Origin: an uncultured Gammaproteobacteria bacterium | GTDB lineage: Bacteria; Patescibacteriota; Patescibacteriia; Veblenbacterales; UBA10138 | DNA: 64,000 bases | Direction: 5' to 3' | Assembly (NCBI GenBank): GCA_964453605.1 | Contig: CAYVOI010000001.1 | Span: 740,095 to 804,094, forward strand | Shown: piece by piece, positions 1 through 64,000 of the stretch | How positions within the stretch are numbered: position 1 is the first letter of the stretch | Layout: each line of letters begins with the position of its first letter | Notes under the pieces: generated by a model | Databases searched by the model: none | What the model was told of the DNA's origin: nothing | The model's input: only the letters and a program-made list of their open reading frames with translations | Position numbers and translations under genes: made by a program

Positions 1-568
1 ACGGCAGGCGCTTGCGAGCGGCTTGCTGCATGAGCTTAAAGTCGGTAAACATGCCACCTGCGAGCTCTGGCCTCAAGTACACTGCACTCCCTTGGTCCTC
101 CACTGGGCCAAGGTTAGTTTTGAACATGAGGTTAAACTGCCGAACTGGGGTAAGCTCGCCCCCGCACTCAGGACAGCGGATAGCTGACCAATCCACTGGT
201 TTTTCCTTGCTGTAGCCAGGCTCCATACTCCTCGCTTCAAGCAAGTGGTCAGCGCGGAACCGCTTTTTACACTTTTTACAATCAACCAAAGGGTCGGTAA
301 AGTTTGAGAGGTGGCCGGAAGCTTCCCAGGCTTTAGGGTTCATGATAACTGCCGCGTCCAGCAAAACCATGTCCGGCCGCGAGGTAACAAAGTGTTTGAG
401 CCAGGCCTTCTTTATGTTCTGCTTCAACAGAGCACCGTAGTGCCCTAAGTCCCACGAGTTGGCTAGCCCGCCGTAAATCTCGCTCCCCGGGAACACAATG
501 CCGCGCTGCTTGCAGAGGGCTGCTAGCTTGTCGAGAAGCTCTGGTTTTACCTCAGGGACTTTAGCCAT
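1..568 (-). CDS. glyQS: Glycine--tRNA ligase, class II alpha2 type, N-terminal part; the CDS continues beyond the window start
   Basis: Manual reverse-complement translation from the ATG at 568 gives MAKVPEVKPELLDKLAALCKQRGIVFPGSEIYGGLANSWD, then a CxxC...CxxC zinc knuckle, typical of eukaryote/archaeal-like GlyRS. The ORF runs off the window edge, so it is absent from the ORF track. Confidence 0.75.
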   Translation of the reverse strand, partial: MAKVPEVKPELLDKLAALCKQRGIVFPGSEIYGGLANSWDLGHYGALLKQNIKKAWLKHFVTSRPDMVLLDAAVIMNPKAWEASGHLSNFTDPLVDCKKCKKRFRADHLLEARSMEPGYSKEKPVDWSAIRCPECGGELTPVRQFNLMFKTNLGPVEDQGSAVYLRPELAGGMFTDFKLMQQAARKRLP

Positions 569-661
569 AGTGGCTTAACTCTAATAAATTTTCACCCTTT
601 TGGCAAATGAAAACACCGCGCTTAACGGCGGTATTTTTTCCAAATCGAACTATAGTGGAGG

Positions 662-1825
662 CTAGCGAATCCCCGTATCGTAACCAATATCCACTTTGGT
701 GTAGGTATCAGCCGTAACGGTTACCGGCTGCGGTTGGGTCGAGGGTAGCAGGTGGCCTGGGGAAAGAAGCGGCACCACGAGGTACTCCCCTGGAGCCAAG
801 TCGAGCTTGAATTGACCATCACTCCCCGAGCGTACCTCGGCTACCACGTTTGAACCATCCTGACTCTTTACTACCAACGTAGCTGGGTACGGCTTATCGG
901 CGCAGCTGCCCTCATCTTCCCCAACGCGTACCACGGGGCAGGTGGGGCCAATGGTCACCTGACCGTAGATACCCGAGCTGATGGCTGCTACAGTACCAGG
1001 ACTAGTGTTGCCGCTAGTGGTAGCAGTGGAGCTACCCTGCTCGCCCGCTTCCCCGCCGTGCTTGCCACGGCCTGGGAAACCAGACGTAGTGCTATCCGAG
1101 GTGGACGTTGACCCGCTAGTAACATCTACGTCCTCACTATCAGTAAAACGTACTTCCAGCTTGTGCTTAAGTGCCTCTGCCGTAAGGTGTTTTATGGTAC
1201 GACCAAGCTCACCCGCCTCTGAGACCTTACCCCTAGCCTTCAAACTCGCTCGTACCTGGGCTAGATTGTCGAGCGCGCTTTCAACTTCTACCTGAGCCTC
1301 ACTACGCGCTTCCTCAGCCCGTGGATTGCGCGGCGCTTTGGCCTGTTCAGCTGGTACCGGCGGAACTACTACGGCTGGTGACTGAGGCACCGCAGCATCC
1401 TCAGTAACCACAGCGGCTTGCACCTGCTCAAGTTCACTCAAGCGTTCTTGAGCCTGCTCAGCCCGTACCTCTGCCCGCCCCTTGGCGGTAACGGTTAAAC
1501 CAAGCTCTACTTTTTCCTTCAGGCGCTTTACGGGGTAAAGCGGGCTACCAGGCAAAGCCCCTCCCGAAGCGAACACGGTACCACCTACCACGGAAACACC
1601 AATAACGGTGGGGAGCACGTAGCGGAACAGCAACGAGGTGTGCCGAGTCCTAACCTCAACCAGCAAACGCCGAGCACCGCGTGCGGCAGCCTCAGGCGAA
1701 TCGAGCTCCTGCAAGAGCTGAAGCTTAAGCTGGGCCAGCCTCAGTGGGTGCAACCCCACCTCGCCAGCCGCGGCCGCCCGCAGGGCTTCTATTTCTCGGT
1801 TATACTTCTTGGTACCTAGGACCAT
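662..1825 (-). CDS. Putative anti-sigma factor: single TM helix, long Ala/Glu-rich coiled region, C-terminal beta-rich domain
   Basis: Lies immediately downstream of the ECF sigma gene and overlaps it. One predicted TM segment (LLFRYVLPTVIGVSVVGGTVFASGG). No recognisable catalytic motif. Confidence 0.45.
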   Translation of the reverse strand: MVLGTKKYNREIEALRAAAAGEVGLHPLRLAQLKLQLLQELDSPEAAARGARRLLVEVRTRHTSLLFRYVLPTVIGVSVVGGTVFASGGALPGSPLYPVKRLKEKVELGLTVTAKGRAEVRAEQAQERLSELEQVQAAVVTEDAAVPQSPAVVVPPVPAEQAKAPRNPRAEEARSEAQVEVESALDNLAQVRASLKARGKVSEAGELGRTIKHLTAEALKHKLEVRFTDSEDVDVTSGSTSTSDSTTSGFPGRGKHGGEAGEQGSSTATTSGNTSPGTVAAISSGIYGQVTIGPTCPVVRVGEDEGSCADKPYPATLVVKSQDGSNVVAEVRSGSDGQFKLDLAPGEYLVVPLLSPGHLLPSTQPQPVTVTADTYTKVDIGYDTGIR

Positions 1826-2429
1826 AATCGCGATGCATAATTATACGTAGTTGCTTTAGGGCACGGTGCTGAATGAGCCGGACGGCCAGGGCCGTTTTAC
1901 CTACCACCTGAGCAGTTTCCTCAACCGTAAACTCTTGAATGAACCTGAGCTCCAGCACCTGGCGGTAGTGAGGTGGCAGCTCGGCACTGGCTTTGCGCAC
2001 CTGCTCAAGCTCACTCTCCTTAAGCGCGGCGGCGGCCGGTGACTCAACATTAGAAGCGACACCTAGTGCTTCGTCAAGCTCAAGGGGCGCTGGCTGGCGG
2101 TAGACCTTGCGGTAGTGGTCGTTCACCGTGTTGCGCGCAATGCTGTAGAGCCAAGCCGAGAAATTGAGCTCCTCCAGCCGCAGGGTTTTCAGCCCCCGCC
2201 AAGCCTTGAGAAAGGTATCTTGTAAAATGTCCTCGGCCTGCTCTTTGGGTTGCACCTTAAAGCTGATGAACTTGTAAATACGGGGTGCAAACGTATCGTA
2301 AAGCTGGCCAAAAGCCACACTGCTTCCGCCCTGGGCGGAAGCTACGAGCGCCAACGTTTCTCCGCCTTCTCGGGGTTCCATAGGCCTTGTACTGTACAAT
2401 AGAACGCCTGGCTTAGCCAGGTGTTTCAC
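1800..2429 (-). CDS. RNA polymerase sigma-70 family, ECF-type sigma factor
   Basis: Region 2 motif DILQDTFLKAWRGL...YSIARNTVNDHYRK and a region 4 helix-turn-helix EFTVEETAQVVGKTALAVRLIQHRALKQLR. Confidence 0.8.
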   Translation of the reverse strand: MKHLAKPGVLLYSTRPMEPREGGETLALVASAQGGSSVAFGQLYDTFAPRIYKFISFKVQPKEQAEDILQDTFLKAWRGLKTLRLEELNFSAWLYSIARNTVNDHYRKVYRQPAPLELDEALGVASNVESPAAAALKESELEQVRKASAELPPHYRQVLELRFIQEFTVEETAQVVGKTALAVRLIQHRALKQLRIIMHRDYGPRYQEV

Positions 2430-2441
2430 CTGCGATGCACC

Positions 2442-4994
2442 CTATAATTTTCCAGCTTTTTCTACCCTCACCACGCCGCCTGGCTCTAAGACTACGACGT
2501 CGCGCCGGGTGAGCTTACCAGTGAGAAGGTAGGTAGCAAGGGCGTTGTCCACGTTCTCTTGGATAACGCGCCGGAGGGGCCGGGCGCCAAAGAGTGGATC
2601 AAACCCTTTATGTGCGAGCTCGGCCACAGCCTCGGGCGATGCTTTAAGGTGCACACCCTTAGCCTCCAAACCCTGGCTCAGTTTAGCTAAGAGTAGCTCG
2701 GTAACTTTTACCACCTCGGGCATGCCTAGGGGTTTAAACACCACGATACCATCAAACCGGTTTAAAAACTCTGGCCTAAAGTACTGCTGCAGCTCGCGCT
2801 CTAAGAGCTGCTTGCGGATAGCCTCAAGAGCTGTACCAGCCTGGAGTTCATGCTGAATAAAGCTGGTGCCGGCGTTTGAAGTTGCTATCACAATACAGTT
2901 GGTAAAGTCTACGGTTTTGCCGGCAGCGTCGGTGAGGCGGCCGTCGTCTAAGAGCTGCAAGAACACGTTCAAAATATCAAGGTGGGCTTTCTCCAACTCA
3001 TCAAGGAGTAGGAGCGTGTAGGGGTTACGGCGCACTGCCTCGGTGAGCAGCCCGCTCGATGAGCCTGTACCCGCCGGCGCGCCAATCAAACGGTACAAGC
3101 TCTCGGCGGTTTGGTACTCTGACATGTCGAGCCGCACCATTTTGTTCTCACCACCAAAGTACTCAGCCGCTACAGTTTTAGCGAGCTCAGTTTTCCCTAC
3201 CCCCGTAGGACCCAAAAAAAGGAACGAGGCAATGGGGCGTTTTTGGTCCCGTAGGTTCACCCGAGCGCGCCGCAAAGCCTGGGCCACCAGGTTCACGGCT
3301 TCATCTTGCCCCACAATACGCCGGTGTAAAATGTCCTCCAAGTTCAAAAGTTTCTCACGCTCACCTTGCGTCACCTGCGTCACCGGCACGTGCACCTTAC
3401 CAGCCACCACTTGGGCTACATCCTCTGCCCCAACCGCGGTGCCACGAGGGTGGCGATCGCGGGCATAAATAGCCACCTCCTCAAGCAGTTTGATAGCTTT
3501 TTCGGGAAGGAAGCGGTCTGGTAGGTACCGACGCGAAAGTTCGACCGCGGCTTGGAGCGCCCCGTAGGCAAAGTACACGTGGTGCTCGCTCTCCAGTGCA
3601 GGCACACGAGACTCCAACACCTGAATGGAGTGGTTATCGTCAAGCTCGGGCACCTGCACTGGTTGGAGTGCCTGGCCAAGAGCACTGTGTACTAAGGTTT
3701 CATTCCAGGCTGCAGCAGTAGCAGTTGCCAGTACCACCAAACCGTGTTGAGCCACAGCCTGGGCTAAGACCTCGGCTGGACCAATTTCGCCCTGGCTACT
3801 CATGCCTGGCGTTACCAGCTGGTCAATGTTCTCAATCCCCAACACAACGTTACCGGCCCGTACCACTTCGGTTACGGCGTGGAGCAACCGCTCACTGGCT
3901 TGGGCTGGTGTGGCCCCAGACAAAAGTTGGGGTAGCGAGAGCAACAACAGGTGCTTATCTTGCAACAGCTCTGGCACCTCCTCTGCCACCATAGCCTGAG
4001 CGATACCCTCAACCAGTGAGCTCTTACCTACCCCCGCCTCCCCCAGGAGCACCACGCTAGCGTGGCCACCTTCGATAATACGGTACACTTCGGCAAGTTC
4101 TGCCTCGCGCCCCACGCACGGGTTAAGGTACCCTCCGGCGGCAAGGCTGGTAAGGTCGCGCGACATGCGGTTGAGGAACGGGGTGGCCACCGCCAGGTAC
4201 GCCCGGTCCAGCGCGTGCTTGGGGCGGGCGCTGGCGCGTGAGGAGCGACGATGGTACTCGGTCAGCAACTTCCGCCGCAGGGCAAACCACGAGGTAATGT
4301 TGCTGACCGCGTCAGGCGGAATGGCCAGCTCTTCTAGAACTTCTTGCACACCACCTGGAGCTTTAGCTAGTGCCAGGAGTACCTCGCTCATTTCCACCTG
4401 CCGTGCTTGGCGAGCCAAGGCCAAACGTGCGGCCTCCAGAAACACACCTTGTGCCTCTTTTGATAGCCGTGCCTCTGGCCCTTGCCCCAAGAGCATGAGC
4501 TCGTTCCGCAAGGTGGTAGCAAGTTTTTCGCGCGGTACCCCAAGGCGCGAAAACAGCCGACGTGCCGTAGGGTAGTGCAGGGCTGCAGCCAACAGGTGAA
4601 TAGGTGCTACCTCTCCCTGCTTGAGCTGCCCCGCGTAGCGGAACGCCTGCGTCAGCATGGCCCAGGTTTCTTCCGACAAGTACTGGTCTACGGTAATGGT
4701 CAGGGCTTCAGGTGGGAGTGCGGGGTACCAGGCACGTTCGCGGTCGAGGCGGTACCAAGCGTAACCCATAATAAGCACACTAAGCCAGAAATACCCGGCG
4801 CCTGGCGCGCGCGGAAAGAACACTTGCCAGGTGAGCGATTCTATAACCGGAAGCGATAGAACCACGAATCGTACTAAGGCCAACACACTCAGGAGCAGTG
4901 CCACAAAAGCCACCAGGCGGTACACGGTTAAACGTAGACGCCGAAACAGCAGGTCTCCTAAACTGTAGTTGTAGTGCCAAGTGAATTCGGCCAC
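2442..4994 (-). CDS. ClpA/ClpB/ClpC-family AAA+ ATPase with N-terminal transmembrane helices and a degenerate first nucleotide-binding domain
   Basis: Clp_N-like repeats. D1 has Walker A GEAGVGKSS but no hhhhDE Walker B. D2 has GPTGVGKTELAK plus LLLLDELEKAH. Two hydrophobic helices sit within the first 100 aa. Confidence 0.8.
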   Translation of the reverse strand: MAEFTWHYNYSLGDLLFRRLRLTVYRLVAFVALLLSVLALVRFVVLSLPVIESLTWQVFFPRAPGAGYFWLSVLIMGYAWYRLDRERAWYPALPPEALTITVDQYLSEETWAMLTQAFRYAGQLKQGEVAPIHLLAAALHYPTARRLFSRLGVPREKLATTLRNELMLLGQGPEARLSKEAQGVFLEAARLALARQARQVEMSEVLLALAKAPGGVQEVLEELAIPPDAVSNITSWFALRRKLLTEYHRRSSRASARPKHALDRAYLAVATPFLNRMSRDLTSLAAGGYLNPCVGREAELAEVYRIIEGGHASVVLLGEAGVGKSSLVEGIAQAMVAEEVPELLQDKHLLLLSLPQLLSGATPAQASERLLHAVTEVVRAGNVVLGIENIDQLVTPGMSSQGEIGPAEVLAQAVAQHGLVVLATATAAAWNETLVHSALGQALQPVQVPELDDNHSIQVLESRVPALESEHHVYFAYGALQAAVELSRRYLPDRFLPEKAIKLLEEVAIYARDRHPRGTAVGAEDVAQVVAGKVHVPVTQVTQGEREKLLNLEDILHRRIVGQDEAVNLVAQALRRARVNLRDQKRPIASFLFLGPTGVGKTELAKTVAAEYFGGENKMVRLDMSEYQTAESLYRLIGAPAGTGSSSGLLTEAVRRNPYTLLLLDELEKAHLDILNVFLQLLDDGRLTDAAGKTVDFTNCIVIATSNAGTSFIQHELQAGTALEAIRKQLLERELQQYFRPEFLNRFDGIVVFKPLGMPEVVKVTELLLAKLSQGLEAKGVHLKASPEAVAELAHKGFDPLFGARPLRRVIQENVDNALATYLLTGKLTRRDVVVLEPGGVVRVEKAGKL

Positions 4995-5006
4995 AGGAAT
5001 AAAAGG

Positions 5007-5363
5007 TTATAGGCTCGCTACCAACATCAGGAACGTAATTGGCGGCAACGCACACCACATAATGAGCAAGCAGAGGTACCACACGAACGCCAAACTCAGG
5101 CGCACCGACTTCCACACCAACATCACTAAACGGACCACAAAGCTAAGTGCCCGGCCGGAGTACGTGTAGTCGCCGTACATGGGTGTAAATAGGTAGCGCG
5201 CGAACAAGCCTAGGGAAACACGCCAGGCAGCTGCTCGCAACCCGTCTCGGCAGAACCGGAATACCCTTACCAGGCCACCACTGTACCACCAGTACGGAAA
5301 CCGTACTACGTCGAGCAGGAACTCGACCACCAGTTGGCCAATTTGTGTAAGCACAAGAGGCAT
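5007..5363 (-). CDS. Hypothetical small polytopic membrane protein
   Basis: ORF with three or four hydrophobic segments and no recognised motif. Confidence 0.4.
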   Translation of the reverse strand: MPLVLTQIGQLVVEFLLDVVRFPYWWYSGGLVRVFRFCRDGLRAAAWRVSLGLFARYLFTPMYGDYTYSGRALSFVVRLVMLVWKSVRLSLAFVWYLCLLIMWCALPPITFLMLVASL

Positions 5364-5469
5364 AGCTACCCCAAGTATACGGCATTGTTTTGCGCTTGAC
5401 TACGAGGCTACCAGCCTGCTAGGGTGGAGCCAAACAAAGTAAACTACAACCAATACGAAAGGGCCTGCC

Positions 5470-6204
5470 ATGCCCACATTCATTACCAAGTTTCTCGCAA
5501 TAGCTGAAGGTGTGGCAGAACAGATTATTGCCACAAAAGACACCGGCCTCAATGCTATAGTCGATTACATAATTCCCCGAGAAGAGCTCCGAGAGCGGAT
5601 ACAAAATTGGTTTATCGACCTTCCTCGACCTACCTTCCCCAGACTCTCACAACAGCTCGACAGAGGTATCAAAGCTGGCATCATCAACCTACCCAACAGC
5701 CTTTCCCTCAGCCGGGCTCTCGTGGGCCCCATGTTCTTAGCGTTCGTTGCCTCTAGCCTTAATCTCTGGTATTGCCTTAGCCTGATTGTTTGGGCTATTG
5801 TCAGTGATTTCTTCGACGGCGTTCTGGCTAGAAAAATGAAACAGGAAACTGAACTGGGCGCTGCACTCGATGCTGGCTGTGACAAGGTATTCGCAATATG
5901 CTGTGCCGTTAGCCTCTGGCACAATCTCTGGCTGTGGAATGCTCTCCTGTTCATAGGTTTCGATACAGCGCTCGCTAGCCTAGCTCTAGTTGTACTCCGC
6001 GCCAAACGACGCGGCACGTACCACGGTGGTGCACAGGTAAAGGCCAACTGGCTCGGCAAGTTCAAGTTCTGTGCACAAGGTTTAGCAGGTTTGTGTGTGC
6101 TTCTCGGCGAACTTGCTGTCGGGAATTGGATCTTGCTGGTCGCCAACTGCTTCGCCCTTGGAAGCCTCGTAAGACACCTTGAACCAAAACATAAAACGAT
6201 CTAA
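5470..6204 (+). CDS. CDP-alcohol phosphatidyltransferase family protein
   Basis: Signature D-x2-DG-x2-AR-x8-G-x3-D-x3-D is present as DFFDGVLARKMKQETELGAALDAGCDKV. Polytopic. GC is lower than in the flanking genes. Confidence 0.75.
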   Translation: MPTFITKFLAIAEGVAEQIIATKDTGLNAIVDYIIPREELRERIQNWFIDLPRPTFPRLSQQLDRGIKAGIINLPNSLSLSRALVGPMFLAFVASSLNLWYCLSLIVWAIVSDFFDGVLARKMKQETELGAALDAGCDKVFAICCAVSLWHNLWLWNALLFIGFDTALASLALVVLRAKRRGTYHGGAQVKANWLGKFKFCAQGLAGLCVLLGELAVGNWILLVANCFALGSLVRHLEPKHKTI

Positions 6205-6258
6205 CTACCGCCCAGCCTAGAGGACTGGGTGGTTTTCATGTCGGAAGACTGCAAAATA

Positions 6259-8166
6259 TTATAACCCCACCACACCCTTACCCTGCGCGCGGGTGTCGGT
6301 GTCGAGGTTGGTAGTGATGTACTTGGCCGTAGCTATCAAGTCGGCGCCTGAAAAACTATCTTGCCCCGTGGCGGTGGTAGTTTTGGTGAGCACCAGTACC
6401 TGGTTGGCGTCTGAAGCCTGGGGGGTTATGGCTACCTCGAACGAGGCTTCGGGTGATTTGTAGGCGCTGCCAGCACCGGCTGGCAACCGGTTGAGCTGCC
6501 ACCTGACCTCGCGGGTGTTGGGGTTGTAGGTCGGCTTCTGACCGGCGGTCACCGTGGTTTGATCGGTCCAGGTTACCCCCTGGGGCAGGGTGGTCGTAAC
6601 CTCTAGGCCACTGACTTCGTTTAAAGTATTACCCAAGCGCCAAAAAATAACGTAGGTGGTGGTCTGCCCCACCCGCGGCGGCAAGGGGCCACTCCCCAGC
6701 TTCACGAGTTCATCGGTGTAGTACCTACCTTCGGCTTCGAGGGAGAACTGGGTGTTGATTTTGGTTACTACCTGGTTGGATTGCGAGGTGACATCATCAA
6801 CCTTGTCCCCCACCTGCGACTTGGCCTGGGCCATAGCCTGGGCCGTAAAGCTCGGCGTCTGTGCCGCGCCGTCGGGGAGTTGTGGTTTAAGGTGAATTTG
6901 GAAGCGGATACTGCCGCGGCTGCCTGGAGCGAGCGAGGCGAGCAATGGGACGGTTCCTTGGGTCCACGTTAACGTACCCTTGGCGGCGTCAGTTTGGCCG
7001 TTGCCGTTGTCCCGGAGCGTCGACCAGTCAAACCACTGTGGGTCAAGCTTCGCCTGGAGTGTTAGACCCGTAAACGGAACGTCACCTTCGTTGGCAAACG
7101 TGAGTTCGTAAAACACTTCCTGCCCCACGTCAGCCGCACTCTTCAAGGCCACGTCGTTGGCAGTGAGCTGCAGTGTGAGGTGCGACTTTACTAGGGCGAG
7201 CAAGAGCGTTTTCTCCTCTTGCACGGTAACTTGACCGTCTTGCCCCACGAGCCCCACTGCTACCTTGAGCTCTTGGGCGCCGGGTGCTGCCACATCGGTA
7301 AAGCGACCCGTGAGCTCGACCTTACCCTCAGCTTTGGGGTCGAGATCAGGAATCTTCCAGCTGGTGCTGCTGTTGGGCAAGGGTTCGAGCTGGGGCAGGT
7401 CCAGCACAAAACCAGCTGGCGCAGTCACGCGGAGTGCGAGCCCGGTGAGCTTGGCCGTAGAGCTGTTACGGTAGCTGGCCGTAAGCTGGAGGAGCTGGTC
7501 AGCGGGGAGTTGTGCCGGCCCGGTGAGCTCGAGGTTTAAAACCGAGGCCACAATCTGCACGGTGAGCGAAGTAGTTTTGGTGAACCGAGCCTTGAGGTTA
7601 GCCGGCTCGTACGACAGCAGCGCCACCATGTCCTTTTGTTCGCCCACGTCCCCGGTGAGCTGCCCACGCACTACAACGGTATCAGACTGGTGCGCTGGTA
7701 CCGTGCCAAGATCGTAGCGGCTGCCGTCCGCTGCCTGGGCGTTTGGCGTCGCACTCTGGAAGGTGAAGCCGGTTGGGAACCTGAGGTCGAGCTCAGCCTG
7801 GTTAAGATCAACAGCTTGGTCGTCACTGTAGCTGATGGTGTACTCCACCGCCTGGCCAGAAGGTGCTGCGGTGGGGCCAGCTACCGTGAGCTTAACCGCG
7901 CCCTCGCCAAACTTAGGCCCCGGCCCCGTACCAAAGACAAAGAACCACCCAAACGCTACACCGAGCAACACTACCAGGGCAGAGGTAGCGTAGAGCCAGA
8001 GCTGGCGGCGACGCGATTGCTTGAGCAAAGCTTTCAAATCTACATTTGGCTGGTCGTGGTAGAACCGCGCAAAATCCTGTTCGGCTTGCTTACTCCTCCG
8101 CCCACCTGACTGGGCCTCAAGGTCAGGCGTTATGGTAATGTCACGAACGTTTGATGGTGGTTTCAT
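6259..8166 (-). CDS. Hypothetical membrane-anchored protein with repeated beta-rich (DUF11-like) domains
   Basis: 635-aa ORF. One N-terminal TM helix, then repetitive T/V/Q-rich beta-strand-like segments. Confidence 0.55.
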   Translation of the reverse strand: MKPPSNVRDITITPDLEAQSGGRRSKQAEQDFARFYHDQPNVDLKALLKQSRRRQLWLYATSALVVLLGVAFGWFFVFGTGPGPKFGEGAVKLTVAGPTAAPSGQAVEYTISYSDDQAVDLNQAELDLRFPTGFTFQSATPNAQAADGSRYDLGTVPAHQSDTVVVRGQLTGDVGEQKDMVALLSYEPANLKARFTKTTSLTVQIVASVLNLELTGPAQLPADQLLQLTASYRNSSTAKLTGLALRVTAPAGFVLDLPQLEPLPNSSTSWKIPDLDPKAEGKVELTGRFTDVAAPGAQELKVAVGLVGQDGQVTVQEEKTLLLALVKSHLTLQLTANDVALKSAADVGQEVFYELTFANEGDVPFTGLTLQAKLDPQWFDWSTLRDNGNGQTDAAKGTLTWTQGTVPLLASLAPGSRGSIRFQIHLKPQLPDGAAQTPSFTAQAMAQAKSQVGDKVDDVTSQSNQVVTKINTQFSLEAEGRYYTDELVKLGSGPLPPRVGQTTTYVIFWRLGNTLNEVSGLEVTTTLPQGVTWTDQTTVTAGQKPTYNPNTREVRWQLNRLPAGAGSAYKSPEASFEVAITPQASDANQVLVLTKTTTATGQDSFSGADLIATAKYITTNLDTDTRAQGKGVVGL

Positions 8167-8176
8167 ACACTGTAAC

Positions 8177-8920
8177 CTACAGGATACTCCTCAAAACCTT
8201 GAGTGCATAGAGCTCGCGGCCGGTTTGGCCGCTGAGGTAGTCGGTCACAAAGGCAAGCGTACCACTCGGCAGTGCTCCCTCACCTTCCGTACCTACCACC
8301 GCGCCCTGCAACCAGCGGAATACGGCGGGCGGCAGCGGCAAACGCTGCTCGCCAGGCTCAGCACACTCACGGTGGAACACACCGTGCCGCGACCAGCTGA
8401 ACTCTAGCGGTTCACTAAGCTCACGCCGACAATGTTCGCAGCGTGTTATAGACACAGCTAACCCCGAGAGCTTCAATGCCTCTAGTACAAAACGCGCCAA
8501 CAGCTCTCGAGCTTGCGGCCGCCAATTGTCCCCGGCTTTCCCCAGAGAGCTTGCCTTACTGAGCGACTGTTGCAAGAGCTCATAGAGCCTTGAGTCTGGC
8601 TGCTCCTCACTGGTGAGCTGGTTCACCACCTCAAGAAATGCAGACCCAATCAGTATACTCGGCAGGTGGTAGGGTGGTTTGAGGTAGTGCTCGGTGAGGT
8701 TAGCCGAGGCTAAACGATCACGCTCTTTACCCTTGGCCACCATAACTTCTACTTCGGCAAACGCCTGTAAGTTGGGCGAGAGTTTGCTGTTGAGTTTCTG
8801 GGTGCCAGCTGCTATAAGCTGCAACTTGCCTCGGCCAGAAGTAAAAAGCGTGTAGAGCCGGTCGGTCTCACGCCAAGGGCGCGAACGCAGCACAAAACCA
8901 GTGGTGAGGTAGGTGGACAT
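8177..8920 (-). CDS. recO: DNA repair protein RecO
   Basis: N-terminal OB-fold motif GFVLRSRPWRETDRLYTLFT and a C-terminal C4 zinc motif CEHC...HREC. Confidence 0.75.
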   Translation of the reverse strand: MSTYLTTGFVLRSRPWRETDRLYTLFTSGRGKLQLIAAGTQKLNSKLSPNLQAFAEVEVMVAKGKERDRLASANLTEHYLKPPYHLPSILIGSAFLEVVNQLTSEEQPDSRLYELLQQSLSKASSLGKAGDNWRPQARELLARFVLEALKLSGLAVSITRCEHCRRELSEPLEFSWSRHGVFHRECAEPGEQRLPLPPAVFRWLQGAVVGTEGEGALPSGTLAFVTDYLSGQTGRELYALKVLRSIL

Positions 8921-8928
8921 ATTTTTGC

Positions 8929-11847
8929 TTAAACTTCTATAATGACCGTTACAATCACACCATCTAAATTTACCTCACTAGAATACTTTGCATGCTCGCC
9001 CTGTTGTAGCTCACGAGCTAAAGCACCCTTGAGTACATCTTCACGATACGCAGATAACACTTTCCAAGTAACCTCATCAGTACCCACTTTCAGTACTACC
9101 CTGTCTTTAATAGTAAGTCCCTGTTTTTTTCTAAGCGCATTTACCTGCCGCACAAATTCGCGCACCAAGCCCATAGCCTTAAGTTCGTCATCAAGTTTAG
9201 TGTCAAGCTCAACTGTCTGAGCCTCCACCACCTCAAGCACGTTTACCTCCTCGGCTACAATGTGCCTAAATACTTCAGGTACGGGGGCTTGCAACTTGCG
9301 CAGCGTTTGCCGAATCTTTATACCAGCCGCCGCACGTTGAGCTAACGCTTGCTCCACCACCGTGCGCACTTTTTGCATTTCGTCCAAAATACTCCGGTCA
9401 AACTTGTGGGCTTCTGGCCAACTCTCGAGGTGAACTGACTCCTTACCACCCTTAACTTCTTGGTACACTTCCTCAGCCACAAACGGGGTAAACGGCGCGA
9501 GCGTAATGGCGAGTTGCCGCAAAACGTAACCCAACGTTGTGCGCACATTACCAGCCTCTAAGCCGCCATTCTTGTACCGCTCGCGGCTGCGACGAATGTA
9601 CCACGTAGAAAGCTCGGTAACAAAGTCGGCCAGGGCACGCCCAGCCTCGGTAATTTTATACGCGTCGAGGTACTCTGTCACTTCCGCTACAGTCTTGTGC
9701 CACAGTGCGAGCACCCACCTGTCCATAACGTGTTCTGAGTGCGGGGGAACGTGGGGGGCTTCCGCCTTCAGCTGGTCGAGGTGGTAAAAGGCCACACAGT
9801 TCATAAGAATGAGGAAGGTTTTCTTAACCACGCTATCTACATCGCTCGGGTCAAAGTTCTTGGGCTCGCCTGGTTGGCTCGCGGTGTAGAAGTGGAACCT
9901 AAGTGCGTCTGCACCGTAGGTGTTCATAATTTCCCACGGGTCCACAATGTTGCCCTTGGACTTGGACATTTTTTGCCCGTGCTTGTCGTTAATGTGCCCC
10001 AGGCAGATGACATTTTTATATGGCGGAAGTTCCTCAATTGCGCCTGCTTTCTTCAAGAGTGTGGCCACAGCCAGAAGCGTATAGAACCACCCGCGCGTTT
10101 GGTCTATAGCTTCAGAAATGTAATCTGCGGGGTAGTGCGCTTTGAGTTGCTCTTTACTGCCCTCGGCGTGTGGGTAGCCCCACTGTGCAAACGGCATGCT
10201 GCCAGAATCAAACCAACAGTCAGCCACCTCCGCAACGCGCCGCATTTCGCCCTTACCCTTGCACTGCTTGCAAGGCCAGGCCACCTTATCTATAAATGGT
10301 CGATGCATGTCAAAGTCCGTCCCAAACTTGCGGCCAGACTTTTCGCTTAATTCTTTCAAGCTCTCCACCACCGTCTGGTGTTTGCAGTCGGCATTGGTAC
10401 ACACCCAAATAGGTAAGGGGGTACCCCAGTAACGTTCACGGGAAATGGCCCAGTCTTTCACGCCGTCCAGCCACTCGCCGAACCGCCCGTGCTGAATGTG
10501 GTCTGGGTACCAGTGTATCTTCTCATTAGCAGCCTGCAGGTCTTTACGCAGACTCGACATTTTAATAAACCACGATGGCTTGGCGTAGTAGAGCAGCGGT
10601 GTAGAGCAGCGCCAGCAAAACGGGTAGTCGTGCGTGTAACTTTCTTCCTTAAACAAAAGCCCTCGTGCTTTCAAATCGGCAATTATCCCCTTTTCTACTT
10701 CGGCATTTTTAACAAACTTCCCCTGCCACTCGGGCACGTCTTTGGTAAACTTACCTGCTTCATCCACCGTGTGGTACTTAGGCAACCCCTCTTTTGTGCC
10801 TAAGGCAAAATCATCTTCCCCGTACATCACCGCAGTATGCACCACGCCCGTACCGTCGGTGGTGGTAACAAAGTCAGCCGCATACACGCGGTGACTTTTT
10901 TCGTTCTGCAAGGGTTCGATGTCGTAGAGCGGCTGATACTCGAGGCCAACCAAATCTTTTCCTTTTAATCCCTTCACAATTTCAAATCTACCAATCCACT
11001 CACCAGCTTTTTCATCAACACCTATCCGTTGGTTTAAACCACCATCCCTTGTGTGGTTAAATAAAATTTCCTTTGCAAGAATATATTGGCCCAACGAAGA
11101 GGTGGAATCAACCTTCGGAAATGCTTCGACAATTAGATAATCAATGTCTTCACCTACAGCCAGCGCCACGTTGCCAGGCAAAGTCCATGGCGTGGTTGTC
11201 CAAGAGAGAATGGAAACTTTGGGGTCGCGCTTCATGCGGAACTTTACATACACCGCTTGGTCGCTGACACTCTGGTAGCCCTGCGCCACCTCGTGACTCG
11301 AAAGTGCCGTGCCGCAGCGCGGACAGTGAGGCAACACTTTGTAGTCTTGGTACAGCAAGCCCTCGTTGGCGATTTGCTTAAAAATCCACCATAAACTCTC
11401 GAGGTAGTAGTTCTCGTAGGTAACGTAGGGGTGCTCCAGGTCCAGCCAGTAGCCCATGCGCGTCGTAAGCTTTTCCCAGTCAGCCTTGTACTTCCACACG
11501 TCTTCACGGCAACGGGCGTTGAACTCAGCCACACCATACTTTTCAATGTCGGGCTTACCCTTGAACTTCAAATCTTTCTCAACCTGGAGCTCCACCGGCA
11601 AACCTTGCGTGTCCCAACCGGCCTTACGCTCCACCCTAAACCCACGCATGGTTTTGTAACGCGGAATAAGGTCCTTAAAGGCGCGGGCCAGCACGTGGTG
11701 CAACCCCGGCTTGCCGTTGGCCGTGGGCGGCCCTTCCCAAAAAACGAACGGCTTGCCACCCTTCGTCTGCGCCAGCGATTTCTCAAAAATGTCGTGGTCC
11801 TGCCAAAACTTCAGCACCTTGTCCTCGAGTTCGGGAAACTTCAGCAT
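8929..11847 (-). CDS. ileS: Isoleucine--tRNA ligase (long eukaryote-like form)
   Basis: HIGH-region PGLHHVLA, KMSKS motif GQKMSKSKGN, editing domain, 972 aa. Confidence 0.95.
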   Translation of the reverse strand: MLKFPELEDKVLKFWQDHDIFEKSLAQTKGGKPFVFWEGPPTANGKPGLHHVLARAFKDLIPRYKTMRGFRVERKAGWDTQGLPVELQVEKDLKFKGKPDIEKYGVAEFNARCREDVWKYKADWEKLTTRMGYWLDLEHPYVTYENYYLESLWWIFKQIANEGLLYQDYKVLPHCPRCGTALSSHEVAQGYQSVSDQAVYVKFRMKRDPKVSILSWTTTPWTLPGNVALAVGEDIDYLIVEAFPKVDSTSSLGQYILAKEILFNHTRDGGLNQRIGVDEKAGEWIGRFEIVKGLKGKDLVGLEYQPLYDIEPLQNEKSHRVYAADFVTTTDGTGVVHTAVMYGEDDFALGTKEGLPKYHTVDEAGKFTKDVPEWQGKFVKNAEVEKGIIADLKARGLLFKEESYTHDYPFCWRCSTPLLYYAKPSWFIKMSSLRKDLQAANEKIHWYPDHIQHGRFGEWLDGVKDWAISRERYWGTPLPIWVCTNADCKHQTVVESLKELSEKSGRKFGTDFDMHRPFIDKVAWPCKQCKGKGEMRRVAEVADCWFDSGSMPFAQWGYPHAEGSKEQLKAHYPADYISEAIDQTRGWFYTLLAVATLLKKAGAIEELPPYKNVICLGHINDKHGQKMSKSKGNIVDPWEIMNTYGADALRFHFYTASQPGEPKNFDPSDVDSVVKKTFLILMNCVAFYHLDQLKAEAPHVPPHSEHVMDRWVLALWHKTVAEVTEYLDAYKITEAGRALADFVTELSTWYIRRSRERYKNGGLEAGNVRTTLGYVLRQLAITLAPFTPFVAEEVYQEVKGGKESVHLESWPEAHKFDRSILDEMQKVRTVVEQALAQRAAAGIKIRQTLRKLQAPVPEVFRHIVAEEVNVLEVVEAQTVELDTKLDDELKAMGLVREFVRQVNALRKKQGLTIKDRVVLKVGTDEVTWKVLSAYREDVLKGALARELQQGEHAKYSSEVNLDGVIVTVIIEV

Positions 11848-11897
11848 AGTACCCTCTAGAATAGCTATTTTTCAGTCAACTCGCAACCAACTTGACA
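11806..11897. repeat. Copy 1 of a ~90-bp duplicated module: ileS 5' end (first ~14 codons), ileS promoter region, and a divergent TTGACA box
   Basis: By eye about 75-80% identical to 12966..13050, including a perfectly identical 15-mer cttcagcatagtacc. Confidence 0.6.
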
Positions 11898-11978
11898 AAT
11901 TAAAGAAGAAAATGTAACGTTGTTTGATAATAAAATTTAATAAACTCTTTAAAAAATGACACAAAGAAAGGAACGGCC

Positions 11979-12860
11979 ATGCCAGAAGCACTAGATCTTC
12001 TCGGCGCTCAACTCATGTTGGCGCTACAGTTTTATGAATCGAACTTTAACACCAACCTCACCCTGGTAGATACTGTATCAGCGGAAGAGAAATACTCCTG
12101 TAAGGAATTGTTTAATCGCCAGGGTAAAGTGTGGTGTCTACGAGCAGAGTCTATACCGGGTAACCTAACGATTAAATCAATCTCTGTCGACAAACGGAAC
12201 CTATACCTTGAAACAGCGCCACTTAACTGGGATGGGGTAGCCCAAGTTCTCAAGGATCAGATGCTACCCTTTGATTGTAATCCTACTCAGAGAAGGTTCT
12301 CGGACAGCACCAACGGCCAAAAGCTGATTACCATCAGCAAACCAACCTCACCAAAGTACGAGGGAACATCACTCGCACCCCGATGTCTCTGGACCATACC
12401 ACTAATTGGTCAGGACGCTATTCGTCGCAAGATGATGATCAAACTGGCTGATGTGATTTATACGGCAGATGCGTACTCCTACCAAGGTATCGGGGGAGAG
12501 AAAATAGCAGTTGAAGGCTCTGGTAAGGGAGGCAGACTCGAGCTCCAAGTTTTACTTGAGCTCCAGATGCAGCTGCAGGCTGAACAACGGGCTATTCTAT
12601 CATTACGTGGGGCACTGCGTGGTGAGCTAAGGCTTGAGTTGCAACAAATCTTGGGTTTGTACTACTCGATCGTTCGAATGAATGAAGATGAGCTTCTTAA
12701 ATTCATAGTTGATCACACAGAAAAGCATGGGGAAAAGACTACCGTGCAGGTCCTCAATTTCGCCCTGGCTGGCAAAATCAAACGTGCTCAACCCAAACTG
12801 ACTTGGAGAGAAGCTCGTGCAATGGCAAGAAAACTTGCCAATAGCAAACCGCCTCAGTAA
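11979..12860 (+). CDS. Hypothetical protein; low-GC (~46%) gene sitting between the two copies of the ileS 5' module
   Basis: 293-aa ORF with AT-rich codon usage unlike its neighbours. Preceded by a TTGACA box at 11892 and followed by a strong terminator. Confidence 0.6.
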   Translation: MPEALDLLGAQLMLALQFYESNFNTNLTLVDTVSAEEKYSCKELFNRQGKVWCLRAESIPGNLTIKSISVDKRNLYLETAPLNWDGVAQVLKDQMLPFDCNPTQRRFSDSTNGQKLITISKPTSPKYEGTSLAPRCLWTIPLIGQDAIRRKMMIKLADVIYTADAYSYQGIGGEKIAVEGSGKGGRLELQVLLELQMQLQAEQRAILSLRGALRGELRLELQQILGLYYSIVRMNEDELLKFIVDHTEKHGEKTTVQVLNFALAGKIKRAQPKLTWREARAMARKLANSKPPQ

Positions 12861-12867
12861 AGGAAAC

Positions 12868-12902
12868 TCCTCGCGCCGAAATACAGCGCGAGGAGTTTTT
12901 TA
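12868..12902 (+). terminator. Rho-independent terminator
   Basis: ctcctcgcg-N10-cgcgaggag hairpin followed by TTTTTTAT. Confidence 0.65.
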
Positions 12903-12920
12903 TTGCTAAATTAACACGAC

Positions 12921-13004
12921 CTACATCTGCTCTACGACTTTGATACCCAAAATGCCAAGGCCGTGCTTCAGCACCTTCTCCTCGAACTCTGGGGACTTCA
13001 GCAT
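12921..13004 (-). pseudogene. Truncated duplicate of the ileS start: 27-codon ORF MLKSPEFEEKVLKHGLGILGIKVVEQM with a duplicated upstream promoter
   Basis: The first 12 codons are homologous to the ileS N-terminus (MLKFPELEDKVLKF). It runs into the terminator at 12868-12902. Confidence 0.5.
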
Positions 13005-13050
13005 AGTACCTAGAATAATAGCATTTTGCCTATTTCGCAACCATTTGACA
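12966..13050. repeat. Copy 2 of the ileS 5'-end/promoter module
   Basis: See copy 1 at 11806..11897. Confidence 0.6.
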
Positions 13051-13073
13051 GCTTTTAAAGTAGTGGTTAAGAT
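13045..13073 (+). promoter_or_regulatory. Sigma70-like promoter: TTGACA, 17-nt spacer, TAAGAT
   Basis: Canonical -35, 17-bp spacer, -10-like TAAGAT. Sits about 50 nt upstream of the ORF at 13125. Confidence 0.4.
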
Positions 13074-13124
13074 ACGCTACACTAATTCACAAATAACTAT
13101 TCCAAAAACAAAACGAGGTCAGCC

Positions 13125-13340
13125 ATGGACAAGCCAACTTCCTGCCCGGTGTGCGGGCAGGACGCTACCCCCCTCAACCAGCTCTGTGGTAAACACGAGG
13201 AAATCTTTAACAGGGCGAACGAAGAAACGCAAGCCATGATAACTAAGCTCCTCCACGAACTCATTCACGCACAAAGGGAGGCGCTTACCATAACAAAAGG
13301 ATTCATACCCTCAGCTGGAGCAACTCGGGGCGGCAGGTAG
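13125..13340 (+). CDS. Small zinc-ribbon-like hypothetical protein (71 aa)
   Basis: CPVCG...C motif. GAGG Shine-Dalgarno 8 nt upstream. Lies downstream of the promoter at 13045. Confidence 0.4.
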   Translation: MDKPTSCPVCGQDATPLNQLCGKHEEIFNRANEETQAMITKLLHELIHAQREALTITKGFIPSAGATRGGR

Positions 13341-13474
13341 CTAACTGTCACGTACGTTCATCAAATAGAATCGGGCCACGGGGTTACGCCACGTAGTCCG
13401 GTTTTTTTAACCTAGCACAAGTCGAATGATGCCTGGGCTTTAGGGCTACCTTCGCAAACGTATCAACGCTAAGG

Positions 13475-15205
13475 TTACATCTGCTCCACCACGCCGATAC
13501 CTAAAACACTAAGCCCGTGTTTCAGAACCCCCGCCACGGTACTAACCAGGTACAGGCGAAAGCTGCGCACTGGCTCTTTGGCCGAGAGTACCGGCGAGTC
13601 GTGGTAGTAGGAGTTGGTGGCGGTCGCCAGCTCGTACAGGTACTGAGCCAAGAGGTGTGGCCCGTTCTCGCGTGCGGCCCGCAGAACGGCCTCGGGGTAG
13701 CGGACGGTGAGCCGCAGCATCTGTACATCACTCTGCGCCAAGCTCGTAAGAACGCTGGGCTTGAATGTTTTTGCTACCCGCACCTTGGCACTCTTAGCTT
13801 TACGCAAAATGCTCTTAAGCCGTACGTAGGTGTACTGTAGGTACGGTCCGCTGTTACCCTCAAACGAGAGCATCTTGTCCCAGTTAAAGGTAATGTCGGT
13901 GTGGCGGTTTTGTGATAGATCGTTGTACTTCAAAGCGCCCACCCCCACCACTTCCGCTACCTGAGCCCTAACTTTTGGCGCCAGCTTGTTGTTCTTCTTA
14001 TCCACAATCGCCCGGGCACGAGTGACCGCTTCTTGGAGTACATCGTCAAGCTTTATTATTTTGCCCTCGCGGGTAGCAAGTTTAAGGCCGTCTTCGCCAA
14101 GCACCAGCCCGTTTTTGAGATGCAAGAGCTCAAGGTGGTGCGGTGCGTAGCCCGCGTGGCGAGCAGCCGCGAACACCTGCTCAAAGTGGAGGGCTTGTTC
14201 GTTCCCCACCACGTAGAGTATGGCCTGGGGCTTGTAGTGCTGTACGCGGTAGCGAATGGCGGCCAGGTCGCGTGTAGCGTAGAGCGACACACCGTCCGAC
14301 TTCTGAATAAGTGCCGGTGGCAACCCCTCACCCTCCAGGTGCACCACGACCGAACCATCTGTGTTCTTAACGGCCAGTTTACGCTTCAAAAAGTCAGCCA
14401 CTACCCCGGGCAGCATTTTTTCATAAAAGCTCTCGCCGGTAACGTGGGTGAACTTTACCCCCAAGCGCTTATAGAGAACGTCAAACTCTCGGAGAGACTC
14501 CGTACGGAACCACTGCCACAGCGCCCGGTTCTTGCGGTCACCCTCTTCCAGCTTTTTAAACTCCTCCTGCCCGCGGCGTTCCAGATCAGGCTGCTCTTTC
14601 AGCACCTCGTGGAACTTCACGTAGAGCTTCAGCAACTCTTCAATCGGGTGTCGGTGTACAGCGGAGCGAGAACCCCACATCTTAAAAGCTGAAATCAGTT
14701 TACCAAACTGTGTGCCCCAGTCGCCGAGGTGGTTAAGGCGAATAACCTTGGCCCCAAGCGTTTGGTAAATGTTCGCTACCGCCTGGCCGATTATGGTCGA
14801 GCGCAGGTGCCCAATGTGCATGGGCTTGGCAATGTTCGGGGAGGAGTACTCAACAATAACACGCTTACCCTTAAACACGGGGGTCACTTCCCCGTTCGAC
14901 ACTGCCGCAAGCTCGTGGAGCAGCACTTCTGGTTTCAGGGTAAAGTTGATAAACCCTGGGCCAGCAAGTTCCACCTTAGCAGCATACCTAGCAATAACAC
15001 GGGATGTTTTGAGCTCATCAAGCAATGTTTGGGCCGCTTCCTTGGGTGGCACGCCCCACTTGCTGGCGACTTTCAAAGCTACATTGGTAGTGTAGTCGCC
15101 GTGGCCAAGGTCGCGCGTTAAAGCTACCTCGACCTCGTGAGGTTCAAGCTGGTAGTGCTTTTGGGCAGCGAGCGCTACCTCGTGCTGAAGTTTTAGGGAA
15201 AGCAT
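13475..15205 (-). CDS. argS: Arginine--tRNA ligase
   Basis: HIGH motif SPNIAKPMHIGHLRS. 576 aa with ArgRS domain order. Confidence 0.9.
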   Translation of the reverse strand: MLSLKLQHEVALAAQKHYQLEPHEVEVALTRDLGHGDYTTNVALKVASKWGVPPKEAAQTLLDELKTSRVIARYAAKVELAGPGFINFTLKPEVLLHELAAVSNGEVTPVFKGKRVIVEYSSPNIAKPMHIGHLRSTIIGQAVANIYQTLGAKVIRLNHLGDWGTQFGKLISAFKMWGSRSAVHRHPIEELLKLYVKFHEVLKEQPDLERRGQEEFKKLEEGDRKNRALWQWFRTESLREFDVLYKRLGVKFTHVTGESFYEKMLPGVVADFLKRKLAVKNTDGSVVVHLEGEGLPPALIQKSDGVSLYATRDLAAIRYRVQHYKPQAILYVVGNEQALHFEQVFAAARHAGYAPHHLELLHLKNGLVLGEDGLKLATREGKIIKLDDVLQEAVTRARAIVDKKNNKLAPKVRAQVAEVVGVGALKYNDLSQNRHTDITFNWDKMLSFEGNSGPYLQYTYVRLKSILRKAKSAKVRVAKTFKPSVLTSLAQSDVQMLRLTVRYPEAVLRAARENGPHLLAQYLYELATATNSYYHDSPVLSAKEPVRSFRLYLVSTVAGVLKHGLSVLGIGVVEQM

Positions 15206-15294
15206 AACGTAGTTCAGTATACTGGTTTTGCTTTAAAAACAAAACCGGCCCGATCCGCCAGGTGGCGAGATCAGGCCGGAGGAACACGCTACAC

Positions 15295-15642
15295 TTACTT
15301 CTTAACGGCTTCTACCAGTTTGGAGAACACGGCTGGGTACTCGCGAGCAAGCTGAGCCATGACCTTACGGTCGAGCTCTACCTTGGCCTTCTTGAGTAAC
15401 CCCATGAACTTGCTGTAGCTAAGCCCATGCTCCCGAACCGCGGCGTTTATCTGCACCTGCCAGAGGGCGCGGAAGTCGCCCTTCTTGTCCCTCCGGTGGG
15501 CAAAGGCATGCTGACCTGCCTTGTGGGTTGCAACCTTGGCTAGAGTTATCTTGCTCTTGCGGCCCCAGCGGTAACCGCGGGTTCGCTTTAGTAAATTGCG
15601 ACGCCGCTTGGCGTGCATCATGCCTCGTTTTACGCGTGCCAT
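15295..15642 (-). CDS. rplT: 50S ribosomal protein L20
   Basis: MARVKRG...RRRNLLK...GYRW is a strongly conserved L20 sequence. Confidence 0.95.
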   Translation of the reverse strand: MARVKRGMMHAKRRRNLLKRTRGYRWGRKSKITLAKVATHKAGQHAFAHRRDKKGDFRALWQVQINAAVREHGLSYSKFMGLLKKAKVELDRKVMAQLAREYPAVFSKLVEAVKK

Positions 15643-15680
15643 ACAGTAGTACTAATAAAGAAAAGAAAAACTAGTTCCGC

Positions 15681-15875
15681 CTAGCTGCGGTTGATGAGCT
15701 TTCTGAGCGCGGGCAGGTTCACCTTGGCAATTTCCTTGTCGCGGCGCTTGGCGCGCGTGACCACACCGCTCTCTCTGGCGTTAAAGTGGTCTTGTCCGGC
15801 AGTGCGCTTCATGAACTTACCCCGGCGCGTGACGCGGAAACGCTTCGCGCTCGCCTTGTGCGTTTTTACCTTCAT
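15681..15875 (-). CDS. rpmI: 50S ribosomal protein L35
   Basis: MKVKTHKASAKRFRVT... matches L35. Canonical infC-rpmI-rplT order. Confidence 0.9.
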   Translation of the reverse strand: MKVKTHKASAKRFRVTRRGKFMKRTAGQDHFNARESGVVTRAKRRDKEIAKVNLPALRKLINRS

Positions 15876-15940
15876 AGTAACTCTCGGAATTTAGGAATTA
15901 TGAACAGGAAACCGACCTCACTATTTACTATTCACAACCC

Positions 15941-16462
15941 CTAAGCTTTCTTGCGTGCAACCTGCATGCTGACGTTGCCACCGGCACGTGAGAACGGCAC
16001 TTCTACCACCACGTTCTCCCCCATGTCCGTAATAAACGCCTGCATGATTTCGCGGGCTAAGTCCCCGCGCGACTTTTCCCGACCCCGGAGTATCATCTCC
16101 AGCCGCACCCGGTGCCCCTCGTCCAAAAACTTTTGGGCCTGGCCCATGCGCACCTGCTTGTCGTGGTCACCAATTTTTAAACTAAGCCTAACACCTTTTA
16201 CCCCTACCTTTTTCACCTTGGCCTTTTGTGCCTGGGCTTGCTTCTGTTGCTTGTACTGGAACTGGCCAAAGTCTATAAGCTTGGCGATGGGGGGCTGGGC
16301 CGTGGGGTTCACCTCAACCAGATCAAGCCCTCGCTCGTGCGCGAGCTTTAAAGCTTCCACCGTTGGCACAACGCCCATAGGCTTGCCGAGCTCGTCTATA
16401 AGCTGCAGCTCGGGCACTCTGATGTACTGGTTAACGCGGTAGCGTGGACGGCTGTTGTTCAA
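15941..16462 (-). CDS. infC: Translation initiation factor IF-3
   Basis: IF3 N- and C-domain motifs (YIRVPELQLIDE...GLDLVEV...). The apparent start is TTG, a non-ATG start as is common for infC. Confidence 0.9.
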   Translation of the reverse strand: MNNSRPRYRVNQYIRVPELQLIDELGKPMGVVPTVEALKLAHERGLDLVEVNPTAQPPIAKLIDFGQFQYKQQKQAQAQKAKVKKVGVKGVRLSLKIGDHDKQVRMGQAQKFLDEGHRVRLEMILRGREKSRGDLAREIMQAFITDMGENVVVEVPFSRAGGNVSMQVARKKA

Positions 16463-16472
16463 CGGTTTGGGG

Positions 16473-16769
16473 CTAAATGGTACGTACAGAATCTCTCAAC
16501 ATTAATCCTAGTGATTTCTTACCAGGGTTCGTCTTGAAATACTGTTCTCTGCGAATCGCATCTACTTTACTAAGGTACGCTTCGTAGAAAACAAGTTTCA
16601 AGGGGCGTCGTCCCTTTGTTGCTAGTACGCCACCGGCATGGTGTGTGCGTATACGACTTTTTAAATCTGCACTATAACCAATGTAGAACTTTTTGTCGCT
16701 TGAGCTCACCAGTACGTAGACGTAATGCATAGGTATAGCCCTAAAGTAGATTTTGCTTCGCTCAATCAC
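16473..16769 (-). CDS. GIY-YIG nuclease superfamily small protein (UPF0213-like); the probable true start is the internal ATG at 16730
   Basis: YVYVL...FYIGYS...SRIRTH...EAYL...REQYFK motifs. GC ~44%. The extension to 16769 uses a GTG start. Confidence 0.65.
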   Translation of the reverse strand: MIERSKIYFRAIPMHYVYVLVSSSDKKFYIGYSADLKSRIRTHHAGGVLATKGRRPLKLVFYEAYLSKVDAIRREQYFKTNPGKKSLGLMLRDSVRTI

Positions 16770-16775
16770 TTCAGG

Positions 16776-16910
16776 GCACCATGAAGTATGCGCTCGTGAA
16801 CAATCACCTTTATGGGCATGTCAACTGGCTGTGCCATGAAGTAGATTGAATCATCACTTCATGGCGTGCCATGAAGTTGCGCGAATGCAATGAGCGCATA
16901 CTTCATGGTG
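16776..16910. repeat. Nested inverted/direct repeat module built on the core CCATGAAGT, overlapping the 3' end of ssrA
   Basis: 17-bp perfect inverted repeat ccatgaagtatgcgctc (16779-16795) and gagcgcatacttcatgg (16892-16908). Inner hairpin gccatgaagt/acttcatggc (16833-16865). Three direct and two inverted copies of the core. Confidence 0.7.
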
Positions 16911-17285
16911 GAGGTGACGGGGTTTACACCCGTGTCTAGCGACGCAACCTACCCCAAGGTCCAAGTTCAGAGCCGCTGGTACTCTAGGTAGATAGAGCGG
17001 CTCAAAAATCTACCTGAGGTTGTTCCGAAGTGTCGGTAGTAGACCGGAACAGCTCCTGCTACCCTGCTCGATGAATGACGTTCCTAAGGGCTATCGAGCG
17101 TCACCCCTAGGAGCGGCGTTCGGTTTTTAAGCGAACACTGGTGCCAAGGTAGCAACGCGGAACGCGTCCCTTACCTTAGCGACAAATGACTTGGCATTTG
17201 TAGAGTGCTAATTTTTTAAGGCAGACCAGCAACTGCCACCTGCTTGAAGCAAGCTAACGTGCGCTATCGAATGGTAAACACCCCC
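16906..17285 (-). ncRNA. ssrA: tmRNA (SsrA), about 380 nt
   Basis: The 5' end GGGGGUG pairs with the 3' end CACCUCC, including a G3:U70 wobble, then ACCA. T-arm ACGGG-UGUAAAC-CCCGU. The 5' AUUCGAUAGCG resembles E. coli AUUCGACGGG. H-type pseudoknot motifs. A helix-5-like hairpin GUUCG-CUUAAAAAC-CGAAC carries UAA in its loop. Adjacent to smpB. Confidence 0.75.
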
Positions 17286-17294
17286 CACCACGGG

Positions 17295-17322
17295 CCACTA
17301 GCCAATGGCCACTAGCCAATGG
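17295..17322. repeat. Perfect tandem duplication of the 14-mer ccactagccaatgg, between smpB and the ssrA 5' end
   Basis: Read directly from the sequence. Confidence 0.8.
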
Positions 17323-17335
17323 TGGGGACTGTTTA

Positions 17336-17782
17336 CTAACGTTTTAAGGTACGCCTGATTTCTCGCTCGGTTTCGCGCTTCCGTATAGTAACCCGCTTGT
17401 CGTAGCGGGTTTTACCGCGCGCTAACCCTAATTCAACTTTCACAAACCTGTGCGCAGTATACAGAGAAAGTGGCACCACTGTCAAGCCTCCCTGGCGAAG
17501 CTTGCCGCTGAGGTGTTGAAGCTCGCTGCGCTTGAGAAGGAGCTTCCTGTCCCGCTCGGCCTCGTACCCCAGCTGCCGTGAGCCTGCTGGGGCGTACGGC
17601 GCAATGTGGCAACCGGTAAGCCAGAGCTCGGTACCTTTTGGGATAACGTAGGCGCCAGTGAGGGCAGCCCGCCCGCCTTTGACCGACTTTACCTCAGCGC
17701 CCGAGAGCACTAAACCAGCCTCGAACTTTTCCAGGATTTGGTACTCGTGCAACGCTTTGCGGTTCTGGGCTAGGGTAGGCAT
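17336..17782 (-). CDS. smpB: SsrA-binding protein SmpB
   Basis: KALHEYQILEKFEAGLVLSGAEVKS...RKLLLKRSEL are conserved SmpB motifs. Confidence 0.9.
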   Translation of the reverse strand: MPTLAQNRKALHEYQILEKFEAGLVLSGAEVKSVKGGRAALTGAYVIPKGTELWLTGCHIAPYAPAGSRQLGYEAERDRKLLLKRSELQHLSGKLRQGGLTVVPLSLYTAHRFVKVELGLARGKTRYDKRVTIRKRETEREIRRTLKR

Positions 17783-17805
17783 ACGTTAGTATTGTAGCCT
17801 AAGGC

Positions 17806-17856
17806 GAGCGATAAAAGAAAAACTGCCCCGGACCGTTGTGGTGGTCAGGGGCAGGT
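17806..17856 (-). terminator. Putative terminator hairpin CUGCCCC...GGGGCAG followed by a U-rich tract
   Basis: 7-bp GC-rich stem followed by TTTTTCTTTT on the minus strand, downstream of the ORF at 17886-18215. Confidence 0.45.
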
Positions 17857-17885
17857 TCAAACATGCGTCGACCAGGTTGATCGAC

Positions 17886-18215
17886 TTACCGGTGGATGGG
17901 TCGCCTGGTGATGGGCTCCAAGGGACTTGTGACATAGGTGTGGTGGTTGTCACCGGAGACCCAACAGCCCATGATGTAGCCCGCGGTGCAGAGGTGTTGG
18001 AGCCAGCGACCATACCGCTGTCGACAGAGGGGCAAGAGCCAACTCACCGCGACGGCGCTGCAGGTGCAAACCTCGACCCAGAACCCGAGTCCGATGAACC
18101 GATACATGCTCATGTACGTTGTGGCTGAATCTCCTGTCATCACCAGCAGCGAAGCAACGTTGAGGAGCGGGCTCACGACGAGCGCGAGCAGAAGAAAACG
18201 AACGATATTTTTCAT
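17886..18215 (-). CDS. Small hypothetical membrane protein
   Basis: Strong SD AAGGAGAG 5 nt before the ATG at 18215. Three hydrophobic segments. Confidence 0.5.
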   Translation of the reverse strand: MKNIVRFLLLALVVSPLLNVASLLVMTGDSATTYMSMYRFIGLGFWVEVCTCSAVAVSWLLPLCRQRYGRWLQHLCTAGYIMGCWVSGDNHHTYVTSPLEPITRRPIHR

Positions 18216-18443
18216 GACACTCTCCTTGGTAGTTATTGGTTTCAGTTTGGATTTCAAAAATTTTGACTAACTACTAATAGTATACCTAAACCCCATTTTT
18301 GTCAATAGCCTGTGGAACAGTAGGTAGATTTACCCGGTTGTTCCACAAGGGTTGACAAATTCAGCCGGTTGTGCTACGTTTAGTTGAATTGAAAAAATAG
18401 AAAATTACCTTAACAATCACAATACACCGAAAGGAGAGTTAAC

Positions 18444-20162
18444 GTGAATACCCAACTTGTAATCGCGATAGTCGCGGCAGTGACAACGATCTGGCTGATG
18501 CTTAAATACTGGCCGCGCAAAAAACAAAATGATGATGGCACCGAGAACGCCACGTTTGTTGACCTCAACCAACCCAGCAAGTCAAATTCGCTTAAGACAA
18601 TGTTACTCGCTTTCCTTGAGCCGTTCAATACGCCATTCAAATGGGTGAAACGACGGTTGACAAAGAGGAGACAGAGAAACATGCAGCAGCCATCCACGGC
18701 TGGTGCAGCTCAAACTGCAACTCCTCCACCAAACACCGCTCCACCAACTCCACCTTACCAGCACCGCGATCGCCAGCGGCCATCCAGCAACGAGCAGAGT
18801 ATTAAACGTTACATAGTGATGGCTTTACTCTGCCTGATCGTTCTATCAGCTCTGTATAGTTTTTTCCGAGGCAATAACGGACAATCAATTCAGCCGACGG
18901 TAACGTCGCAAGGTACTGGTGGAGGCAGCACGGACACGGCTTCCCCAAACGCCACTAGCAGCGCCTCACCCAAGAATAACGAGGTGAAACAACCCTCAAC
19001 CACTGATTCAATGAGTATCCTGAGGCAGGAGGTGGCAGCACTTAAGGCGCGTGAGGCGGCCCGACAAGCAGACAGCGTCCGTTTGGCGGAAGCTGTCGAG
19101 AATACTTACCAAGAGTTCAAGGAATCGGTAAGCAAGGAGCTTGCCAACTCTGCGACCTCCGGCGCCACCTCACCCGTGCAAATTCGGAGTCGCGCCTATC
19201 AGTTCCGCGATTTGAGCACACCGGTGACGTTCGACACCGCGTACCAAATTGCGCGATGGGCTGAGGAGAAAACCGGTGTGCGTGCAGCCTTCCTGCTCGC
19301 TATTCTAACCCAGGAGTCAGACCTGGGACGGAACATCGGCAGCTGCCACTGGAAAGACGTCATGAATCCCAATCGTGATAAAGAACCGTTCCAACGGATC
19401 TGCCGCGAGCTGGGCAGGGACCCAGAGGCAACTCTGGTTTCGTGCAAGATGCACGACAAGAACGGTAACCGAAGCGGCTGGGGCGGGGCGATGGGACCGG
19501 CACAGTTCCTGCCGTCTACCTGGGTCGACTACGGCAGCTTGGTGACGACCTACACTGGGAAGGCTCCGGCCGATCCATGGGACCTTCGGGATGCCTTTGT
19601 CGCCGCCGCCTTAAAGCTTAGGGAAGACGGAGCAAATGGCACACGGCAAGGTGAGTGGGATGCCGCAATGACGTACTTTAGCGGCAGTACCAATCTGAAG
19701 TACCGGCTCTACGGTGACAACGTGGCTAACCTGGCCAATGCCTATCAAAGTGCTATTGGTCAGCCTGAGCAGACGATGTTAACCAGCAACCAACAGCAGC
19801 AGGTGGCACCTCAGGTCACCAAGCTACCGTATCCTGACCTGTCTGGACTTTGGGTTGAAGCTAACCCAGGTAACTACTACCAGAGCCAAGCCACGTTCGA
19901 GGTTAGCCCCCGCGGGGACCTAACGGTTCACATCCACTGGAACAACGGCCACCGAAGCGTTGATGAAACCTGCTTCGGTACTGTTACCCAAAGTGGTGTA
20001 CTACGGTTTACTGGCACGGAGCTTGCAAACCTGGATCCGCCAGGGTATAACCGCGATTACATCCTTGGTAACTACTACGCTAGTCTTTCATCAGATCACA
20101 AGGTGTTAGCAGGCGGGTGGGCCAATGGAGACAAAGGGAAATTCACACTTCAGAAACAATAA
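18444..20162 (+). CDS. Membrane-anchored protein with a lytic-transglycosylase-like domain (MltB/SLT-like) and extra N- and C-terminal regions
   Basis: GTG start behind SD AAAGGAGAG. N-terminal TM helix, low-complexity P/T/S region, coiled coil. Motifs ILTQESDLGRN and GAMGPAQFLPSTW resemble murein transglycosylase B-family active-site regions. GC ~52%. Confidence 0.55.
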   Translation: MNTQLVIAIVAAVTTIWLMLKYWPRKKQNDDGTENATFVDLNQPSKSNSLKTMLLAFLEPFNTPFKWVKRRLTKRRQRNMQQPSTAGAAQTATPPPNTAPPTPPYQHRDRQRPSSNEQSIKRYIVMALLCLIVLSALYSFFRGNNGQSIQPTVTSQGTGGGSTDTASPNATSSASPKNNEVKQPSTTDSMSILRQEVAALKAREAARQADSVRLAEAVENTYQEFKESVSKELANSATSGATSPVQIRSRAYQFRDLSTPVTFDTAYQIARWAEEKTGVRAAFLLAILTQESDLGRNIGSCHWKDVMNPNRDKEPFQRICRELGRDPEATLVSCKMHDKNGNRSGWGGAMGPAQFLPSTWVDYGSLVTTYTGKAPADPWDLRDAFVAAALKLREDGANGTRQGEWDAAMTYFSGSTNLKYRLYGDNVANLANAYQSAIGQPEQTMLTSNQQQQVAPQVTKLPYPDLSGLWVEANPGNYYQSQATFEVSPRGDLTVHIHWNNGHRSVDETCFGTVTQSGVLRFTGTELANLDPPGYNRDYILGNYYASLSSDHKVLAGGWANGDKGKFTLQKQ

Positions 20163-20195
20163 TCAAACCCAAGAACACATCACTTTCAACTAACG

Positions 20196-20232
20196 CCCCT
20201 GACTGCCGGAAGGAAGTCAGGGGTTTTTATTT
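20196..20232 (+). terminator. Rho-independent terminator
   Basis: cccctgac-N12-gtcagggg followed by TTTTTATTT. Confidence 0.65.
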
Positions 20233-20274
20233 GCTTCCATAGAGCCTTGACAAAATAACCTCAAAATGATAGCG

Positions 20275-20298
20275 TAGTATGTTATAGAAAGTCTATAA
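20275..20298 (+). promoter_or_regulatory. Perfect 9-bp inverted repeat atgttatag-N6-ctataacat between a TTGACA box (20246) and the start of the gene at 20359; candidate operator
   Basis: Read directly from the sequence. Confidence 0.3.
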
Positions 20299-20358
20299 CA
20301 TAATTTCGAAAATCAAAGAAGGTATATTAAAAATCAATCATAATCAAGGAGAGTTACC

Positions 20359-22827
20359 ATGAATGAACGAAGCTATGCTAACCTATGGCAGCTGCTGTGG
20401 GCTAGGGTGCGGGTGGTCAAAACCACCTACGGTCAACGCACCTACGTGTCACCCTTTCTGGGGTGGCTACCCAACGTACTGCTGGCCGCCACACTGGTGG
20501 TCAGTATACACGTTGTTTTCAGCTGGACCTCATGGTTCACCGATTCGCTATGTGGGGCGCTCGCGCTCTACCTCATGACGGAGCACTACTTTATCTCAGC
20601 TGTGAAATGGGGTCTCATCTACAAGCGAACGGGCAAGCAATCACCCTACGCGGTCGCGTTCGACCTCAAGTACGCTGGCTGGCAAGCCAAACGTATCCTC
20701 AGAACTGGCTGGCACCACATACCATTCCGGTGGTGGCCTACAGTGGCAACCGGAGACATTGTCGACATAGGTCCGGGTGGCCAAGGGTTGATCTACGTTC
20801 CGTTCGGGAAAACCCTGCCGTCTGGCATGAATACCGGAGAGTACAACGATGCCTTTGGGGATCTGAGTAACCTCAAGCAATGCATAGACCATGGAATTTA
20901 CAGGGGCTGGCAGGAAGAAACAGCAAAAGCAGGCGTGAGCGGGATTAACCCCTTCATCCTGATTTTCGCCCGCAACATGGTCTATGGCATGCCCGTAACA
21001 CCTGAGAGCAAACGGTTCATCAACGAGCAGGGGGCACCAAACCTTACAGAGATCAACAAGTCACTCGGTAGGGAGAAGGCATCCGCGATCACACTAGAGC
21101 ACTTTGGACAGACCGTGATTAAGGCAGTCGCCGGTATCGAGACGGTAACGGAAGACTACAAAATCATGGAACAAGGTGAACTGATGTTGGTTGACCGGGA
21201 TGTGGCGATTAAGGAAGTGGGTGACTCCGAACCAGCAGAACCACCAGACCCACTCACTGAATCCACCGATGCAGAGAAGCAGACCAAACGAGTTGTCAAG
21301 AAGCGGAGAATCAATATAGATATGATGGGGGTAGTCACCACCTTTGGTGGCGTATCACTCTCAGCAGATCAAAACGCAGGACGACTCGGCGGGGGTACCG
21401 GATGGGGCGATGTAAAACTCAAGGAGGCAAAGCTCAAGGCTGACTCTCCTCCCCCACCCAAACCACCAGACACTGCTCCTCCACAGGAGTTGGAAAAGTG
21501 GGAACTCGAGATGGAGATTTGGAACTATGAGATCAGTAAGAAGCTCCTGCGCTACATCCTGGCGAGCAGTAAGAATAACCTGATGAAGCACAACAGTTAC
21601 CAAGACTTCAGGAAATTCCGAGAGGCAAGGGGCACGCAGGGGTTGCAGTACGATACTATACTCGAAGGTTCTTACCTCTTCAACCCCATACTGGTACACG
21701 TAGAGAGGGTGCGCCAGCTGGTGGTACATGAGGGGGAAATGGCAGCCGTGATTTCAACCGTCGGGTTACCGCCGGAAGACATCACGGACGAGAAGTTCGA
21801 GCATGGTGCGGTGGTGATTCCTGGTCATAAGAACATCTGGATGGCACCACTGCCGCCGGCGAAGTACGCCATTAACCCCTACGTTAACCCGTGGCGTATT
21901 GCACGGGTGGCGGTGACGAAGATCAACAACTCGCTCGAGGTTTCGGACGTGCACATCTACGACAAGAAGTCGAGGCCGATTTACGCCACGACTAACGATG
22001 GCTACAAACTGCGCGTGGATGTGCAAACACTCATCACCATCTCGGAGCGGAAAGTTGCTTTCGTCATAGCGCGTTTTGGCGACATGGAAGCAGCTATCAC
22101 CCAAGGGCTCGATCCCGTAGTTACCAAGGTCTACCATACTGAGGTGCAGGACCACCCGTACATGTACTTCATCAAGAAACGAAGAGAACTGCAAGACAGA
22201 GCCTCGGGTGAGGTTACCACAACACTGGCCCAGTACGACGTGAAGGTTATGGGCTCTTACGTCCAGGATTGGGACGAAATTCCGAAACCCGGTGAGGAAG
22301 GTAAGGGAACTGACCTCCAAGCTGCACTGCGACGCAAAGCAACAGCGGCGCAAGAAAAACGTGCACTCAAAGAACAGACGGCGAAGGAGATACAGAACGT
22401 TCTGCTCAAGTACCAAGAGGGTAAGTCGGCTGTCCAGGCTGACATCACGAAAGCTGAAGCTAAAAAGACCATCGAACGGTTCTTAGCGACAGCCAGGAAG
22501 TCCACTGGTAAGGGATGGGACGACTTCATGAAGGTCATTAAGAAGTACGACCAGAACGAGGTTGTCACCATCGTCGAGGCTCTGGGAGCTGACAACACCA
22601 CAGCCGAACGCATCGCGAAAGACATATTCAGCGGCACCAACCCACTGCCACAGTTCCTCATGTTAGGTGGCGGGCAAAGCCAGAATATGCCATTCGATGC
22701 AGCTATGGCTGCGTTGGCTAAGTACCTCGGCCCCAAACCAACGGGCACCGGCAAACAGGGTGATGATGGAGATATGAAAACTCCCCCCGAACAACCTGAA
22801 CCGGCTAAGGTCTCGGCTGGAGCGTAA
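20359..22827 (+). CDS. Hypothetical 822-aa protein: N-terminal membrane domain, central acidic linker, C-terminal coiled-coil/possibly SPFH-like region
   Basis: SD AAGGAGAG. Two N-terminal TM helices. Lys/Glu-rich coiled coil near the C-terminus. No catalytic motif recognised. Confidence 0.55.
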   Translation: MNERSYANLWQLLWARVRVVKTTYGQRTYVSPFLGWLPNVLLAATLVVSIHVVFSWTSWFTDSLCGALALYLMTEHYFISAVKWGLIYKRTGKQSPYAVAFDLKYAGWQAKRILRTGWHHIPFRWWPTVATGDIVDIGPGGQGLIYVPFGKTLPSGMNTGEYNDAFGDLSNLKQCIDHGIYRGWQEETAKAGVSGINPFILIFARNMVYGMPVTPESKRFINEQGAPNLTEINKSLGREKASAITLEHFGQTVIKAVAGIETVTEDYKIMEQGELMLVDRDVAIKEVGDSEPAEPPDPLTESTDAEKQTKRVVKKRRINIDMMGVVTTFGGVSLSADQNAGRLGGGTGWGDVKLKEAKLKADSPPPPKPPDTAPPQELEKWELEMEIWNYEISKKLLRYILASSKNNLMKHNSYQDFRKFREARGTQGLQYDTILEGSYLFNPILVHVERVRQLVVHEGEMAAVISTVGLPPEDITDEKFEHGAVVIPGHKNIWMAPLPPAKYAINPYVNPWRIARVAVTKINNSLEVSDVHIYDKKSRPIYATTNDGYKLRVDVQTLITISERKVAFVIARFGDMEAAITQGLDPVVTKVYHTEVQDHPYMYFIKKRRELQDRASGEVTTTLAQYDVKVMGSYVQDWDEIPKPGEEGKGTDLQAALRRKATAAQEKRALKEQTAKEIQNVLLKYQEGKSAVQADITKAEAKKTIERFLATARKSTGKGWDDFMKVIKKYDQNEVVTIVEALGADNTTAERIAKDIFSGTNPLPQFLMLGGGQSQNMPFDAAMAALAKYLGPKPTGTGKQGDDGDMKTPPEQPEPAKVSAGA

Positions 22828-22880
22828 ACTGAAACAGAAACAATGAACTAACCGCTAGTGGAGTCCAACCACACGTGGCG

Positions 22881-22918
22881 ACCCTGTTCTCGAAACTTCG
22901 AGAACAGGGTCTTTTTTA
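22881..22918 (+). terminator. Rho-independent terminator
   Basis: accctgttctcg-N6-cgagaacagggt followed by CTTTTTTATT. Confidence 0.75.
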
Positions 22919-22990
22919 TTCACACCTACTTGAACCTCACCTCAGCCTGTGCTACAGTGGCAAAGCCTAAAAATGAAGTGTTCGGCTCAT

Positions 22991-23015
22991 GGGCCCGTGG
23001 TGTAGCCCGGTTAAC
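22991..23015 (+). pseudogene. 25-nt fragment identical to the 5' end of tRNA-Asp (acceptor 5' strand plus D-arm)
   Basis: gggcccgtggtgtagcccggttaac is identical to 23094-23118, then diverges. Confidence 0.6.
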
Positions 23016-23093
23016 CCCGAAGAATGTTCGCTGACGCTCACATCTACGGGGCGCGGCACGTCTCAACGCTCTTTAAAATGAAATGCACAAAGC

Positions 23094-23168
23094 GGGCCCG
23101 TGGTGTAGCCCGGTTAACACGTCTCCCTGTCACGGAGAAGACCGCCGGTTCGAATCCGGTCGGGCCCG
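23094..23168 (+). tRNA. tRNA-Asp (GTC), 75 nt, CCA not encoded
   Basis: Manual cloverleaf. Acceptor GGGCCCG/CGGGCCC. D-stem GTGT/ACAC. Anticodon stem TCTCC/GGAGA. Loop CTGTCAC. T-arm GCCGG-TTCGAAT-CCGGT. Discriminator G. Confidence 0.85.
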
Positions 23169-23221
23169 CTTTGTGCGTCTCACTGCCTGCCCCGTATAGA
23201 TACCGCAGTATCTTGTACGGG

Positions 23222-23264
23222 GTCACGGAGAAGACCGCCGGTTCGAATCCGGTCGGGCCCGCCA
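23222..23264 (+). pseudogene. 43-nt fragment equal to the 3' part of tRNA-Asp from the anticodon loop to the 3' end, plus an encoded CCA
   Basis: gtcacggagaagaccgccggttcgaatccggtcgggcccg is identical to 23129-23168, followed by cca. Confidence 0.6.
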
Positions 23265-23337
23265 GCAAACTTTATGCTATCCGCCCCTTCGGGGCGGATT
23301 TTACTATTCCCCTACCAAGGCAAATGATTCTGTCTAA

Positions 23338-23400
23338 TCTCCACTACTATAGGATAGGTGGAGTTGACAAAATGGTGAAATCTACTAAGATACTTCAACA
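23338..23400 (+). promoter_or_regulatory. Inverted repeat ctccacta-N8-taggtggag adjoining a TTGACA-N18-TAAGAT promoter-like element upstream of the ORF at 23469
   Basis: Read directly from the sequence. Confidence 0.3.
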
Positions 23401-23468
23401 ACAACACTAATTAAGGAAAAAATTTGTAAATTAACAAACAACAATCACCATATAATAAGGAGAATCAC

Positions 23469-24827
23469 ATGAAAACACGGGGAAATGGTTGGGATGAGCG
23501 GGTTTGCCTTGCTGGCACCGACGATGCAGGCTCGACGGATGCTATGGGCCGAGTAATAACGCTGCTGTTCTATACTTTGCTCTTTGTCTACTCACCCAGC
23601 CGGGTATGGATAGTGGGGTCAGTGGTCGCTGGCCTAGGCACGATAGGATTTATTATCTACCTATCCGGCCTGCAGTACAAAGTAGTCGACTGGCGATCTT
23701 ATGTCTTGCAGGAGCTGATCTGCTCCTGGCATAGTGGCGACTGGTTTTTCATTGTATTCATGGCCTGGCCTATCTTGCTCCCATGGTACACGGTCGCTTA
23801 TCTAGCGTTCAATTCATACCCCCGAAGTTTCTCAGCTGACTATGAGACTGATAGATTCCGCCTCTATGGTTCAGGCCGGGGGCGCTACTACGGTATGCAC
23901 CTCAATACCATCAGAGAGCACGTGACAAATGATATGAAACGGGTCGAGGCAGAGACGGCTACGCTCATGAACGTACCGATAAAAGTCCAGCAAAAATCAC
24001 GGCTGGCACTACTACTTGGATCTGTGGCGGCATATTTGTCAGCCCCGTTAGGAGCTCGAGCACAAGACAAAGGAGACAAAGATAGCGCTCAAATCAACCG
24101 AACCTACGCTGGGCTGTTGTATACAGGCAGCTACGACTCAACCGGTACGTTGACCCCGGCTGCTTCCGTGAGGGTAGGGCTTGAAGCGTTACTACCGGTA
24201 GGGGTTGATACCCTCACTGCTCGTGCAGCTTGGAGCTCTACCGGCAGTGCCCTCGGTCATTTCTTTCTAACGCTACCTCTTGAAACGGACCTACGACTGC
24301 GGCTTGGTTTCATGGGACGGCCAATCTCCACCCAGAAACCACACCCCATCTCGCCCGGCGCGCACTTTGAACCGCCGGCTAAACAGGTTATCCCGGGGGC
24401 GGCGAGTGGCATGTCCTTACAATGGGCAAATATCACTGTAGGTACGTACTACCACCAGGTTCATAAAGCGCTGGAAGTAGATGCCAGCATGGGTCTTAAG
24501 GGAGGTGTCCTAGGAGTGAACGGAATTGATCTGGCAGGTTACCTCCATCGAGTTACGTGGGGTGCGGCCATAACGTTCACGACGCCAACGATAACTGTCG
24601 TGCTGTTCCATGAGCAACACACTAAGTCATCTGCGCTGATGGATATGAAAATCACGCCCGTTTCAGCATACTTGACTGACCTGTGGGATCAGCAAGCCAA
24701 ACGACATAACTGGGAGGTTGGGGCAACGAAGACTTTTCTTGCTCCTCATGACATCCAGGTACTCCTCGGCGCTGGCTATCGACCTGTTGACAGGTCAACT
24801 GGTATATACCTGTGGGTCTATAGGTAA
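23469..24827 (+). CDS. Hypothetical protein. The ORF may fuse two genes: an N-terminal polytopic membrane segment, then a signal-peptide-like stretch at about aa 150-190 and a beta-rich secreted domain
   Basis: Internal MKRVEAE...KSRLALLLGSVAAYLSAPLGARAQ looks like a signal peptide. The C-terminal half is rich in alternating hydrophobic residues and ends with an aromatic-rich segment. GC ~50%. Confidence 0.45.
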   Translation: MKTRGNGWDERVCLAGTDDAGSTDAMGRVITLLFYTLLFVYSPSRVWIVGSVVAGLGTIGFIIYLSGLQYKVVDWRSYVLQELICSWHSGDWFFIVFMAWPILLPWYTVAYLAFNSYPRSFSADYETDRFRLYGSGRGRYYGMHLNTIREHVTNDMKRVEAETATLMNVPIKVQQKSRLALLLGSVAAYLSAPLGARAQDKGDKDSAQINRTYAGLLYTGSYDSTGTLTPAASVRVGLEALLPVGVDTLTARAAWSSTGSALGHFFLTLPLETDLRLRLGFMGRPISTQKPHPISPGAHFEPPAKQVIPGAASGMSLQWANITVGTYYHQVHKALEVDASMGLKGGVLGVNGIDLAGYLHRVTWGAAITFTTPTITVVLFHEQHTKSSALMDMKITPVSAYLTDLWDQQAKRHNWEVGATKTFLAPHDIQVLLGAGYRPVDRSTGIYLWVYR

Positions 24828-24926
24828 TACAGCACCTAACAAGTCCTCAAAGCTAGAGGAATTCGGCGGCAAGTGGTTATTGTAACTGCTTGCCGCTTTT
24901 ATTATCTTAATTATCTATGAGTTCAC

Positions 24927-25751
24927 CTAGTCACGTGGTGTAGTTTGAGTACTACTCGGGTGCCGACTTACCAATGATTTTCCAAAACTCCACCAAACAT
25001 ATACCCCAACCAAGGTGACGAGGCCTGCGGTAACAAACCCCACCCGAACACCCCACAGCATAACCTGCTCATCGAGGCGGAGAAACTCCAACACAAAACG
25101 TAACAGCCCACTCGCTATGAGGTAGGTGGCCAGGAGCCGCCCCGTGGGCGGTGTTCGCTTCTGCCACTGCCACAGGAGGAGAGCTAGCGCCGCCAGCCCA
25201 AGTGATTCGTAGAGGAAGGTGGGGTGGAAGTGCGTGAACGCTGCGTAAGCGGCTGGACGATTTGCCTCGCTAATTGGTATGCCCCAAGGCAGCGTAGTCG
25301 GCAGGCCAAACAGCTCTTGGTTGAAGTAGTTGCCCCACCTGCCTACCGCCTGCCCCAGTGCAAGCCCTGGTACTAACATATCGCCCACCTCGTAGAACGA
25401 GAGCTTATGCTTACGGCACCACCACCAGGCGGCAACGGCAGCGCCGCCGAGTCCGCCGTGCCAGGCCAAGCCACCTTGCCAAATGTGCCACACCTCACTA
25501 AGGTGCTGCGAAAAATACCCCCACTCAAACACCAACACATCGACTAGTCGAGCACCGATAAGGCCCGCTACCATGAGCCAGAGTACCAGCTGCTCAAGCT
25601 CAGCTACGCTACGCCCGCGCGCACGCCACGCTGGCCGCACCACGAGGTACCCCAGGAGAACGCCCAACGCCAAGAGCAGCCCGTACCAGCGGACAGTGAG
25701 GGGCCCCAGGGAAAACGCCACAGGTGATGGCAGGTAGCTCGACCACCCCAT
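24927..25751 (-). CDS. lgt: Prolipoprotein diacylglyceryl transferase
   Basis: Lgt signature GRWGNYFNQELFG. Polytopic. Confidence 0.85.
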   Translation of the reverse strand: MGWSSYLPSPVAFSLGPLTVRWYGLLLALGVLLGYLVVRPAWRARGRSVAELEQLVLWLMVAGLIGARLVDVLVFEWGYFSQHLSEVWHIWQGGLAWHGGLGGAAVAAWWWCRKHKLSFYEVGDMLVPGLALGQAVGRWGNYFNQELFGLPTTLPWGIPISEANRPAAYAAFTHFHPTFLYESLGLAALALLLWQWQKRTPPTGRLLATYLIASGLLRFVLEFLRLDEQVMLWGVRVGFVTAGLVTLVGVYVWWSFGKSLVSRHPSSTQTTPRD

Positions 25752-25765
25752 AGGGTGTGGGTTGG

Positions 25766-26371
25766 CTAGCCGCCGGCTAGGGCGCTCTGGATAACCTCTT
25801 TGAGCTTAGTCCAGTCCTGCACCTTGCTACCGTTCACAAAAAAGGTCGGTGTAGCGTTGACACCGCGCTTGTCGCCCTCTGCCATGTCGGCGCGAACAAC
25901 ACCTTGCTTGGCGCGCGAGTCGAGGCAGGCGTTAAAGCTGTCGGTATTAAGCTGAAGCGCAGCCGCGTAGGTTTTGAGGTCAGCTTTCGACAGCGCCGGC
26001 TGGTGCTGGAATAAGCTATCGTGGTACTGCCAGAACTTGCCCTGGTCATTGGCGCACTCAGCCGCCAGCGCGGCCGTAAACGCTTGCAGGTGCACCGTAA
26101 CCAGCGGGAAGTGGCGGTAGTTAAAATAAATTTGGTCGCCAAAGGTTTTAATGACGTCCTGCGCGGTGGGCTCAGCGGCCTTGCAGGCCGGGCACTCGAA
26201 GTCAGAAAACTCTTCCACCTTCACCCGGGCAGTCGGGCTACCCAAGGTGGGCCGCGGTGAGTTGACGTTGGGGTAGGCTGGCACCTGGCTCCCTGCCCAG
26301 GCCCACCAAGCAATGAGGGCTATGACAATGACGCCTCCAGCGATGAGGTACCCTTTCTGTCTGCCCTGCAT
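25766..26371 (-). CDS. DsbA-like thiol:disulfide oxidoreductase (thioredoxin fold, CPAC active site) with N-terminal anchor or signal
   Basis: FSDFECPACKAAEP motif. N-terminal hydrophobic segment. Confidence 0.75.
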   Translation of the reverse strand: MQGRQKGYLIAGGVIVIALIAWWAWAGSQVPAYPNVNSPRPTLGSPTARVKVEEFSDFECPACKAAEPTAQDVIKTFGDQIYFNYRHFPLVTVHLQAFTAALAAECANDQGKFWQYHDSLFQHQPALSKADLKTYAAALQLNTDSFNACLDSRAKQGVVRADMAEGDKRGVNATPTFFVNGSKVQDWTKLKEVIQSALAGG

Positions 26372-26375
26372 AGGT

Positions 26376-27185
26376 TTACTGCTTCAGAGCTGCGTCAACT
26401 GCCGCTTTAAGGTCTGTGTAGGGCACAGCGCCTTCTACCGGTGTACCGTTCACAAAGGTGGTGGGCGTACCCTGCACGCCGTAGCCTGTGCCCTCTTGCT
26501 CCGAGGCCTGAACCTTAGCCGTAAACTCACCACTGTCGAGGCAGCTCTGGAACTTGCTCTGCGACACACCTACTTCTTTGGCCAGGGGCCCGAGTGCACT
26601 GAGCGCAAAGCCGGTGCCGTTCGAGGTGGTGCGTTCGTAGATTTTATCCACAAAGGCCCAAAACTTGTCGTTGCCGCCGAGCTTGCCCACGCACTCGGCC
26701 GCCTCGGCCTCTTTCTCTGCGTTCTGGTGGAAGGAGAGTGGGAAGTGGCGGTAGACCCAGGCCACCTTACCGGCTTCCTCCTGCATCAGCTGCTGCATGG
26801 CAGGGTGGAAACGCTTACAGAACGGGCACTCGAGGTCAGAGTACTCCACCAGCACGACGGCCGCATCCCTCGGCCCGCGCACGTAGTCATCGGCTTTCAG
26901 GGCAATGTTCACCTTGCTGGGGGCCGTAGGTGTGGGGTTAGGGACTTGAGCTGCAGGTGTAGTGCTCGTAGCTTGAGCTGTAGCGCCAGCAGTTGATGGG
27001 GCACGCTTCAAGCTGAGCGTACCGCCAGCCAGAACCACTACCACAAAACCAAACAAGCTCACCACCGCCACGCCCGTAACTAAGCCCATCACAAAGGTGA
27101 GCTTGGGAGAAGCACCAGCCCACATGCTGCTTACGCTGCTAGATCCCATGGGCATAAGCGGTTGGTTTTCGTGTGAATCGTACAT
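26376..27185 (-). CDS. DsbA-like thiol:disulfide oxidoreductase (CPFC active site), membrane-anchored
   Basis: YSDLECPFCKRFHP motif. N-terminal TM segment. Ala/Thr/Pro-rich linker. Confidence 0.75.
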   Translation of the reverse strand: MYDSHENQPLMPMGSSSVSSMWAGASPKLTFVMGLVTGVAVVSLFGFVVVVLAGGTLSLKRAPSTAGATAQATSTTPAAQVPNPTPTAPSKVNIALKADDYVRGPRDAAVVLVEYSDLECPFCKRFHPAMQQLMQEEAGKVAWVYRHFPLSFHQNAEKEAEAAECVGKLGGNDKFWAFVDKIYERTTSNGTGFALSALGPLAKEVGVSQSKFQSCLDSGEFTAKVQASEQEGTGYGVQGTPTTFVNGTPVEGAVPYTDLKAAVDAALKQ

Positions 27186-27253
27186 ACGTGGTGGTTAAAG
27201 GTAAAACGAAAGACGTGTGCGTCCTCAAGTATAGCACAAGCTGCTACACAGGG

Positions 27254-28204
27254 CTATGCAGCTCGTTGCCGGGTGAGGTAGGCGTAGGCCTGGAGCGCTG
27301 CCTTAGCACCCTCCCCGGCCGCCACCACAATCTGCTTTTCTGGCACCGTGGTGATGTCACCAGCGGCAAACACACCTGGGGCTGAGGTTTGGTTCAGGGT
27401 ATCAATAACCACTTCATGGGCCTGGTTCAACTCCACTACGCCTTGGAGGAAATCGGTGGCGGGTTCATAGCCGATTTCTTCAAAAATGCCCCCCACCGCC
27501 AGTTCTTCTACTTCACCGGTTTGGCGGTGCTTTACCCTGAGGCCTGTAACCTGGGTTCCACCCAAAATTTCAACCGCATCACGCTCGGTGAGCACGGTCA
27601 CGTTATCACTCCCCATAACAGCGTCTACCATCACCTGCTCACCAGTGAGTGCTGGGTTTATGGTTACAGCGTAAACCTTGGGACAAATTTTCTTAAGCTG
27701 GAGGGTGGCGTCGAGCGCCGAGTTACCACCGCCAACTACCGCCACCACCTTACCCTTGTAGAGTGGCGCGTCGCAGGTGGCACAGAAGGTGACCCCGCGG
27801 CCCATGAGTTTTTTTTCGCCCGGGATGTTGAGCATGCGCGGGTTCTTGCCGGCGGCGATGATAACTGCCCCGACGGTAAGCACCTGGCCGTCAGAAAGCT
27901 TAGCCAGCCAACCGTCCTGAAGCTGCTCCAGGTGCACCACCTCTTGACCTTCTACGACTTCGAGGTCAAAGGTAGCGTTGTCGTCGTCAAACCGCTTCAC
28001 GTGCTTGTAGAACTGCGCCGTGAGGTCAGGCCCAGTCACCATGGTAAAACCGAGGTAGTTCTCGATGTCAGCTGACCAGGCCGTTTGTCCGCCGATGACC
28101 TTAGCGACCAGCAGGGTGTCGAGCTTGCGGCGGGTGGCGTAGATGGCGGCTGTCATGCCGGCTGGTCCGCCACCGATGATGAGGAGGTCGTAGTGCGCTT
28201 TCAT
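27254..28204 (-). CDS. trxB: Thioredoxin-disulfide reductase
   Basis: FAD motif LLIIGGGPAG, redox-active CATCD, NADPH motif VVGGGNSA. The probable start is the ATG at 28204 (MKAHYDLL) rather than the ORF-track start at 28258. Confidence 0.85.
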   Translation of the reverse strand: MKAHYDLLIIGGGPAGMTAAIYATRRKLDTLLVAKVIGGQTAWSADIENYLGFTMVTGPDLTAQFYKHVKRFDDDNATFDLEVVEGQEVVHLEQLQDGWLAKLSDGQVLTVGAVIIAAGKNPRMLNIPGEKKLMGRGVTFCATCDAPLYKGKVVAVVGGGNSALDATLQLKKICPKVYAVTINPALTGEQVMVDAVMGSDNVTVLTERDAVEILGGTQVTGLRVKHRQTGEVEELAVGGIFEEIGYEPATDFLQGVVELNQAHEVVIDTLNQTSAPGVFAAGDITTVPEKQIVVAAGEGAKAALQAYAYLTRQRAA

Positions 28205-28209
28205 ACACG

Positions 28210-28977
28210 TTACCGACCAAATTTTTCCCTGAGCGCGGCCGCGATAATCTTGTCCCACAAGTCAAGCGGCACCACGCCGGCTATACGATGGCCGTTCACG
28301 TAGAACGTGGGCGTACCTTGGGCGCCAGCTGCCACCGCTGCTTGAGCGTCAGCTTGGATAGTGTTCAAAGTTAGGTGATTTTGGCGACAGCGGTTGAACT
28401 CGACCAGGTCTAGTGCGAGTGAGGTGGCAAGCGACGTGTAGATACTCTCACCCAAAGCGTCTTGGTTTTGGTAGAGCTGGTCGTGGTACGGCCAGAACTT
28501 GCCCTGCACAGCAGCGCAAGCCGCTGCCTCGGCGGCATTGGTCGCTTCGGGGTGCAGACTTGAATCGAGTAGGTTCAAGGGTAAGTTGCGGTACATGAGC
28601 CGGACAGCTTCGGGGTACTTGGCCAGCACCTGCTTTAAAATAGGTTCCGCTGCGCGGCAGAACGGACACTGAAAATCGCCAAACTCAACTATAGTCACTG
28701 GCGCGGTCACCGGCCCTAGGGTAGGGCTAGAGGGTGTAATAACGTCGTAGGTGGTGTTGGCAGGGGTATTCGTGCTGCCAGAAAACTTAGTGAGCTGGTT
28801 AGTACCAGTGGTCACCTGACCCTGCTTCATAAAGGGCTGCAGCACGAGCGGCAAACCAAACCAGACTGCCAAGAACACCACCACAACCCAAAGCCACGCT
28901 CGCTTCCACCAGGGACGACCTGAGAGCTTAGGCAGCACGAGGTTGGGTGTTGAGTTCAGTTCAGGCTGCATGTCCAT
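28210..28977 (-). CDS. DsbA-like thiol:disulfide oxidoreductase (CPFC active site), membrane-anchored
   Basis: FGDFQCPFCRAAEP motif. N-terminal TM segment WLWVVVVFLAVWFGLPLVL. Confidence 0.75.
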   Translation of the reverse strand: MDMQPELNSTPNLVLPKLSGRPWWKRAWLWVVVVFLAVWFGLPLVLQPFMKQGQVTTGTNQLTKFSGSTNTPANTTYDVITPSSPTLGPVTAPVTIVEFGDFQCPFCRAAEPILKQVLAKYPEAVRLMYRNLPLNLLDSSLHPEATNAAEAAACAAVQGKFWPYHDQLYQNQDALGESIYTSLATSLALDLVEFNRCRQNHLTLNTIQADAQAAVAAGAQGTPTFYVNGHRIAGVVPLDLWDKIIAAALREKFGR

Positions 28978-28994
28978 AGCACTGTACCTAAAGC

Positions 28995-30431
28995 TTACAC
29001 CTTTGGCTGCCTCGCGTGCCAGGGAGTTACTTGCTCATAGGCGTAAGCCAGCCTTAGCATGGTGCTCTCGGCAAAGGGGGCGGCTATGAGCTGCAACCCG
29101 ACCGGCAAATTCTCGCTGAAGCCGCAAGGCAGAGAGAGCGCCGGCAGGCCGGCAATGTTGGCTGGCACGGTGTAGACATCCTGCAGGTACAACGCGAGTG
29201 GGTCGTTGGCCTTGCTACCTAAGGGAAAGGCCACGGTTGGTGCTGTAGGTGTGGCAAGTGCATCCACTGTTTTAAACACTTCGGCAAACTCTTGTTTGAT
29301 GCGCGCACGGGCGGCTTGGGCCGTGCGATAGTAGGCATCGTAGTAGCCGCTGCTGAGCACGTACGTACCAAGCATAATACGGCGCTTGGCCTCGGCACCA
29401 AAGTAGCGCCCTCTGGTTTTGGCGTAGCGCTCGTAGAGTGTAGCGGCCTCGGCCACCGCACCGTAGCGCACCGAGTCGTAGCGCGCTAAGTTAGCGCTAA
29501 CCTCTGACGGGCAAATAACATAGTACGCCGCCAGCGCGTAAGCCATGCTCGGCAGTGAAACTTCCCTGGGCTTCGCACCCAGTTCCTCAAGCTTAGCAAT
29601 AGCCTCTTCAACTACCTGCTTAACACCGAGGTCTAACCCTTCGGCAAAAAACTCTTTCGGCACGCCAACGCGCAAACCTTTGATTGGCTTTGGTAGCTCA
29701 GCCACGTAGTTAGGCACAGTTGTGTGCACACTCGTGGCGTCATGTGGATCATGCCCTGCCATAGCTTGCAGCACGTAGGCGGCGTCTTCCACCGTTCGCG
29801 CGAACGGCCCGGGGCAGTCAAAGGACGATGTCATCGCTATGAGCCCATAACGTGAGGCGCGGCCATAGGTAGGCTTCACGCCAACCACGCCGCAAAAACT
29901 GGCTGGCTGGCGCACGGAGCCGCCGGTGTCAGTACCTAAAGCCACCAAACACTCCTGAGCTGCCACTGCGGCGGCCGAACCAGAAGATGAACCCCCGGGC
30001 ACACGCGAGGTGTCCCAGGGGTTTTTAGTCGGGCCAAAGGCCGAGTTCTCACCCGAGGTGCCCATGGCAAACTCGTCGCAGTTGGTTTTACCAACCACAA
30101 TCGCCCCAGCCTGGGTTAAACGCTCAACCACCGTAGCTCCGTACGGCGGTACGTAACCCTGTAAAATTTTTGAACCGGCCGTGGCCTGAACACCTTGGGT
30201 TACCAAAACATCCTTAACAGCCAGTGGTACCCCAGCCAAAGGTCCGAGCCCTTCCCCACGCCTTATTTTTTCGTCCAATGCTTCAGCTTGAACTAACGCT
30301 TGATCAAGCGTTGGCGCGATGAAGCTGTTGAGCTTACTGTGCTTGATATTTTTCGCGTGCTCACGGACTACATCGGCCGCTGACATGTCACCGGCCTTAA
30401 CCTTAGTTACTAGTTCGCGTATCCCGAGCAT
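28995..30431 (-). CDS. gatA: Glutamyl-tRNA(Gln)/Asp-tRNA(Asn) amidotransferase subunit A
   Basis: Amidase signature GGSSGGSAAAVAA. 478 aa. Confidence 0.9.
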   Translation of the reverse strand: MLGIRELVTKVKAGDMSAADVVREHAKNIKHSKLNSFIAPTLDQALVQAEALDEKIRRGEGLGPLAGVPLAVKDVLVTQGVQATAGSKILQGYVPPYGATVVERLTQAGAIVVGKTNCDEFAMGTSGENSAFGPTKNPWDTSRVPGGSSSGSAAAVAAQECLVALGTDTGGSVRQPASFCGVVGVKPTYGRASRYGLIAMTSSFDCPGPFARTVEDAAYVLQAMAGHDPHDATSVHTTVPNYVAELPKPIKGLRVGVPKEFFAEGLDLGVKQVVEEAIAKLEELGAKPREVSLPSMAYALAAYYVICPSEVSANLARYDSVRYGAVAEAATLYERYAKTRGRYFGAEAKRRIMLGTYVLSSGYYDAYYRTAQAARARIKQEFAEVFKTVDALATPTAPTVAFPLGSKANDPLALYLQDVYTVPANIAGLPALSLPCGFSENLPVGLQLIAAPFAESTMLRLAYAYEQVTPWHARQPKV

Positions 30432-30433
30432 GA

Positions 30434-30733
30434 CTACTCCCTATCACTAAACACGGCCGGCACCTCCACTAGGTTATCGTGGTGCTGGGGCGCCTGCTCA
30501 ACCAAACGCTGCGTTTCCGGCCATGGCGATACTGCATCAGGCCGCAGCGCAACTCCCTCACCCGTGGTCTGCTGCGCCGTACCTGGCGTAAGCTCTTGCA
30601 GATTACTTACGTAACCCAACACATCGCCGAGCTGTTTAGCATAACGCTCGACTTCAGCCTTCGTCAGCTCCAGCCGCGCCAGCTTAGCCAGGTGTTCTAC
30701 TTCGGTTGTGGAGAGCCTAGCGCCCTTAGGCAT
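30434..30733 (-). CDS. gatC: Glu-tRNA(Gln) amidotransferase subunit C
   Basis: Small protein immediately upstream of gatA, with a GatC-like N-terminus (LSTTEVEHLAKLARLELT). Confidence 0.75.
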   Translation of the reverse strand: MPKGARLSTTEVEHLAKLARLELTKAEVERYAKQLGDVLGYVSNLQELTPGTAQQTTGEGVALRPDAVSPWPETQRLVEQAPQHHDNLVEVPAVFSDRE

Positions 30734-30910
30734 ATACCCCTACAGTATACCTGGCCAGCTAGACCCTTGACAAAAGACCTCGGGTGCGCTAGTATAAGAT
30801 GTTCTTTAACACAAGTTGTTAGCTCTCTCCTGCCCACTGTAGCCAGCGTGCAGCAGAGAGCTACTAAATAACCCATATCAACCCCAAAACCAACAAGAAG
30901 GAGCGGCCCC

Positions 30911-31396
30911 ATGACGGTAAAAACCGTATCCCGGAACTTCACCACTGTTGTCGAACTCGACAATGTCCGGCTCAGAGTGCCGGACAGCTTCAAAAGCGAA
31001 TGTAAGGTGCCTGCGACCAACATAACGGTCGATGCCCAGGTTGTACCCGACACGAGGCACTACTACAGCGGCGTGCCGCTGGCCGGTGGTGTCTACTTGA
31101 ATAGGCACTACTACTTCCCGACGGTGGTGGTGCCACTGGGGAAGTCAGTCGTAGCCCGCGTGCGGGTAGAAACCGAGACCTTCCCCGACGGCCGGGAGTT
31201 CACCATGATGAGAATTTTCGTCTACGCCGAACCGCGGCGAGCAGAGTATGAGCTCAAGCTGCGACAAGGCGGCGACGTATGCAACCTTCACAACCAAGTT
31301 CAAGGAGGCATCCCTATCAAGGGGACGCAAGCAAAAATTGTGTTCGAAAAAATCGAACACAAAACAGCCGAAGCTGCCCAGGTGGTTGCCGCCTGA
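30911..31396 (+). CDS. Hypothetical protein (161 aa)
   Basis: SD AAGGAG 7 nt upstream. Terminator downstream. Confidence 0.55.
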   Translation: MTVKTVSRNFTTVVELDNVRLRVPDSFKSECKVPATNITVDAQVVPDTRHYYSGVPLAGGVYLNRHYYFPTVVVPLGKSVVARVRVETETFPDGREFTMMRIFVYAEPRRAEYELKLRQGGDVCNLHNQVQGGIPIKGTQAKIVFEKIEHKTAEAAQVVAA

Positions 31397-31411
31397 ACCG
31401 TCGAACCAGAA

Positions 31412-31448
31412 AAGGGTGAGTATATTCTCTCGCCCTTTTTATTTTGGC
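31412..31448 (+). terminator. Rho-independent terminator
   Basis: agggtgag-tatattc-tctcgccct hairpin followed by TTTTTATTTT. Confidence 0.5.
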
Positions 31449-31455
31449 AAAAAAT

Positions 31456-31553
31456 TTATACCCCTACTAGGCGCTGAAACTCTGTTTCACTCATTACCTT
31501 AATCCCCAACTTTTTTGCTTTATCCAATTTACTCCCTGGGTTTTCACCCACCT
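31456..31553 (-). pseudogene. Diverged duplicate of the last ~31 codons of ligA (BRCT C-terminus), ...[31 protein letters not shown]
   Basis: Manual translation. The true ligA ends [30 protein letters not shown]. The 27-bp core is identical. The fragment is AT-richer at its 3' end. Confidence 0.55.
31523..31549. repeat. 27-bp perfect direct repeat tccaatttactccctgggttttcaccc, copy A
   Basis: Identical to 32397..32423, which lies inside the ligA 3' coding end. Confidence 0.85.
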
Positions 31554-31576
31554 GCCAGCTAAAAAAGTGTAAAGAG

Positions 31577-32308
31577 CTAGCTTAGCTGAGCGTACGCTAG
31601 CACACCAAAATGGTCAGACGGGTACGGTCTATGGCGCTGTCCTGGCACCACCCCATACCGATTGATACGCCAATCGCGAGTGAAAAAAATGGCATCGTAA
31701 CAAAACAAAGGTACGCCCAACCAATGCGTGGTGGGTTGTGGGTTAGGAACTGTCTGAAAGCCCGCCCGATAGAGCGTTCGCCACACCCGACTCCGCGGCC
31801 CAGAGTTAAAATCACCAGCTACTACCTTAGGCCCAGCCCCGGCTGCGTGCACCTGGGCTAGCAGCACGGCCAGCGCCTTACGCTTACCCGACAAGTTAAA
31901 AGCCAACGGCAGGTGAGTATTGTAAACCGTAAATGGCCTGGGATCTGAAAGGTACTTAAACCTTCCCCAGGTGCATATTCTTGGGTAGAGATCGTACCCA
32001 CGGCTGGGCTTAGCTGGGGTTGAGCTCAACCAAAAGCTACCCTGCTCAAGCAAAGTGACGGCGCTAGTGTTATAGAAAACAGCACAGTATTCGCCAGTGG
32101 TCTTACCATCGTCTCTGCCTACACCAATAAAGCTGTAGTTCAACAGATGCGCTTGTAAAAACTCGAGCTGTGGGGTCTTCGCTTCCTGCACACAAAAGAG
32201 ATCAGGCTGGGTTTGTAGTAAAATAGGTAGGCACAGCTCCCGTCTCTTGTGCCAAGACTTTTGGCTGAGGCTGACATCAACCTTGAGGTTCCAACTGATA
32301 AATCGCAT
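31577..32308 (-). CDS. Endonuclease/exonuclease/phosphatase (EEP) family protein
   Basis: SWNL...CVQE...GDFN...SDH motifs. GC ~50%. Bracketed by the 27-bp direct repeats. Confidence 0.7.
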   Translation of the reverse strand: MRFISWNLKVDVSLSQKSWHKRRELCLPILLQTQPDLFCVQEAKTPQLEFLQAHLLNYSFIGVGRDDGKTTGEYCAVFYNTSAVTLLEQGSFWLSSTPAKPSRGYDLYPRICTWGRFKYLSDPRPFTVYNTHLPLAFNLSGKRKALAVLLAQVHAAGAGPKVVAGDFNSGPRSRVWRTLYRAGFQTVPNPQPTTHWLGVPLFCYDAIFFTRDWRINRYGVVPGQRHRPYPSDHFGVLAYAQLS

Positions 32309-32332
32309 AATGCACCCGGCGAGCGCCTAAGG

Positions 32333-35169
<2,837 letters not shown>

Positions 35170-35172
35170 AGG

Positions 35173-35865
35173 TTAGCGCACGTAGGCGCGCGAGGTTACC
35201 GTGGTCTGTAGGTAGCTCGAGACGCGGTTATCGACCTTAGCGTCGATAGTGCTGACGGAAAGCGCGATGGTGACCTGCGGCTGCACATCAGGGGTACAGC
35301 TCGGTGGCGTGAGGCCTCCACCGCAGACCGTGCCATTGCTGGAGAAGGGATCACCGAGCGGTGTGGGGTAAAAGTTTAAGGCCTCCACGGAGAGCGTGGG
35401 CGAGGTTATAACCTCAAACGGGCCACCGTCACGGCTTACCTGCACACAGCCAATGTCAGTGACCCCGTCCGCGGAGGGGCACTGCGCCTGCCCCCGCTGG
35501 AGCCGAAAGCTAACCGAGGTGTGCTCGGCTGTCAACAGCTTGAGCTCGTTCGATTGGTCAATCCGGGCTGGCACGGTACTGCCGAGGTACGAGCTGTAGT
35601 CTACCGTATCAGCGCGCACTTCGCGTGCCAGCACGTCCATGAGGTAGCGCGCGTTGGTAGAGGCAGTCTGGCTGGAGCGGAGCCGACTTTGGGCGCGCTG
35701 CACGTTCACAAAAATTTCGGCAATAATTACGCTGGCCAGCATGAAGATGAACATGGCCACCACAATTTCCATCAGGGTGAACCCCGCACCACTTTTTCCG
35801 GAAAAAAAGTGGTGCGGGGCAAATCCCCTTAAGCGCGGTGAAGACGTTGGTAACGTGTGTGCCAT
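35173..35865 (-). CDS. Prepilin-type N-terminal cleavage/methylation domain protein (minor pilin or pseudopilin)
   Basis: GFTLMEIVVAMFIF class III signal motif (G/FTLxE). Confidence 0.65.
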   Translation of the reverse strand: MAHTLPTSSPRLRGFAPHHFFSGKSGAGFTLMEIVVAMFIFMLASVIIAEIFVNVQRAQSRLRSSQTASTNARYLMDVLAREVRADTVDYSSYLGSTVPARIDQSNELKLLTAEHTSVSFRLQRGQAQCPSADGVTDIGCVQVSRDGGPFEVITSPTLSVEALNFYPTPLGDPFSSNGTVCGGGLTPPSCTPDVQPQVTIALSVSTIDAKVDNRVSSYLQTTVTSRAYVR

Positions 35866-35866
35866 A

Positions 35867-36586
35867 CTACCTCCAGTTGTATATGTACTCCACCAGGCTT
35901 AAGCTACGCCTGAGTACGCCCCCAAAAAGCCCAGCGGCTGGCCAGGCCACCTGCGACTCCACCCGGTAGCCAACTTTAGTGCCGCCAGCTGGCGGGCAGT
36001 CTCCGTTCGGCCGGTCGTAGTAGGTGGTGGTCGTGGAACCGTTCTGGCACACCGGGTCCAGCATCAGCGCCCGGTAGTACCCGGTGGGCTGGTACGAGCT
36101 GGGGAGGGTGAGGGTAGGGTCTTGGCGCCAGAGGTAGAACTGGCTAGCGCTGCCCCGGAAGAGCTGCAGCGCGGGCTGGCTAAAGTTGGCGCGGCTGGTG
36201 TCAAAGGGCACAAACTGTAACGTCCAGCTCCCTGGCGTAGTGGTGCTAGGGTCGTCGGACGGCGGGGCGAACAGGAGAGCGGCGCCGCAGTACGTACTCC
36301 GGCAATCATTCTGCCCCGGGGTGAGGCCGGTGTCCCAAGTGCGGGTAGGGTCGCTGTGGGAGGCAGCCAACCAGTTACTATCGCGTATGCCCCGCACCAC
36401 CTCTATGCCCTCGCGCGCCAGCTGCAGCGCCACCACGCGCTGGTTTGAGGCGGCGGTGGCGCTCACGTTCTGTAGCGTCAGGGTGAGAATAGCCCCTAAG
36501 CCCAATAGTATCATGCCTATGGCCATGGTTGCCTCGAGCAAACCTTGGCCGTGGGGTGGGTGGTCGAGGTAGTACCTTAGTACCAT
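35867..36586 (-). CDS. Minor pilin-like protein (PilW/PilX-like)
   Basis: GQGLLEATMAIGMILLGL prepilin-like N-terminus. The start is probably the internal ATG at 36586, which avoids a 92-nt overlap with the upstream gene. Confidence 0.5.
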   Translation of the reverse strand: MVLRYYLDHPPHGQGLLEATMAIGMILLGLGAILTLTLQNVSATAASNQRVVALQLAREGIEVVRGIRDSNWLAASHSDPTRTWDTGLTPGQNDCRSTYCGAALLFAPPSDDPSTTTPGSWTLQFVPFDTSRANFSQPALQLFRGSASQFYLWRQDPTLTLPSSYQPTGYYRALMLDPVCQNGSTTTTYYDRPNGDCPPAGGTKVGYRVESQVAWPAAGLFGGVLRRSLSLVEYIYNWR

Positions 36587-36590
36587 AGGG

Positions 36591-37229
36591 CTACTGGATA
36601 AATACCTGACCAGTGGCAGCGTTGAGGTGCACACTGAGCGTTGTGCCGCCACCCTTGGGGTGCTGAATGGTGATAACAGCATTGCTAGCGCTGTTGTTCA
36701 CCGTCACGGTTTCCACAAATGGGTCAAACACAATATCGAGCGGGTCCCCAGGCTGCAGGTTGGAGAACTTGACGTTGGGTGAAACCTGCACCGCGCGCAC
36801 AAAAATAAAGTTCTGATCAGCCTCTGAGTAGGTGTAGGTTTTAGGTGCCGCTGTTTCACAATCAGCAAACTCGATAATGGTGTTGGGCGAGGTCAGGTGT
36901 AGGCCGTAGCCCGAGGGTGGTGGGCCAGCCGTGGAGAGCAGGTGCCCGGGGTTGGCGGGGTCGGGGCAGGGTGACGGAGTAACTGTGCCAGAGCTGGCAG
37001 CTGTCTGTGCTTCGCGTAACGCAGCTTGCACAATACCGGCCGCACCGTTGAGCTCATCACGGTACTGGCCGCTACGAAAGTTCACAATGACGAGGCTGGT
37101 GATGATGACAAAAATACCCATCGAAACCAGGAGCTCCACCAAGGTGAAACCACGCAGCACTCGAGCACTCGAGCACTCGAGCACTCGGCCAGAGGAGTAC
37201 CAACACATGCTATTGGCAGGAGCTTGCAT
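36591..37229 (-). CDS. Prepilin-type pilin-like protein with an octanucleotide repeat in its leader-peptide coding region
   Basis: LRGFTLVELLVSMGIFVII class III signal peptide. Four copies of CGAGTGCT lie upstream of the cleavage site. Confidence 0.65.
   Translation of the reverse strand: MQAPANSMCWYSSGRVLECSSARVLRGFTLVELLVSMGIFVIITSLVIVNFRSGQYRDELNGAAGIVQAALREAQTAASSGTVTPSPCPDPANPGHLLSTAGPPPSGYGLHLTSPNTIIEFADCETAAPKTYTYSEADQNFIFVRAVQVSPNVKFSNLQPGDPLDIVFDPFVETVTVNNSASNAVITIQHPKGGGTTLSVHLNAATGQVFIQ
37156..37187. repeat. Perfect tandem repeat (AGCACTCG)x4
   Basis: Read directly. The unit length of 8 is not a multiple of 3, and the repeat lies inside a CDS. Confidence 0.9.
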
Positions 37230-37270
37230 GGTTTAGTGACCTAGTGTTCTAGAGACGAAGTGATTGTATT

Positions 37271-38056
37271 CTACCACAAAAACGAACTGTACCACTGCCA
37301 AAGGGAATCGCCCCAGAGCAGCACCAGGAGCGTAGCTGCAGTAAGGAACGTGCCTAGAGGTAGCTGACTACCCCACGTTTTTTTACCTGTAGCGAGGAGG
37401 GCCAAACCTACCAGGGCGCCGCTCACGTAGGCAAGCAAGAACACCAGCAGCAAACTAGGAAAACTCCCAACTATAACGGCGACGAGCGCGCCAAGGCGTA
37501 TGTCGCCGTCCCCTACCCATCGGCCCCTGGACACCGCGTACTGTAACCAAAACCAGCTAGCACCCACTAAACCTAAGACTACCAAGAGGTGCCAGTCTTT
37601 CCCTGCCAGCACGTTGAGCATAAACGCGACTACCAACCCGGGTAGCGTCACTTCATCGGGCAAAATGTACCAGCGTGCATCAAACACAAACAGGGTTAAG
37701 AGCAGGCTCGCAAACACACCGAAGGTTAAAAACGGCAGCACGTTTGCAAACGTAAACACGGAGGTAAGCTGCGGCGGGAACCACAGGTACCCCGCGAGCC
37801 ACAAGAGTCCGCTCGTAAGCTCCACCAACGGGTACTGCCAGGAGATGGGCTGGCGGCAGGTGCGGCAGCGGGCCCGGAGGAGTACGAAGGACAGTAGCGG
37901 CAGGTTGTCGTACCAGGTGAGCTGTTTCCGGCACTTAGGACAGTAGGAGCGAGCAGTTAAGAACGGCTCACCGTTCGCCAAGCGGAGTATGACTACGTTG
38001 AGGAAGCTGCCCAGGCAGAGACCAAAGAGAAAAACTAAACTGAGTATGACTATCAT
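37271..38056 (-). CDS. pilD: Prepilin peptidase (A24 family)
   Basis: N-terminal CxxC...CxxC zinc motif (CPKCRK...CRTCRQ) and a polytopic A24 domain. Confidence 0.85.
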   Translation of the reverse strand: MIVILSLVFLFGLCLGSFLNVVILRLANGEPFLTARSYCPKCRKQLTWYDNLPLLSFVLLRARCRTCRQPISWQYPLVELTSGLLWLAGYLWFPPQLTSVFTFANVLPFLTFGVFASLLLTLFVFDARWYILPDEVTLPGLVVAFMLNVLAGKDWHLLVVLGLVGASWFWLQYAVSRGRWVGDGDIRLGALVAVIVGSFPSLLLVFLLAYVSGALVGLALLATGKKTWGSQLPLGTFLTAATLLVLLWGDSLWQWYSSFLW

Positions 38057-38099
38057 GCTACCGTTAGTCTAACATAAACCGGAGTTTAGACATCGGCCC

Positions 38100-39917
38100 T
38101 CACGGGTGCCCCAGCCACCAGGAGCGATGGGCAACATAGTCTAAATATTCCTGGCTGGGCGCTTCAGCATCAAACCTAATAGCAAGGAGCAGCAGACCCT
38201 GTGAGGCGGGAAGCTTACCCTGCTCTAGGGGGACGGCGGCCTGCAAGTACAGGTAGTGAGCCAGGCTTGGTGCGAGTAAACGATCAACGTGCCCCAAGTC
38301 CGTGGGCTTAAAACTGGGCGGGAGCGACGCAGCATGAACGAGGGCCCCGCGTGCACTGGCCTCAGTAGCAAATACCTGGTAACTAAAGCCCCACGCTCGG
38401 CTATGCAGGTTCGGGCTCACGTTCTCAACTGGAAACGTGGTAAAGAGCGGCCGGTGGGCTCTGTCGGCGTACTGCCAAGCAAGGTCTAAAAACTCACGCC
38501 GCTGAGCTAAGAACGGCAACTTGTCATAGGCTGGGCTAAAGTGCGAAAAGTCCGCGGGCAACATCGTAGCACTAGTATCCTCCAGCAAGGTTACGTCCGG
38601 CCGCAGGTGTTCTACGAACTGCACATAGAAAAACGAAAAGAGCTCGGTATCGATCACCCAATCTGTCTGTTTCACAAGCAGTACAGCCCGGGGTGGTAGC
38701 GAGGCGAGCTGCTCGTGTGCAACGTCGTAGATGAGGTGCTGCCGGCTTAGGTCAGTGGCCGACCGATGCTCTGCCCAGAGCGCCAGCGGTACACTACAGA
38801 GCACAGTGGTAGCAAACACACCAAGCCAAAGTCGCCGCGACCTGACTTCCGGCCACTTCAAGATAACCCAATGGTACAGCCAGGCTGTTCCCATAGCAGC
38901 GTATACCACAACTATGGCATAGGCCACAATGTAGTACACCCGGTATACGTAAGCTACGTCTAGCCCCCAGCTGTAGTTTCTGAGAAACACAATGAGCACA
39001 CTCTGAGTAAACCAGGTACCTAGGAGGAGGGTCCCTACCCGCCAATCACGCCAGCTTATGAGTAGGCCTAACAGAGCCGCGAGAACGACAATCCAACCGA
39101 ACTCACTCGGCCAGCTCTGGAAAAAATCGGTCACCAACCCCAGCTTCCCACTGGCTACCGCTAGCTTGCCGAAATCTGCGTACTGAGCTCGACTCACGTG
39201 CTGCCAGAAGCTGGTCCAGGTGTGAATGTTACCCCAATTAAGTGCAGGGTGAGCGCGTGATAAGAGTGGTAGTACACCGTACACCGAACAACCCGCAAAG
39301 AAAAACAGCGCGCTCCGAAGCGTCACGTGCCAATCGCGCAGTAACCTAGGGTCGGTAAAGGCTGCAAATGCCAAGTAGACAGGCAGCAGGAGTACCATGA
39401 GCTGGTGCACCCCTGTGCCCAAACCCACTAAAACCATGACAGCATACCAGAACGAACGCTGCCCAGTCTCACCCCACTTAAGTAAGAAATAGAATGTCGT
39501 GAGTGCGAACAGGGCGTACAGGCTGTAGTGACCAGCTACCACTGACTGAGACCAAAACGTGGTTGAGAAAGCCAAGGTCAGTGCCGCCACGAGCGCCAGG
39601 GGGCGAAGCTTAGTCAGGTGACGGACAACAAGGTAGGTAAAGTAGACCGCACCCGCCCCACCTATACCCGAGAGCAGGTTCACCCGCCACGGAACTGAGC
39701 CAAACGGGAGGAATGTGGCAAGTTTCCCCAGTAACACATAGAGCGGGTAGCCAGGTGGGTGTGGCACTCCCAGAGTGGCGGCCGCGGTGATGAACTCTGA
39801 ACTATCACGCACGTAGAGGGACGGCGCCAAGGTAGCGACGTACGCAGCCAGTGGCAGCCCAAAAGCTACCACACCCCAGACATCAACCTTGGTGAACAGG
39901 GAACGCCACACGCTCAT
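38100..39917 (-). CDS. Polytopic membrane protein, DUF2723/TMEM260-like GT-C-fold putative glycosyltransferase
   Basis: N-terminal motif RDSSEFITAAATLGVPHPPGYPLY is characteristic of the DUF2723 family. More than 10 TM segments. Confidence 0.55.
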   Translation of the reverse strand: MSVWRSLFTKVDVWGVVAFGLPLAAYVATLAPSLYVRDSSEFITAAATLGVPHPPGYPLYVLLGKLATFLPFGSVPWRVNLLSGIGGAGAVYFTYLVVRHLTKLRPLALVAALTLAFSTTFWSQSVVAGHYSLYALFALTTFYFLLKWGETGQRSFWYAVMVLVGLGTGVHQLMVLLLPVYLAFAAFTDPRLLRDWHVTLRSALFFFAGCSVYGVLPLLSRAHPALNWGNIHTWTSFWQHVSRAQYADFGKLAVASGKLGLVTDFFQSWPSEFGWIVVLAALLGLLISWRDWRVGTLLLGTWFTQSVLIVFLRNYSWGLDVAYVYRVYYIVAYAIVVVYAAMGTAWLYHWVILKWPEVRSRRLWLGVFATTVLCSVPLALWAEHRSATDLSRQHLIYDVAHEQLASLPPRAVLLVKQTDWVIDTELFSFFYVQFVEHLRPDVTLLEDTSATMLPADFSHFSPAYDKLPFLAQRREFLDLAWQYADRAHRPLFTTFPVENVSPNLHSRAWGFSYQVFATEASARGALVHAASLPPSFKPTDLGHVDRLLAPSLAHYLYLQAAVPLEQGKLPASQGLLLLAIRFDAEAPSQEYLDYVAHRSWWLGHP

Positions 39918-41449
39918 GGTTTGGGGTAGTAGAGTAGCTGGTCTCCCAGCACCTCCCGTAGCTCGTAGTTAGACCTAATGGCCGCTATCATCTCATTAGT
40001 AAGCGGGGCGTTGCCGTCACGCACGTTGTAGCGACGATGGTCGATAGTGCCGCGAGCCATGCTGAGCAACACCAGCTTAAACTCACGCCGATTGAACTTA
40101 GTAACAAAGAGGCTTTGATCCCACAAGCCACGACGGACAAGGTGGGGGTAGGTACGCGAACCAAGCAACCAACTCTGCGCTCTAACAAACGGAGCGAACT
40201 GCATATCCTCTTCAAAAAAATCGGCGCTCCCCAAGTGTATTAGGCGCTCTACCACGGTAGTGTAGTCAGGCAGGCGTTGCCAGGCCGCGTCGACCACCGT
40301 GTTCAAGTTTTGTATAGCAATCCCCTGCACAATGGTAAAACTAAGGAGCGCGAACAGCACCAGCACGCTGCGGTTCTCTGTAAACCAGCGGAGCAGCGGT
40401 GCCAGTACCTGGCCCTTGAGTGAACTCCAAGCCAAGAGACCAACCATAAGGCACGCGAGCTGGAACTCAAACCAGTAGTTGGGTCCTGCCCCTGCTCGGG
40501 CATAGGCCACCAGCGACACGAGCGAACCCGCGAGGTAGAGCATAAAAAAGGCTAGCGACGAACGGGGGCTGAGCTCTACCCTACCCCTGAACCTAGCCTC
40601 GAGAAATAGCGCGGTGGGGAAGAGCAGGAACGCTGCCGGCCACGTAGCGAGCGGTGCTAGCCCCAAGCTCAGGTTACTAAAGTAGAACCGCTGACCGGTA
40701 TTCACAGTTATGAGGTGGACAAAGAACTGGCCTCCAGTCAACTGATTACACCACCAAAAAAGTGCTACCACCGGCACCACAAAAGCCAGGGCATAGGCAA
40801 GCGCGGTGCGGCGCTGACCCTGCCACCACAGGTAGAGTGTGGCGGCGAGTGGCCCCGCCAAAAATGTGGTTTTCGTGTAGAACGCCAGCACGAAGCAGGG
40901 CACCGATAGCCACAAACTAAAGCGGCTTGGCCGGGTGATGAGGAAAGCTCCCAACATGGTAAAGGCTAATCCCAAAAAATCAACGCGGTCGAGCACGGCC
41001 CACCCCATCACGTTCGACACCGACATAAAGGCGAGCGCACCAGCGAGCGCCAACGCGCGGCCAGCTGAGCGGCGCAGCACGGCATAAACCAAACCAGAAA
41101 TAGCGAGGAGCGAGACAATAGAGAGCAAGCGCCCCACGGTGTGGTCAAGCGGCAGGTGGAAAAAACCTATGATAGTGGCCGACAACAACACAAAGAGCGG
41201 CGGGTAGGGGCTGGTGAAGTAGGGCGGCTGTGCCAGTGGCGGGTAGATGGTCCTAAGCTCAGGGTGTGCTAAGAACAGCTTCACCTGGTTTAGCACAAAG
41301 TTCTCGTTGCTATCGAGCGCGTAAGGGTAGGTAACGGCGCTCCAAGCGTAGTAGAACCAGAAGATGGCAAATACGGCCACCACCACACTGAACCAAAACC
41401 ACGGTTTGGTGATGGTGCTAAATCGATACTCTGCGCGGGAGTGATCCAC
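39914..41449 (-). CDS. Polytopic membrane protein, GT-C-like putative glycosyltransferase (ArnT/PMT-like topology)
   Basis: 511 aa with 11 or more TM helices. 4-nt overlap with the upstream gene. Confidence 0.45.
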   Translation of the reverse strand: MDHSRAEYRFSTITKPWFWFSVVVAVFAIFWFYYAWSAVTYPYALDSNENFVLNQVKLFLAHPELRTIYPPLAQPPYFTSPYPPLFVLLSATIIGFFHLPLDHTVGRLLSIVSLLAISGLVYAVLRRSAGRALALAGALAFMSVSNVMGWAVLDRVDFLGLAFTMLGAFLITRPSRFSLWLSVPCFVLAFYTKTTFLAGPLAATLYLWWQGQRRTALAYALAFVVPVVALFWWCNQLTGGQFFVHLITVNTGQRFYFSNLSLGLAPLATWPAAFLLFPTALFLEARFRGRVELSPRSSLAFFMLYLAGSLVSLVAYARAGAGPNYWFEFQLACLMVGLLAWSSLKGQVLAPLLRWFTENRSVLVLFALLSFTIVQGIAIQNLNTVVDAAWQRLPDYTTVVERLIHLGSADFFEEDMQFAPFVRAQSWLLGSRTYPHLVRRGLWDQSLFVTKFNRREFKLVLLSMARGTIDHRRYNVRDGNAPLTNEMIAAIRSNYELREVLGDQLLYYPKP

Positions 41450-41558
41450 AGGACAAAAGTTAACTCACGAACGTATAAACACTACCACTCTCTAATCCGT
41501 CAAGCTCTTAAGGTAGGCAAAGATATAGTACAGTCTAACAGTAATACTAATACCAAGC

Positions 41559-41592
41559 TACCATAAAACCATCCGTCATTTGGCGGATGGTT
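41559..41592. terminator. Symmetric hairpin aaaaccatccg-N8-cggatggtttt (bidirectional terminator-like) downstream of pilA copy 1
   Basis: Read directly from the sequence. Confidence 0.5.
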
Positions 41593-41613
41593 TTACGACA
41601 ACGTAAGCCTGCT

Positions 41614-42087
41614 TTACTGAATCCCGTTCGGCGTAGCGGTGTGAGCTGTGCCGGTCGCAAGACCAGACATAGCTGCGTTCTCAGTAGTGAAAGCCAAACT
41701 ATAGCTGATACAGGTGGTGCCTGCATTGGTGCACCCCGAGGGGGTAGGCGTGTAGGCGTAGGTATCACTCTGCGGGGGAACTGGAACCTTACCCATGTAC
41801 ACCGTGCCCCCAGCACTGCCGCTCGCAGTGAAACCGGCTGCTGTATTACTGAGGGTTGCGGCAGTAGCACCGCCAAGGTTACCACTGTAGGCTGGATAGC
41901 CAGTCTGGTCACCGTAGTAAAGCTCCATGGCGGTGACGAGCTGCTTGATATCGCTGACGCGCTTGGCGTCACGGGCCTTCTGCCTCGCGTTCTGCAGGGC
42001 CACAATGGCCAGGGTCGACAGAATGCCGATGATGGCAATAACCACCAAGAGCTCGATGAGGGTAAAACCTTTGTGTTGGTTCTTCAT
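41614..42087 (-). CDS. pilA: Type IV major pilin (prepilin with G|FTLIELL class III signal), copy 1
   Basis: [34 protein letters not shown]. Strong SD AGGAGGTGA. C-terminal disulfide-bonded loop region. The ORF track's 163-aa form starts 18 nt upstream. Confidence 0.85.
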
Positions 42088-42103
42088 GCTGTCACCTCCT
42101 TTC
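41616..42103. repeat. 488-bp tandem duplicate unit 1 (pilA CDS plus SD)
   Basis: Appears identical to 42219..42706. Every frame of the two regions translates identically in the ORF track. Confidence 0.8.
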
Positions 42104-42165
42104 AAGATAGTTTAAGTGCTTAAACTATACCATGTCCAGTGAGGGAGAACAACGCTGTACAGTAA

Positions 42166-42197
42166 TTACCAAACCACCCCGAGGTGGGGTGGTTTGG
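42166..42197. terminator. Hairpin aaaccacccc-gagg-tggggtggttt between the two pilA copies
   Basis: Read directly from the sequence. Confidence 0.5.
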
Positions 42198-42216
42198 ATA
42201 AAATGCACTGAAGTAC

Positions 42217-42690
42217 CTACTGAATCCCGTTCGGCGTAGCGGTGTGAGCTGTGCCGGTCGCAAGACCAGACATAGCTGCGTTCTCAGTAGTGAAAGCCAA
42301 ACTATAGCTGATACAGGTGGTGCCTGCATTGGTGCACCCCGAGGGGGTAGGCGTGTAGGCGTAGGTATCACTCTGCGGGGGAACTGGAACCTTACCCATG
42401 TACACCGTGCCCCCAGCACTGCCGCTCGCAGTGAAACCGGCTGCTGTATTACTGAGGGTTGCGGCAGTAGCACCGCCAAGGTTACCACTGTAGGCTGGAT
42501 AGCCAGTCTGGTCACCGTAGTAAAGCTCCATGGCGGTGACGAGCTGCTTGATATCGCTGACGCGCTTGGCGTCACGGGCCTTCTGCCTCGCGTTCTGCAG
42601 GGCCACAATGGCCAGGGTCGACAGAATGCCGATGATGGCAATAACCACCAAGAGCTCGATGAGGGTAAAACCTTTGTGTTGGTTCTTCAT
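42217..42690 (-). CDS. pilA: Type IV major pilin, copy 2 (amino-acid sequence identical to copy 1)
   Basis: Same as copy 1. Confidence 0.85.
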
Positions 42691-42706
42691 GCTGTCACCT
42701 CCTTTC
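42219..42706. repeat. 488-bp tandem duplicate unit 2
   Basis: See unit 1. Confidence 0.8.
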
Positions 42707-43045
42707 GCGTAAAACTGGTTGACTTAAATTGACTTTACTAGTATAGCACATTTTACACTGGAGCGCTAGAGCACTAAAGTACTAGAGCACTACGGCACTA
42801 GAACACTGAGCGGGTGGACCATAACCCTACTTGGCGTAGACGCGCAGTGCATCCAAAGCCTTCCAGAGCATGGCACCGATTTCTTCAGTTAGAGCGGTCA
42901 ACTTTGCAGCTGCTTGTGCTGAGCAGTACTGTTCCTGAGCTGAAAAATCAAGTTGGTCCATTTTACCCCTAAGCTGTTCCCGAAAATCCCGACCCATAGT
43001 GGTCTAGTGATCAGGTGCTCTAGTGCTAAAGTGACCAAGTGTAGC

Positions 43046-44254
43046 TTAGGCTGCGCCTGACAGTCGGTACATGGGGAGCAGGATAGACGACACAATAAAC
43101 CCAACCGCCACGCCCATGACAAGCATGATAGCCGGCTCCAGTAGGGTCACCAAGTTGGTCACCAGGTTGTTAACCTCGTGGGTGTAGAAGGCACTGAGGC
43201 GTTTGAAAATTTCTTCCAAGCGACCGGTTTTCTCGCCCACGATCATCATCTGCGGCAGCATGGGCGGCACCGCACTGCTCTGGGCAAAAATGGTGGCAAT
43301 AGAGTTACCATCTTCCACCTCTTTGATAGTCCGCTCGATGATATCCTTATACACGGCACTGCCCACCACGTTAGCCACAATGCTCAGAGACCTGGTGAGC
43401 GGCACGCCGCCGACCACCAGCGTGTACATAGACTGGGTGAACCTGACCAGGTAGATGTGGCGGTAGATGGTGCCAACAATGGGAATTTTAAGCTGCAGCG
43501 TGTGCCACACGTGCTTGCCCCTGGGGGTTTTCACAAACAGGCGCGTGAGCACCGCCACGGCCGCAATAATAATGAGGAGCAGCCACCAGTAGCTGGCCAT
43601 GAAGTGGCTCACGGCTATGAGCAGCTTGGTCGAAAACGGCAGCTCGGTCCCGGCTTCAACTAAAACCTGGGTCAGCTTAGGTACCACGTACACCATCATG
43701 ACCGAGCCCACCACAACCAAACCGGAAAGAATGAAAGCGGGGTAGATCATGGCGCCCTTGATGCGCGAGGTGAGGTCGTAGTTCTTCTCCGCTTCGTCGG
43801 CCAGGTAGTTCAGAATTTCGTCAATCTTCCCCGAGCTCTCGCCAGAGTTCACCATGTTGATGTAGAAGTCGGAGAATACCTCGGGGTACTTCCCCAGCGC
43901 GGCCGACAGCTTGGCCCCGCCCTCCACTTCGTCCGCCACCTCGGACACTACTACCTTGAGCTTAGGATTTACGGTCTGCTTCTCCATGATGCGGAGAGCC
44001 TGCACAATCGGCACGGTGGCTGAGGCCATCACGGCGAGCTGGCGGGAGAAGATAACCAGGTCGCGGGTCTTGATGCGAGCGATTGGGCTGGCAGCCAAAA
44101 ACTGGAACCGGCTCACCCGCCGCTCTTCTACCATGAGCGGCGTTAGGCTGCGGTCGGTCAGAATTTCTACGGCTACCTCACGTGAGGGCGCCTCCACCAT
44201 GCCGCGGATAGACTTACCCTCGAGGTCTTTGGCTTGGTACGCAAACAGTGCCAT
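43046..44254 (-). CDS. pilC: Type IV pilus assembly platform protein PilC (GspF family)
   Basis: 402 aa with two GspF-like repeats, three TM helices and a typical N-terminus (MALFAYQAKDLEGK). Confidence 0.9.
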   Translation of the reverse strand: MALFAYQAKDLEGKSIRGMVEAPSREVAVEILTDRSLTPLMVEERRVSRFQFLAASPIARIKTRDLVIFSRQLAVMASATVPIVQALRIMEKQTVNPKLKVVVSEVADEVEGGAKLSAALGKYPEVFSDFYINMVNSGESSGKIDEILNYLADEAEKNYDLTSRIKGAMIYPAFILSGLVVVGSVMMVYVVPKLTQVLVEAGTELPFSTKLLIAVSHFMASYWWLLLIIIAAVAVLTRLFVKTPRGKHVWHTLQLKIPIVGTIYRHIYLVRFTQSMYTLVVGGVPLTRSLSIVANVVGSAVYKDIIERTIKEVEDGNSIATIFAQSSAVPPMLPQMMIVGEKTGRLEEIFKRLSAFYTHEVNNLVTNLVTLLEPAIMLVMGVAVGFIVSSILLPMYRLSGAA

Positions 44255-44260
44255 AGGGAA

Positions 44261-45337
44261 CTACTTAGACTTGAGCAGCGACTCTAAGGTCTCGCGGTGC
44301 ACAGCCTGGGCCAGCGCCTCTTCGCGCATCACGTCGCCGCGCTGCACCAGCGTGGCCATGGCTCGTTCCAGCGCTACCATGCCCTCCTCGCGAGAGGTTT
44401 CGAGTATGCTCTGAATTTGGTGCACCCTGCCCTCATGGAGCAACGACTTCACCGGCTGGGTGGCGAGCAAGAGTTCAGTGGCGAGCAGGCGCCCGCCGCC
44501 GAGGCGCGGCAGGAGACGCTGCGAGGTGACACCGAGGAGAGTTTCGGCCAGCAGGAGCTGCATGGTCTGCGGTTCCAACCCTGGCCAGGGTGAGGTTAGG
44601 TACTCGAGCGCGCGGACCGTTGCATCAGCCTCTAGCACCACCAGCACCAGGGTACCAGCGGCCGCCAGCTTCAAGAGGTCGGGCCACACCGACAGCGGCA
44701 GCGGCACGTCTACCGCCACCACATCAACATCTTCGTGCCTCAGGTCGGCAATGGCTTCGGCCGCCGTGGCGACGTCGTCCCCCACCGCGCGCTGCTCAAC
44801 GAGCGCCCGGTCACTCTGGAGCACGTACTCCACCGGACTCTCGAGGGTAACAATGTGCCTGGCCGCGGTGTGGTTCACCTGGTCTAAGAGCGAGGCCAGG
44901 GTAGTAGTACGCCCAGAGCCCAACGGCCCGGTGATGAGCACCAGCCCCTCACGCGCCGCCGCGAGCTCTACTAAACGTTTGGGTAAGCCCAAGGTGGTGG
45001 CCGGCGGCACCTGCAGCGGAATGTAGCGGAGGTCAAAGGCAGGGTATCCCTTCTGGTAGCTTACGTGCACCCGAAAACGCGCGCGCGTACCCAGGGCGTA
45101 GCCTACGGCAACGTGCTTCTGGGCCGCAAAAACTGCCTGGGCTGGTTCGCTCAAGAACAGGTGGGTGAGCTCCTGCAAAAACTCCACGCTCACCACCGGC
45201 TCGTCCTTCATGGCTTCCAGGCGGCCGTCGCGCCTGAGCATGGGTTGGTTCCCGGCAGTGAGGTGCACGTCAGAGGCCTGGCGCTCGATGACGCTGGTGA
45301 GTATGCGGCTCAAGGCTGCGGTATCGGCAGCAGACAT
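44261..45337 (-). CDS. PilT-like protein with degenerate ATPase motifs (probable pseudo-ATPase)
   Basis: Walker A GPLGSGRTTT (K to R). Asp box IVTLESPVEY (D to S). Walker B region DVDVVAVDV lacks the catalytic Glu. The His box is absent. Confidence 0.7.
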   Translation of the reverse strand: MSAADTAALSRILTSVIERQASDVHLTAGNQPMLRRDGRLEAMKDEPVVSVEFLQELTHLFLSEPAQAVFAAQKHVAVGYALGTRARFRVHVSYQKGYPAFDLRYIPLQVPPATTLGLPKRLVELAAAREGLVLITGPLGSGRTTTLASLLDQVNHTAARHIVTLESPVEYVLQSDRALVEQRAVGDDVATAAEAIADLRHEDVDVVAVDVPLPLSVWPDLLKLAAAGTLVLVVLEADATVRALEYLTSPWPGLEPQTMQLLLAETLLGVTSQRLLPRLGGGRLLATELLLATQPVKSLLHEGRVHQIQSILETSREEGMVALERAMATLVQRGDVMREEALAQAVHRETLESLLKSK

Positions 45338-45346
45338 AGGCGCTCG

Positions 45347-47092
45347 CTAGTCCCGGGCCACCGCAATAACCTCTTCGAGGGAAGTAACACCGAAGAGGGC
45401 CTTGAAGTAGCCGTCTTGAATCAAACTGGTGCCACCCTGCCGCACGAACTCGGCCTTGAGGTCGTAGGGCTTGGCGCCCTCCACGATAATGCGCTGGAGC
45501 TCAGGCGTGTTGATGAGCACTTCGGAAATGGCCACCCGGCCACGGTAGCCGGAGTTCTCACACTGGTTACAGCCCTGAGCCTGGTAGAGCGTCCACGGCT
45601 CAGCTGGTATCTCCGCCCTCGTCTCTGCCCCCAAGGTCTCAAACTGCTGTTTGATCTGAGCTCCCACCTCAGGCGGCGGCGAGACGGCCCGCTTGCAGTT
45701 CTCGCAGAGCTTCCGCACCAAGCGCTGAGCAATAATGACGTTGATGGTCGAGGCCAAGAGGAACGGCTCCATGTGCATGTCGATGAGCCGGAGGATAGCC
45801 GAGGGCGCGTCGTTGGTGTGGAGCGTAGAGAGCAGCACGTGGCCAGTGAGGGAGGCGTGGATAGCCAGCTCCGCCGTTTCCGAGTCACGAATTTCACCGA
45901 CCATGATAATGTCCGGGTCTTGCCGCAGAATGGACCTGAGACCGCTGGCAAACGTGAAACCAACCTCAGGGTTAATTTGGCTCTGGTTCACCCCCGAGAG
46001 GAAGTACTCCACTGGGTCCTCGAGGGTGATGATGTTCACGTCCTCATGGTTTAGAATGTTGAGCACAGCGTAGAGTGTGGTTGATTTTCCGCTCCCGGTG
46101 GGGCCCGTGACCAAGAACATGCCGTGCGGTTTGGTGATGGCGTCGTTCAGAACCTTAAGCTTCTGTCCGGAGAACCCTAAACCTTCAAAGGTCCTGACCC
46201 CGGTGGTTGGGTCGAGGATGCGCATGACCACCTTCTCGTTGGACACCAGGGGCAACGTCGACACGCGGAAGTCGATAACCTTGTCTACAACTTTGAGGCG
46301 GATGCGGCCGTCTTGGGGTAACCTGGTCTCATCAATTTTCAAATTGGCGAGCACCTTCACGCGAGAAATGACGGCGGAGTGAATGTACTTCGGGAGGGTG
46401 AGCGAGGTGTGGAGTACACCGTCGACGCGGAACCGTACCCGCGTATCGGCCTCGCCGGGCTCAATGTGCACGTCAGAAGCACCCCCCTCCACGGCGTGGC
46501 GGAGGATGACCGAAACCATTTTGGCGACCGGGGCCGACTTCAGTACCTGGTCAAAGTTCACCTCCTCGTCCTTGTCTGAAGCATCCCTAAAGACGTCCTG
46601 CTCCTTACCCTCTGTCATCTTCAGTGCCTCACCCACTTCACTGGTCAGGGTACTGTACTGGCGCAAGGTCTGGAGCAGGCCTTCACTGGTCGTAATAGCG
46701 TAGCGAGGCTTCCAGCCGTTCTGCCGCGCCAACAGCTCTATCGCTTCCATGGCCTTAAAGTTCTCGGGGTGCACCAGCGCCAACCAGACCTCAGTCCCCT
46801 GCCGCTTGAACGGCACAATCTGGTAGTACTGAGCGGTCTCGAGCGGCACCAGCTGTAAGACCTCTTTGTCAATGGTTTGGGCATTGAGTGCCACCGCCGG
46901 AAAATTGAAGAACTGGCTCTTGGCCTTAAGTAGGGCCTCGGGGGGCAGTACCGCCCGCTGAATAATGAGCTCCTCTAAGCTGCGTTGCTCAACCTGCACC
47001 TGCTTGCGGAGCTCTTCAAGCTGAGCAGCTCTGAGCAGCCCCTGCTTAACCAGGAAATCGCCGAAGTCTTTTTGTGAGAGTGGAGTGGCCAT
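45347..47092 (-). CDS. pilB: Type IV pilus assembly ATPase PilB (GspE family)
   Basis: N-terminal GSPII_E_N-like domain. Walker A GPTGSGKSTT, Asp box, Walker B DPDIIMVGEIRD, His box TGHVLLSTLHT, tetracysteine motif. Confidence 0.9.
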   Translation of the reverse strand: MATPLSQKDFGDFLVKQGLLRAAQLEELRKQVQVEQRSLEELIIQRAVLPPEALLKAKSQFFNFPAVALNAQTIDKEVLQLVPLETAQYYQIVPFKRQGTEVWLALVHPENFKAMEAIELLARQNGWKPRYAITTSEGLLQTLRQYSTLTSEVGEALKMTEGKEQDVFRDASDKDEEVNFDQVLKSAPVAKMVSVILRHAVEGGASDVHIEPGEADTRVRFRVDGVLHTSLTLPKYIHSAVISRVKVLANLKIDETRLPQDGRIRLKVVDKVIDFRVSTLPLVSNEKVVMRILDPTTGVRTFEGLGFSGQKLKVLNDAITKPHGMFLVTGPTGSGKSTTLYAVLNILNHEDVNIITLEDPVEYFLSGVNQSQINPEVGFTFASGLRSILRQDPDIIMVGEIRDSETAELAIHASLTGHVLLSTLHTNDAPSAILRLIDMHMEPFLLASTINVIIAQRLVRKLCENCKRAVSPPPEVGAQIKQQFETLGAETRAEIPAEPWTLYQAQGCNQCENSGYRGRVAISEVLINTPELQRIIVEGAKPYDLKAEFVRQGGTSLIQDGYFKALFGVTSLEEVIAVARD

Positions 47093-47104
47093 AGGCTACA
47101 AAGG

Positions 47105-47542
47105 TTAAGGGCTCTTACAGCTCGCTAGGCTGACGGGGAGTTGGCTGGTACGAAAGCTCTGGGTAGCAGTTTGGACGAGGTAGGTGTCGGGTGTAGTGGC
47201 AAGTTTCGCCCAGGCGCACCACTCGTCGTACAGGCTGCTCAGGTACACCGGGTAGGGCTGGTGGGTGTCCGGATCAGTCAGCATGGCGGGCAGGAGGCTG
47301 GCCTGGAGCAGCTCGGTCAGGGTGCCGTAGCGGTGGTAGCGGTTGAAGTAGAACTCTTGGGCTCGAGCCAGCGAGGTAAGGTGCTCTGTCCTCAGGGTAT
47401 CGTCGGCGCGTAGCTGCTGGTGCCTAAGGTACAAGTTAACGACCAGGGCGCCGAGCACCACTACTACCATGAGCACCACCACCGTCAGCAGAGCTACCCC
47501 CGACTGTCCTGCCTCCCGCCGCTGGTTGTTCACCACCGCCAC
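47105..47542 (-). CDS. Hypothetical single-TM protein in the pilus locus
   Basis: ORF with one TM helix, between pilB and pilO-like genes. Confidence 0.4.
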   Translation of the reverse strand: MAVVNNQRREAGQSGVALLTVVVLMVVVVLGALVVNLYLRHQQLRADDTLRTEHLTSLARAQEFYFNRYHRYGTLTELLQASLLPAMLTDPDTHQPYPVYLSSLYDEWCAWAKLATTPDTYLVQTATQSFRTSQLPVSLASCKSP

Positions 47543-47543
47543 C

Positions 47544-47987
47544 TTAGTGCTTCTTAACTAGCCCACCCTGGAGCGGCGCAAAGGGGTCGATGTTGTGGGT
47601 GGTGCCAGGCTTCAGGGGGAGCGTACCATCGTCTTGGAGCACGGGGGAAACCACACGGTCGAACAACCCTGGTTCGGCGAGCAGGCTCGGGTCAGGTAGC
47701 TCCAAGCGCGCATCCAAACCGCCACCAAAACGAGCCGCCGTGGTGAGCTTAGGTAACGACGAGAACGACAGACCAATATTGGCTGCCACCAGGTACACGC
47801 CAACCCCCACCGCCACGGCAAGCAGGGACAAGAGCACGGCGAGCTTGGTACGACTGAGCTTACGTGGTACGAGCATACCTAGCAGAGCAACTTCGCTCGA
47901 CCACAGGGCGGCGAGCGGGTTGCTGATTACGCTTACGTTTAGCCAAACTATAGGACATAGTACGTATACAAAGGGGGGTCGAGTCAA
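47544..47987 (-). CDS. Hypothetical single-TM protein in the pilus locus
   Basis: ORF with one TM helix. Confidence 0.4.
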   Translation of the reverse strand: MTRPPFVYVLCPIVWLNVSVISNPLAALWSSEVALLGMLVPRKLSRTKLAVLLSLLAVAVGVGVYLVAANIGLSFSSLPKLTTAARFGGGLDARLELPDPSLLAEPGLFDRVVSPVLQDDGTLPLKPGTTHNIDPFAPLQGGLVKKH

Positions 47988-48016
47988 GCCGCAGCGAAGT
48001 TGTCATGCTAGGCATA

Positions 48017-48613
48017 CTAGTGAGTGTAGAAGTAGCTGGTAAGTTCTACGGCATAGTTGCCGTCGCGGCCAAAGGTTAAGCTCTTCAGCGCTACCAGCCG
48101 CCAGGCTGAGGTGGTCTGGCGCAGGAAATCCCTAAGGCGGCTGTAGGTACCACCCGTTAGTGAGAGGTTTACCTTCAGCTGGTGGATACCCGAATCAGTG
48201 AGAGTACTGGCCGTGGTGGTGCTCCGGCTTGAGCCACTGCCCTCCTGGGTCACGCTCAAACCTTGAAGCTGGAGCCGGCTATGGGTGGCGAGAGCGTCGA
48301 GCTCAGTGAGCAAGTTCGGCAAGTCGCTGTAGGAAGGGAGAATGAGGTTAATGGCGTCGCCCTCATTGTTCTGGGCCCAGGCCTGAGCTTTAGCTTGGAG
48401 TGCCTCAAAGCGAGCGTGCGTGCGGCTGAGCTGAGCTGCCAGCTCGACCGCTTGGTTGTTCTCCCTCACATCGCGGTAGAGGGGCCTAAGCCAGAGCCAG
48501 CTACCGCCGCCCACCACCAGCACCACGACTGCCACCGCCCACCAGGTAAAGTAGCGCGCCAGCTGCAGCTGCCACCAGACTATGAACTTTTTAGACTTCG
48601 GAGAAGTGGCCAT
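48017..48613 (-). CDS. pilO: PilO-like pilus assembly protein
   Basis: N-terminal TM helix plus coiled coil. Position downstream of pilN. Confidence 0.5.
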   Translation of the reverse strand: MATSPKSKKFIVWWQLQLARYFTWWAVAVVVLVVGGGSWLWLRPLYRDVRENNQAVELAAQLSRTHARFEALQAKAQAWAQNNEGDAINLILPSYSDLPNLLTELDALATHSRLQLQGLSVTQEGSGSSRSTTTASTLTDSGIHQLKVNLSLTGGTYSRLRDFLRQTTSAWRLVALKSLTFGRDGNYAVELTSYFYTH

Positions 48614-48628
48614 AGGGGGTCACGAGGG

Positions 48629-49627
48629 TTACTGACCAGCCGCCGACTGGGGGGCCTGCGCCCAGCTAGGCGCCAGCTTGAGCTGAAAGGTAGACTGTAC
48701 GAGCGGTGCTGCCTGGTCGCTGGCGGTGCCCACCGCAATGCTCCCTAAGCTCACCGTACTAAAGGTACCGGGGGCAGACTCAAACACCCGGAGCTGGCGC
48801 GCCAGGTCTGACACCGAGGTTGCCTCAACCGCTAAGATGAGGTCACCCTCCGAGGTGAGTGAAGCTGAACTGTAGCTCACCGTGGTAAGCGTTAGGTCCT
48901 GCAGGCGGTCAAACAGCTGGTCCCAATCGGGCCGAGCTTTGAGCAGTTCCTCGATGGCGAACACCTTGGCGCTGGTGGCCTGCAGTACCTTCAGGGCGGG
49001 GCGGAACCGGTCAATGTCTTGGGCGAGCGTAGTAGCTTCTTGGTGTAGCACCACCACCTTGCGCTCGCGCTGTACGGTTATAGTTTTCAGAATACCGTAG
49101 CCAATACCAACCAGCAGGCACGATACCAGGAGCACCAGCCCGAGGCGGGCGGTGTAGCCTTCGTCTACATGTACCGGCCGGTCCTCAGCCGGCAGCAGGT
49201 TCACATCCAGCACTACACCTAAGGGCACATCGGGCTCATCGGCACTGGGCGCTAAAACTTCGGGCTGTACGTTGGTTCGGCTGGTAGCTGGTGGTGCTGG
49301 CGGTGCCGCCTGCTTAGTTGTTTGAGGTGGCAGCGTCTCAGAGGCTCGAGCCTTAGCCGGGGCACGGGCAGGAGGTGGCACCACCGAGGGTGGTGGCGCC
49401 GGAGGGGCTGGCGGCTTCATGAACCAATCGGTAATGCGCTGCCACCAGCCAGACGCCGGCCCCTCAGACAAGGCCTGCAGGCGCTCCTCCAGCTGCGAAC
49501 TACTCGGCCGAGGTGGCGGCGTTTGCGCCCTGGTGTAGCGCGGCGGCGGCTGGGTGGCTCGACCACCTGTTTGTTCCTGCCGCTCAGCGGCGCGTAGCTC
49601 TTCGGGGAGAAGGTTAATATCAGACAT
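48629..49627 (-). CDS. pilN: PilN-like pilus assembly protein with a long Pro-rich linker
   Basis: Hallmark N-terminus MSDINLLPEE. TM helix after the Pro-rich region. Confidence 0.6.
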   Translation of the reverse strand: MSDINLLPEELRAAERQEQTGGRATQPPPRYTRAQTPPPRPSSSQLEERLQALSEGPASGWWQRITDWFMKPPAPPAPPPSVVPPPARAPAKARASETLPPQTTKQAAPPAPPATSRTNVQPEVLAPSADEPDVPLGVVLDVNLLPAEDRPVHVDEGYTARLGLVLLVSCLLVGIGYGILKTITVQRERKVVVLHQEATTLAQDIDRFRPALKVLQATSAKVFAIEELLKARPDWDQLFDRLQDLTLTTVSYSSASLTSEGDLILAVEATSVSDLARQLRVFESAPGTFSTVSLGSIAVGTASDQAAPLVQSTFQLKLAPSWAQAPQSAAGQ

Positions 49628-49632
49628 ACAGC

Positions 49633-50688
49633 TTAGGTATGAATTTCCCTGAGCGCTAGGCCAATCGCGGTGGCAAAGCGCGGGCCTATCTCTTCCAGTA
49701 CGCCCTTGAGGTCAACCGGGTAGGACACCTGGGCCCAGGGGTCGCCGATCACCACCTTGAGTTGAAACACCTGCTCGAGGTACTGCGTGAACTGCGGCAA
49801 GAAGGCCGAACCGCCGGTCAGGACCAGCTTTTCGATCGGCTTAGAACCTTCAGCTTGGTAGAGCGAAATGGCGTACTTAATTTCATTTACAATGGGCCCC
49901 AAGGTTTGCTCAATAATCTTCGGCACCCCGCTGGCCCCGCCCTGCAAGCTCAGCCCCACGTCGCGCTTAAACTGCTCGGCTCGACGGTAATCAATCTGCA
50001 GGTTCTGCGCGATCGCCTTGCTAACGGTAACCCCGCCGACGTCGATGCTACGGTTGAGGAGTGGAATGTGGTCCTGCACCACGGCCACGTCGGTGGTGAG
50101 GGCGCCCACGTCAACCAGCACGGCCACGGAAGGCTCCAGCCCTAAGAGCGCGCGGCCCAGGGCAAAGGCTTCCGTCTCGAGGGAGAGAATTTCGAGCTTG
50201 GCGAGGCGGAAAATGTCGAGGTACTGCTTGACCAGGTTCTTCGGGGCCGCGGTCAGGAGCACGCGCATAGTCTTGTCGCGGCGGGCCGGTTGCGCCTGGG
50301 GTGGGCTCGGCAGCACTTTCCAATCGAGGATCATCTCATCAACTGGCAGGGGCACAATTTTCTTGGCCTCGTAGGTCAGGGCTTGGCCGACCTCGTGCTC
50401 GTTCATCACCGGCAAGGTCAGGAGCGAGCTAAAAACCGAGAAGGTGGGCAGCGCAGCTACAACCTTGCGCGAGGTGATGCGCGCCTTGGTACAAATGTCG
50501 CTCAAGGCCTGCGCGGTGCGCTCCAGCTTCTCGTGGGCGTTAAACTTTACGTCCTCCGGCGGGAGCTCGGCAAAGCCGTAGGTGAGGAGGCGTGCTTGAC
50601 CGCCTACGTTGGCCAGTTCCACCAGCTTAATGCTGCCGGTACCAAGGTCGCAGCCTACGTAGGAGTGTTTTTTAGCAAAGAGGTCCAT
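49633..50688 (-). CDS. pilM: Type IV pilus assembly protein PilM (actin-like ATPase fold)
   Basis: YVGCDLGTGSIKLVELA and other ASKHA-fold motifs. 351 aa. Confidence 0.85.
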   Translation of the reverse strand: MDLFAKKHSYVGCDLGTGSIKLVELANVGGQARLLTYGFAELPPEDVKFNAHEKLERTAQALSDICTKARITSRKVVAALPTFSVFSSLLTLPVMNEHEVGQALTYEAKKIVPLPVDEMILDWKVLPSPPQAQPARRDKTMRVLLTAAPKNLVKQYLDIFRLAKLEILSLETEAFALGRALLGLEPSVAVLVDVGALTTDVAVVQDHIPLLNRSIDVGGVTVSKAIAQNLQIDYRRAEQFKRDVGLSLQGGASGVPKIIEQTLGPIVNEIKYAISLYQAEGSKPIEKLVLTGGSAFLPQFTQYLEQVFQLKVVIGDPWAQVSYPVDLKGVLEEIGPRFATAIGLALREIHT

Positions 50689-50776
50689 GGGTCTTACGGT
50701 GTGAGCATTGGTGTTGGCATGTTACGCTCCAAGTATACCAGAAAGCGCGGTCAACCGGCAGCTTACGGCAGGGCCG

Positions 50777-52780
50777 CTAGCGGCGCACAAACGTCGGCAA
50801 ACCCTTAGCAAAGTCGGCCATGCCCGGAGAGGGGTTAAGCTGTAGGCGGCCATCGGCCACAAACTGCTCGGCCGGCTCCTTGGTACGCACGTTAATGTAG
50901 GTACGGTCGAGCTTGAACTGGCGGGCAAAAACTGACCCCGAAACCTGCAGCGGCAGCGTGCTACAGGCAGTGCCACCGCTAGTGTCGTAGCAGCTCTTGA
51001 ACTTACCAAACCCGTCGTACAGGTCGCCGTTCGGGTCGTGAGCCACGTACTTCGGCTTGCACACCGCGCAGGTACCCGTACCGTTGGCCGACAAGCACTG
51101 GGCGTCCGAGCTGCACGTGGTGTCTGCTTTCTGGGGGTCCTGGCTCAGGCAGTACTTCTGGGTGTAGGCCGGCGCACAGCTGGCGTCGTCGGTGCAGGCC
51201 ACACCGCCCGCGCTGTGGTCGCACACCTGCTGCGGTGCCTCCCGGCGCCCCAGCACAATAAAGCTGCCAGCCAGCTGGCTTACCGTTGGTAGTACACGCA
51301 CATCCCCTAACACAATCCACGTTACCGAGGCCAGCTGCCGGCTCGAGCTCACGGCTGCACTCGTGTCGTAGCTTATGTTGTTGCTCACGAGCAAGTTGCC
51401 ACGCACAACGATGGTGCCGGCGGCGCTGGTGGTGTCGCTGCTGTTCTTAAAGGTAACGCTGCCGGCCGAAACCGACGCAGTGTCAAACACCTGCTGGCCA
51501 GAGTAGCTGGGGTCGGTTTCAGCCACAACTGGCGGCACAATAACCTTGCCCCCCAGGGGCTGGCTAAAGAGAAACGAGAGGTCACTCGCAGCAGGGTACA
51601 CCACGGGGAAGGTGTAGGTATCGGTGAGCACGGTCTTAGTGGCACAATCAGTGGCCGTGTGACCAGCCGCCACATTGCTGCACAGCGGCAGGGGTAAGCC
51701 CGAGCTGCTGCTGGCACAGGTACAGTTCGCCGGCGTGTACAGCCCACGGAAATCAAAACGGCCTAAGCGGAAACTGTAGGGGTCGGTAAGGCCAGGGGCG
51801 TTGGTCGCGGGCACCAGCAGTGCTAGGCTCGGTGTTTTACACTGTGGGTTAGCGGAGCTGGTATCGGTGCACTGGCTTATGAAGTTAGTGAAATTGCCGG
51901 TACCACCAATTTGCACCAGGTACTGCGCGTTGTACTGCGAAGCGGGTGGCGAAAAGGTGGTCCTGATACCTCGACCACTGTAAATGTCACCACCAAAACC
52001 CTGCAGGTAGGGGAACAGCACTTCATTATTAGCGTTACAATATATAGGATCATTAATACAAATCCACCCGGCGCCATAGGCCGTTGGCGTAGCCGCACTG
52101 CTATCACCGCCGGTCTGCTGCCACGCCCAACCTTTGAGGAACGTCGCCCGATGTTCCACGTCCGGCACGTCAGCTGTGGGCGCAGCCGGGCAATCCACGT
52201 ACGCCCCGGTGGTCGTATTAAAGCACTGGTTGAACTTTACCTGGGTCGCATAAGTTGGGCCGGTGAGTGCAATCCACCCCCCCGCGCCCTGGTTCACCAC
52301 CCGCGCCCAGCCCGTCAGCGCCCCCGTGAAGGCGGTCTCACAGTCCACCACGGTTGCCGGCGTAGCACTGTTGTAGCAGGTGAAGTTCGCCGCCAGGCTC
52401 GGGTTACCTGGGTTACCACTCGGCACCGCCAAGCTGCCGCCGCAGGTGGTGCCAAAACAGATCCAACCCAAACTACTTGACCAGGCGTAGCCAATCATGG
52501 TGCCGTGCTTTTTGTCAGGTGTTTGGTTTATGTCGAGCTTTAAGCCGTACGACACGCACGAACCGGGGTTCGTTGTGCAGCTAGGGTCATTGAGCGCGTT
52601 CAAGGACACCCAGCCCGTGTTGCCGCTCCAGGCCCACCCCCCAATGTTGTAGACCGTGGTAGTGCCGGCGGCCTGCGCCGTGGGCAGTTCAAAGTACCAG
52701 CTGGCAGCCAGCGCCCCAACCACAAAAACCCCTGAAATAGCAATACTTCCAAGATAGTGCCAGCGCACAATTCTTGTCAT
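50777..52780 (-). CDS. Hypothetical secreted Cys-rich protein (667 aa)
   Basis: N-terminal signal/anchor, many Cys pairs, G/T/S-rich. Confidence 0.55.
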   Translation of the reverse strand: MTRIVRWHYLGSIAISGVFVVGALAASWYFELPTAQAAGTTTVYNIGGWAWSGNTGWVSLNALNDPSCTTNPGSCVSYGLKLDINQTPDKKHGTMIGYAWSSSLGWICFGTTCGGSLAVPSGNPGNPSLAANFTCYNSATPATVVDCETAFTGALTGWARVVNQGAGGWIALTGPTYATQVKFNQCFNTTTGAYVDCPAAPTADVPDVEHRATFLKGWAWQQTGGDSSAATPTAYGAGWICINDPIYCNANNEVLFPYLQGFGGDIYSGRGIRTTFSPPASQYNAQYLVQIGGTGNFTNFISQCTDTSSANPQCKTPSLALLVPATNAPGLTDPYSFRLGRFDFRGLYTPANCTCASSSSGLPLPLCSNVAAGHTATDCATKTVLTDTYTFPVVYPAASDLSFLFSQPLGGKVIVPPVVAETDPSYSGQQVFDTASVSAGSVTFKNSSDTTSAAGTIVVRGNLLVSNNISYDTSAAVSSSRQLASVTWIVLGDVRVLPTVSQLAGSFIVLGRREAPQQVCDHSAGGVACTDDASCAPAYTQKYCLSQDPQKADTTCSSDAQCLSANGTGTCAVCKPKYVAHDPNGDLYDGFGKFKSCYDTSGGTACSTLPLQVSGSVFARQFKLDRTYINVRTKEPAEQFVADGRLQLNPSPGMADFAKGLPTFVRR

Positions 52781-53000
52781 AGCATACTAAATTATAGCAC
52801 ATTTTTACCCTCTTGGCAATAGCAAAATAATACGTTCTACACTTTGATACCTATTTTTAATTACGACGTAACTTATCAACAACTAAATGTGAACAAACTG
52901 TGGGCAAGAGCTTTGACACCCGGACGCTGGTAGATTAAGGTAGAGCCACAATCAGCGTCGGTGCAACCGTAGTGAGCCTTACCTCTTAACCGAAGTAAGT

Positions 53001-56000
53001 ATGCAGCACTCCCCGTTCACCCCTACCCAACTGGTCTTCTCTCGCAAGCTAACAGCGCTGCTGTTAGCTTTTTTGTTTTTGCTGCCACCGCTCGCGCCTG
53101 TGCTGGCGGCCTCGGCGGATCAGGTGGCCGGAGACTCGAGCAGCTCAACTACCAAGGTAGTCCCGCTCGCCGCCCCGAGCGATGCCACACCAACAGCTAC
53201 CACCACCCCGTCTACGACTACTGACTCAGGCACCTCGGCGGCTGCGGTAACCCCGCCCGCGTCCCCTACCGACACCGCCTCAGCTTCACCCACGGACCAA
53301 ACCAGCACGAAGTCCCCGACTACCAATTCAACTACCGCGCCAGCAACGTCGTCCACCAGCACCAGCGACTCCACGAGCACACCTCAAAGTGCAGCACCAA
53401 TCGCTAAGGCGACCTTGCCGCAAGCTGACCCTGCCACCGGCGCGCTGGTCTACAGCTACCCCTTCACGCTGCCGCCGGGCCGCAGCGGCTTGCAGCCTGA
53501 CCTGAAACTTCAGTACAACAGTCAGCAGCTCGACGACCAGAACGTGGTCGGCTATGGCTGGAGCCTGAGCGTGCCCTATATTGAACGCCTCAACAAACAC
53601 GGCAGCGACAAAATTTACACCAGCACCGATTTCAGCTCGTCGCTCTCGGGCGAACTGGTGAACGTCAGCGGCAACCAGTACGCGGCTAAGGTAGAAAGCG
53701 GTGACTTTTTGAGCTATACCTACGACGGCGCCTCGTGGCAAGTTAAGGACAAGCGAGGCACGCTCTACCTTTTCGGCCAGAGCACACTGTCGCGGCAGAA
53801 CGATACCACGGGCACCCAAACGTACCGGTGGCTGCTGTCACAGGTGGTTGATACGAACAACAACTCCGTAACGTACGAATACCTCAAAGACAGCGGCCAA
53901 ATGTACCCGAGCAAAGTGAGCTACACTGGCCAGGGCGCTGACCTCGGTATATTCAGCGTAAACCTGACCTATGAAACCAGGCCTGATGCTGCAACCAGCT
54001 ACCGCAGTGGCTTTCAAGTTATAACCGCCAAACGCCTAAGCCTAGTAGAAGCTAAAGTTTCGGGCACACTCGTACACCGCTGGAGCTTGAATTACACCTC
54101 CGGCGCGAACGGCCAACGCTCACTCCTGAATTCAATCACGGAAACCGGATTTGATTCCACCGGAGTCGCAACCAGCCTACCGCCGATGCAATTTACCTAC
54201 AGCACCGCGAGCACTACGAATCCCATCTGGCAGGCTGACCCGAGTTGGCAAGTACCCACCGACGTTAACTTCAGTAGGTATGGCAGCCAAAACAACTGGC
54301 GCAGGGTAGATATTAACGGCGACGGTTTGACTGATTTTGTCCAGGCCCAAGGTATAACAAACTACAATACCGGCGTGACTACCTACGTACAGAAAACCTA
54401 CCTAAACACCGGCACAGGCTGGGTTACCTCAAACGCCTGGCAACTACCTCTAGCAGCCATGCAAGCCTGGGGTAGAACCTACCTTATTGACTTAAACGGC
54501 GACAGTAAACTCGACCTATTCATTGGCCGTCAGCCACCCATTGTCGATGCTCAGAGCCAGAATCAAATTTTCATGAACACCGGCAGTGGCTGGCAGCCGA
54601 GCAGTTGGGTAGTTTCCTCCGACCCGATTCTGCCGGGAATCGGTGACACAAGTGGTGATGAAAACCGTAATTCCTACGGCTGGGTACTACTGGATGTAAA
54701 TGGTGATTCACTACCCGACCTTATAGAGGCACTACGCGCATCAGACGGAACTAGCACAATTACCCGCCGTGCCCTAATCAACACTGGCAACGGTTGGGTA
54801 GAAGACGCCACGAATTTCCAAACTCCTCCGGATATTGATCTTGGTATTTATAACCCCAGCGCAGGTGGCTCTCAAGTAGTAACTATTGATCTCAACAACG
54901 ACGGGCTAGTTGACCTATTCGATTTTGATAAACGAGTTGCCTTCATTAACACTGGCAAGGGCTGGCAGCAAACCACAGCTTTCGCTATACCTGTTGATCC
55001 TGGTTTACTTGCCTACTATAAAGCGTGCAATCCTCAGGCGACCTCCACTGGCACACAAGGCCTACGTTTGATTGATGTCAACAATGATGGAATCGCAGAT
55101 CTAGAGCGAAGTGGTCAGTATGAAATTACCAACTGCCCCTCCCCCACCTATCAATCACTCTACCGTGGTAGCGCCACTGATTGGCTGGGCCCGCCTGGCA
55201 ATGCCCAACTCCCAGCTGATGTACTGTTCTACGCCAACGAACAGCAGCCTGAGCAAAAAGTGTTTGCCTTCAAATTTGTTGACATTGACGGCGACGGCAG
55301 CGTCGACATCCTGACTGCTCTTACCAAACCATTAACCTCAGAAACGCTTAGAGAAGTACGGCGTTACCAAGGTGCGAAACCAGATGTACTATCAAGAATC
55401 ACCTACCCCACCGGCGGTAGTACGAGCGTAACCTACAAAGCCTCCGACCAGTACAAAGACCAGAACGGTAACCTGCTTAACCCCAACCTGCCTCAAAACC
55501 TCCAAACCGTGGCGAGCCTCGCTACCTCCGACGGCGCAGGGCTTACACAAAACGTTAGCTACACCTACGCTGGCGGGTTGTACGCCTACCAGAGCGCCAC
55601 GGACCGCAAGTTCGCAGGGTTTGCTAAGGTCACATCAACCGACTCAGCCGGCACCACCACTACCACCTTCTACCACCAGGGCAACAGCACCAACAGCGCC
55701 CAGGGCGAGTACAACGACACCTTTGCCAAAATCGGGCACTCGTACCGCACGGAGGTTGGGGATAGTGCTGGTAACCTCGTCAACGCCAGCATAACGAAGT
55801 GGGACAGTGTTGACCTGGGCCAGGGCCGCAGCTTTGTTAAGCCCACCCAAACCCTTAACTTTACCTACGATGGTAACACTACCCACCGCGATACAGCCGT
55901 AACCACCACCTATGACGATACCAATGGCAACGTAACTCAGGTGACACAGTGGGGCGAGGTGCAAGCCACCGATAGCGGCACATTTACCGATGTAGGCAAC

Positions 56001-59000
56001 GACAAGCTCGTCACCACGACCACCTACGCTACCGGCAGTGGCTACGGGGTCACGGGTTTACCAGCCAGCCAAGTAACGAACGACCAAGCGAGTACCAAAG
56101 TAAAAGAGGCTCGGCTCTACTACGACACGCTGGCCCTAGGGAGTGTAGGCAAAGGTAATATAACCAAGCAAGAGCAGTGGGTTGCAGGCACCACCTACGT
56201 CAACACGCAAAAAACCTACAACCCCTACGGCTTAGTAACGCAAGAACTCGACCCACGGGGCAAAGCCAGCACGTATGTGTACGACAGCTACAACCTGTAC
56301 CCCAGCACAGTTACCAACGCCCTGAACCAGACCACGCAGTACCAGTACGACTACTCAGCCGGCAAACCTACACAGGTCACCGATGCTAATGGCTACGTGT
56401 ATCAAACCGTGTACGACGGACTGGACCGGGTAGTCGGGGAAAAGCAGCCCGACCTCACCACACCCGCCACCCTGGTCAGCAAAACCGCCTACGTCTACAC
56501 CGATACACCGGGTAGCGTTAGCGTAAAAAAGACCAGCTACCTCGACAGCGCCACCGGTGTTGACGCCTACACCTACTTCGATGGGTTAGGCCGCCCCGTG
56601 CAAACCCGGACCGAGGCTGAAACTGCCGGCCAGTTTAATGCAGCCGACACAGTGTACGACGCTCGTGGCCTCACCCAAAAGCAGTCCCTGCCTTACGCCT
56701 CATCTGGCTCCGCCAAAACTGCTCCGACCGGAGCGTCGGAGCTCTACACTACCTTTACCTACGACGCCACAGGTCGGCCACTCACGGCTGTAAACTCCAT
56801 TGGCACCACAACCTCTGCCTACGACGATTGGAAAACGACGGTCACTGACGCGCGCGGCAACACTACCAGCCGCACGCAAGACGCCTACGGAAACTTAAGT
56901 TACGTTACTGAGCCGGGCGGCGGCACCACCACCTACACCTACAACGACGCTGGCAACCTAACTGGCATGGCCGACGCGGCCGGCAACGTGCGCAGCTTTA
57001 CCTACGACGGCCTAGGGCAAAGGCTGACGGCGCAAGACCTGCACGCTCCAGCCGACACCACCTTCGGCGCCTGGGCCTACACCTATGACGCCGCTGGCAA
57101 CCTCACCCAGAAGCTTGATCCCAAAGGCCAAACCATAAACTACACGTACGATGACCTCAACCGTCCACTGACAGAAGATTACACTGGAGCTCCTGGCACT
57201 GAGGTTGCCTACACTTACGACGCCTGCCAGAACGGCAAGGGTCGCTTGTGCAGTGTAGCAAGTGCCGCACTAACCACCACTGAGCAGTACGACGCGCTGA
57301 GGAACACTGCCCGAGAAATTAAAACCATAAACAGCAGCGCCTACCAAACCGATTACACTTATGACCGAGCCGGCAACATGCTCACTATAACTAACCCCGA
57401 CAGCTCCAAGGTGCAGTACACCTACAACACCTCTGGTCAGCTCGAAAGTGTAAGCCGTAAAGAAGCCGCCGATGCCGGGTTCGCGAGCGTAGTAACCAAT
57501 TTTGACTACGGCCCCACCGGCAGCATTGTAACTCAGGCCAACGCCAATGGCACCACGACCACCAATACCTACGATGCAGCCAAGCTCTACCGCCTAGCGA
57601 GGAAGCTCACCGTAAATAGCGGCGGCACAAAATTGCAGGACATAAACTACACCTACGATGCTGTGGGCAACATCACCCAAACTGTTAATGCCTCGCAGAC
57701 TAATGCAGCCAAAACCACTGTTTACACCTACGACGCGCTGAATCGGCTACTCACTACCACTGCCACCGGCGCTGCCAACGGCCAAAACTACAGCCAAAAC
57801 TTTACCTACGACGCCATTGGCAACATGCTAACTGGTCCAGCCGGTACTTACACCTACGCTGGCACCGGTTACGCCAACCCACATGCGGTAACCAGTCTTG
57901 GTAGCGCAACTTACAGCTACGACCAAAACGGAAACTTAGTGAGCGATGGTGTGAAGACATACACCTGGGACTACGCCAACCGCCTGGTGCGGGTGGACAG
58001 GCCAGGGCCCACGCCTGCACCTGTCACCACCACCTTCTACCCTGCCGCAGGCGACGGCTCCGCGAGCTACCAGGGCGCAAGCTCCTGGGCCACTACGCAT
58101 GATGCGGCAACTGGCACAGCCGCCACCCCTACCGCTACCACCACCAACGTCAGCTCGGGCAGGGGGAGCGGCGGCAAGTACCAAATCGAGCGTAGCTTCC
58201 TGCCGTTTGACACCTCGGCCCTGCCCGACAACGCCACCATAACTGGGGCCAGGCTCAAGGTGTTTGTAGCGAGCAAGCTAAACGACGACAACGACAACTA
58301 CGACTTTGTAACCGTGGTGCAAGGCTTGGAACCAAGCACCCTAAGCCTCACCACCGCCGACTACAGTCTGGCTGGCACCATCAACACACCCGCCGAAAGT
58401 GTCGACGCCGCCGAGCGCAAGGACATTACAAGCGTGGCTACCGGCGCCTACCTTACATTCAATGTAAACAACACCGGCTTGGGGTTGGTGTCAAAAACCG
58501 GACCCACCAAGCTCGCCCTGCGGGAGGGCCACGACGTGTTAAACATCCCCTTTGCCCCCTCGGTCGCCACGCAGACGCAAGCAGCTAGCAGTATCAAGCT
58601 GGCGGCGGTTACTGGCGGTGGGGGCAGCACGAGCGGGTACAACCAACTACAGATTCGCACCAGCGAGTACACCGGCACCACCACTGACCCTATCTTAGAG
58701 GTGACGTACCAGTTGCCAGCGCCAATCGTCAGTTCAACCTACGCCTATGACGCTTCGGGTCAGCGTGTTACAGTAACTAGTGGAGGAGTAACTACAGTGT
58801 ACCCAAGCAAAACGTACAATACGGACGGCACTAAAAAAACCAAGCACATTTTTGCTGGTGACACCATGGCTGCGACTATTGAAACCACCGGCACTACGAC
58901 TACACCACACTTTATTGCCACTGATAATCTATCTGGTTCCAACGTGGTGACTAGCTCCACCGGCACTCAAGAGGAACTGACCGACTACTATCCCTTTGGT

Positions 59001-59942
59001 GGTATTAGATTAGACGATAAAGCTACTAGCTACACTGAACAACGCAAATACATTGGGCAAGAGTATGACGCTGACACAGGCCTCAACTACCTCAATGCGA
59101 GGTACTACAACGGAACGACGGGCAGATTCCTAAGTGAGGACCCGATGTTTTGGGATAACAAGCAGGATGTTTCTAATCCTCAGGGCCTGAATTCATATTC
59201 GTATTCCAATGACAATCCAATAATCTATAATGATCCCACTGGCAATAGAGCTGAAATTGTTATTAAAAATCTATATCCTATCTTAGGAGCCCATGGTTTT
59301 GTTAATATAATTCCAGATAAAGGAGAGGACTTAAGTCAATACGGTAGCACGGATCACTTTACTATAGGGGGCTATTCTAATGGAAAGCCAACTGGTGCAC
59401 CACTTACCGCACAGATTAATAATCCTGGTGACCTGAATGTTTCCCCATCTCGTATCTTAGCAACATATCCACTTACTGTTCCTGAAGGAATGACGTCAAC
59501 TCAATATGACCAAGCCTTACTTAACGCTGGAACCGCTTTGACAAAACAAAACTTGGGAACTTATACATTTACTGGACGACCAATTAGTAGTAATGCAAAT
59601 TCTGGTAACACCTGGACTCAGGTTGTCTTAGATGCAGGGGGAGCCGTGCCAAATATTCCAAACGTCTACTATGGAGCCGGAATTTTAGGACCCAAAACTC
59701 CTTATTTCCCGTTGGGTTCGGGGCATTCTCTCAACACCTTATCCTACAGTCAGCGAACAGGCCAAAGCACAAGGTATGCTGCTAATCAGATTGTAAATAA
59801 CGCAATCTCTGCAGCTCAAGCCACGAGCACTACTGCTCAATATGTTGGCAATGCTATTGGCCATGCTGTAAACACAGTTTCATCGTCAGTATTGAATCTC
59901 AATTCTTTACTATTACACTCTTTAATAGAGTATGGGCACTAA
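53001..59942 (+). CDS. RHS/YD-repeat polymorphic toxin, TcB/TcC-like fusion: SpvB-like N-terminal domain, FG-GAP-like repeats, RHS shell, RHS core, C-terminal toxin domain
   Basis: Signal peptide. SpvB-type motif VVGYGWSLSVPYIERL. Many YTYD/YxYDxxGNL YD repeats. Canonical RHS core ...RYYNGTTGRFLSEDP...NDPTGN. GC falls sharply after the core (about 59.1 to 59.94 kb). Confidence 0.9.
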   Translation: MQHSPFTPTQLVFSRKLTALLLAFLFLLPPLAPVLAASADQVAGDSSSSTTKVVPLAAPSDATPTATTTPSTTTDSGTSAAAVTPPASPTDTASASPTDQTSTKSPTTNSTTAPATSSTSTSDSTSTPQSAAPIAKATLPQADPATGALVYSYPFTLPPGRSGLQPDLKLQYNSQQLDDQNVVGYGWSLSVPYIERLNKHGSDKIYTSTDFSSSLSGELVNVSGNQYAAKVESGDFLSYTYDGASWQVKDKRGTLYLFGQSTLSRQNDTTGTQTYRWLLSQVVDTNNNSVTYEYLKDSGQMYPSKVSYTGQGADLGIFSVNLTYETRPDAATSYRSGFQVITAKRLSLVEAKVSGTLVHRWSLNYTSGANGQRSLLNSITETGFDSTGVATSLPPMQFTYSTASTTNPIWQADPSWQVPTDVNFSRYGSQNNWRRVDINGDGLTDFVQAQGITNYNTGVTTYVQKTYLNTGTGWVTSNAWQLPLAAMQAWGRTYLIDLNGDSKLDLFIGRQPPIVDAQSQNQIFMNTGSGWQPSSWVVSSDPILPGIGDTSGDENRNSYGWVLLDVNGDSLPDLIEALRASDGTSTITRRALINTGNGWVEDATNFQTPPDIDLGIYNPSAGGSQVVTIDLNNDGLVDLFDFDKRVAFINTGKGWQQTTAFAIPVDPGLLAYYKACNPQATSTGTQGLRLIDVNNDGIADLERSGQYEITNCPSPTYQSLYRGSATDWLGPPGNAQLPADVLFYANEQQPEQKVFAFKFVDIDGDGSVDILTALTKPLTSETLREVRRYQGAKPDVLSRITYPTGGSTSVTYKASDQYKDQNGNLLNPNLPQNLQTVASLATSDGAGLTQNVSYTYAGGLYAYQSATDRKFAGFAKVTSTDSAGTTTTTFYHQGNSTNSAQGEYNDTFAKIGHSYRTEVGDSAGNLVNASITKWDSVDLGQGRSFVKPTQTLNFTYDGNTTHRDTAVTTTYDDTNGNVTQVTQWGEVQATDSGTFTDVGNDKLVTTTTYATGSGYGVTGLPASQVTNDQASTKVKEARLYYDTLALGSVGKGNITKQEQWVAGTTYVNTQKTYNPYGLVTQELDPRGKASTYVYDSYNLYPSTVTNALNQTTQYQYDYSAGKPTQVTDANGYVYQTVYDGLDRVVGEKQPDLTTPATLVSKTAYVYTDTPGSVSVKKTSYLDSATGVDAYTYFDGLGRPVQTRTEAETAGQFNAADTVYDARGLTQKQSLPYASSGSAKTAPTGASELYTTFTYDATGRPLTAVNSIGTTTSAYDDWKTTVTDARGNTTSRTQDAYGNLSYVTEPGGGTTTYTYNDAGNLTGMADAAGNVRSFTYDGLGQRLTAQDLHAPADTTFGAWAYTYDAAGNLTQKLDPKGQTINYTYDDLNRPLTEDYTGAPGTEVAYTYDACQNGKGRLCSVASAALTTTEQYDALRNTAREIKTINSSAYQTDYTYDRAGNMLTITNPDSSKVQYTYNTSGQLESVSRKEAADAGFASVVTNFDYGPTGSIVTQANANGTTTTNTYDAAKLYRLARKLTVNSGGTKLQDINYTYDAVGNITQTVNASQTNAAKTTVYTYDALNRLLTTTATGAANGQNYSQNFTYDAIGNMLTGPAGTYTYAGTGYANPHAVTSLGSATYSYDQNGNLVSDGVKTYTWDYANRLVRVDRPGPTPAPVTTTFYPAAGDGSASYQGASSWATTHDAATGTAATPTATTTNVSSGRGSGGKYQIERSFLPFDTSALPDNATITGARLKVFVASKLNDDNDNYDFVTVVQGLEPSTLSLTTADYSLAGTINTPAESVDAAERKDITSVATGAYLTFNVNNTGLGLVSKTGPTKLALREGHDVLNIPFAPSVATQTQAASSIKLAAVTGGGGSTSGYNQLQIRTSEYTGTTTDPILEVTYQLPAPIVSSTYAYDASGQRVTVTSGGVTTVYPSKTYNTDGTKKTKHIFAGDTMAATIETTGTTTTPHFIATDNLSGSNVVTSSTGTQEELTDYYPFGGIRLDDKATSYTEQRKYIGQEYDADTGLNYLNARYYNGTTGRFLSEDPMFWDNKQDVSNPQGLNSYSYSNDNPIIYNDPTGNRAEIVIKNLYPILGAHGFVNIIPDKGEDLSQYGSTDHFTIGGYSNGKPTGAPLTAQINNPGDLNVSPSRILATYPLTVPEGMTSTQYDQALLNAGTALTKQNLGTYTFTGRPISSNANSGNTWTQVVLDAGGAVPNIPNVYYGAGILGPKTPYFPLGSGHSLNTLSYSQRTGQSTRYAANQIVNNAISAAQATSTTAQYVGNAIGHAVNTVSSSVLNLNSLLLHSLIEYGH

Positions 59943-60288
59943 AAATACATCGATTTTTTTAATTCGTTCATCAAATAATGTTTTTCTAGGGGCCCTGATT
60001 CTAGTACTAACAATTATTGCTAGTTCAATAGTTTTTAATTCTATTCTTGAATTAGTGGGATCTCTGGTCAATAAAAATGGGTATGTGTACGAAACATTCT
60101 ATTACTTTAGTCCCATAATATTACCTACTATTATTTCAAGCTACTTATTTAAAGAAAATAAAAAAAGTTTAGCGTTTATAGCTATCGTTGGCGGTGTGTT
60201 GTATTACCTATGGTTATGGTTTGGTTTACTTTGGATGTCAGCCGAGGCCCAATCCCCAATTTTCTATGGCCTAATTCGGCCATATTAA
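59932..60288 (+). CDS. Putative cognate immunity protein (small polytopic membrane protein)
   Basis: 118-aa ORF that overlaps the Rhs stop. Very AT-rich. Three or four TM helices. Confidence 0.5.
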   Translation: MGTKNTSIFLIRSSNNVFLGALILVLTIIASSIVFNSILELVGSLVNKNGYVYETFYYFSPIILPTIISSYLFKENKKSLAFIAIVGGVLYYLWLWFGLLWMSAEAQSPIFYGLIRPY

Positions 60289-60372
60289 AATAGACTCCCA
60301 AGAGGTAGTATTCTCTAATTCGCGCGAATAGGCGAATAGTACAACAAGCTAGAACAAGCAGAACGCAAAGCA

Positions 60373-60894
60373 ATGTCGCTGGATTTTTTTGAAGAGTTCA
60401 TAACCTACCTCAAACCTGAGCAGCGGGTGCTGGATTTGGGCGCGGGGAAGGGCGAGCAAGCACTGCGTATGGCAGAACTCGGCTGCCAGGTTGTAGCGGT
60501 TGATAGAAACCCCGGTACACTCACCCACCCCAACATAACCTGGCGCATACAGACGATTGGGGACTGGGTGCAAAACTCTGGCGACGCAAAATTTGACGCG
60601 GTGCTAATGAAAAACGTACTGCAGTTCATAACTCGAGACTGGGTCACCACGACTCTGTTCCCCACGCTCATGCCACTACTCAACCCTGGTGCGGTAATCG
60701 GTATAGAAACGTTTTACCAACCACCCGAGCCGCCATTCGCGATTTCCTCCTGTTGGACAGCTGACGAGCTAGTAACACTCCTAAATAATTTCTGTGCTAT
60801 CCTGCAAAAACAACAAACGGAAAAAATTGGACCAGACTTAAGAGGTACGACGCGCCATTTTTACCTCACCCAAATTCTGGCGCAGAAGTCCTAG
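60373..60894 (+). CDS. Class I SAM-dependent methyltransferase
   Basis: Motif I VLDLGAGKGEQAL and a post-I acidic residue (VDRN). Confidence 0.65.
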   Translation: MSLDFFEEFITYLKPEQRVLDLGAGKGEQALRMAELGCQVVAVDRNPGTLTHPNITWRIQTIGDWVQNSGDAKFDAVLMKNVLQFITRDWVTTTLFPTLMPLLNPGAVIGIETFYQPPEPPFAISSCWTADELVTLLNNFCAILQKQQTEKIGPDLRGTTRHFYLTQILAQKS

Positions 60895-61029
60895 GCTAAG
60901 GTAGTTGGCGCCATAAAAACCTCATATTTTGACTTTAAATTAAAGCTATCCACAGGCTACTGGGAATTTTATTCCGCTGGGTTAAGGCCTAGGTTAGCCC
61001 TGTTTGCTAGAGATATGCACAAAAGGGCT

Positions 61030-61058
61030 TGACAAAATGAATTTTTCGGCCTATACTA
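61030..61058 (+). promoter_or_regulatory. Sigma70-like promoter: TTGACA, 17-nt spacer, TATACT
   Basis: Near-consensus hexamers. About 300 nt upstream of the CDS at 61362. Confidence 0.4.
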
Positions 61059-61361
61059 CATTGTTAAAAACAAAAAAGCCGGAGTATACTTACCTTGTCA
61101 AAAACATAAAACTTGAGGGCACTCAAGCCTTGGAGAAACAGACAGTCAGAAGCACGGCGGCTTGGGGAACCTATTAGCCACAGTGTGCGAGTTTGTATTC
61201 CAAAAACGTACCTAAAGTTTAGGCTAGAGGGTATTAAAAATGAGCATGAGGCTTGGCCTCGTGGTTTTACCCGGTAAAGGTAATGGCTACCCCATTGCCT
61301 GACAGGGTAAAAAAAGAAAAAATCACACATTCTCTCCCTCAAGGGAGAAAGGAGTTCAAAA

Positions 61362-63089
61362 ATGAAAAGCTTAACAATTACACATATCGCGATTGCGGCA
61401 GTGGCTGCAATCTTCTTCACCGCTGTGCCGACCCAGGCGCAGTTTTCCACCGACACCCTGAATGGATGGTACTCCCGCGGCTCCGTAGGCCCGGCTGTTA
61501 TTGATACCACCTGGACTAGGCTCAGCAGCAACCGGGTGCAGGGCCGGTCTTCTCAGGAGTTCTACTTCAGCTTCAAATCGATGCCAGCCTTCACTTCCAA
61601 TTACATCATCTGGGAAAAAGATTTCGGGCAGTCCCTTACCAGGCCTGATACCATCAGGTACTGGTATTCCCACGAATCAGGGGGGGGTGGACTTGAATTT
61701 TGGCTGGTTGATGAAGCCAGTGGTGAAGCCCAACCTTATGGCAATGATAATCACTTGAACACACCACCTGCAGGTGAGAACGGCTGGTTCGACGTGTCGC
61801 TCCATGGCAACGGGCCCAACTTACCGGCAACGTTCCGAAGGCTGCAGGTGCGTGGGTTCGGGCTTAGCTTCAATGGCCAAGGGTACGCCTTCGGCATTCT
61901 GCTCGACAGCATGCAGCTGGTATACCAAAATGGTCCGGTGTACCAATCGCTTGATATGTTCGAGGTGCCGCCGCGCCTTACGCTCAGTACCAGTAGCCTT
62001 AACTTTGGCCACGCCGTACTGGGCTGCTCCCCAAGCCTTAGCTTGGTGGCTAAGCGGGACGACGCTAGCCCCCTCACGCTTAGTGCCACAGTAACGTCCA
62101 CCAACCCCGCCTTTGTGGTGGCGCCTACTGAGTTCACGCTGCCAACCAGCAACGACAGCGTGAGCCTGAGTGTAACCTTTGTGACACCTGACACCGGCAG
62201 CTTTAGCGGCAGCTTGATTTTTACCCACGACGGGTCCAATTCACCGGACACGGTCGCGGTTGCCAGCTACGGCGACAGCTTGCCCGCCGGCACGGTGCTG
62301 GTGGACCCGCACTTTAGTGCGGGGTGGCAAATGGTGTCAGAACCGGGCAAAGCTTCCGAGGCGGCTTGCCCACCGAACTTGTACCCCCTGTTTACGTTCC
62401 AGGGCCAGTACAAGCTCACCAACCAGATGGTGCCTGGCATGGGCTACTGGCACAAGGTAAGCCAGCCCGCGCCACGGTTTGTGGTGGAGCCGGCCTACGT
62501 GGAAACCGTGCAAGTTTCCATGCGTTGGAACATTGTGGGGAGTGTGTCAGTGCCCATTGCGGTAACTGACATTGTCACTGAACCCCCGGGCCTCAAGAGC
62601 TCGGTGTTCTACGGCTACAGCGGCGGTGCCTACATAATTGTGGACACGCTGCAGCCTGGGCACGCCTACTGGCTCAAGGTTAAGGGAGCGGGGCAGCTTA
62701 TCTACACCCACGGAGCTGCCAATGCCCTAGCCACCGCCCGTTTGCAGGTGGAGTACAGCGACGGCGAACCGCCGCCCCCACCCCCAGGTGGGTACAGTGC
62801 TCCGACACCACGTCCTGTGGTGCCCACGGAGTTTACCCTTGAGCAGAACTACCCCAACCCGTTTAACCCTACGACCACAATTGAGTATGCATTAGTGGAG
62901 GCAGGCTACGTACACCTCGCGGTGTACAACGTGCTGGGGCAGGAAGTGGCCACGCTGGTAAAGGAGGTGCAGAACGCTGGTACGTACACCGTACCGTTTG
63001 ATGGTAGTAATCTACCGAGCGGCATGTACTTCTACAGGCTCCAGGCCGGAGCCTATCGTAACACAAAAACTATGTTGCTCCTTAAATAA
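61362..63089 (+). CDS. Secreted protein with a type A T9SS C-terminal sorting domain (Por_Secre_tail)
   Basis: Signal peptide [28 protein letters not shown]-terminus [16 protein letters not shown]...[15 protein letters not shown]...[11 protein letters not shown]...KTMLLLK matches the CTD consensus closely. Confidence 0.8.
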
Positions 63090-63111
63090 GGGCATCGTTC
63101 CACGAACCAAA

Positions 63112-63147
63112 CCGGCATGAGTTTCAACCCTCATGCCGGCTTTTTTA
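63112..63147 (+). terminator. Rho-independent terminator
   Basis: ccggcatgag-N9-tcatgccgg followed by CTTTTTTAT. Confidence 0.7.
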
Positions 63148-63275
63148 TCCGCCTTTGCATAAGACCGTGGGCGGCCTACTCCGCCGAAGTGGCTTCGGCT
63201 ACGAAGGCTGGATAAGCCCGTGGAGGCTTCATTCCCTGGTTTAGGCTGGCAGCTTACCTAGACTGCGCTGTACGT

Positions 63276-64000
63276 TTACAACTGAGCACATTGAACTGCC
63301 CCACCATACACTGCAACCACATAATACCCACTAGGGCACTTACCGCCTGCACCAGAAGTGGGGCACGGAACGACAGGATTACCGTTAGGATCATAACACG
63401 TTGATTCGCCATTAGTGCCCCATTTATTACCAGTCGCTATAATTTCACCGCCGACCTTGAGGGTGCCGGCTGGGGTAGGTGGGCCGCTGCGGTAGATGTT
63501 ATCGTAGGACTGCCCGGCAAAGTACTGCGCCGACGAGCCCGACACGTACCCAGCCACGGCGTAGGCAAAGCTGTTGGTACCGGGTGCATAGCGGTTCCAG
63601 ACCCAGGCCTGGCCCTGAGCAGTGCGCTCGCCAATCAAAATAAACTTACCGGTGCTATCAGCACCGCTCAAGAGCGCGTGGGTGGCGCCCCCACCTAGCC
63701 AGCCGTCGGTAAACACCACACCCGGGGTTGCATTAATATTGTTGTAATCTTTATTGGCATCGTTCGCGACTAATATTTGGTTAGCGGTCATGGTATAAGC
63801 ACTGCCATCAAATTTTACAAAATAAACCCGCTTAGTAGTGCCCGTGTTAATGTCGTCGTGACCCCAAACCATGATGCAGGCATCGCAGGTCGTGGTAAAA
63901 CTGCTATCAATCGCTACCCCCGTGGGGGTAATGCTGGCACCAGAGGGCCACAGAGCAAAGCCATTCCAAGTCGTGGCTGTTGGGGTGTCCAGCTCGGTCA
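63276..64000 (-). CDS. Hypothetical secreted G/T/S-rich protein; the CDS extends past the window end
   Basis: The reading frame stays open upstream of the first ATG through to the window end. C-terminal Cys pairs. Confidence 0.45.
   Translation of the reverse strand, partial: TELDTPTATTWNGFALWPSGASITPTGVAIDSSFTTTCDACIMVWGHDDINTGTTKRVYFVKFDGSAYTMTANQILVANDANKDYNNINATPGVVFTDGWLGGGATHALLSGADSTGKFILIGERTAQGQAWVWNRYAPGTNSFAYAVAGYVSGSSAQYFAGQSYDNIYRSGPPTPAGTLKVGGEIIATGNKWGTNGESTCYDPNGNPVVPCPTSGAGGKCPSGYYVVAVYGGAVQCAQL

Follow-up and report, generated by a model that had tools for sequence, protein, structure and literature searches.

The argS-ileS interval of the analysed stretch of DNA (64 kb, hereafter the window) carries a second copy of the ileS start and a second copy of the argS end. 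The locus is, on balance, probably a recombination scar left by the gain of a 1.16-kb foreign segment with a single gene between argS and ileS, both essential genes for tRNA synthetases in a small genome of Patescibacteria type, rather than a working module, and its duplicated ileS start is best read as the record of a gene gain, an ordinary recombination scar and not a new regulatory device.

Duplicated ends of ileS and argS

A module that holds the start of ileS occurs twice in the window, at 11809-11897 and 12966-13050, as the preliminary description had claimed and as repeat search, MAFFT alignment and self-BLAST agree. The functional ileS (8929-11847, minus strand) encodes a 972-aa protein recognised by its Pfam domains (tRNA-synt_1, 1.4e-120; Anticodon_1; DUF5915) and by synteny with relatives. 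Copy 1 of the module, on the same strand, comprises codons 1-13 of this gene (MLKFPELEDKVLK, 11809-11847), where about 14 had been counted earlier, together with some 50 nt of ileS upstream sequence that includes the ribosome-binding region and a putative ileS promoter; a plus-strand TTGACA, also described before, lies at 11892-11897 in copy 1 and at 13045-13050 in copy 2. Identity between the copies is 73-84% depending on the span: the repeat search aligned 11809-11870 with 12966-13027 (62 nt, ungapped, 79%), self-BLAST of the 64-kb window returned 55 nt of the ileS-start repeat at 83.6% (E=2.5e-8), and MAFFT alignment of the entire module gave 65 of 89 identical positions with two small indels, above the 60% that the preliminary description had set as the lower limit for its claim. 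The two 500-nt flanks of the 293-aa ORF that lies between the copies, aligned with each other by Smith-Waterman, scored 66, against 19.3 +/- 2.2 for shuffled sequences (z=21).

In copy 1, hexamers read from the sequence (-10 TATTCT and -35 TTGCGA, minus strand) form a putative ileS promoter, back-to-back with the plus-strand TTGACA. Copy 2, the stranded one (minus strand), aligns over the ileS promoter hexamers, an ATG at 13004 and codons 1-13 (MLKSPEFEEKVLK); its ribosome-binding region is weakened by a 3-nt deletion, and in its peptide Ser replaces Phe4, a residue conserved in 8 of 8 relatives examined. Both the -10 and the -35 hexamer are kept in the two copies and the 17-nt spacer between them differs (MAFFT), and the blocks conserved between copies coincide with the ATG and its ribosome-binding region, with these two hexamers and with the TTGACA. 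Read from the alignment, this blocky conservation has the pattern of a footprint and not of uniform decay. At the gene-internal edge of the repeat the copies share a 12-nt perfect run (CTTCAGCACCTT), with 73-84% identity beyond it; as a local alignment is apt to open on matching bases, the run is weak evidence of an att core.

A second repeat, missed in the preliminary description, pairs 12922-12984 with 13476-13538 (63 nt, 75%, self-BLAST E=1.6e-4). It corresponds to the end of argS, whose functional copy (13475-15205, minus strand, 576 aa; Pfam tRNA-synt_1d, 2.2e-101, DALR_1 and Arg_tRNA_synt_N) has its last 14 codons and stop at 13475-13519. The relic of this end (12921-12965, minus strand) consists of the last 14 codons (HGLGILGIKVVEQM) and the stop, matches Pfam DALR_1 over positions 99-117 of 117, and resembles the real argS end at 82% over 17 aa in tblastn (E=1.2e-5); it retains states common to relatives (I, K/E, TTG) that are lost from the functional copy. 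The ileS-start and argS-end repeats abut at 12965/12966. The dead-end ORF of 27 codons reported earlier does exist (ATG 13004, stop 12921-12923), but it is not merely ileS-like: ileS codons 1-13 are fused in frame to the final 14 codons of argS and, since the second half is the ArgRS C-terminus, the ORF is the recombination junction itself. At this joint lies a 9-bp microhomology, GTNCTGAAR (Val-Leu-Lys; 12966-12974, minus strand), common to ileS codons 11-13 (GTGCTGAAG) and argS (GTTCTGAAA, 13520-13528).

Two units with unrelated interiors

The two repeats define two head-to-tail units, each made up of an argS end, a terminator, a small gene, back-to-back promoters and an ileS start. Their interiors are unrelated, with the 293-aa ORF in about 1024 nt and a 71-aa ORF in 424 nt; the sole match that the repeat search found between 11898-12920 and 13051-13474 is 13 nt long and likely due to chance. 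The insertion with its promoter region that had been proposed thus stands as the best reading, in the form of two tandem argS-end-to-ileS-start units and not of a simple insertion with one repeat.

The 293-aa ORF (g293; 11979-12860, plus strand), cargo of the inserted unit, has a GC content of 0.472 and a GC3 of 0.469, against means of 0.562 +/- 0.046 and 0.642 +/- 0.091 for the ORFs of the window, and so lies about 2 SD under them in both measures; the duplication brackets a gene of foreign composition, as had been supposed. The low GC first attributed to this gene was borne out, but the promoter assigned to it in copy 1 (TTGACA-17-TAACGT) is weak and falls below the scan threshold. Between g293 and the argS relic, an inverted-repeat search found a hairpin with a perfect 13-bp stem (arms 100% complementary), a 9-nt loop and a following T-run (12864-12898), which from its sequence would be a bidirectional terminator for g293 and, in the presumed donor, for argS; the relic stop lies 22 nt from it, as at a true gene end.

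The 71-aa ORF (13125-13340, plus strand) bears a CxxC...CxxH pattern (CPVC...CGKH) and is typical of the window in composition (GC 0.54, GC3 0.61). It is an ORFan, with no family match to back the zinc ribbon named earlier and nothing but itself among 5.8 billion proteins, and we treat it as the gene that the resident genome had in this spacer. Copy 2 still fronts this small Cys-rich ORF, as first described, and the promoter scan picked up the TTGACA-17-TAAGAT reported earlier (13045-13073, plus strand, 10 of 12 matches), a promoter-like site by consensus match only; beyond the ORF the scan also found a terminator-like hairpin with a T-run (13381-13409, plus strand). The unit at 11809-12965 does not look like a transposable element: no transposase domain and no terminal inverted repeats were found, its repeat is 85-89 nt long and diverged, and the terminator hairpin is the sole inverted repeat inside it. 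Outside the unit, 13016-13032 and 13801-13817 form an inverted pair (17 nt, 88%), probably by chance.

The 293-aa ORF and its family

No match to g293 was found in Pfam, PHROG, PADLOC or NCBIfam, and neither a sequence-profile search nor Foldseek returned anything significant from the PDB. An AF2 model is predicted with a pLDDT of 91. One BFVD match passed the cut-off (E 5.5e-4; E <= 0.001) and was set aside as not meaningful, with a TM-score of 0.12 and an rmsd of 18.6. Domain, profile and fold searches revealed no tyrosine or serine recombinase, and no LAGLIDADG, GIY-YIG, HNH or PD-(D/E)xK nuclease domain was found. The family comprises 8 relatives and about 129 clusters, counted as representatives. 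The relatives occur in unrelated neighbourhoods (an ABC transporter, MreB, ArsR/GDH, HMA and other genes) with no shared target gene found among them; a metagenome scan with the family found 5 loci, all in other contexts, and a viral scan found none in viral contigs. A second profile search of the large protein database brought nothing further among the candidates listed. In two related contigs a g293-type gene and its terminator form a discrete block, in which homology ends at the terminator T-run. A diverged duplicate of a neighbouring gene end brackets 2 of the 7 family loci for which both flanks are available (z=21 and z=16), and no flank repeat was found at the other 5.

Other leads were rejected. 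Three of 80 family members match Pfam Sigma54_AID (best E 5.6e-7), which is treated for now as a Gln/Leu-rich coincidence, and an hhalign comparison of the family profile with E. coli RpoN left a sigma-54 link unsupported. The Exo_endo_phos gene of the window proved unrelated to the one adjoining a family member in contig L002, and what looked like a second, inverted copy of the gene at one end of contig L005 repeats sequence of that same contig in inverted orientation and is probably an assembly artefact.

Related genomes and recurrence of the geometry

Relatives retain the order rplT-argS-ileS-recO with an argS-ileS spacer of 91 bp to 1.5 kb, which holds a sigma-70-like gene, a GIY-YIG gene or nothing; since the spacers vary in size and content, allelic spacers with different cargo exist. 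Neither g293 nor the 71-aa ORF lies at the argS-ileS site of any of the nearest relatives, nor does any relative examined have an arrangement like the stranded copy. The closest relatives are 63-69% identical in IleRS, the contig scan with IleRS having given distant relatives only, and the scans found neither a donor-type genome (argS-g293-ileS) nor a recipient-type one (argS-71aa-ileS only); for this reason we infer both the polarity of the transfer and that the flanks are of foreign origin. Sliding IleRS identity against eight relatives displayed ordinary conservation, with no donor tract visible in ileS.

The geometry is repeated at the ligA gene of this window, in contig L007 and in contig L093. 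The cargo in L007 is a g293-family gene and that in L093 an IS200-like element; an Exo_endo_phos gene likewise occurs as unrelated cargo in this geometry, which is thus not tied to the 293-aa protein. Perfect runs at the gene-internal repeat edge are 12 nt long at argS-ileS, 27 nt at ligA and 15 nt in L093. The window alone holds two end-duplicated loci, argS-ileS and ligA.

Origin of the arrangement

In the proposed course of events, the argS-ileS spacer of a related lineage would have consisted of the argS stop, a shared terminator, g293 convergent with argS, back-to-back promoters and ileS, and the resident genome would have held the 71-aa ORF at the same place. The incoming segment would have started with the final 14 argS codons, taken in g293 and the promoter region, and reached into ileS; one of its ends would have entered by homologous recombination within ileS, and the other, in argS, by an illegitimate join to resident ileS codon 13 through the 9-bp GTNCTGAAR. 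The same product may have arisen by another route, with the donor segment circularised at the microhomology and then integrated in Campbell fashion. The outcome would be an intact ileS run from the incoming promoter copy, with the resident promoter and first 13 codons stranded; the resident promoter region would be left serving the 71-aa ORF on one side only, its other side leading through the 27-codon ileS'::'argS chimera into the hairpin terminator. The repeats, the chimera, the unrelated interiors, the unusual composition of g293 and the spacer variation among relatives are observed; which way the transfer went, how the ends were joined and which promoters are used is inferred. Microhomology at an illegitimate joint, as expected for homology-facilitated illegitimate recombination or insertion-duplication, is present. 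Counting against the proposal, a stretch of about 90 nt with about 80% identity would support homologous exchange only very inefficiently.

A less likely, though still credible, origin is tandem duplication in situ, in which unequal crossing-over between sister chromosomes at the argS and ileS Val-Leu-Lys microhomologies would have duplicated the whole interval, to be followed by divergence of the copies and by either replacement of one interior gene or differential loss of two ancestral ones. The head-to-tail layout and the novel junction of unit end to unit start (ileS codon 13::argS) are exactly as such an event would leave them, and both copies share derived states (MLK..KVLK, KHGL..VVEQM) absent from sampled relatives. 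Homology along the full unit length, which tandem duplication expects, was however not found: the ends alone match, and the interiors are unrelated, of unequal length and unlike in composition. To reach a divergence of about 20-25%, useless DNA would also have had to be kept for a long time in a compact genome (876-kb contig), and the blocky conservation at the promoter hexamers speaks against it too. Differences between functional ends and relics at this locus fall 4:2:11 by codon position (p=0.019 against a uniform distribution), and 12:6:31 when pooled with three analogous cases (p=3e-5); a model of decay in situ is not rejected by this locus alone (p=0.16) but is rejected by the pooled data (p=0.0096).

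It appears unlikely that the 293-aa protein itself is the agent, as a new recombinase or homing-type nuclease whose family would drive a new class of mobile cassettes of about 1.1 kb in Patescibacteria and other bacteria, invading essential gene ends with a replacement end. The two bracketed family loci, the discrete gene-terminator block in different contexts, the perfect runs at gene-internal repeat edges (as at an att core), the confident and unmatched predicted fold and the rare, patchy distribution of the family would suit such a role. Against it stand the lack of a nuclease or recombinase domain or fold and of terminal inverted repeats, the absence of a common target, the 5 of 7 loci without a flank repeat, the absence from viral contigs, and the recurrence of the geometry with an Exo_endo_phos gene and an IS200-like element as cargo.

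There is very little to recommend an assembly artefact in which two strain variants of the spacer were concatenated: the units do resemble alleles of one locus, as co-assembled strains would supply, but the partners share just 9-12 nt at the junction, a length probably insufficient for a k-mer misjoin, the reading frame of the chimera is kept exactly across a microhomology, and an independent Logan assembly (L001, a 27-kb contig) is the same base for base over 12,882 bp, locus included. Equally improbable is that the stranded copy was kept for a function, as a decoy promoter or through a 27-aa peptide with a leader or regulatory role for ileS, argS or the 71-aa ORF, since its intact promoter hexamers and open frame are offset by the lack of any Rfam family or T-box in 11500-13700, the 3 nt missing from its ribosome-binding region, the Phe4 to Ser change, a predicted transcript that meets a terminator about 25 nt past the stop, and the lack of anything similar in any relative.

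Comparison with known systems

Several integrative elements regenerate the end of their target gene, among them e14 and phage 21 in the icd gene of E. coli and the islands in tRNA genes. As in e14/icd, the insertion lies between direct repeats made from the end of a host gene; the copy on the element side is a diverged allele with which the gene stays whole, and the original end, now displaced, survives as a relic. The perfect run at the gene-internal edge also recalls these elements, as weak evidence. Unlike e14/icd, the 1.16 kb hold a lone 293-aa ORF with no integrase found, the regenerated part is a 5' end with its promoter, the far junction fuses the gene end to the neighbouring gene, and no target is common to the members of the g293 family.

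Homology-facilitated illegitimate recombination in natural transformation likewise combines one homologous join with one at a short microhomology and traps foreign DNA beside a homologous anchor. Its published events mostly delete recipient DNA, deletions being the usual classical outcome and duplications not, which counts against the origin proposed here, with its duplication and its presumed donor; duplication of a target segment is shared with Campbell-type insertion-duplication. The head-to-tail units and the new end-to-start junction at a 9-bp repeat recall tandem duplication by unequal crossing-over, from which the locus differs in its non-homologous interiors of differing composition and its flanks diverged by 16-27%.

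In fungal mitochondrial genomes, partial C-terminal duplicates of cob and atp6 flank free-standing homing endonuclease ORFs (PMC6279837). The order of gene, inserted ORF(s) and partial duplicate of the gene terminus is shared with these cases, and the ligA, L007 and L093 loci match this layout closely; the fungal insertions carry recognisable LAGLIDADG or GIY-YIG genes, whereas no nuclease signature was found in g293, and its host is bacterial.

Implications

The protein family of g293, about 290 aa long and folding confidently in prediction but matching no known domain or fold, is a candidate for study. Were the unlikely role of the 293-aa family as agent true, the cassette would break or recombine DNA at essential gene ends and survive by supplying a replacement end, and the diverged duplicates of gene ends that recur would thereby be explained. 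On a wider view, insertions that regenerate gene ends beside essential genes could be a route by which streamlined genomes generally gain genes. As a probable recombination scar, the locus offers a base-by-base record of how a streamlined, episymbiont-type genome may gain a gene between two essential genes with both left undamaged, and the chimeric ileS'::'argS mini-ORF fixes the joint and the microhomology that would have been used. The recurrence of the same geometry with three unrelated cargoes suggests that essential gene ends are favoured landing sites in these organisms, and stranded gene-end relics could serve to mark, date and trace horizontal transfers.

Duplicated gene ends around a probably inserted gene

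The genes infC, rpmI, rplT, argS, ileS and recO lie in this order on the minus strand of the window, and argS (13475-15205) and ileS (8929-11847) are separated by two plus-strand ORFs, one of 293 aa (g293, 11979-12860) and one of 71 aa (13125-13340), neither of which has a match in Pfam. The preliminary description had reported that the ileS start and its promoter module are present twice, and this observation is real and well resolved. The repeat search paired 11809-11870 with 12966-13027 (79% over 62 nt, ungapped), the proposed pairwise alignment of the whole module, run with MAFFT, matched at 65 of 89 positions and needed two small indels, a BLAST search of the 64-kb window against itself returned the repeat at E=2.5e-8, and the flanks of g293 aligned with each other with a Smith-Waterman score 21 standard deviations over shuffles. 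The repeated module comprises ileS codons 1-13 with the ~50 nt upstream of them, and a TTGACA on the plus strand (11892-11897; 13045-13050), and an independently assembled Logan contig is identical to the window across 12,882 bp, the whole locus included. The insertion proposed earlier was broadly right as well, but a second repeat had been overlooked, at 12922-12984 and 13476-13538 (75% over 63 nt in the repeat search; E=1.6e-4 in self-BLAST), which corresponds to the 3' end of argS.

Both repeats meet in the 27-codon ORF downstream of the second module copy, which encodes MLKSPEFEEKVLK followed by HGLGILGIKVVEQM and a stop codon. Its first 13 residues are the IleRS start (MLKFPELEDKVLK in the working copy), and its last 14 residues are the ArgRS end (HGLSVLGIGVVEQM before the stop in the working copy); residues 21-39 match the DALR anticodon-binding domain of Pfam over its final 19 positions. 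Since the IleRS start and the ArgRS end meet on Val-Leu-Lys, which is common to both genes (GTGCTGAAG in ileS, GTTCTGAAA in argS), this dead-end ORF is a recombination junction, made at a 9-bp microhomology.

On the minus strand the locus consists of two head-to-tail units sharing one architecture. In unit A the argS end is followed by a terminator-like hairpin (13381-13399), then by the 71-aa ORF, which runs on the opposite strand, by promoters placed back to back and by ileS codons 1-13. In unit B the last 14 codons of argS are followed by a perfect hairpin (12864-12898) 22 nt past the stop of the argS relic, by g293, again on the opposite strand, by another back-to-back promoter pair and by the complete ileS. 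The two interiors show no relationship to each other and are of unequal length, ~424 nt in unit A and ~1024 nt in unit B. Alignment of the two module copies reveals conserved blocks at the ATG and ribosome-binding region, TATTCT, TTGCGA and TTGACA, with a scrambled 17-nt stretch separating TATTCT and TTGCGA; TTGCGA-17-TATTCT is a putative ileS promoter. For the 71-aa ORF the promoter scan found TTGACA-17-TAAGAT, and the matching site at g293, TTGACA-17-TAACGT, fell under the threshold of the scan.

Origin and properties of g293

The composition of g293 (GC 0.472, GC3 0.469) departs from the window ORF means (GC 0.562 +/- 0.046, GC3 0.642 +/- 0.091), whereas that of the 71-aa ORF is typical for the window (GC 0.54, GC3 0.61). 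Another candidate recent acquisition is an ORF at 59932-60288, with GC 0.328 and GC3 0.286 in a window of 55% GC. Among 5.8 billion proteins no homologue of the 71-aa ORF was found, and g293 has eight relatives, with 129 cluster representatives recovered by exhaustive search; the relatives are all ~290 aa, occur in neighbourhoods unrelated to one another, and none was found in viral contigs. In two related contigs, L007 and L093, the g293-type gene and its terminator are ~88% identical and homology ends directly after the terminator T-run; gene and terminator therefore travel as one block.

The AlphaFold2 model of the g293 protein is confident (pLDDT 91), with an alpha/beta domain (residues 1-165) and a helical bundle (184-288). 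Foldseek with this model returned nothing meaningful in PDB or BFVD, and profile searches with the protein gave no match. Three of 80 family members in the family alignment A5 matched Pfam Sigma54_AID (best E 5.6e-7), in a central Gln/Leu-rich segment (L.L.Q.L..EQRP.L.L); a profile comparison with E. coli RpoN was negative and gave this link no confirmation.

The same geometry at unrelated genes

The window itself contains another insertion with the geometry of the argS-ileS locus (31465-32423), at ligA (32333-34330, minus strand). The ligA 3' end (32333-32423) is followed by a 243-aa Exo_endo_phos ORF (31577-32308, minus strand; Pfam 3.2e-18) and then by a ligA C-terminal relic that looks intact (31465-31549) and a terminator; end and relic are identical over their first 27 nt and divergent beyond (75% over the first 72 nt compared), and ligA carries a new 3' end. 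In L007, a g293 relative (46% identical) lies between two copies of the 3' terminus of the gene upstream (408-467 and 1503-1562; 78% over 60 nt), which differ mostly synonymously (7 synonymous, 3 non-synonymous codons). In L093 (428-468, 485-1174, 1211-1251), the SMC 3' end and its relic, which is decaying and holds a stop codon, surround an IS200-like Y1_Tnp transposase gene flanked by CTTGGCGGTTAAACCGCCAAG hairpins, and a g293 relative directly adjoins this insertion. A scan for gene-end relics gave one match in the Patescibacteria ileS loci (126 kb) and none that was genuine in other bacteria (690 kb).

That the g293 protein helps its own spread seems improbable. Cargoes unrelated to one another show the same geometry, which is therefore not specific to g293; a passive origin by recombination is thereby favoured over active participation of the protein.

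Other repeats were also observed. The tRNA-Asp gene at 23094-23169 (within 22991-23262) is accompanied by two partial gene duplicates, both perfect: 25 nt of the 5' part, found 103 nt upstream, and 41 nt of the 3' half, found 93 nt downstream and ending in CCA. Two identical tandem type IV pilin-like genes form a perfect 489-bp direct repeat (41615-42103 and 42218-42706, spacing 603 nt), and in contig L009 the last 15 residues of a DUF11-type surface protein gene (9619-11496) recur at 100% identity ~108 nt past its stop (11604-11648).

Two alleles or a decaying relic

With the argS-ileS locus alone, neutral decay of the relic in place stands unrejected (p=0.16). The differences between working ends and relics of ileS and argS are distributed 4:2:11 by codon position (p=0.019 against uniform); pooled with the three analogous pairs (ligA, L007 and L093) they become 12:6:31 (p=3e-5), and neutral in-place decay is rejected on the pooled data (p=0.0096). 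The pooled and the single-locus data both fit a model of two copies that each evolved as a functional gene end. Moreover, the argS relic end retains states common to relatives that have been lost from the working copy. The codon-position models and these shared states favour the copies being two alleles of different lineages, for which the argS-ileS locus taken singly gives modest support.

The argS-ileS spacer in relatives

Ten Patescibacteria-type contigs were compared, of which two (L013 and L015) begin inside or just before ileS. In all eight that contain argS and ileS the genes are adjacent and in the same order, and rplT and recO flank them in every relative contig extending that far. 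The eight spacers measure 91, 141, 243, 255 and 275 bp, ~1.2 kb (twice) and 1.5 kb, and some are empty. The three long ones hold a sigma-70-like 348-aa gene (L009, 4887-5933), an acyltransferase-like fragment (L012, 1911-3077), or a GIY-YIG gene (2889-3221) with unknown ORFs (L017, 1943-3439), and the spacer is just 91-275 bp in the five others. From these sizes and contents, the spacer is a variable site whose cargo differs by lineage. The comparison of the ileS upstream region with relatives, as earlier proposed, found neither the duplication nor g293 nor the 71-aa ORF in the relative contigs examined, and with IleRS identities of 63-69% no relative is usable as empty site or donor. Besides the GIY-YIG gene of the L017 spacer, a small GIY-YIG ORF lies in the window between infC and the tmRNA (16473-16769, minus strand); on a speculative view, such ORFs near the cluster could cause the DNA to break here.

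A proposed route and its known analogues

Direct observation covers the two repeats with their chimera and microhomology, the composition, and the variation of the spacer; which way the transfer went, how the ends were chemically joined and which promoters are used are inferred. A segment from a donor lineage, beginning with the last 14 codons of argS, spanning g293 together with the promoter region and reaching into ileS, would have entered by a homologous join within ileS at one end and a microhomology join to resident ileS codon 13 at the other; equivalently, the segment could have circularised at Val-Leu-Lys and then integrated by a Campbell-type event. The outcome would be an intact ileS and a stranded resident promoter copy, one side of which would still serve the 71-aa ORF while the other would drive the chimera into a hairpin.

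Elements that regenerate the end of their target gene, such as e14 in icd, are known analogues, as are insertion-duplication and homology-facilitated illegitimate recombination in transformable bacteria. In fungal mitochondria, free-standing homing endonuclease ORFs are surrounded by partial duplicates of the C-terminal ends of cob and atp6 (PMC6279837). Together with plain tandem duplication these are the nearest analogues of the locus, which lacks defining features of an integrase element, a homing endonuclease, a transposon and a simple tandem duplication, and has the microhomology joint, of 9 bp. The locus is best read as a recombination scar of a general kind already known, found here in an uncultivated lineage and adjoining a protein family of unknown fold.

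Follow-up and report, generated by a model that had tools for sequence, protein, structure and literature searches.

A bare GIY-YIG nuclease gene with hairpins anchored on the 3' end of a patescibacterial tmRNA gene

The interval between ssrA and infC

The stretch of DNA analysed here (the window, 64 kb) carries on its minus strand a co-oriented run in the order smpB, tmRNA, hairpin module, GIY-YIG gene, infC, rpmI, rplT and argS. The tmRNA gene (17285-16906) is separated from the GIY-YIG gene by a palindrome-rich stretch of approximately 175 bp. According to the ORF list, the GIY-YIG gene is the sole open reading frame between tmRNA and infC, and infC starts 10 nt past its stop codon. The features are as follows.

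17336..17782, minus strand: smpB, the first gene of the co-oriented run (ORF list; Pfam PF01668, E = 1.1e-50)
16906..17285, minus strand: tmRNA gene, ssrA (full-length match to the Rfam model RF00023)
16892..16910, minus strand: junction arm J, CACCA followed by TGAAGTATGCGCTC (inverted repeat; covariation of both pairings)
16869..16882, minus strand: arm a1, GCGCA-ACTTCATGG, the proximal partner of J (inverted repeat, covariation)
16833..16865, minus strand: hairpin H2, GCCATGAAGTGAT..ATCTACTTCATGGC (inverted repeat, RNA fold, clade comparison)
16826..16836, minus strand: mini-palindrome TGGC-ACA-GCCA, kept in the clade and in distant GIY-linked spacers
16777..16795, minus strand: arm a2, GAGCGCATACTTCATGGTG, the distal partner of J (inverted repeat, folds, covariation)
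16739..16776, minus strand: hairpin H3, CCCTGAAGTGAT-TGAGCGAAGCAAA-ATCTACTTTAGGG (RNA fold; cross-lineage hairpin comparison)
16473..16730, minus strand: GIY-YIG nuclease gene, 85 aa, ATG at 16730 and stop codon at 16475-16473 (Pfam PF01541)
15941..16462, minus strand: infC (ORF list; Pfam IF3_N and IF3_C)

The tmRNA was missed by ARAGORN over the whole window and had to be located by an Rfam search, in which RF00023 scored 60.8 bits against a gathering score of 47 (E = 2.4e-22). Searching positions 14000-20000 against Rfam 15 at E <=1 returned, besides the tmRNA, a mir-30 match by chance, overlapping the 5' leader of the tmRNA, and no match to the module. The tmRNA encodes its own 3' CCA at 16908-16906, and the palindromes lie directly 3' of it, as originally predicted.

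Arm J consists of the last 5 nt of the tmRNA and 14 nt of trailer, and is the common 5' arm of two mutually exclusive stems. Pairing of J with a1 gives hairpin H1 (9 + 5 bp with a bulged A), while pairing with a2 gives the long-range stem P1, which encloses H1, H2 and the spacer and is present in the minimum-free-energy folds of nine loci. This outer inverted repeat had been described as a 17-bp repeat whose right arm overlaps the tmRNA terminus. The overlap (CACCA) stands, but the perfect repeat is 19 bp long (16777-16795 and 16892-16910). The inner hairpin at 16833-16865 is borne out by both the inverted repeat and the RNA fold. It corresponds to H2, an extra 35-nt unit of the pre-gene hairpin type.

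Hairpin H3 lies directly past P1 and 8 nt ahead of the start codon, and its type recurs upstream of GIY-YIG genes at loci L081, L084, L139, L147, L161, L166-L168, L177 and L180. The element CCCTGAAGTGAT...ATCTACTT (16776-16739), which had been read as an echo of the repeat within the 5' region of the gene, is this third hairpin and lies upstream of the real ATG. All module hairpins in the window are upstream of the GIY-YIG gene and none lies on its other side; no further copies of the module or of the GIY-YIG gene were found in the window.

The count of three direct and two inverted copies of CCATGAAGT proved exact: the plus strand has them at 16779, 16834 and 16869, the minus strand at 16856 and 16900. 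These five lie within 130 bp, out of seven exact copies in the window. The other two, at 27411 and 43597, are solitary, without a partner for a hairpin in the vicinity, and probably reflect chance. Allowing one mismatch, there are 19 matches in the window where 10.6 are expected, and none of 100 shuffles reaches 19. The RNA fold suggested earlier as a check was strong on the minus strand (16760-16925: -73.3 kcal/mol, z = -8.5).

A terminator scan of 16731-16905 gave no terminator-like site, and no T-run follows P1 or H3, the sequences 3' of them being CCCTGAAG and CTATACCTATG, respectively. A promoter scan found no convincing promoter inside the module; TTGACA occurs in the spacers of the window and of L081, and other relatives lack it. 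Because there is no T-run and infC follows so closely on the GIY-YIG stop codon, transcripts for infC-rpmI-rplT most likely pass through the module.

The GIY-YIG gene has a GC content of 42%, against 55% for the window, in line with the low GC noted originally. A start at GTG 16769, proposed by a mechanical ORF finder, was rejected. Homologues and the database protein P0001 both point to ATG 16730, which gives an 85-aa product identical to P0001 with the MHYVYVL N-terminus seen in homologues. Pfam PF01541 matches residues 14-81 of the 98-aa ORF (E = 1.7e-13; 51 bits against a cut-off of 22.6), and it is the only Pfam match in the protein, so there is no HUH/Y1 transposase beside the hairpins. 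Residues R26, H30, E62 and G18 are invariant in a 25-sequence alignment (A1), in which at least 90% of the sequences also have Y5 and Y16. The best relatives of solved structure by profile are PDB 1zg2 and 1ywl (E = 1.5e-12 and 1.2e-11). Judged by sequence, the protein is a bare GIY-YIG catalytic domain; its fold is settled by the matches to Pfam and to PDB profiles and by the conservation of the catalytic residues.

No DNA-binding domain was found in the 85 aa, where proteins of the homing class total approximately 200-250 aa. The TIGR01453 model reaches 21.5 bits against a cut-off of 56.05 and aligns with residues 3-32 only. In a tblastn search of a plasmid collection the window protein gave three weak Firmicutes matches, the best being Bacillus subtilis YazA (44% identical over 65 aa). 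A profile search of 5.8 billion proteins yielded 6418 matches, with no informative names among the 120 matches listed.

Relatives of the locus and linkage to tRNA and tmRNA ends

In the closest sampled genome, a Ca. Veblenbacteria MAG (L001) whose SmpB is 76% identical, the tmRNA is followed by 37 nt and then infC. This spacer is T-rich and different in sequence, and lacks both the hairpins and the GIY-YIG gene. Six other patescibacterial genomes (L081-83, L084, L085, L177, L178/179 and L180) carry the module at the same place, with GIY-YIG proteins 61-78% identical to that of the window. Judged against the empty site of the relative, 16473-16905 is an insertion of approximately 440 bp between ssrA and infC. 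All relatives with the hairpin module carry the GIY-YIG gene, which upholds the proposal that palindromes and gene belong together. The comparison with relatives, another check suggested earlier, revealed no module without the gene, and the repeat number varies: the H2 unit is shared by the window and L180 alone, and L084 carries an additional hairpin ahead of the gene. In L084, an OLD-nuclease island lies directly upstream of the module and there is no tmRNA body.

Within the window clade, the module is a stable resident. The identity of the GIY-YIG proteins tracks that of housekeeping proteins, and in every genome the gene is 7-13 points lower in GC than its locus. With synonymous sites at saturation (pS 0.54-0.99) and pN at 0.15-0.27, dN/dS is at most 0.2, and the ORF is under strong purifying selection. 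Despite this saturation, CCATGAAGTA, ACTTCATGGC and the stems persist. Across seven genomes, 99% of H1 cells pair and four pairs change on both sides; in P1, which is 19-23 bp long in the clade, eight pairs do so. For both stems, all 500 shuffles stay below the observed score. Departures from Watson-Crick pairing in P1 and H3 are few in the clade, and read on the sense strand they are G.U. Since the module is a stable resident in this clade, any mobility is visible only at deeper evolutionary distances. A separate hairpin, in which the tmRNA 5' leader pairs across the mature end, was found in five genomes. Its presence even in L001, which lacks the GIY-YIG gene, favours an RNA-processing reading of the junction hairpins in this lineage.

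Beyond the clade, 66 metagenomic loci of GIY-YIG homologues were examined, and in 37 of them a tRNA or tmRNA gene on the same strand ends at most 400 nt ahead of the GIY-YIG gene; Rfam adds L097 to the linked loci. The orientation is extremely one-sided: over all loci, 69 tRNA genes are on the plus strand and one is on the minus strand. GIY-YIG homologues were also found at 8 of 80 SmpB loci, in distant lineages, and seven of the eight lie just 3' of the tmRNA. Two of the eight are truncated fragments; truncated GIY-YIG copies are seen at L044 and L064.

The stems of these loci cross the junction itself. A perfect stem of at least 8 bp spans the tRNA 3' end in 42 of 59 GIY-linked genes, compared with 7 of 93 unlinked genes (p = 2.5e-12). 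The complement matches the last bases of the tRNA's own sequence, as in L099 (gc/TGTGAACC..GGTTCACAgc, the slash marking the junction), L102 (gg/..cc) and L092 (cgagcca/TGAACT..AGTTCAtggctcg). The motif TGGY-N1-4-RCCM is present in 33 of 52 spacers, where shuffles predict 2.7. Many tRNA-linked stems are just 9-13 bp long, and hairpin units also occur in tandem arrays (four copies in L127; also L110, L113 and L173). Across the family, stem mismatches are G.T in 17 cases and A.C in 10 (p = 0.12), a count that does not discriminate strand or molecule.

GIY-YIG proteins that are 55-70% identical are found behind different tRNAs, so that relocation of these genes among tRNA types is evident. For example, the proteins of L098 (behind tmRNA) and L123 (behind tRNA-Ala) are 70% identical, both RNA genes end in CTCCACCA, and both trailers begin with TGAA (TGAACC in L098; TGAAGT in L123, as in the window). 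Only three loci of the family are in IMG/VR viral contigs, and a phage origin was rejected for this reason. A literature search found no paper on an association of GIY-YIG genes with tRNA or tmRNA genes, or on such genes in Patescibacteria.

Origin and role of the module

The explanation that we favour, at somewhat better than even odds, is that a nuclease-plus-hairpin module, mobile at first and resident for a long time since, is anchored on the CCA end at this locus. The module would comprise the single-domain GIY-YIG gene and its own hairpin repeats, inserted between ssrA and infC, with the first hairpin of the array built across the 3' end of the RNA gene itself (NCCA plus trailer). The Ssn nucleases of Neisseria offer an analogy, on which the hairpins may be the recognition structures of the nuclease, formed by the sense strand when it is single-stranded. 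On the same analogy, the nuclease would bind or cut the hairpins of its module, and the relevant form would be single-stranded DNA and not RNA. Insertion right after CCA would have brought the module into ssrA, a mechanism likewise modelled on Ssn, and vertical inheritance in the patescibacterial clade may have followed, with protein and stems under selection. As part of this explanation, and held with the same slight preference as the whole, the module would belong to a large cellular family of thousands of proteins whose genes are co-oriented and directly 3' of tRNA or tmRNA genes. Several observations count against the explanation: the published Ssn repeat pattern (SRM) is absent, the hairpins are upstream only, and the module is stable within the clade. 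It also counts against it that the best solved relatives are UPF0213 proteins.

The main rival places the action of the hairpins in RNA. It proposes that smpB-ssrA-GIY-infC-rpmI-rplT is one transcript in which P1 parts the tmRNA from the downstream mRNA. P1, extending 19-23 bp from the CCA tail, might be, for instance, a site for a double-strand-specific RNase or a block to an exonuclease; the exclusive H1 and P1, and H3 before the start codon, might tune tmRNA 3' maturation and the expression of GIY-YIG and infC, and the nuclease gene would be cargo relying on read-through from a strongly transcribed RNA gene. The extreme co-orientation, the probable read-through, the fold z-score, the sense-strand G.U pairs and the leader hairpin all agree with this proposal, as does the retention by covariation of two alternative partners for one 5' arm, which is the pattern of an RNA switch. 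However, the junction hairpins track the presence of GIY-YIG genes and not tRNAs generally, and L001 matures its tmRNA without such hairpins. Moreover, the stems are nearly all perfectly Watson-Crick, G.T is not significantly commoner than A.C, many tRNA-linked stems are too short for a double-strand RNase, and the tandem unit arrays resemble the REP/BIME clusters of enteric bacteria. The processing structure raised in the original prediction therefore remains a live rival, although we regard it as unlikely. The other structure raised there, a plain or compound intrinsic terminator for ssrA, fits the strong hairpins immediately 3' of a stable RNA gene and is otherwise contradicted: there is neither a terminator-like site nor a T-run, infC follows 10 nt behind the GIY-YIG gene, and the relative has a different, T-rich spacer at this position. 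Such a terminator is very improbable.

Two further alternatives treat the locus as the product of other kinds of mobile element. A free-standing homing endonuclease of the T4 Seg type would cut double-stranded ssrA alleles that lack the gene and be copied by repair, the palindromes being incidental. The filled and empty sites among relatives, the low gene GC and the precedent of SegB in a tRNA gene cluster (PMC2330249) speak for it. Against it stand the 85-aa bare catalytic domain without a DNA-binding module, the TIGR01453 score (21.5 bits against a cut-off of 56) and the near absence of the family from viral contigs; it also leaves the covarying stems, and those across the tRNA 3' junction, unexplained. 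Classical homing is thus improbable, while the selfish flavour that had been suspected persists in the patchy distribution, the truncated copies and the relocation among tRNA genes. The repeated junction copies had also been likened to scars of successive integration and excision of integrase-borne islands at ssrA. Although ssrA 3' ends are classic attachment sites of islands and L084 has its island beside the module, the tmRNA-infC interval contains no integrase, and the copies share just 3-5 nt with the tmRNA (CACCA or CCA) and alternate in orientation. They are also conserved and covarying across genomes whose synonymous sites are saturated, and the same design is found behind ordinary tRNAs. 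Scarring of this kind is close to refuted and, like the terminator, carries very little probability.

Going further than the favoured explanation, it is possible, if doubtful, that the module stands for a class of mobile or domesticated elements not described before, in which a bare GIY-YIG nuclease is combined with palindromic units directly behind the NCCA of tRNA and tmRNA genes and the target is chosen by single-stranded DNA pairing. The units would insert, or be built, exactly past NCCA; each would carry the complementary TGGN and regenerate a new GCCA, and therefore units could stack. Such elements would amount to a DNA-guided system specific for tRNA ends. If this is the case, Ssn-like nucleases gain a concrete target, the sense strand that highly transcribed RNA genes expose, and if the hairpins guide cleavage by base pairing they might be a source of programmable single-stranded-DNA nucleases.

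To our knowledge, of the thousands of single-domain GIY-YIG nucleases only the Ssn group of Neisseria has demonstrated activity. The position of these genes behind tRNA and tmRNA genes is strictly strand-specific, and their stems follow the 3' end of each RNA gene, which offers a testable hypothesis on what such nucleases recognise. The same hypothesis covers how a nuclease lacking a DNA-binding domain could locate a safe, conserved site within a very small genome. There is also a consequence for tmRNA biology, since in this clade the module is immediately followed by the essential genes infC-rpmI-rplT. Transcripts from ssrA that reach them must cross the module, and thus tmRNA 3' maturation must cope with a stem of 19-23 bp at the CCA tail.

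Comparison with known systems

Islands that integrate at ssrA by means of an integrase likewise place foreign DNA directly 3' of the tmRNA gene. The module differs from them in lacking both an integrase and an extended direct repeat of the tmRNA 3' end, and in its size of 0.44 kb and not kilobases. The GIY-YIG homing endonuclease SegB of phage T4 is encoded within a tRNA gene cluster and cuts double-stranded DNA (PMC2330249). It shares with the module a GIY-YIG gene lodged among or beside tRNA genes and the behaviour of a selfish element. In contrast to the bare domain encoded by the module, SegB belongs to the modular class, with a nuclease and a separate DNA-binding domain, and it is a phage protein without cognate hairpins.

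Bare GIY-YIG domains are also found in UPF0213 proteins (BH0048, PDB 1zg2; EF2693, PDB 1ywl; B. subtilis YazA) and bacterial Slx1-like proteins, for which no reported linkage to tRNA genes or hairpin repeats was found in the literature. A survey in 2006 saw a hint of a role in RNA metabolism in a fusion with a TrmH-like tRNA methyltransferase (PMC1564403).

The combination of a small nuclease gene with arrays of imperfect palindromes is shared with REP/BIME and RAYT and with IS200/IS605. The 'peel and paste' elements of the IS200/IS605 family insert exactly 3' of a short target, which is read by pairing with element DNA near the foot of a hairpin. Similarly, the units of the module begin right after NCCA and carry the complementary TGGN. 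The enzymes of RAYT and IS200/IS605 are HUH/Y1 transposases, unlike the GIY-YIG protein of the module, which is itself a putative mobile element. We know of no link between REP/RAYT or IS200/IS605 and tRNA 3' ends.

By architecture and hairpins, rather than by a cd10448 assignment, the Ssn nucleases appear to be the closest known system. These single-domain GIY-YIG proteins of approximately 94 aa, represented by SsnA of Neisseria meningitidis, bind hairpin repeats (NTS/SRM) that flank their own genes and cut single-stranded DNA only; the authors see in the repeats and gene a likeness to both an insertion sequence and REP/RAYT (Chenal et al. 2025, PMC11893778). A regular expression for the published SRM pattern, HGTCWYN(0-2)YYVSBRHN(0-5)WNVSBRGN(0-2)RNCYNB, finds the NTS control sequence but gives no match anywhere in the window or across 89 GIY-YIG loci (237 kb). 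The module hairpins are upstream only, and not on both sides of the gene, and no repeat expansion is visible within the 64-kb window. They are also anchored on a tRNA or tmRNA 3' end including NCCA, whereas neither RNA is mentioned in the Ssn study (PMC11893778). The likenesses are those of design. In both systems a single-domain GIY-YIG protein of about 85-95 aa, within the Ssn size range of less than about 150 aa, has no DNA-binding domain, and hairpin-forming repeats of 20-50 nt lie beside its gene (H2, H3 and P1 in the window). The hairpin tips, too, are often GCGAAGC-like, as in H3 of the window (TGAGCGAAGCAAA), L144 and L167 (ATCGCGAAGCGAT) and the centre of the NTS (CCGCGMAVGCGG).

Anatomy of the module behind ssrA

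The window belongs to a patescibacterial (CPR) genome, whose SmpB shares 76% identity with that of a Candidatus Veblenbacteria MAG (locus L001) and about 50% with those of other CPR lineages. The module lies between ssrA and infC, and the GIY-YIG stop codon is 10 nt from the infC start.

Features of the locus, and of the palindrome-rich stretch in tmRNA sense
17782-17336, minus strand: smpB
17285-16906, minus strand: tmRNA (Rfam RF00023, 60.8 bits, E 2.4e-22), ending ...CCTCCACCA
Between tmRNA and GIY-YIG ORF, minus strand: palindrome-rich stretch of about 175 bp
J, after the tmRNA end: stem arm TGAAGTATGCGCTC
a1, after J: stem arm GCGCA-ACTTCATGG, able to pair with J (hairpin H1)
H2, after a1: extra hairpin
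After H2: TGGC-ACA-GCCA mini-palindrome and spacer
a2, after the spacer: stem arm GAGCGCATACTTCATGGTG, able to pair with CACCA plus J (19-bp long-range stem P1)
H3, after a2: hairpin, then CTATACCT, then ATG
Between palindrome stretch and infC, minus strand: small GIY-YIG ORF (Pfam GIY-YIG, E 1.7e-13)
Start at 16462, minus strand: infC, followed by rpmI, rplT and argS

The original prediction described a perfect 17-bp inverted repeat overlapping the tmRNA terminus. The repeat is indeed perfect, but measures 19 bp (16777-16795 and 16892-16910), and its right arm takes in the terminal CACCA of the tmRNA. The predicted inner hairpin at 16833-16865 exists, as do the five exact copies of CCATGAAGT, all inside 130 bp, with just two more in the rest of the 64 kb. 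The proposed fold of the minus-strand RNA gave z = -8.5. The echo of the repeat core, CCCTGAAGTGAT...ATCTACTT, is also present, but had been placed within the 5' region of the gene; since the ORF actually begins with the ATG at 16730, the echo lies outside it and forms the third hairpin, H3 (16776-16739), 8 nt before the start codon. No T-run follows P1 or H3, and a scan of the module found no terminator-like site.

Because J can pair with either a1 or a2, it has two mutually exclusive partners. Covariation was examined in arms aligned across seven genomes, with the variable middle swapped for a fixed linker. Pairing holds in 99% of H1 cells, and four pairs (11 cells) are altered on both sides; in P1, 89% are paired, with eight pairs (19 cells) so altered. 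None of 500 shuffles reached the observed pairing score for either stem, and 25-46% of cells pair in slid controls. In minimum-free-energy folds of the window and eight related loci, H3 comes directly after P1.

The ATG at 16730 yields an 85-aa protein identical to database protein P0001, and homologues start MHYVYVL or MYYVYVL. Of the catalytic residues, R26, H30 and E62 never vary, while Y5 and Y16 occur in at least 90% of sequences. Among the GIY-YIG genes of the clade, dN/dS is at most 0.2 (pN 0.15-0.27; pS 0.54-0.99, synonymous sites being saturated), and the protein is predicted to be functional. Its best relatives of solved structure are UPF0213 proteins, then SLX1. The family numbers 6418 proteins at E <=1e-5 and is almost absent from viral contigs.

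The tmRNA 5' leader (17274-17336, minus strand) and the first ~14 nt of the mature tmRNA are complementary (GTAAACA..CCCC / GGGGGGTGTTTAC) and give a hairpin that spans the 5' processing site, with -47.9 kcal/mol for the window. This hairpin was found in five genomes, including L001, which lacks the GIY-YIG gene, and its inner stem varies between them. Within the leader of the window there is also a 14-nt tandem repeat (17288-17315).

The tmRNA leader hairpin in other genomes
L001 4440-4515
L081 1275-1345
L085 2440-2525
L097 930-1012

ARAGORN did not detect the tmRNA of the window or those of L081, L085, L097 and L177. Rfam at gathering score matched all of these except that of L081. Counts of CPR tmRNA genes based on ARAGORN will be too low.

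Age and conservation within the clade

At the corresponding site in L001, the tmRNA end (...CCACCA) is followed by 37 nt and then the infC start, with neither hairpins nor GIY-YIG gene. The module is an insertion, and an old one. It occupies the same place in six more genomes (L081-83, L084, L085, L177, L178/179, L180), whose GIY-YIG proteins are 61-78% identical to that of the window; J, a1, TGGC-NNN-GCCA, a2 and H3 are common to all six. Ranking the genomes by housekeeping proteins gives the same order as ranking by the GIY-YIG protein, with L001 the most distant.

The GC content of the ORF is 42%, against 55% for the window. In the four genomes compared (window, L081, L084, L085), the gene lies 7-13 GC points under its own locus, while locus GC ranges from 38% to 55%; a deficit so constant makes low GC a stable property and no signal of recent transfer. 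Repeat number varies, H2 being confined to the window and L180, and an extra pre-gene hairpin to L084.

In L084 (1-3000), the hairpin module and GIY-YIG gene are preceded only by ...CATCTCCACCA, and Rfam did not match a tmRNA body. An OLD-family nuclease gene (AAA_15/AAA_21 and OLD-like TOPRIM domains) and small ORFs are found upstream, in a region that looks like an island at, or in place of, ssrA.

Association with tRNA and tmRNA 3' ends in other lineages

In a tblastn search of 80 SmpB loci, eight distant lineages had a homologue at the smpB-tmRNA locus, seven of them immediately 3' of the tmRNA (L004, L007, L009, L012, L020, L077 and the truncated L044); in L064, a truncated fragment lies between smpB and tmRNA. 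The first stem arm overlaps the tmRNA 3' end in five of six full-length cases; partial masking of the L012 spacer leaves only a short terminal hairpin visible. In this locus (~4990-5180), a run of N and then 15-nt tandem units AGCGAAGCCGAAGGG lie between tmRNA and GIY-YIG gene. Homologues also stand behind the tRNA-Gln gene of a Falkowbacteria genome and the tRNA-Asn gene of the flavobacterium Pukyongia salina.

A metagenome scan added 80 loci, of which 66 extend far enough upstream to be assessed. In 37 of the 66, a tRNA or tmRNA on the same strand ends within 400 nt upstream, mostly at 44-250 nt, and with all loci pooled 69 tRNA genes are on the plus strand versus one on the minus strand. 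The linked genes comprise tRNAs for Ser, Asn, Gln, Gly, Met, Asp, Trp, Ala, Glu, Tyr and Leu as well as tmRNA, of which Rfam found at least one beyond those of ARAGORN.

A perfect junction-crossing stem of at least 8 bp occurs at 42 of 59 GIY-linked and 7 of 93 unlinked genes (p = 2.5e-12); the latter seven include several solo hairpins at neighbouring tRNAs in GIY-YIG loci. The complementary arm follows each tRNA's own last bases. Trailers begin with TG in 31 of 52 spacers, and the motif TGGY-N1-4-RCCM is present in 33 of 52 (shuffles give 2.7). Units are commonly stacked in arrays (L127, L110, L113, L173, L098), and the H3 hairpin type is seen again in other lineages. The module is real, conserved and not due to chance, one case of a widespread pattern in which a small GIY-YIG nuclease gene accompanies a tRNA/tmRNA 3' end; no description of this pattern was found in the literature searched.

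Solo GCCATGCACC / GCCATGTACC junction hairpins stand at neighbouring tRNA-Ser genes in the GIY-carrying loci L100, L110 and L117, so hairpins can exist without an adjacent GIY-YIG gene, in the manner of REP-like solo copies. Many GIY-linked spacers contain GCGAAGC-type mini-hairpin motifs.

Where GIY-YIG proteins are at least 72% identical, their genes follow the same type of tRNA; at 55-70% identity the tRNAs differ, and tmRNA-linked copies are polyphyletic. For example, the proteins of L098 (tmRNA) and L123 (tRNA-Ala) are 70% identical; both RNA genes end CTCCACCA, and both trailers begin TGAA (TGAACC in L098; TGAAGT in L123, as in the window). Locus L168 (1016-1500) has two GIY-YIG gene starts with one type of hairpin in front of both, and truncated gene fragments adjoin the tmRNA in L044 (4922-5002) and L064 (4450-4530), signs of duplication and decay. 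Together, the tRNA swaps and the truncated or double copies show that in the course of evolution the gene has changed from one tRNA-like 3' end to another, its position and orientation always kept.

The window's tRNA-Asp gene (23094-23169, plus strand) ends without CCA. Its 3' half recurs as an exact 41-nt direct repeat (23129-23169 and 23222-23262), the second copy, ending ...GCCCGCCA, being separated from the tRNA end by a 52-nt spacer that holds a hairpin. A 22-nt inverted repeat pairs the 5' leader and acceptor strand (23079-23100) with the 3' acceptor and trailer (23161-23182). The region 23079-23264 (plus strand) could be what an integration left behind, or else a small duplication at the 3' end of a tRNA gene.

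Possible roles and known systems

We judge it moderately probable that the module is an Ssn-like nuclease with cognate hairpins. These would have been inserted directly after the ssrA CCA and have remained as long-term residents of the locus, the hairpins being recognised on the sense strand when it is single-stranded. In the main rival reading, the stems act in the precursor RNA, processing or insulating the tmRNA 3' end and controlling expression of the GIY-YIG gene and infC; this is compatible with an Ssn-like nuclease, and we consider it rather unlikely. Extreme co-orientation, the preservation of both alternative pairings by covariation and the need of infC for transcriptional read-through all argue for a role in RNA, as does the leader hairpin, which crosses the mature tmRNA end even where the GIY-YIG gene is missing. 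However, the junction stems go with the presence of a GIY-YIG gene and are nearly all Watson-Crick, and the excess of G.T over A.C mismatches (17 vs 10) is not significant.

A Seg/I-TevI-type homing endonuclease was rejected as an identity for the protein, as were an integrase scar, a terminator and an Rfam family for the module. The published degenerate hairpin pattern of Ssn has no match here, and the paper describing these proteins does not mention tRNA or tmRNA (PMC11893778). The Ssn family is the nearest described system to the module: its members are proteins of ~94 aa with GIY-YIG as their single domain. They bind the hairpin repeats that flank their genes and cleave DNA only when it is single-stranded, on a specific strand and upstream of the hairpin; they still cut when the hairpin halves are on separate strands (PMC11893778).

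Follow-up and report, generated by a model that had tools for sequence, protein, structure and literature searches.

Four perfect tandem copies of an octanucleotide lie in the leader-coding part of a minor-pilin-like gene, in a 64-kb stretch of DNA (64,000 nt; the whole stretch analysed is called the window below). Is this array a slipped-strand switch that turns a pilin on and off, as an earlier note had proposed, or is it a part of something larger? The evidence given here indicates that it is, on balance, probably the downstream arm of a miniature inverted-array element that has no ORF of its own, of the type that flanks S23p/PF05635 genes. This identity is better supported than the phase-variation claim.

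The array and the pilin gene that carries it

By direct reading, (AGCACTCG)x4 occupies positions 37156-37187 without a partial copy at either side. Tandem Repeats Finder reported it with period 8, 4.0 copies, 100% matches and a score of 64, the highest of any tandem repeat in the 64-kb window. The coding (minus) strand reads (CGAGTGCT)x4 and lies inside the ORF 36591-37229. A perfect 32-nt period-8 array is expected about 2e-10 times per strand (64,000 x 4^-24, there being 24 self-matching bases). The 16-mer GAGCACTCGAGCACTC, with at most 3 mismatches, gave 4 matches compared to 0.51 expected, and none of 100 shuffles had as many. Four copies are also present in the Logan assembly of run SRR12313480, which is 100% identical over 6,639 nt (contig L001); the array is therefore not peculiar to one assembly. 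Direct reading, the repeat finder and the second assembly thus bear out the four perfect octamers described earlier, and their unit length of 8 is indeed not a multiple of 3. In the same window, a tandem duplicate of GGCCACTAGCCAAT (2.1 perfect copies, 17293-17322) is located just upstream of the tmRNA gene (16906-17285) and is bracketed by the inverted sequences GTAAACACCCCCCACCAC and GTGGGGACTGTTTAC.

The features of the locus, all on the minus strand, are as follows.

42754..43043, minus: sister element (pair B) between pilC and pilA, inverted degenerate octamer arrays around a 56-aa ORF.
37271..38056, minus: prepilin peptidase gene pilD (Pfam A24_N_bact and Peptidase_A24).
37268..37276, minus: extended -10-like motif TGGTAGAAT, overlapping the pilD stop codon and kept in relatives as TGGTA[G/A]AAT.
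37231..37262, minus: degenerate upstream (5') arm CACTTCGT CTCTAGAA CACTAGGT CACTAAAC, inverted relative to the perfect array.
37188..37230, minus: 43-nt spacer between the arms of pair A; it starts C ATG and holds the ATG at 37227-37229 and a second in-frame ATG at 37206-37208.
37156..37187, minus: the four perfect octamers, downstream (3') arm of the inverted-array element, coding for RVLECSSARVL of the putative leader.
37182..37184, minus: in-frame GTG in the first repeat unit, giving a 12-aa leader MLECSSARVLRG (sequence reading).
37158..37160, minus: in-frame GTG in the last repeat unit, giving the leader M-L-R-G; in frame at any copy number (simulation of 0-8 copies).
36591..37229, minus: minor-pilin-like gene, 212 aa from the ATG, cleavage site G27/F28 (Pfam and NCBIfam matches, synteny).

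The product reads MQAPANSMCWYSSG-RVLECSSARVL-RG|FTLVELL..., with the G27 codon at 37149-37151 and the F28 codon at 37146-37148, so that the array was correctly placed upstream of the G|F cleavage site. A class III signal, G|F(T)L.E, is followed by a hydrophobic N-terminal helix. The N_methyl domain (PF07963) matched residues 26-47 with an E-value of 2.3e-5 in Pfam, TIGR02532 matched residues 26-48 in NCBIfam, and E32 is invariant in 17 aligned sequences (the array-bearing pilin and 16 homologues). Orthologues with 35-64% identity and conserved gene order were obtained from Patescibacteria MAGs and metagenomes; together with the 876-kb NCBI contig on which the identical protein is coded, they suggest a small-genome bacterium of the CPR type as the source. 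For the locus search we used an 8-sequence alignment, the 17-sequence alignment being too diverse, and the GTDB representative set that was searched does not include the window's own genome.

Four pilin-like genes come after the prepilin peptidase gene, of which this is the first; it is part of a type IV pilus cluster that is complete and lies on the minus strand. This cluster comprises pilM, pilO, pilB, pilT, pilC (43046-44254), pilA (42217-42690), two PMT_2/TMEM260-like glycosyltransferase genes, pilD, the minor pilins and ligA. The two membrane glycosyltransferase genes (38100-41449) lie between pilA and pilD, are present in orthologous loci too, and are candidates for pilin O-glycosylation. 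The start of the second pilin-like gene (35867-36682) is probably mis-annotated: the called ATG at 36526 (219 aa) cuts off a plausible class III motif, HG|QGLLEA, and an alternative ATG at 36586, 4 nt past an upstream stop codon, gives a 13-aa leader. A second period-8 repeat is found at the very beginning of this gene (MVLRYY..., 36570-36588). It reads TAGTACCA x2.4 on the plus strand and GGTACTAA GGTACTAC on the coding strand, and its unit is similar to CACT/TACT arm units.

The motif TGGTA[G/A]AAT occurs at the same place in all 11 examined orthologous loci with pilD upstream (L002, L005, L006, L007, L009, L010, L132, L135, L137, L138 and L141). It overlaps the last two codons of pilD (Trp and stop), and the non-coding AAT is conserved as well. 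TGGTAGAAT is a probable extended -10 promoter, lying within the end of pilD, from which the minor-pilin operon would be transcribed. On this reading transcription is predicted to start about 7 nt after TAGAAT, near 37261, and the minor-pilin mRNA would carry the element described below at its 5' end.

An inverted partner, a sister element and related loci

We searched the 64-kb window for three CACT units with a period of 8, allowing up to 1 mismatch, and obtained 12 matches, compared to 0.44 expected. All 12 fall in four places, 37156-37187 and 42756-42807 on the plus strand and 37235-37262 and 42998-43041 on the minus strand. These make up two inverted pairs, and a pilin gene follows closely after each. 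As only 0.44 matches are expected in the whole window, an independent match this near the array has a chance of the order of 1e-3.

In the first pair (pair A), 18 of 24 positions of the upstream arm are complementary to the array when G-U pairs are counted. The predicted duplex of the two arms has an energy of -19.3 kcal/mol, against -15.1±3.8 kcal/mol for shuffles, 14% of which equal it. Arm-arm pairs were absent from the predicted ensemble, in which the array folds on itself (about -20 kcal/mol) rather than with the upstream arm. HMM searches found no PF05635 gene or relic between these arms, nor elsewhere in the 64-kb window.

The arms of the second pair (pair B; 42997-43043 and 42754-42800/42811) are 47 nt long and 70-75% complementary, and their duplex, at -43.6 kcal/mol compared to -19.0±4.5 kcal/mol for shuffles, is a strong predicted stem. 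The 56-aa ORF between them (42827-42997, minus strand) had no match in Pfam and NCBIfam searches. Its C-terminus (EEIGAMLW) is weakly similar to the C-terminal helix of PF05635 proteins, with a pairwise E-value of 3e-5 and a profile E-value of 0.053. Directly after pair B follow the extended -10 of pilA, TGTGCTATACT (42740-42750), and a Shine-Dalgarno sequence (SD). We dropped an invertible promoter ('inverton') as an explanation for the pilC|pilA pair, its arms being 70-75% complementary and the -10-like box of pilA lying outside them.

The window thus has two copies of the element in 64 kb. Their matching arms are about 75% identical, and the unit CGAGTGCT is one base off the consensus CTAGTGCT of the downstream arm of pair B. 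No direct repeat or target-site duplication flanks either pair. Rfam families were not found at either element; the Rfam matches in the window are one tRNA and one tmRNA, with no rRNA.

We surveyed the pilD|minor-pilin junction in 14 independent orthologous loci, the window included. In four of these (L006, L007, L010 and L140) the junction holds a PF05635 (23S_rRNA_IVP) gene of 118-125 aa, flanked by inverted 7-8-nt arrays with degenerate arms of the type TAAATCC.../...GGATTTA. Another four (the window, L132, L135 and L011) have inverted arrays without an ORF. The arms of L132 are the heptamers GAATTAT.../...ATAATTC, and the hairpin of L011 has a z-score of -3.4. Neither cassette nor arrays were present at the remaining 6 of the 14 junctions. 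L007 carries a second PF05635 cassette at pilC|pilA, and its two positions are those of pairs A and B. In the comparison with relatives that the earlier note had suggested, the repeat was missing from the closest orthologue (64% identity), whose leader has 10 aa. Both the CACT search and the relatives show what was missed when the array was viewed as a lone repeat: it is one half of an inverted pair that belongs to a recurrent element class.

A metagenome scan with CACTNGAG x3 as the query yielded 120 contigs, ascertained by the presence of the array. The same octamer was observed in inverted arrays around bona fide PF05635 genes (Pfam E-values of 5e-22 to 1e-39) in L035, L037/L062 and L082. 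L035 has (GAGCACTC)x5 (AAGCACTC)x11, then the PF05635 gene and then the inverted array (TTGAGTGC...TCGAGTGC); the architecture of L037/L062 and L082 is the same. An ORF-less hairpin made from the identical unit AGCACTCG is present in L067 (fold z = -5.5). Of the 120 contigs, only 4 carried a PF05635 gene, and these stand for 3 independent loci, one locus being shared by two contigs. In L120 (979-1725) long inverted arrays, (TTAAGTGC)n and (GAGCACTT)n, surround a gene for a 189-aa membrane-anchored protein that is not PF05635. Octamer arrays are therefore not exclusive to IVP genes.

Copy number differs between otherwise near-identical contigs. GAGCACTC is present in 10 copies in L048 (378-457) and in 5 copies in L072 (9292-9331), where the flanks are about 94-99% identical and the 12 nt directly on each side of the array are the same. 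In the arm of a PF05635 cassette, 4 copies (L035, L066) were observed compared to 3 (L084), in contigs that are 95-98% identical. Arrays of this octamer are therefore prone to slippage and unstable across populations and strains. A further candidate for a 3-versus-4 polymorphism, L021/L046, was rejected, both contigs having 4 perfect copies.

The cassettes of the relatives, the octamer at PF05635 genes and the repeats of the Coxiella IVS (intervening sequence; see below) together place the array in this element class, as a derivative that has probably lost its ORF. We propose that the element occupies a recurrent site, with the pilD stop codon and the TGGTAGAAT that overlaps it on one side and the sequence coding for the mature pilin on the other, and that its internal ORF was lost in the window's genome. 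The spacer would then provide the ATG, and the downstream arm would be read through in frame as a long class III leader of 26 residues plus G-1, to be cut off by the prepilin peptidase. As the peptidase would remove it, the leader sequence would be nearly unconstrained. The identity of the four units may have come from recent replication slippage or from homogenisation of the arm. A frameshift-prone site, in which the ATG is in frame at 1, 4 or 7 copies, would be a by-product. The association of the array with an element is moderately novel.

Start codon, reading frame and the case for a switch

Whether the array lies within the coding sequence, as had been stated, depends on the start codon. 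The ORF does include it, and the relatives favour the upstream ATG. The candidate starts of the pilin are ATG 37229, ATG 37208, GTG 37184 and GTG 37160. An SD is detectable for only about 11 of 42 genes in the window, and SD analysis is thus uninformative on the pilin start; none precedes ATG 37229. Several window genes have a TATAAT-like (-10) box close to the ATG, at a distance of about 11 nt, for example TGTGCTATAAT before 52780; such boxes lie upstream of 50777-52780 and 662-1825, among others. The window-wide lack of SD sequences, together with these near -10 boxes, suggests leaderless or very short-leader mRNAs.

Three observations make the upstream ATG the favoured start. L132 has no start codon after its 3' arm, which means that this arm must be translated. 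In the leader of L135, two octamers of related sequence, GTGCTTTAGTGCT, are read in the frame of the window's array, as C-F-S-A compared to C-S-S-A. The third pilin-like gene of the operon (35173-35865) has a strong SD and a 27-aa leader. The distance from TAGAAT to the ATG is also similar, being 38 nt in the window, 36 nt in L135 and 39 nt in L005, and the gene callers of both source assemblies picked ATG 37229. From these sequence comparisons, translation likely passes through the array.

It is rather unlikely that the array is left untranslated, in or at the 5' UTR, with the start at the GTG of the last unit (MLRG) or of the first unit (MLECSSARVLRG). Copy number would then alter only the spacing or structure of the 5' UTR and never the reading frame. 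Such a start is consistent with the full-cassette relatives L006, L010 and L140, in which the pilin begins directly after the downstream arm, with the short leader MLRSYRG of L005, and with the GTG of the last unit, which is in frame at any copy number and has a GAG 7 nt upstream; that ATG 37229 lacks an SD points the same way. On the other hand, a leader of 4 residues is below the range of the orthologue alignment (6 to about 27), and both GTGs lie inside a predicted 13-bp hairpin of about -20 kcal/mol, within which GTG initiation would have to occur. The arms of L132 and L135 equivalent to the array must be translated, the spacing between TAGAAT and the ATG is conserved, and the ATG was the choice of the gene callers of both assemblies.

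With the ATG as the favoured start, we considered whether the array could be a selected contingency locus, in which slipped-strand mispairing shifts ATG 37229 in and out of frame and so turns the minor pilin ON or OFF; the downstream minor pilins would possibly be switched too, by polarity. The mechanism is coherent and, from the sequence, possible. In its favour are the perfect copies, a unit length not divisible by 3, the position of the array after the favoured ATG and before the cleavage site, and a target gene for a surface structure. Established analogues (Neisseria opa and pilC) also have repeats in leader-coding regions, and the octamer is polymorphic in copy number in other metagenome contigs. 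In a simulation of 0-8 copies, which takes up the earlier suggestion to check the start codon at other copy numbers, the ATG was out of frame except at 1, 4 and 7 copies, and the observed 4 copies correspond to an in-frame state.

Several findings make a selected switch of this kind improbable nonetheless. Variation was not seen at the array itself: the only contigs on record with this locus are the 876-kb NCBI contig and the Logan contig (2 samples), with 4 copies each. By exact sequence, the pilin and the gene downstream of it were found on no contigs beyond these two, the prepilin peptidase had no match, and N-terminal variants of the array-bearing pilin were not found among 15 billion proteins. 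Since the GTG of the last unit is in frame at every copy number, the OFF state would be leaky at best, and extra GTG/TTG starts arise at 2, 5 and 8 copies. Four copies are low for a high-rate switch, Tandem Repeats Finder found no other such repeat in the 64-kb window, and the repeat is missing from the closest orthologue.

The earlier proposal that a slip frameshifts the gene on or off therefore holds in part. It is right for the ATG, which is in frame only at 1, 4 and 7 copies; it does not extend to the in-frame GTG, and the octamer (the CGAG variant) is free of stop codons in all frames. A slip by one octamer in either direction would abolish the product initiated at the ATG without necessarily silencing the gene. 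Most economically, the frameshift-proneness of the array is an incidental liability or a slow evolutionary toggle, a by-product rather than a demonstrated selected switch. If the array does slip, it would be a case of repeat-mediated phase variation in Patescibacteria, in minor pilins.

The boldest combination of these ideas is speculative, and we hold it to be quite unlikely: that IVS-type elements were domesticated in Patescibacteria as pilin 5' modules that give a start codon and a disposable leader, with arm slippage toggling the minor pilins that prime pilus assembly. If true, the result would be a phase-variable pilus of an ultra-small episymbiont, built from a selfish element.

That the array is instead a stand-alone neutral microsatellite, unrelated to the IVS-type arrays, in which an 8-mer happened to be duplicated within a leader that tolerates it and the nearby CACT periodicity is a coincidence, is very unlikely. 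The poor pairing of the pair A arms, the array-free closest orthologue and the fact that most metagenome arrays of the octamer are not beside PF05635 genes would all fit. Such an origin is difficult to reconcile with an inverted partner only 43 nt away (the chance of the order of 1e-3 noted above), with a unit one base from the pair B arm consensus, and with cassettes or arrays at the same junction in 8 of the 14 loci.

Least likely of all is a regulator acting at the RNA level, in which the self-complementary array (CUCGAG palindromes) and a 10-bp closing stem (AAACCAUGCA / UGCGUGGUUU, 37225-37234 with 37147-37156) mask the start region and adjust how the minor-pilin mRNA is translated or processed by RNase III. 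The 101-nt segment 37140-37240 does fold at -39.9 kcal/mol (z = -4.1, with none of 200 shuffles as stable), the closing stem was also found as an inverted repeat with 90% complementarity, and IVS stems are RNase III substrates (PMC4990558); but a perfect tandem repeat folds well trivially, there was no Rfam match, the orthologues are too divergent to align and so lend no covariation support, and counts of G-U versus A-C mismatches in the cassette arms, which bear on an RNA- versus a DNA-level stem, had no asymmetry and hence no strand preference.

Comparison with known systems

The preferred reading, an ORF-less inverted-array element at the 5' end of a pilin gene, has its nearest parallel in the IVS of 23S rRNA. 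In Coxiella burnetii, the IVS with its S23p ORF has terminal inverted repeats that form an RNase III stem, and tandem heptamers at its 5' end, 2 or 3 by strain, with an RNase III site at the first repeat (PMC4990558). In our literature search on arrays flanking S23p/IVP genes, this Coxiella paper (PMC4990558) alone was found. The element in the window resembles 23S rRNA IVSs with a PF05635 ORF (Coxiella burnetii, Leptospira, Salmonella) in having inverted terminal arms around an ORF or its remnant. Its arms likewise contain short tandem repeats, and its octamer flanks real PF05635 genes, as in L035; the ORF of this class is prone to reductive evolution. It differs in that it lies outside rRNA: pilD and a pilin gene border it, and it belongs to the 5' region of pilin mRNAs. 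Pair A lacks the ORF and pair B has it reduced to 56 aa, the pair A arms are poorly complementary, and one arm is apparently translated as a leader peptide.

We know of no assigned function for the PF05635 family and its element class since the IVS was first described. S23p/PF05635 cassettes and ORF-less array relics are found repeatedly at the 5' regions of pilin genes, where the arms can be leader-coding, and these cassettes give the family and its element class a concrete, testable context outside rRNA. They also carry a warning for annotation, as long 'leaders' and odd start sites at pilin genes can be element-derived.

In Patescibacteria (CPR), type IV pili are regarded as central both for attachment to hosts and for DNA uptake. 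To our knowledge, the regulation or variation of pili in uncultivated Patescibacteria is essentially unstudied, and we are aware of no earlier example of repeat-mediated phase variation in this group. Contingency repeats in leader-coding regions include the CTCTT repeats of Neisseria opa, the poly-G of pilC and the tetranucleotide repeats of Haemophilus. In common with these, the array is a perfect repeat with a unit length other than a multiple of 3, placed after the start codon and ahead of the part that codes for the mature surface protein, such that a slip of one unit shifts the frame. Unlike them, it has 4 copies only, no heterogeneity in the two contigs seen, and in-frame alternative starts within the repeat; it also belongs to an inverted-array element and has no similar loci nearby.

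Correia elements of Neisseria and REP/BIME sequences are small ORF-less inverted repeats in intergenic or 5' positions at multiple sites, which may donate promoters or processing sites and whose stems are RNase III substrates. Pair A is similarly a small ORF-less inverted-repeat element in a 5' region, although its arms are tandem arrays of a 7-8-nt unit rather than unique terminal inverted repeats, and there is no target-site duplication. The pilin itself conforms to class III prepilins in its G-1 / F+1 / E+5 motif, its N_methyl domain and its adjacent prepilin peptidase gene. It departs from them in its long leader, which, with the ATG as start, would number 27 residues (G-1 counted) and would be coded in part by the DNA repeat.
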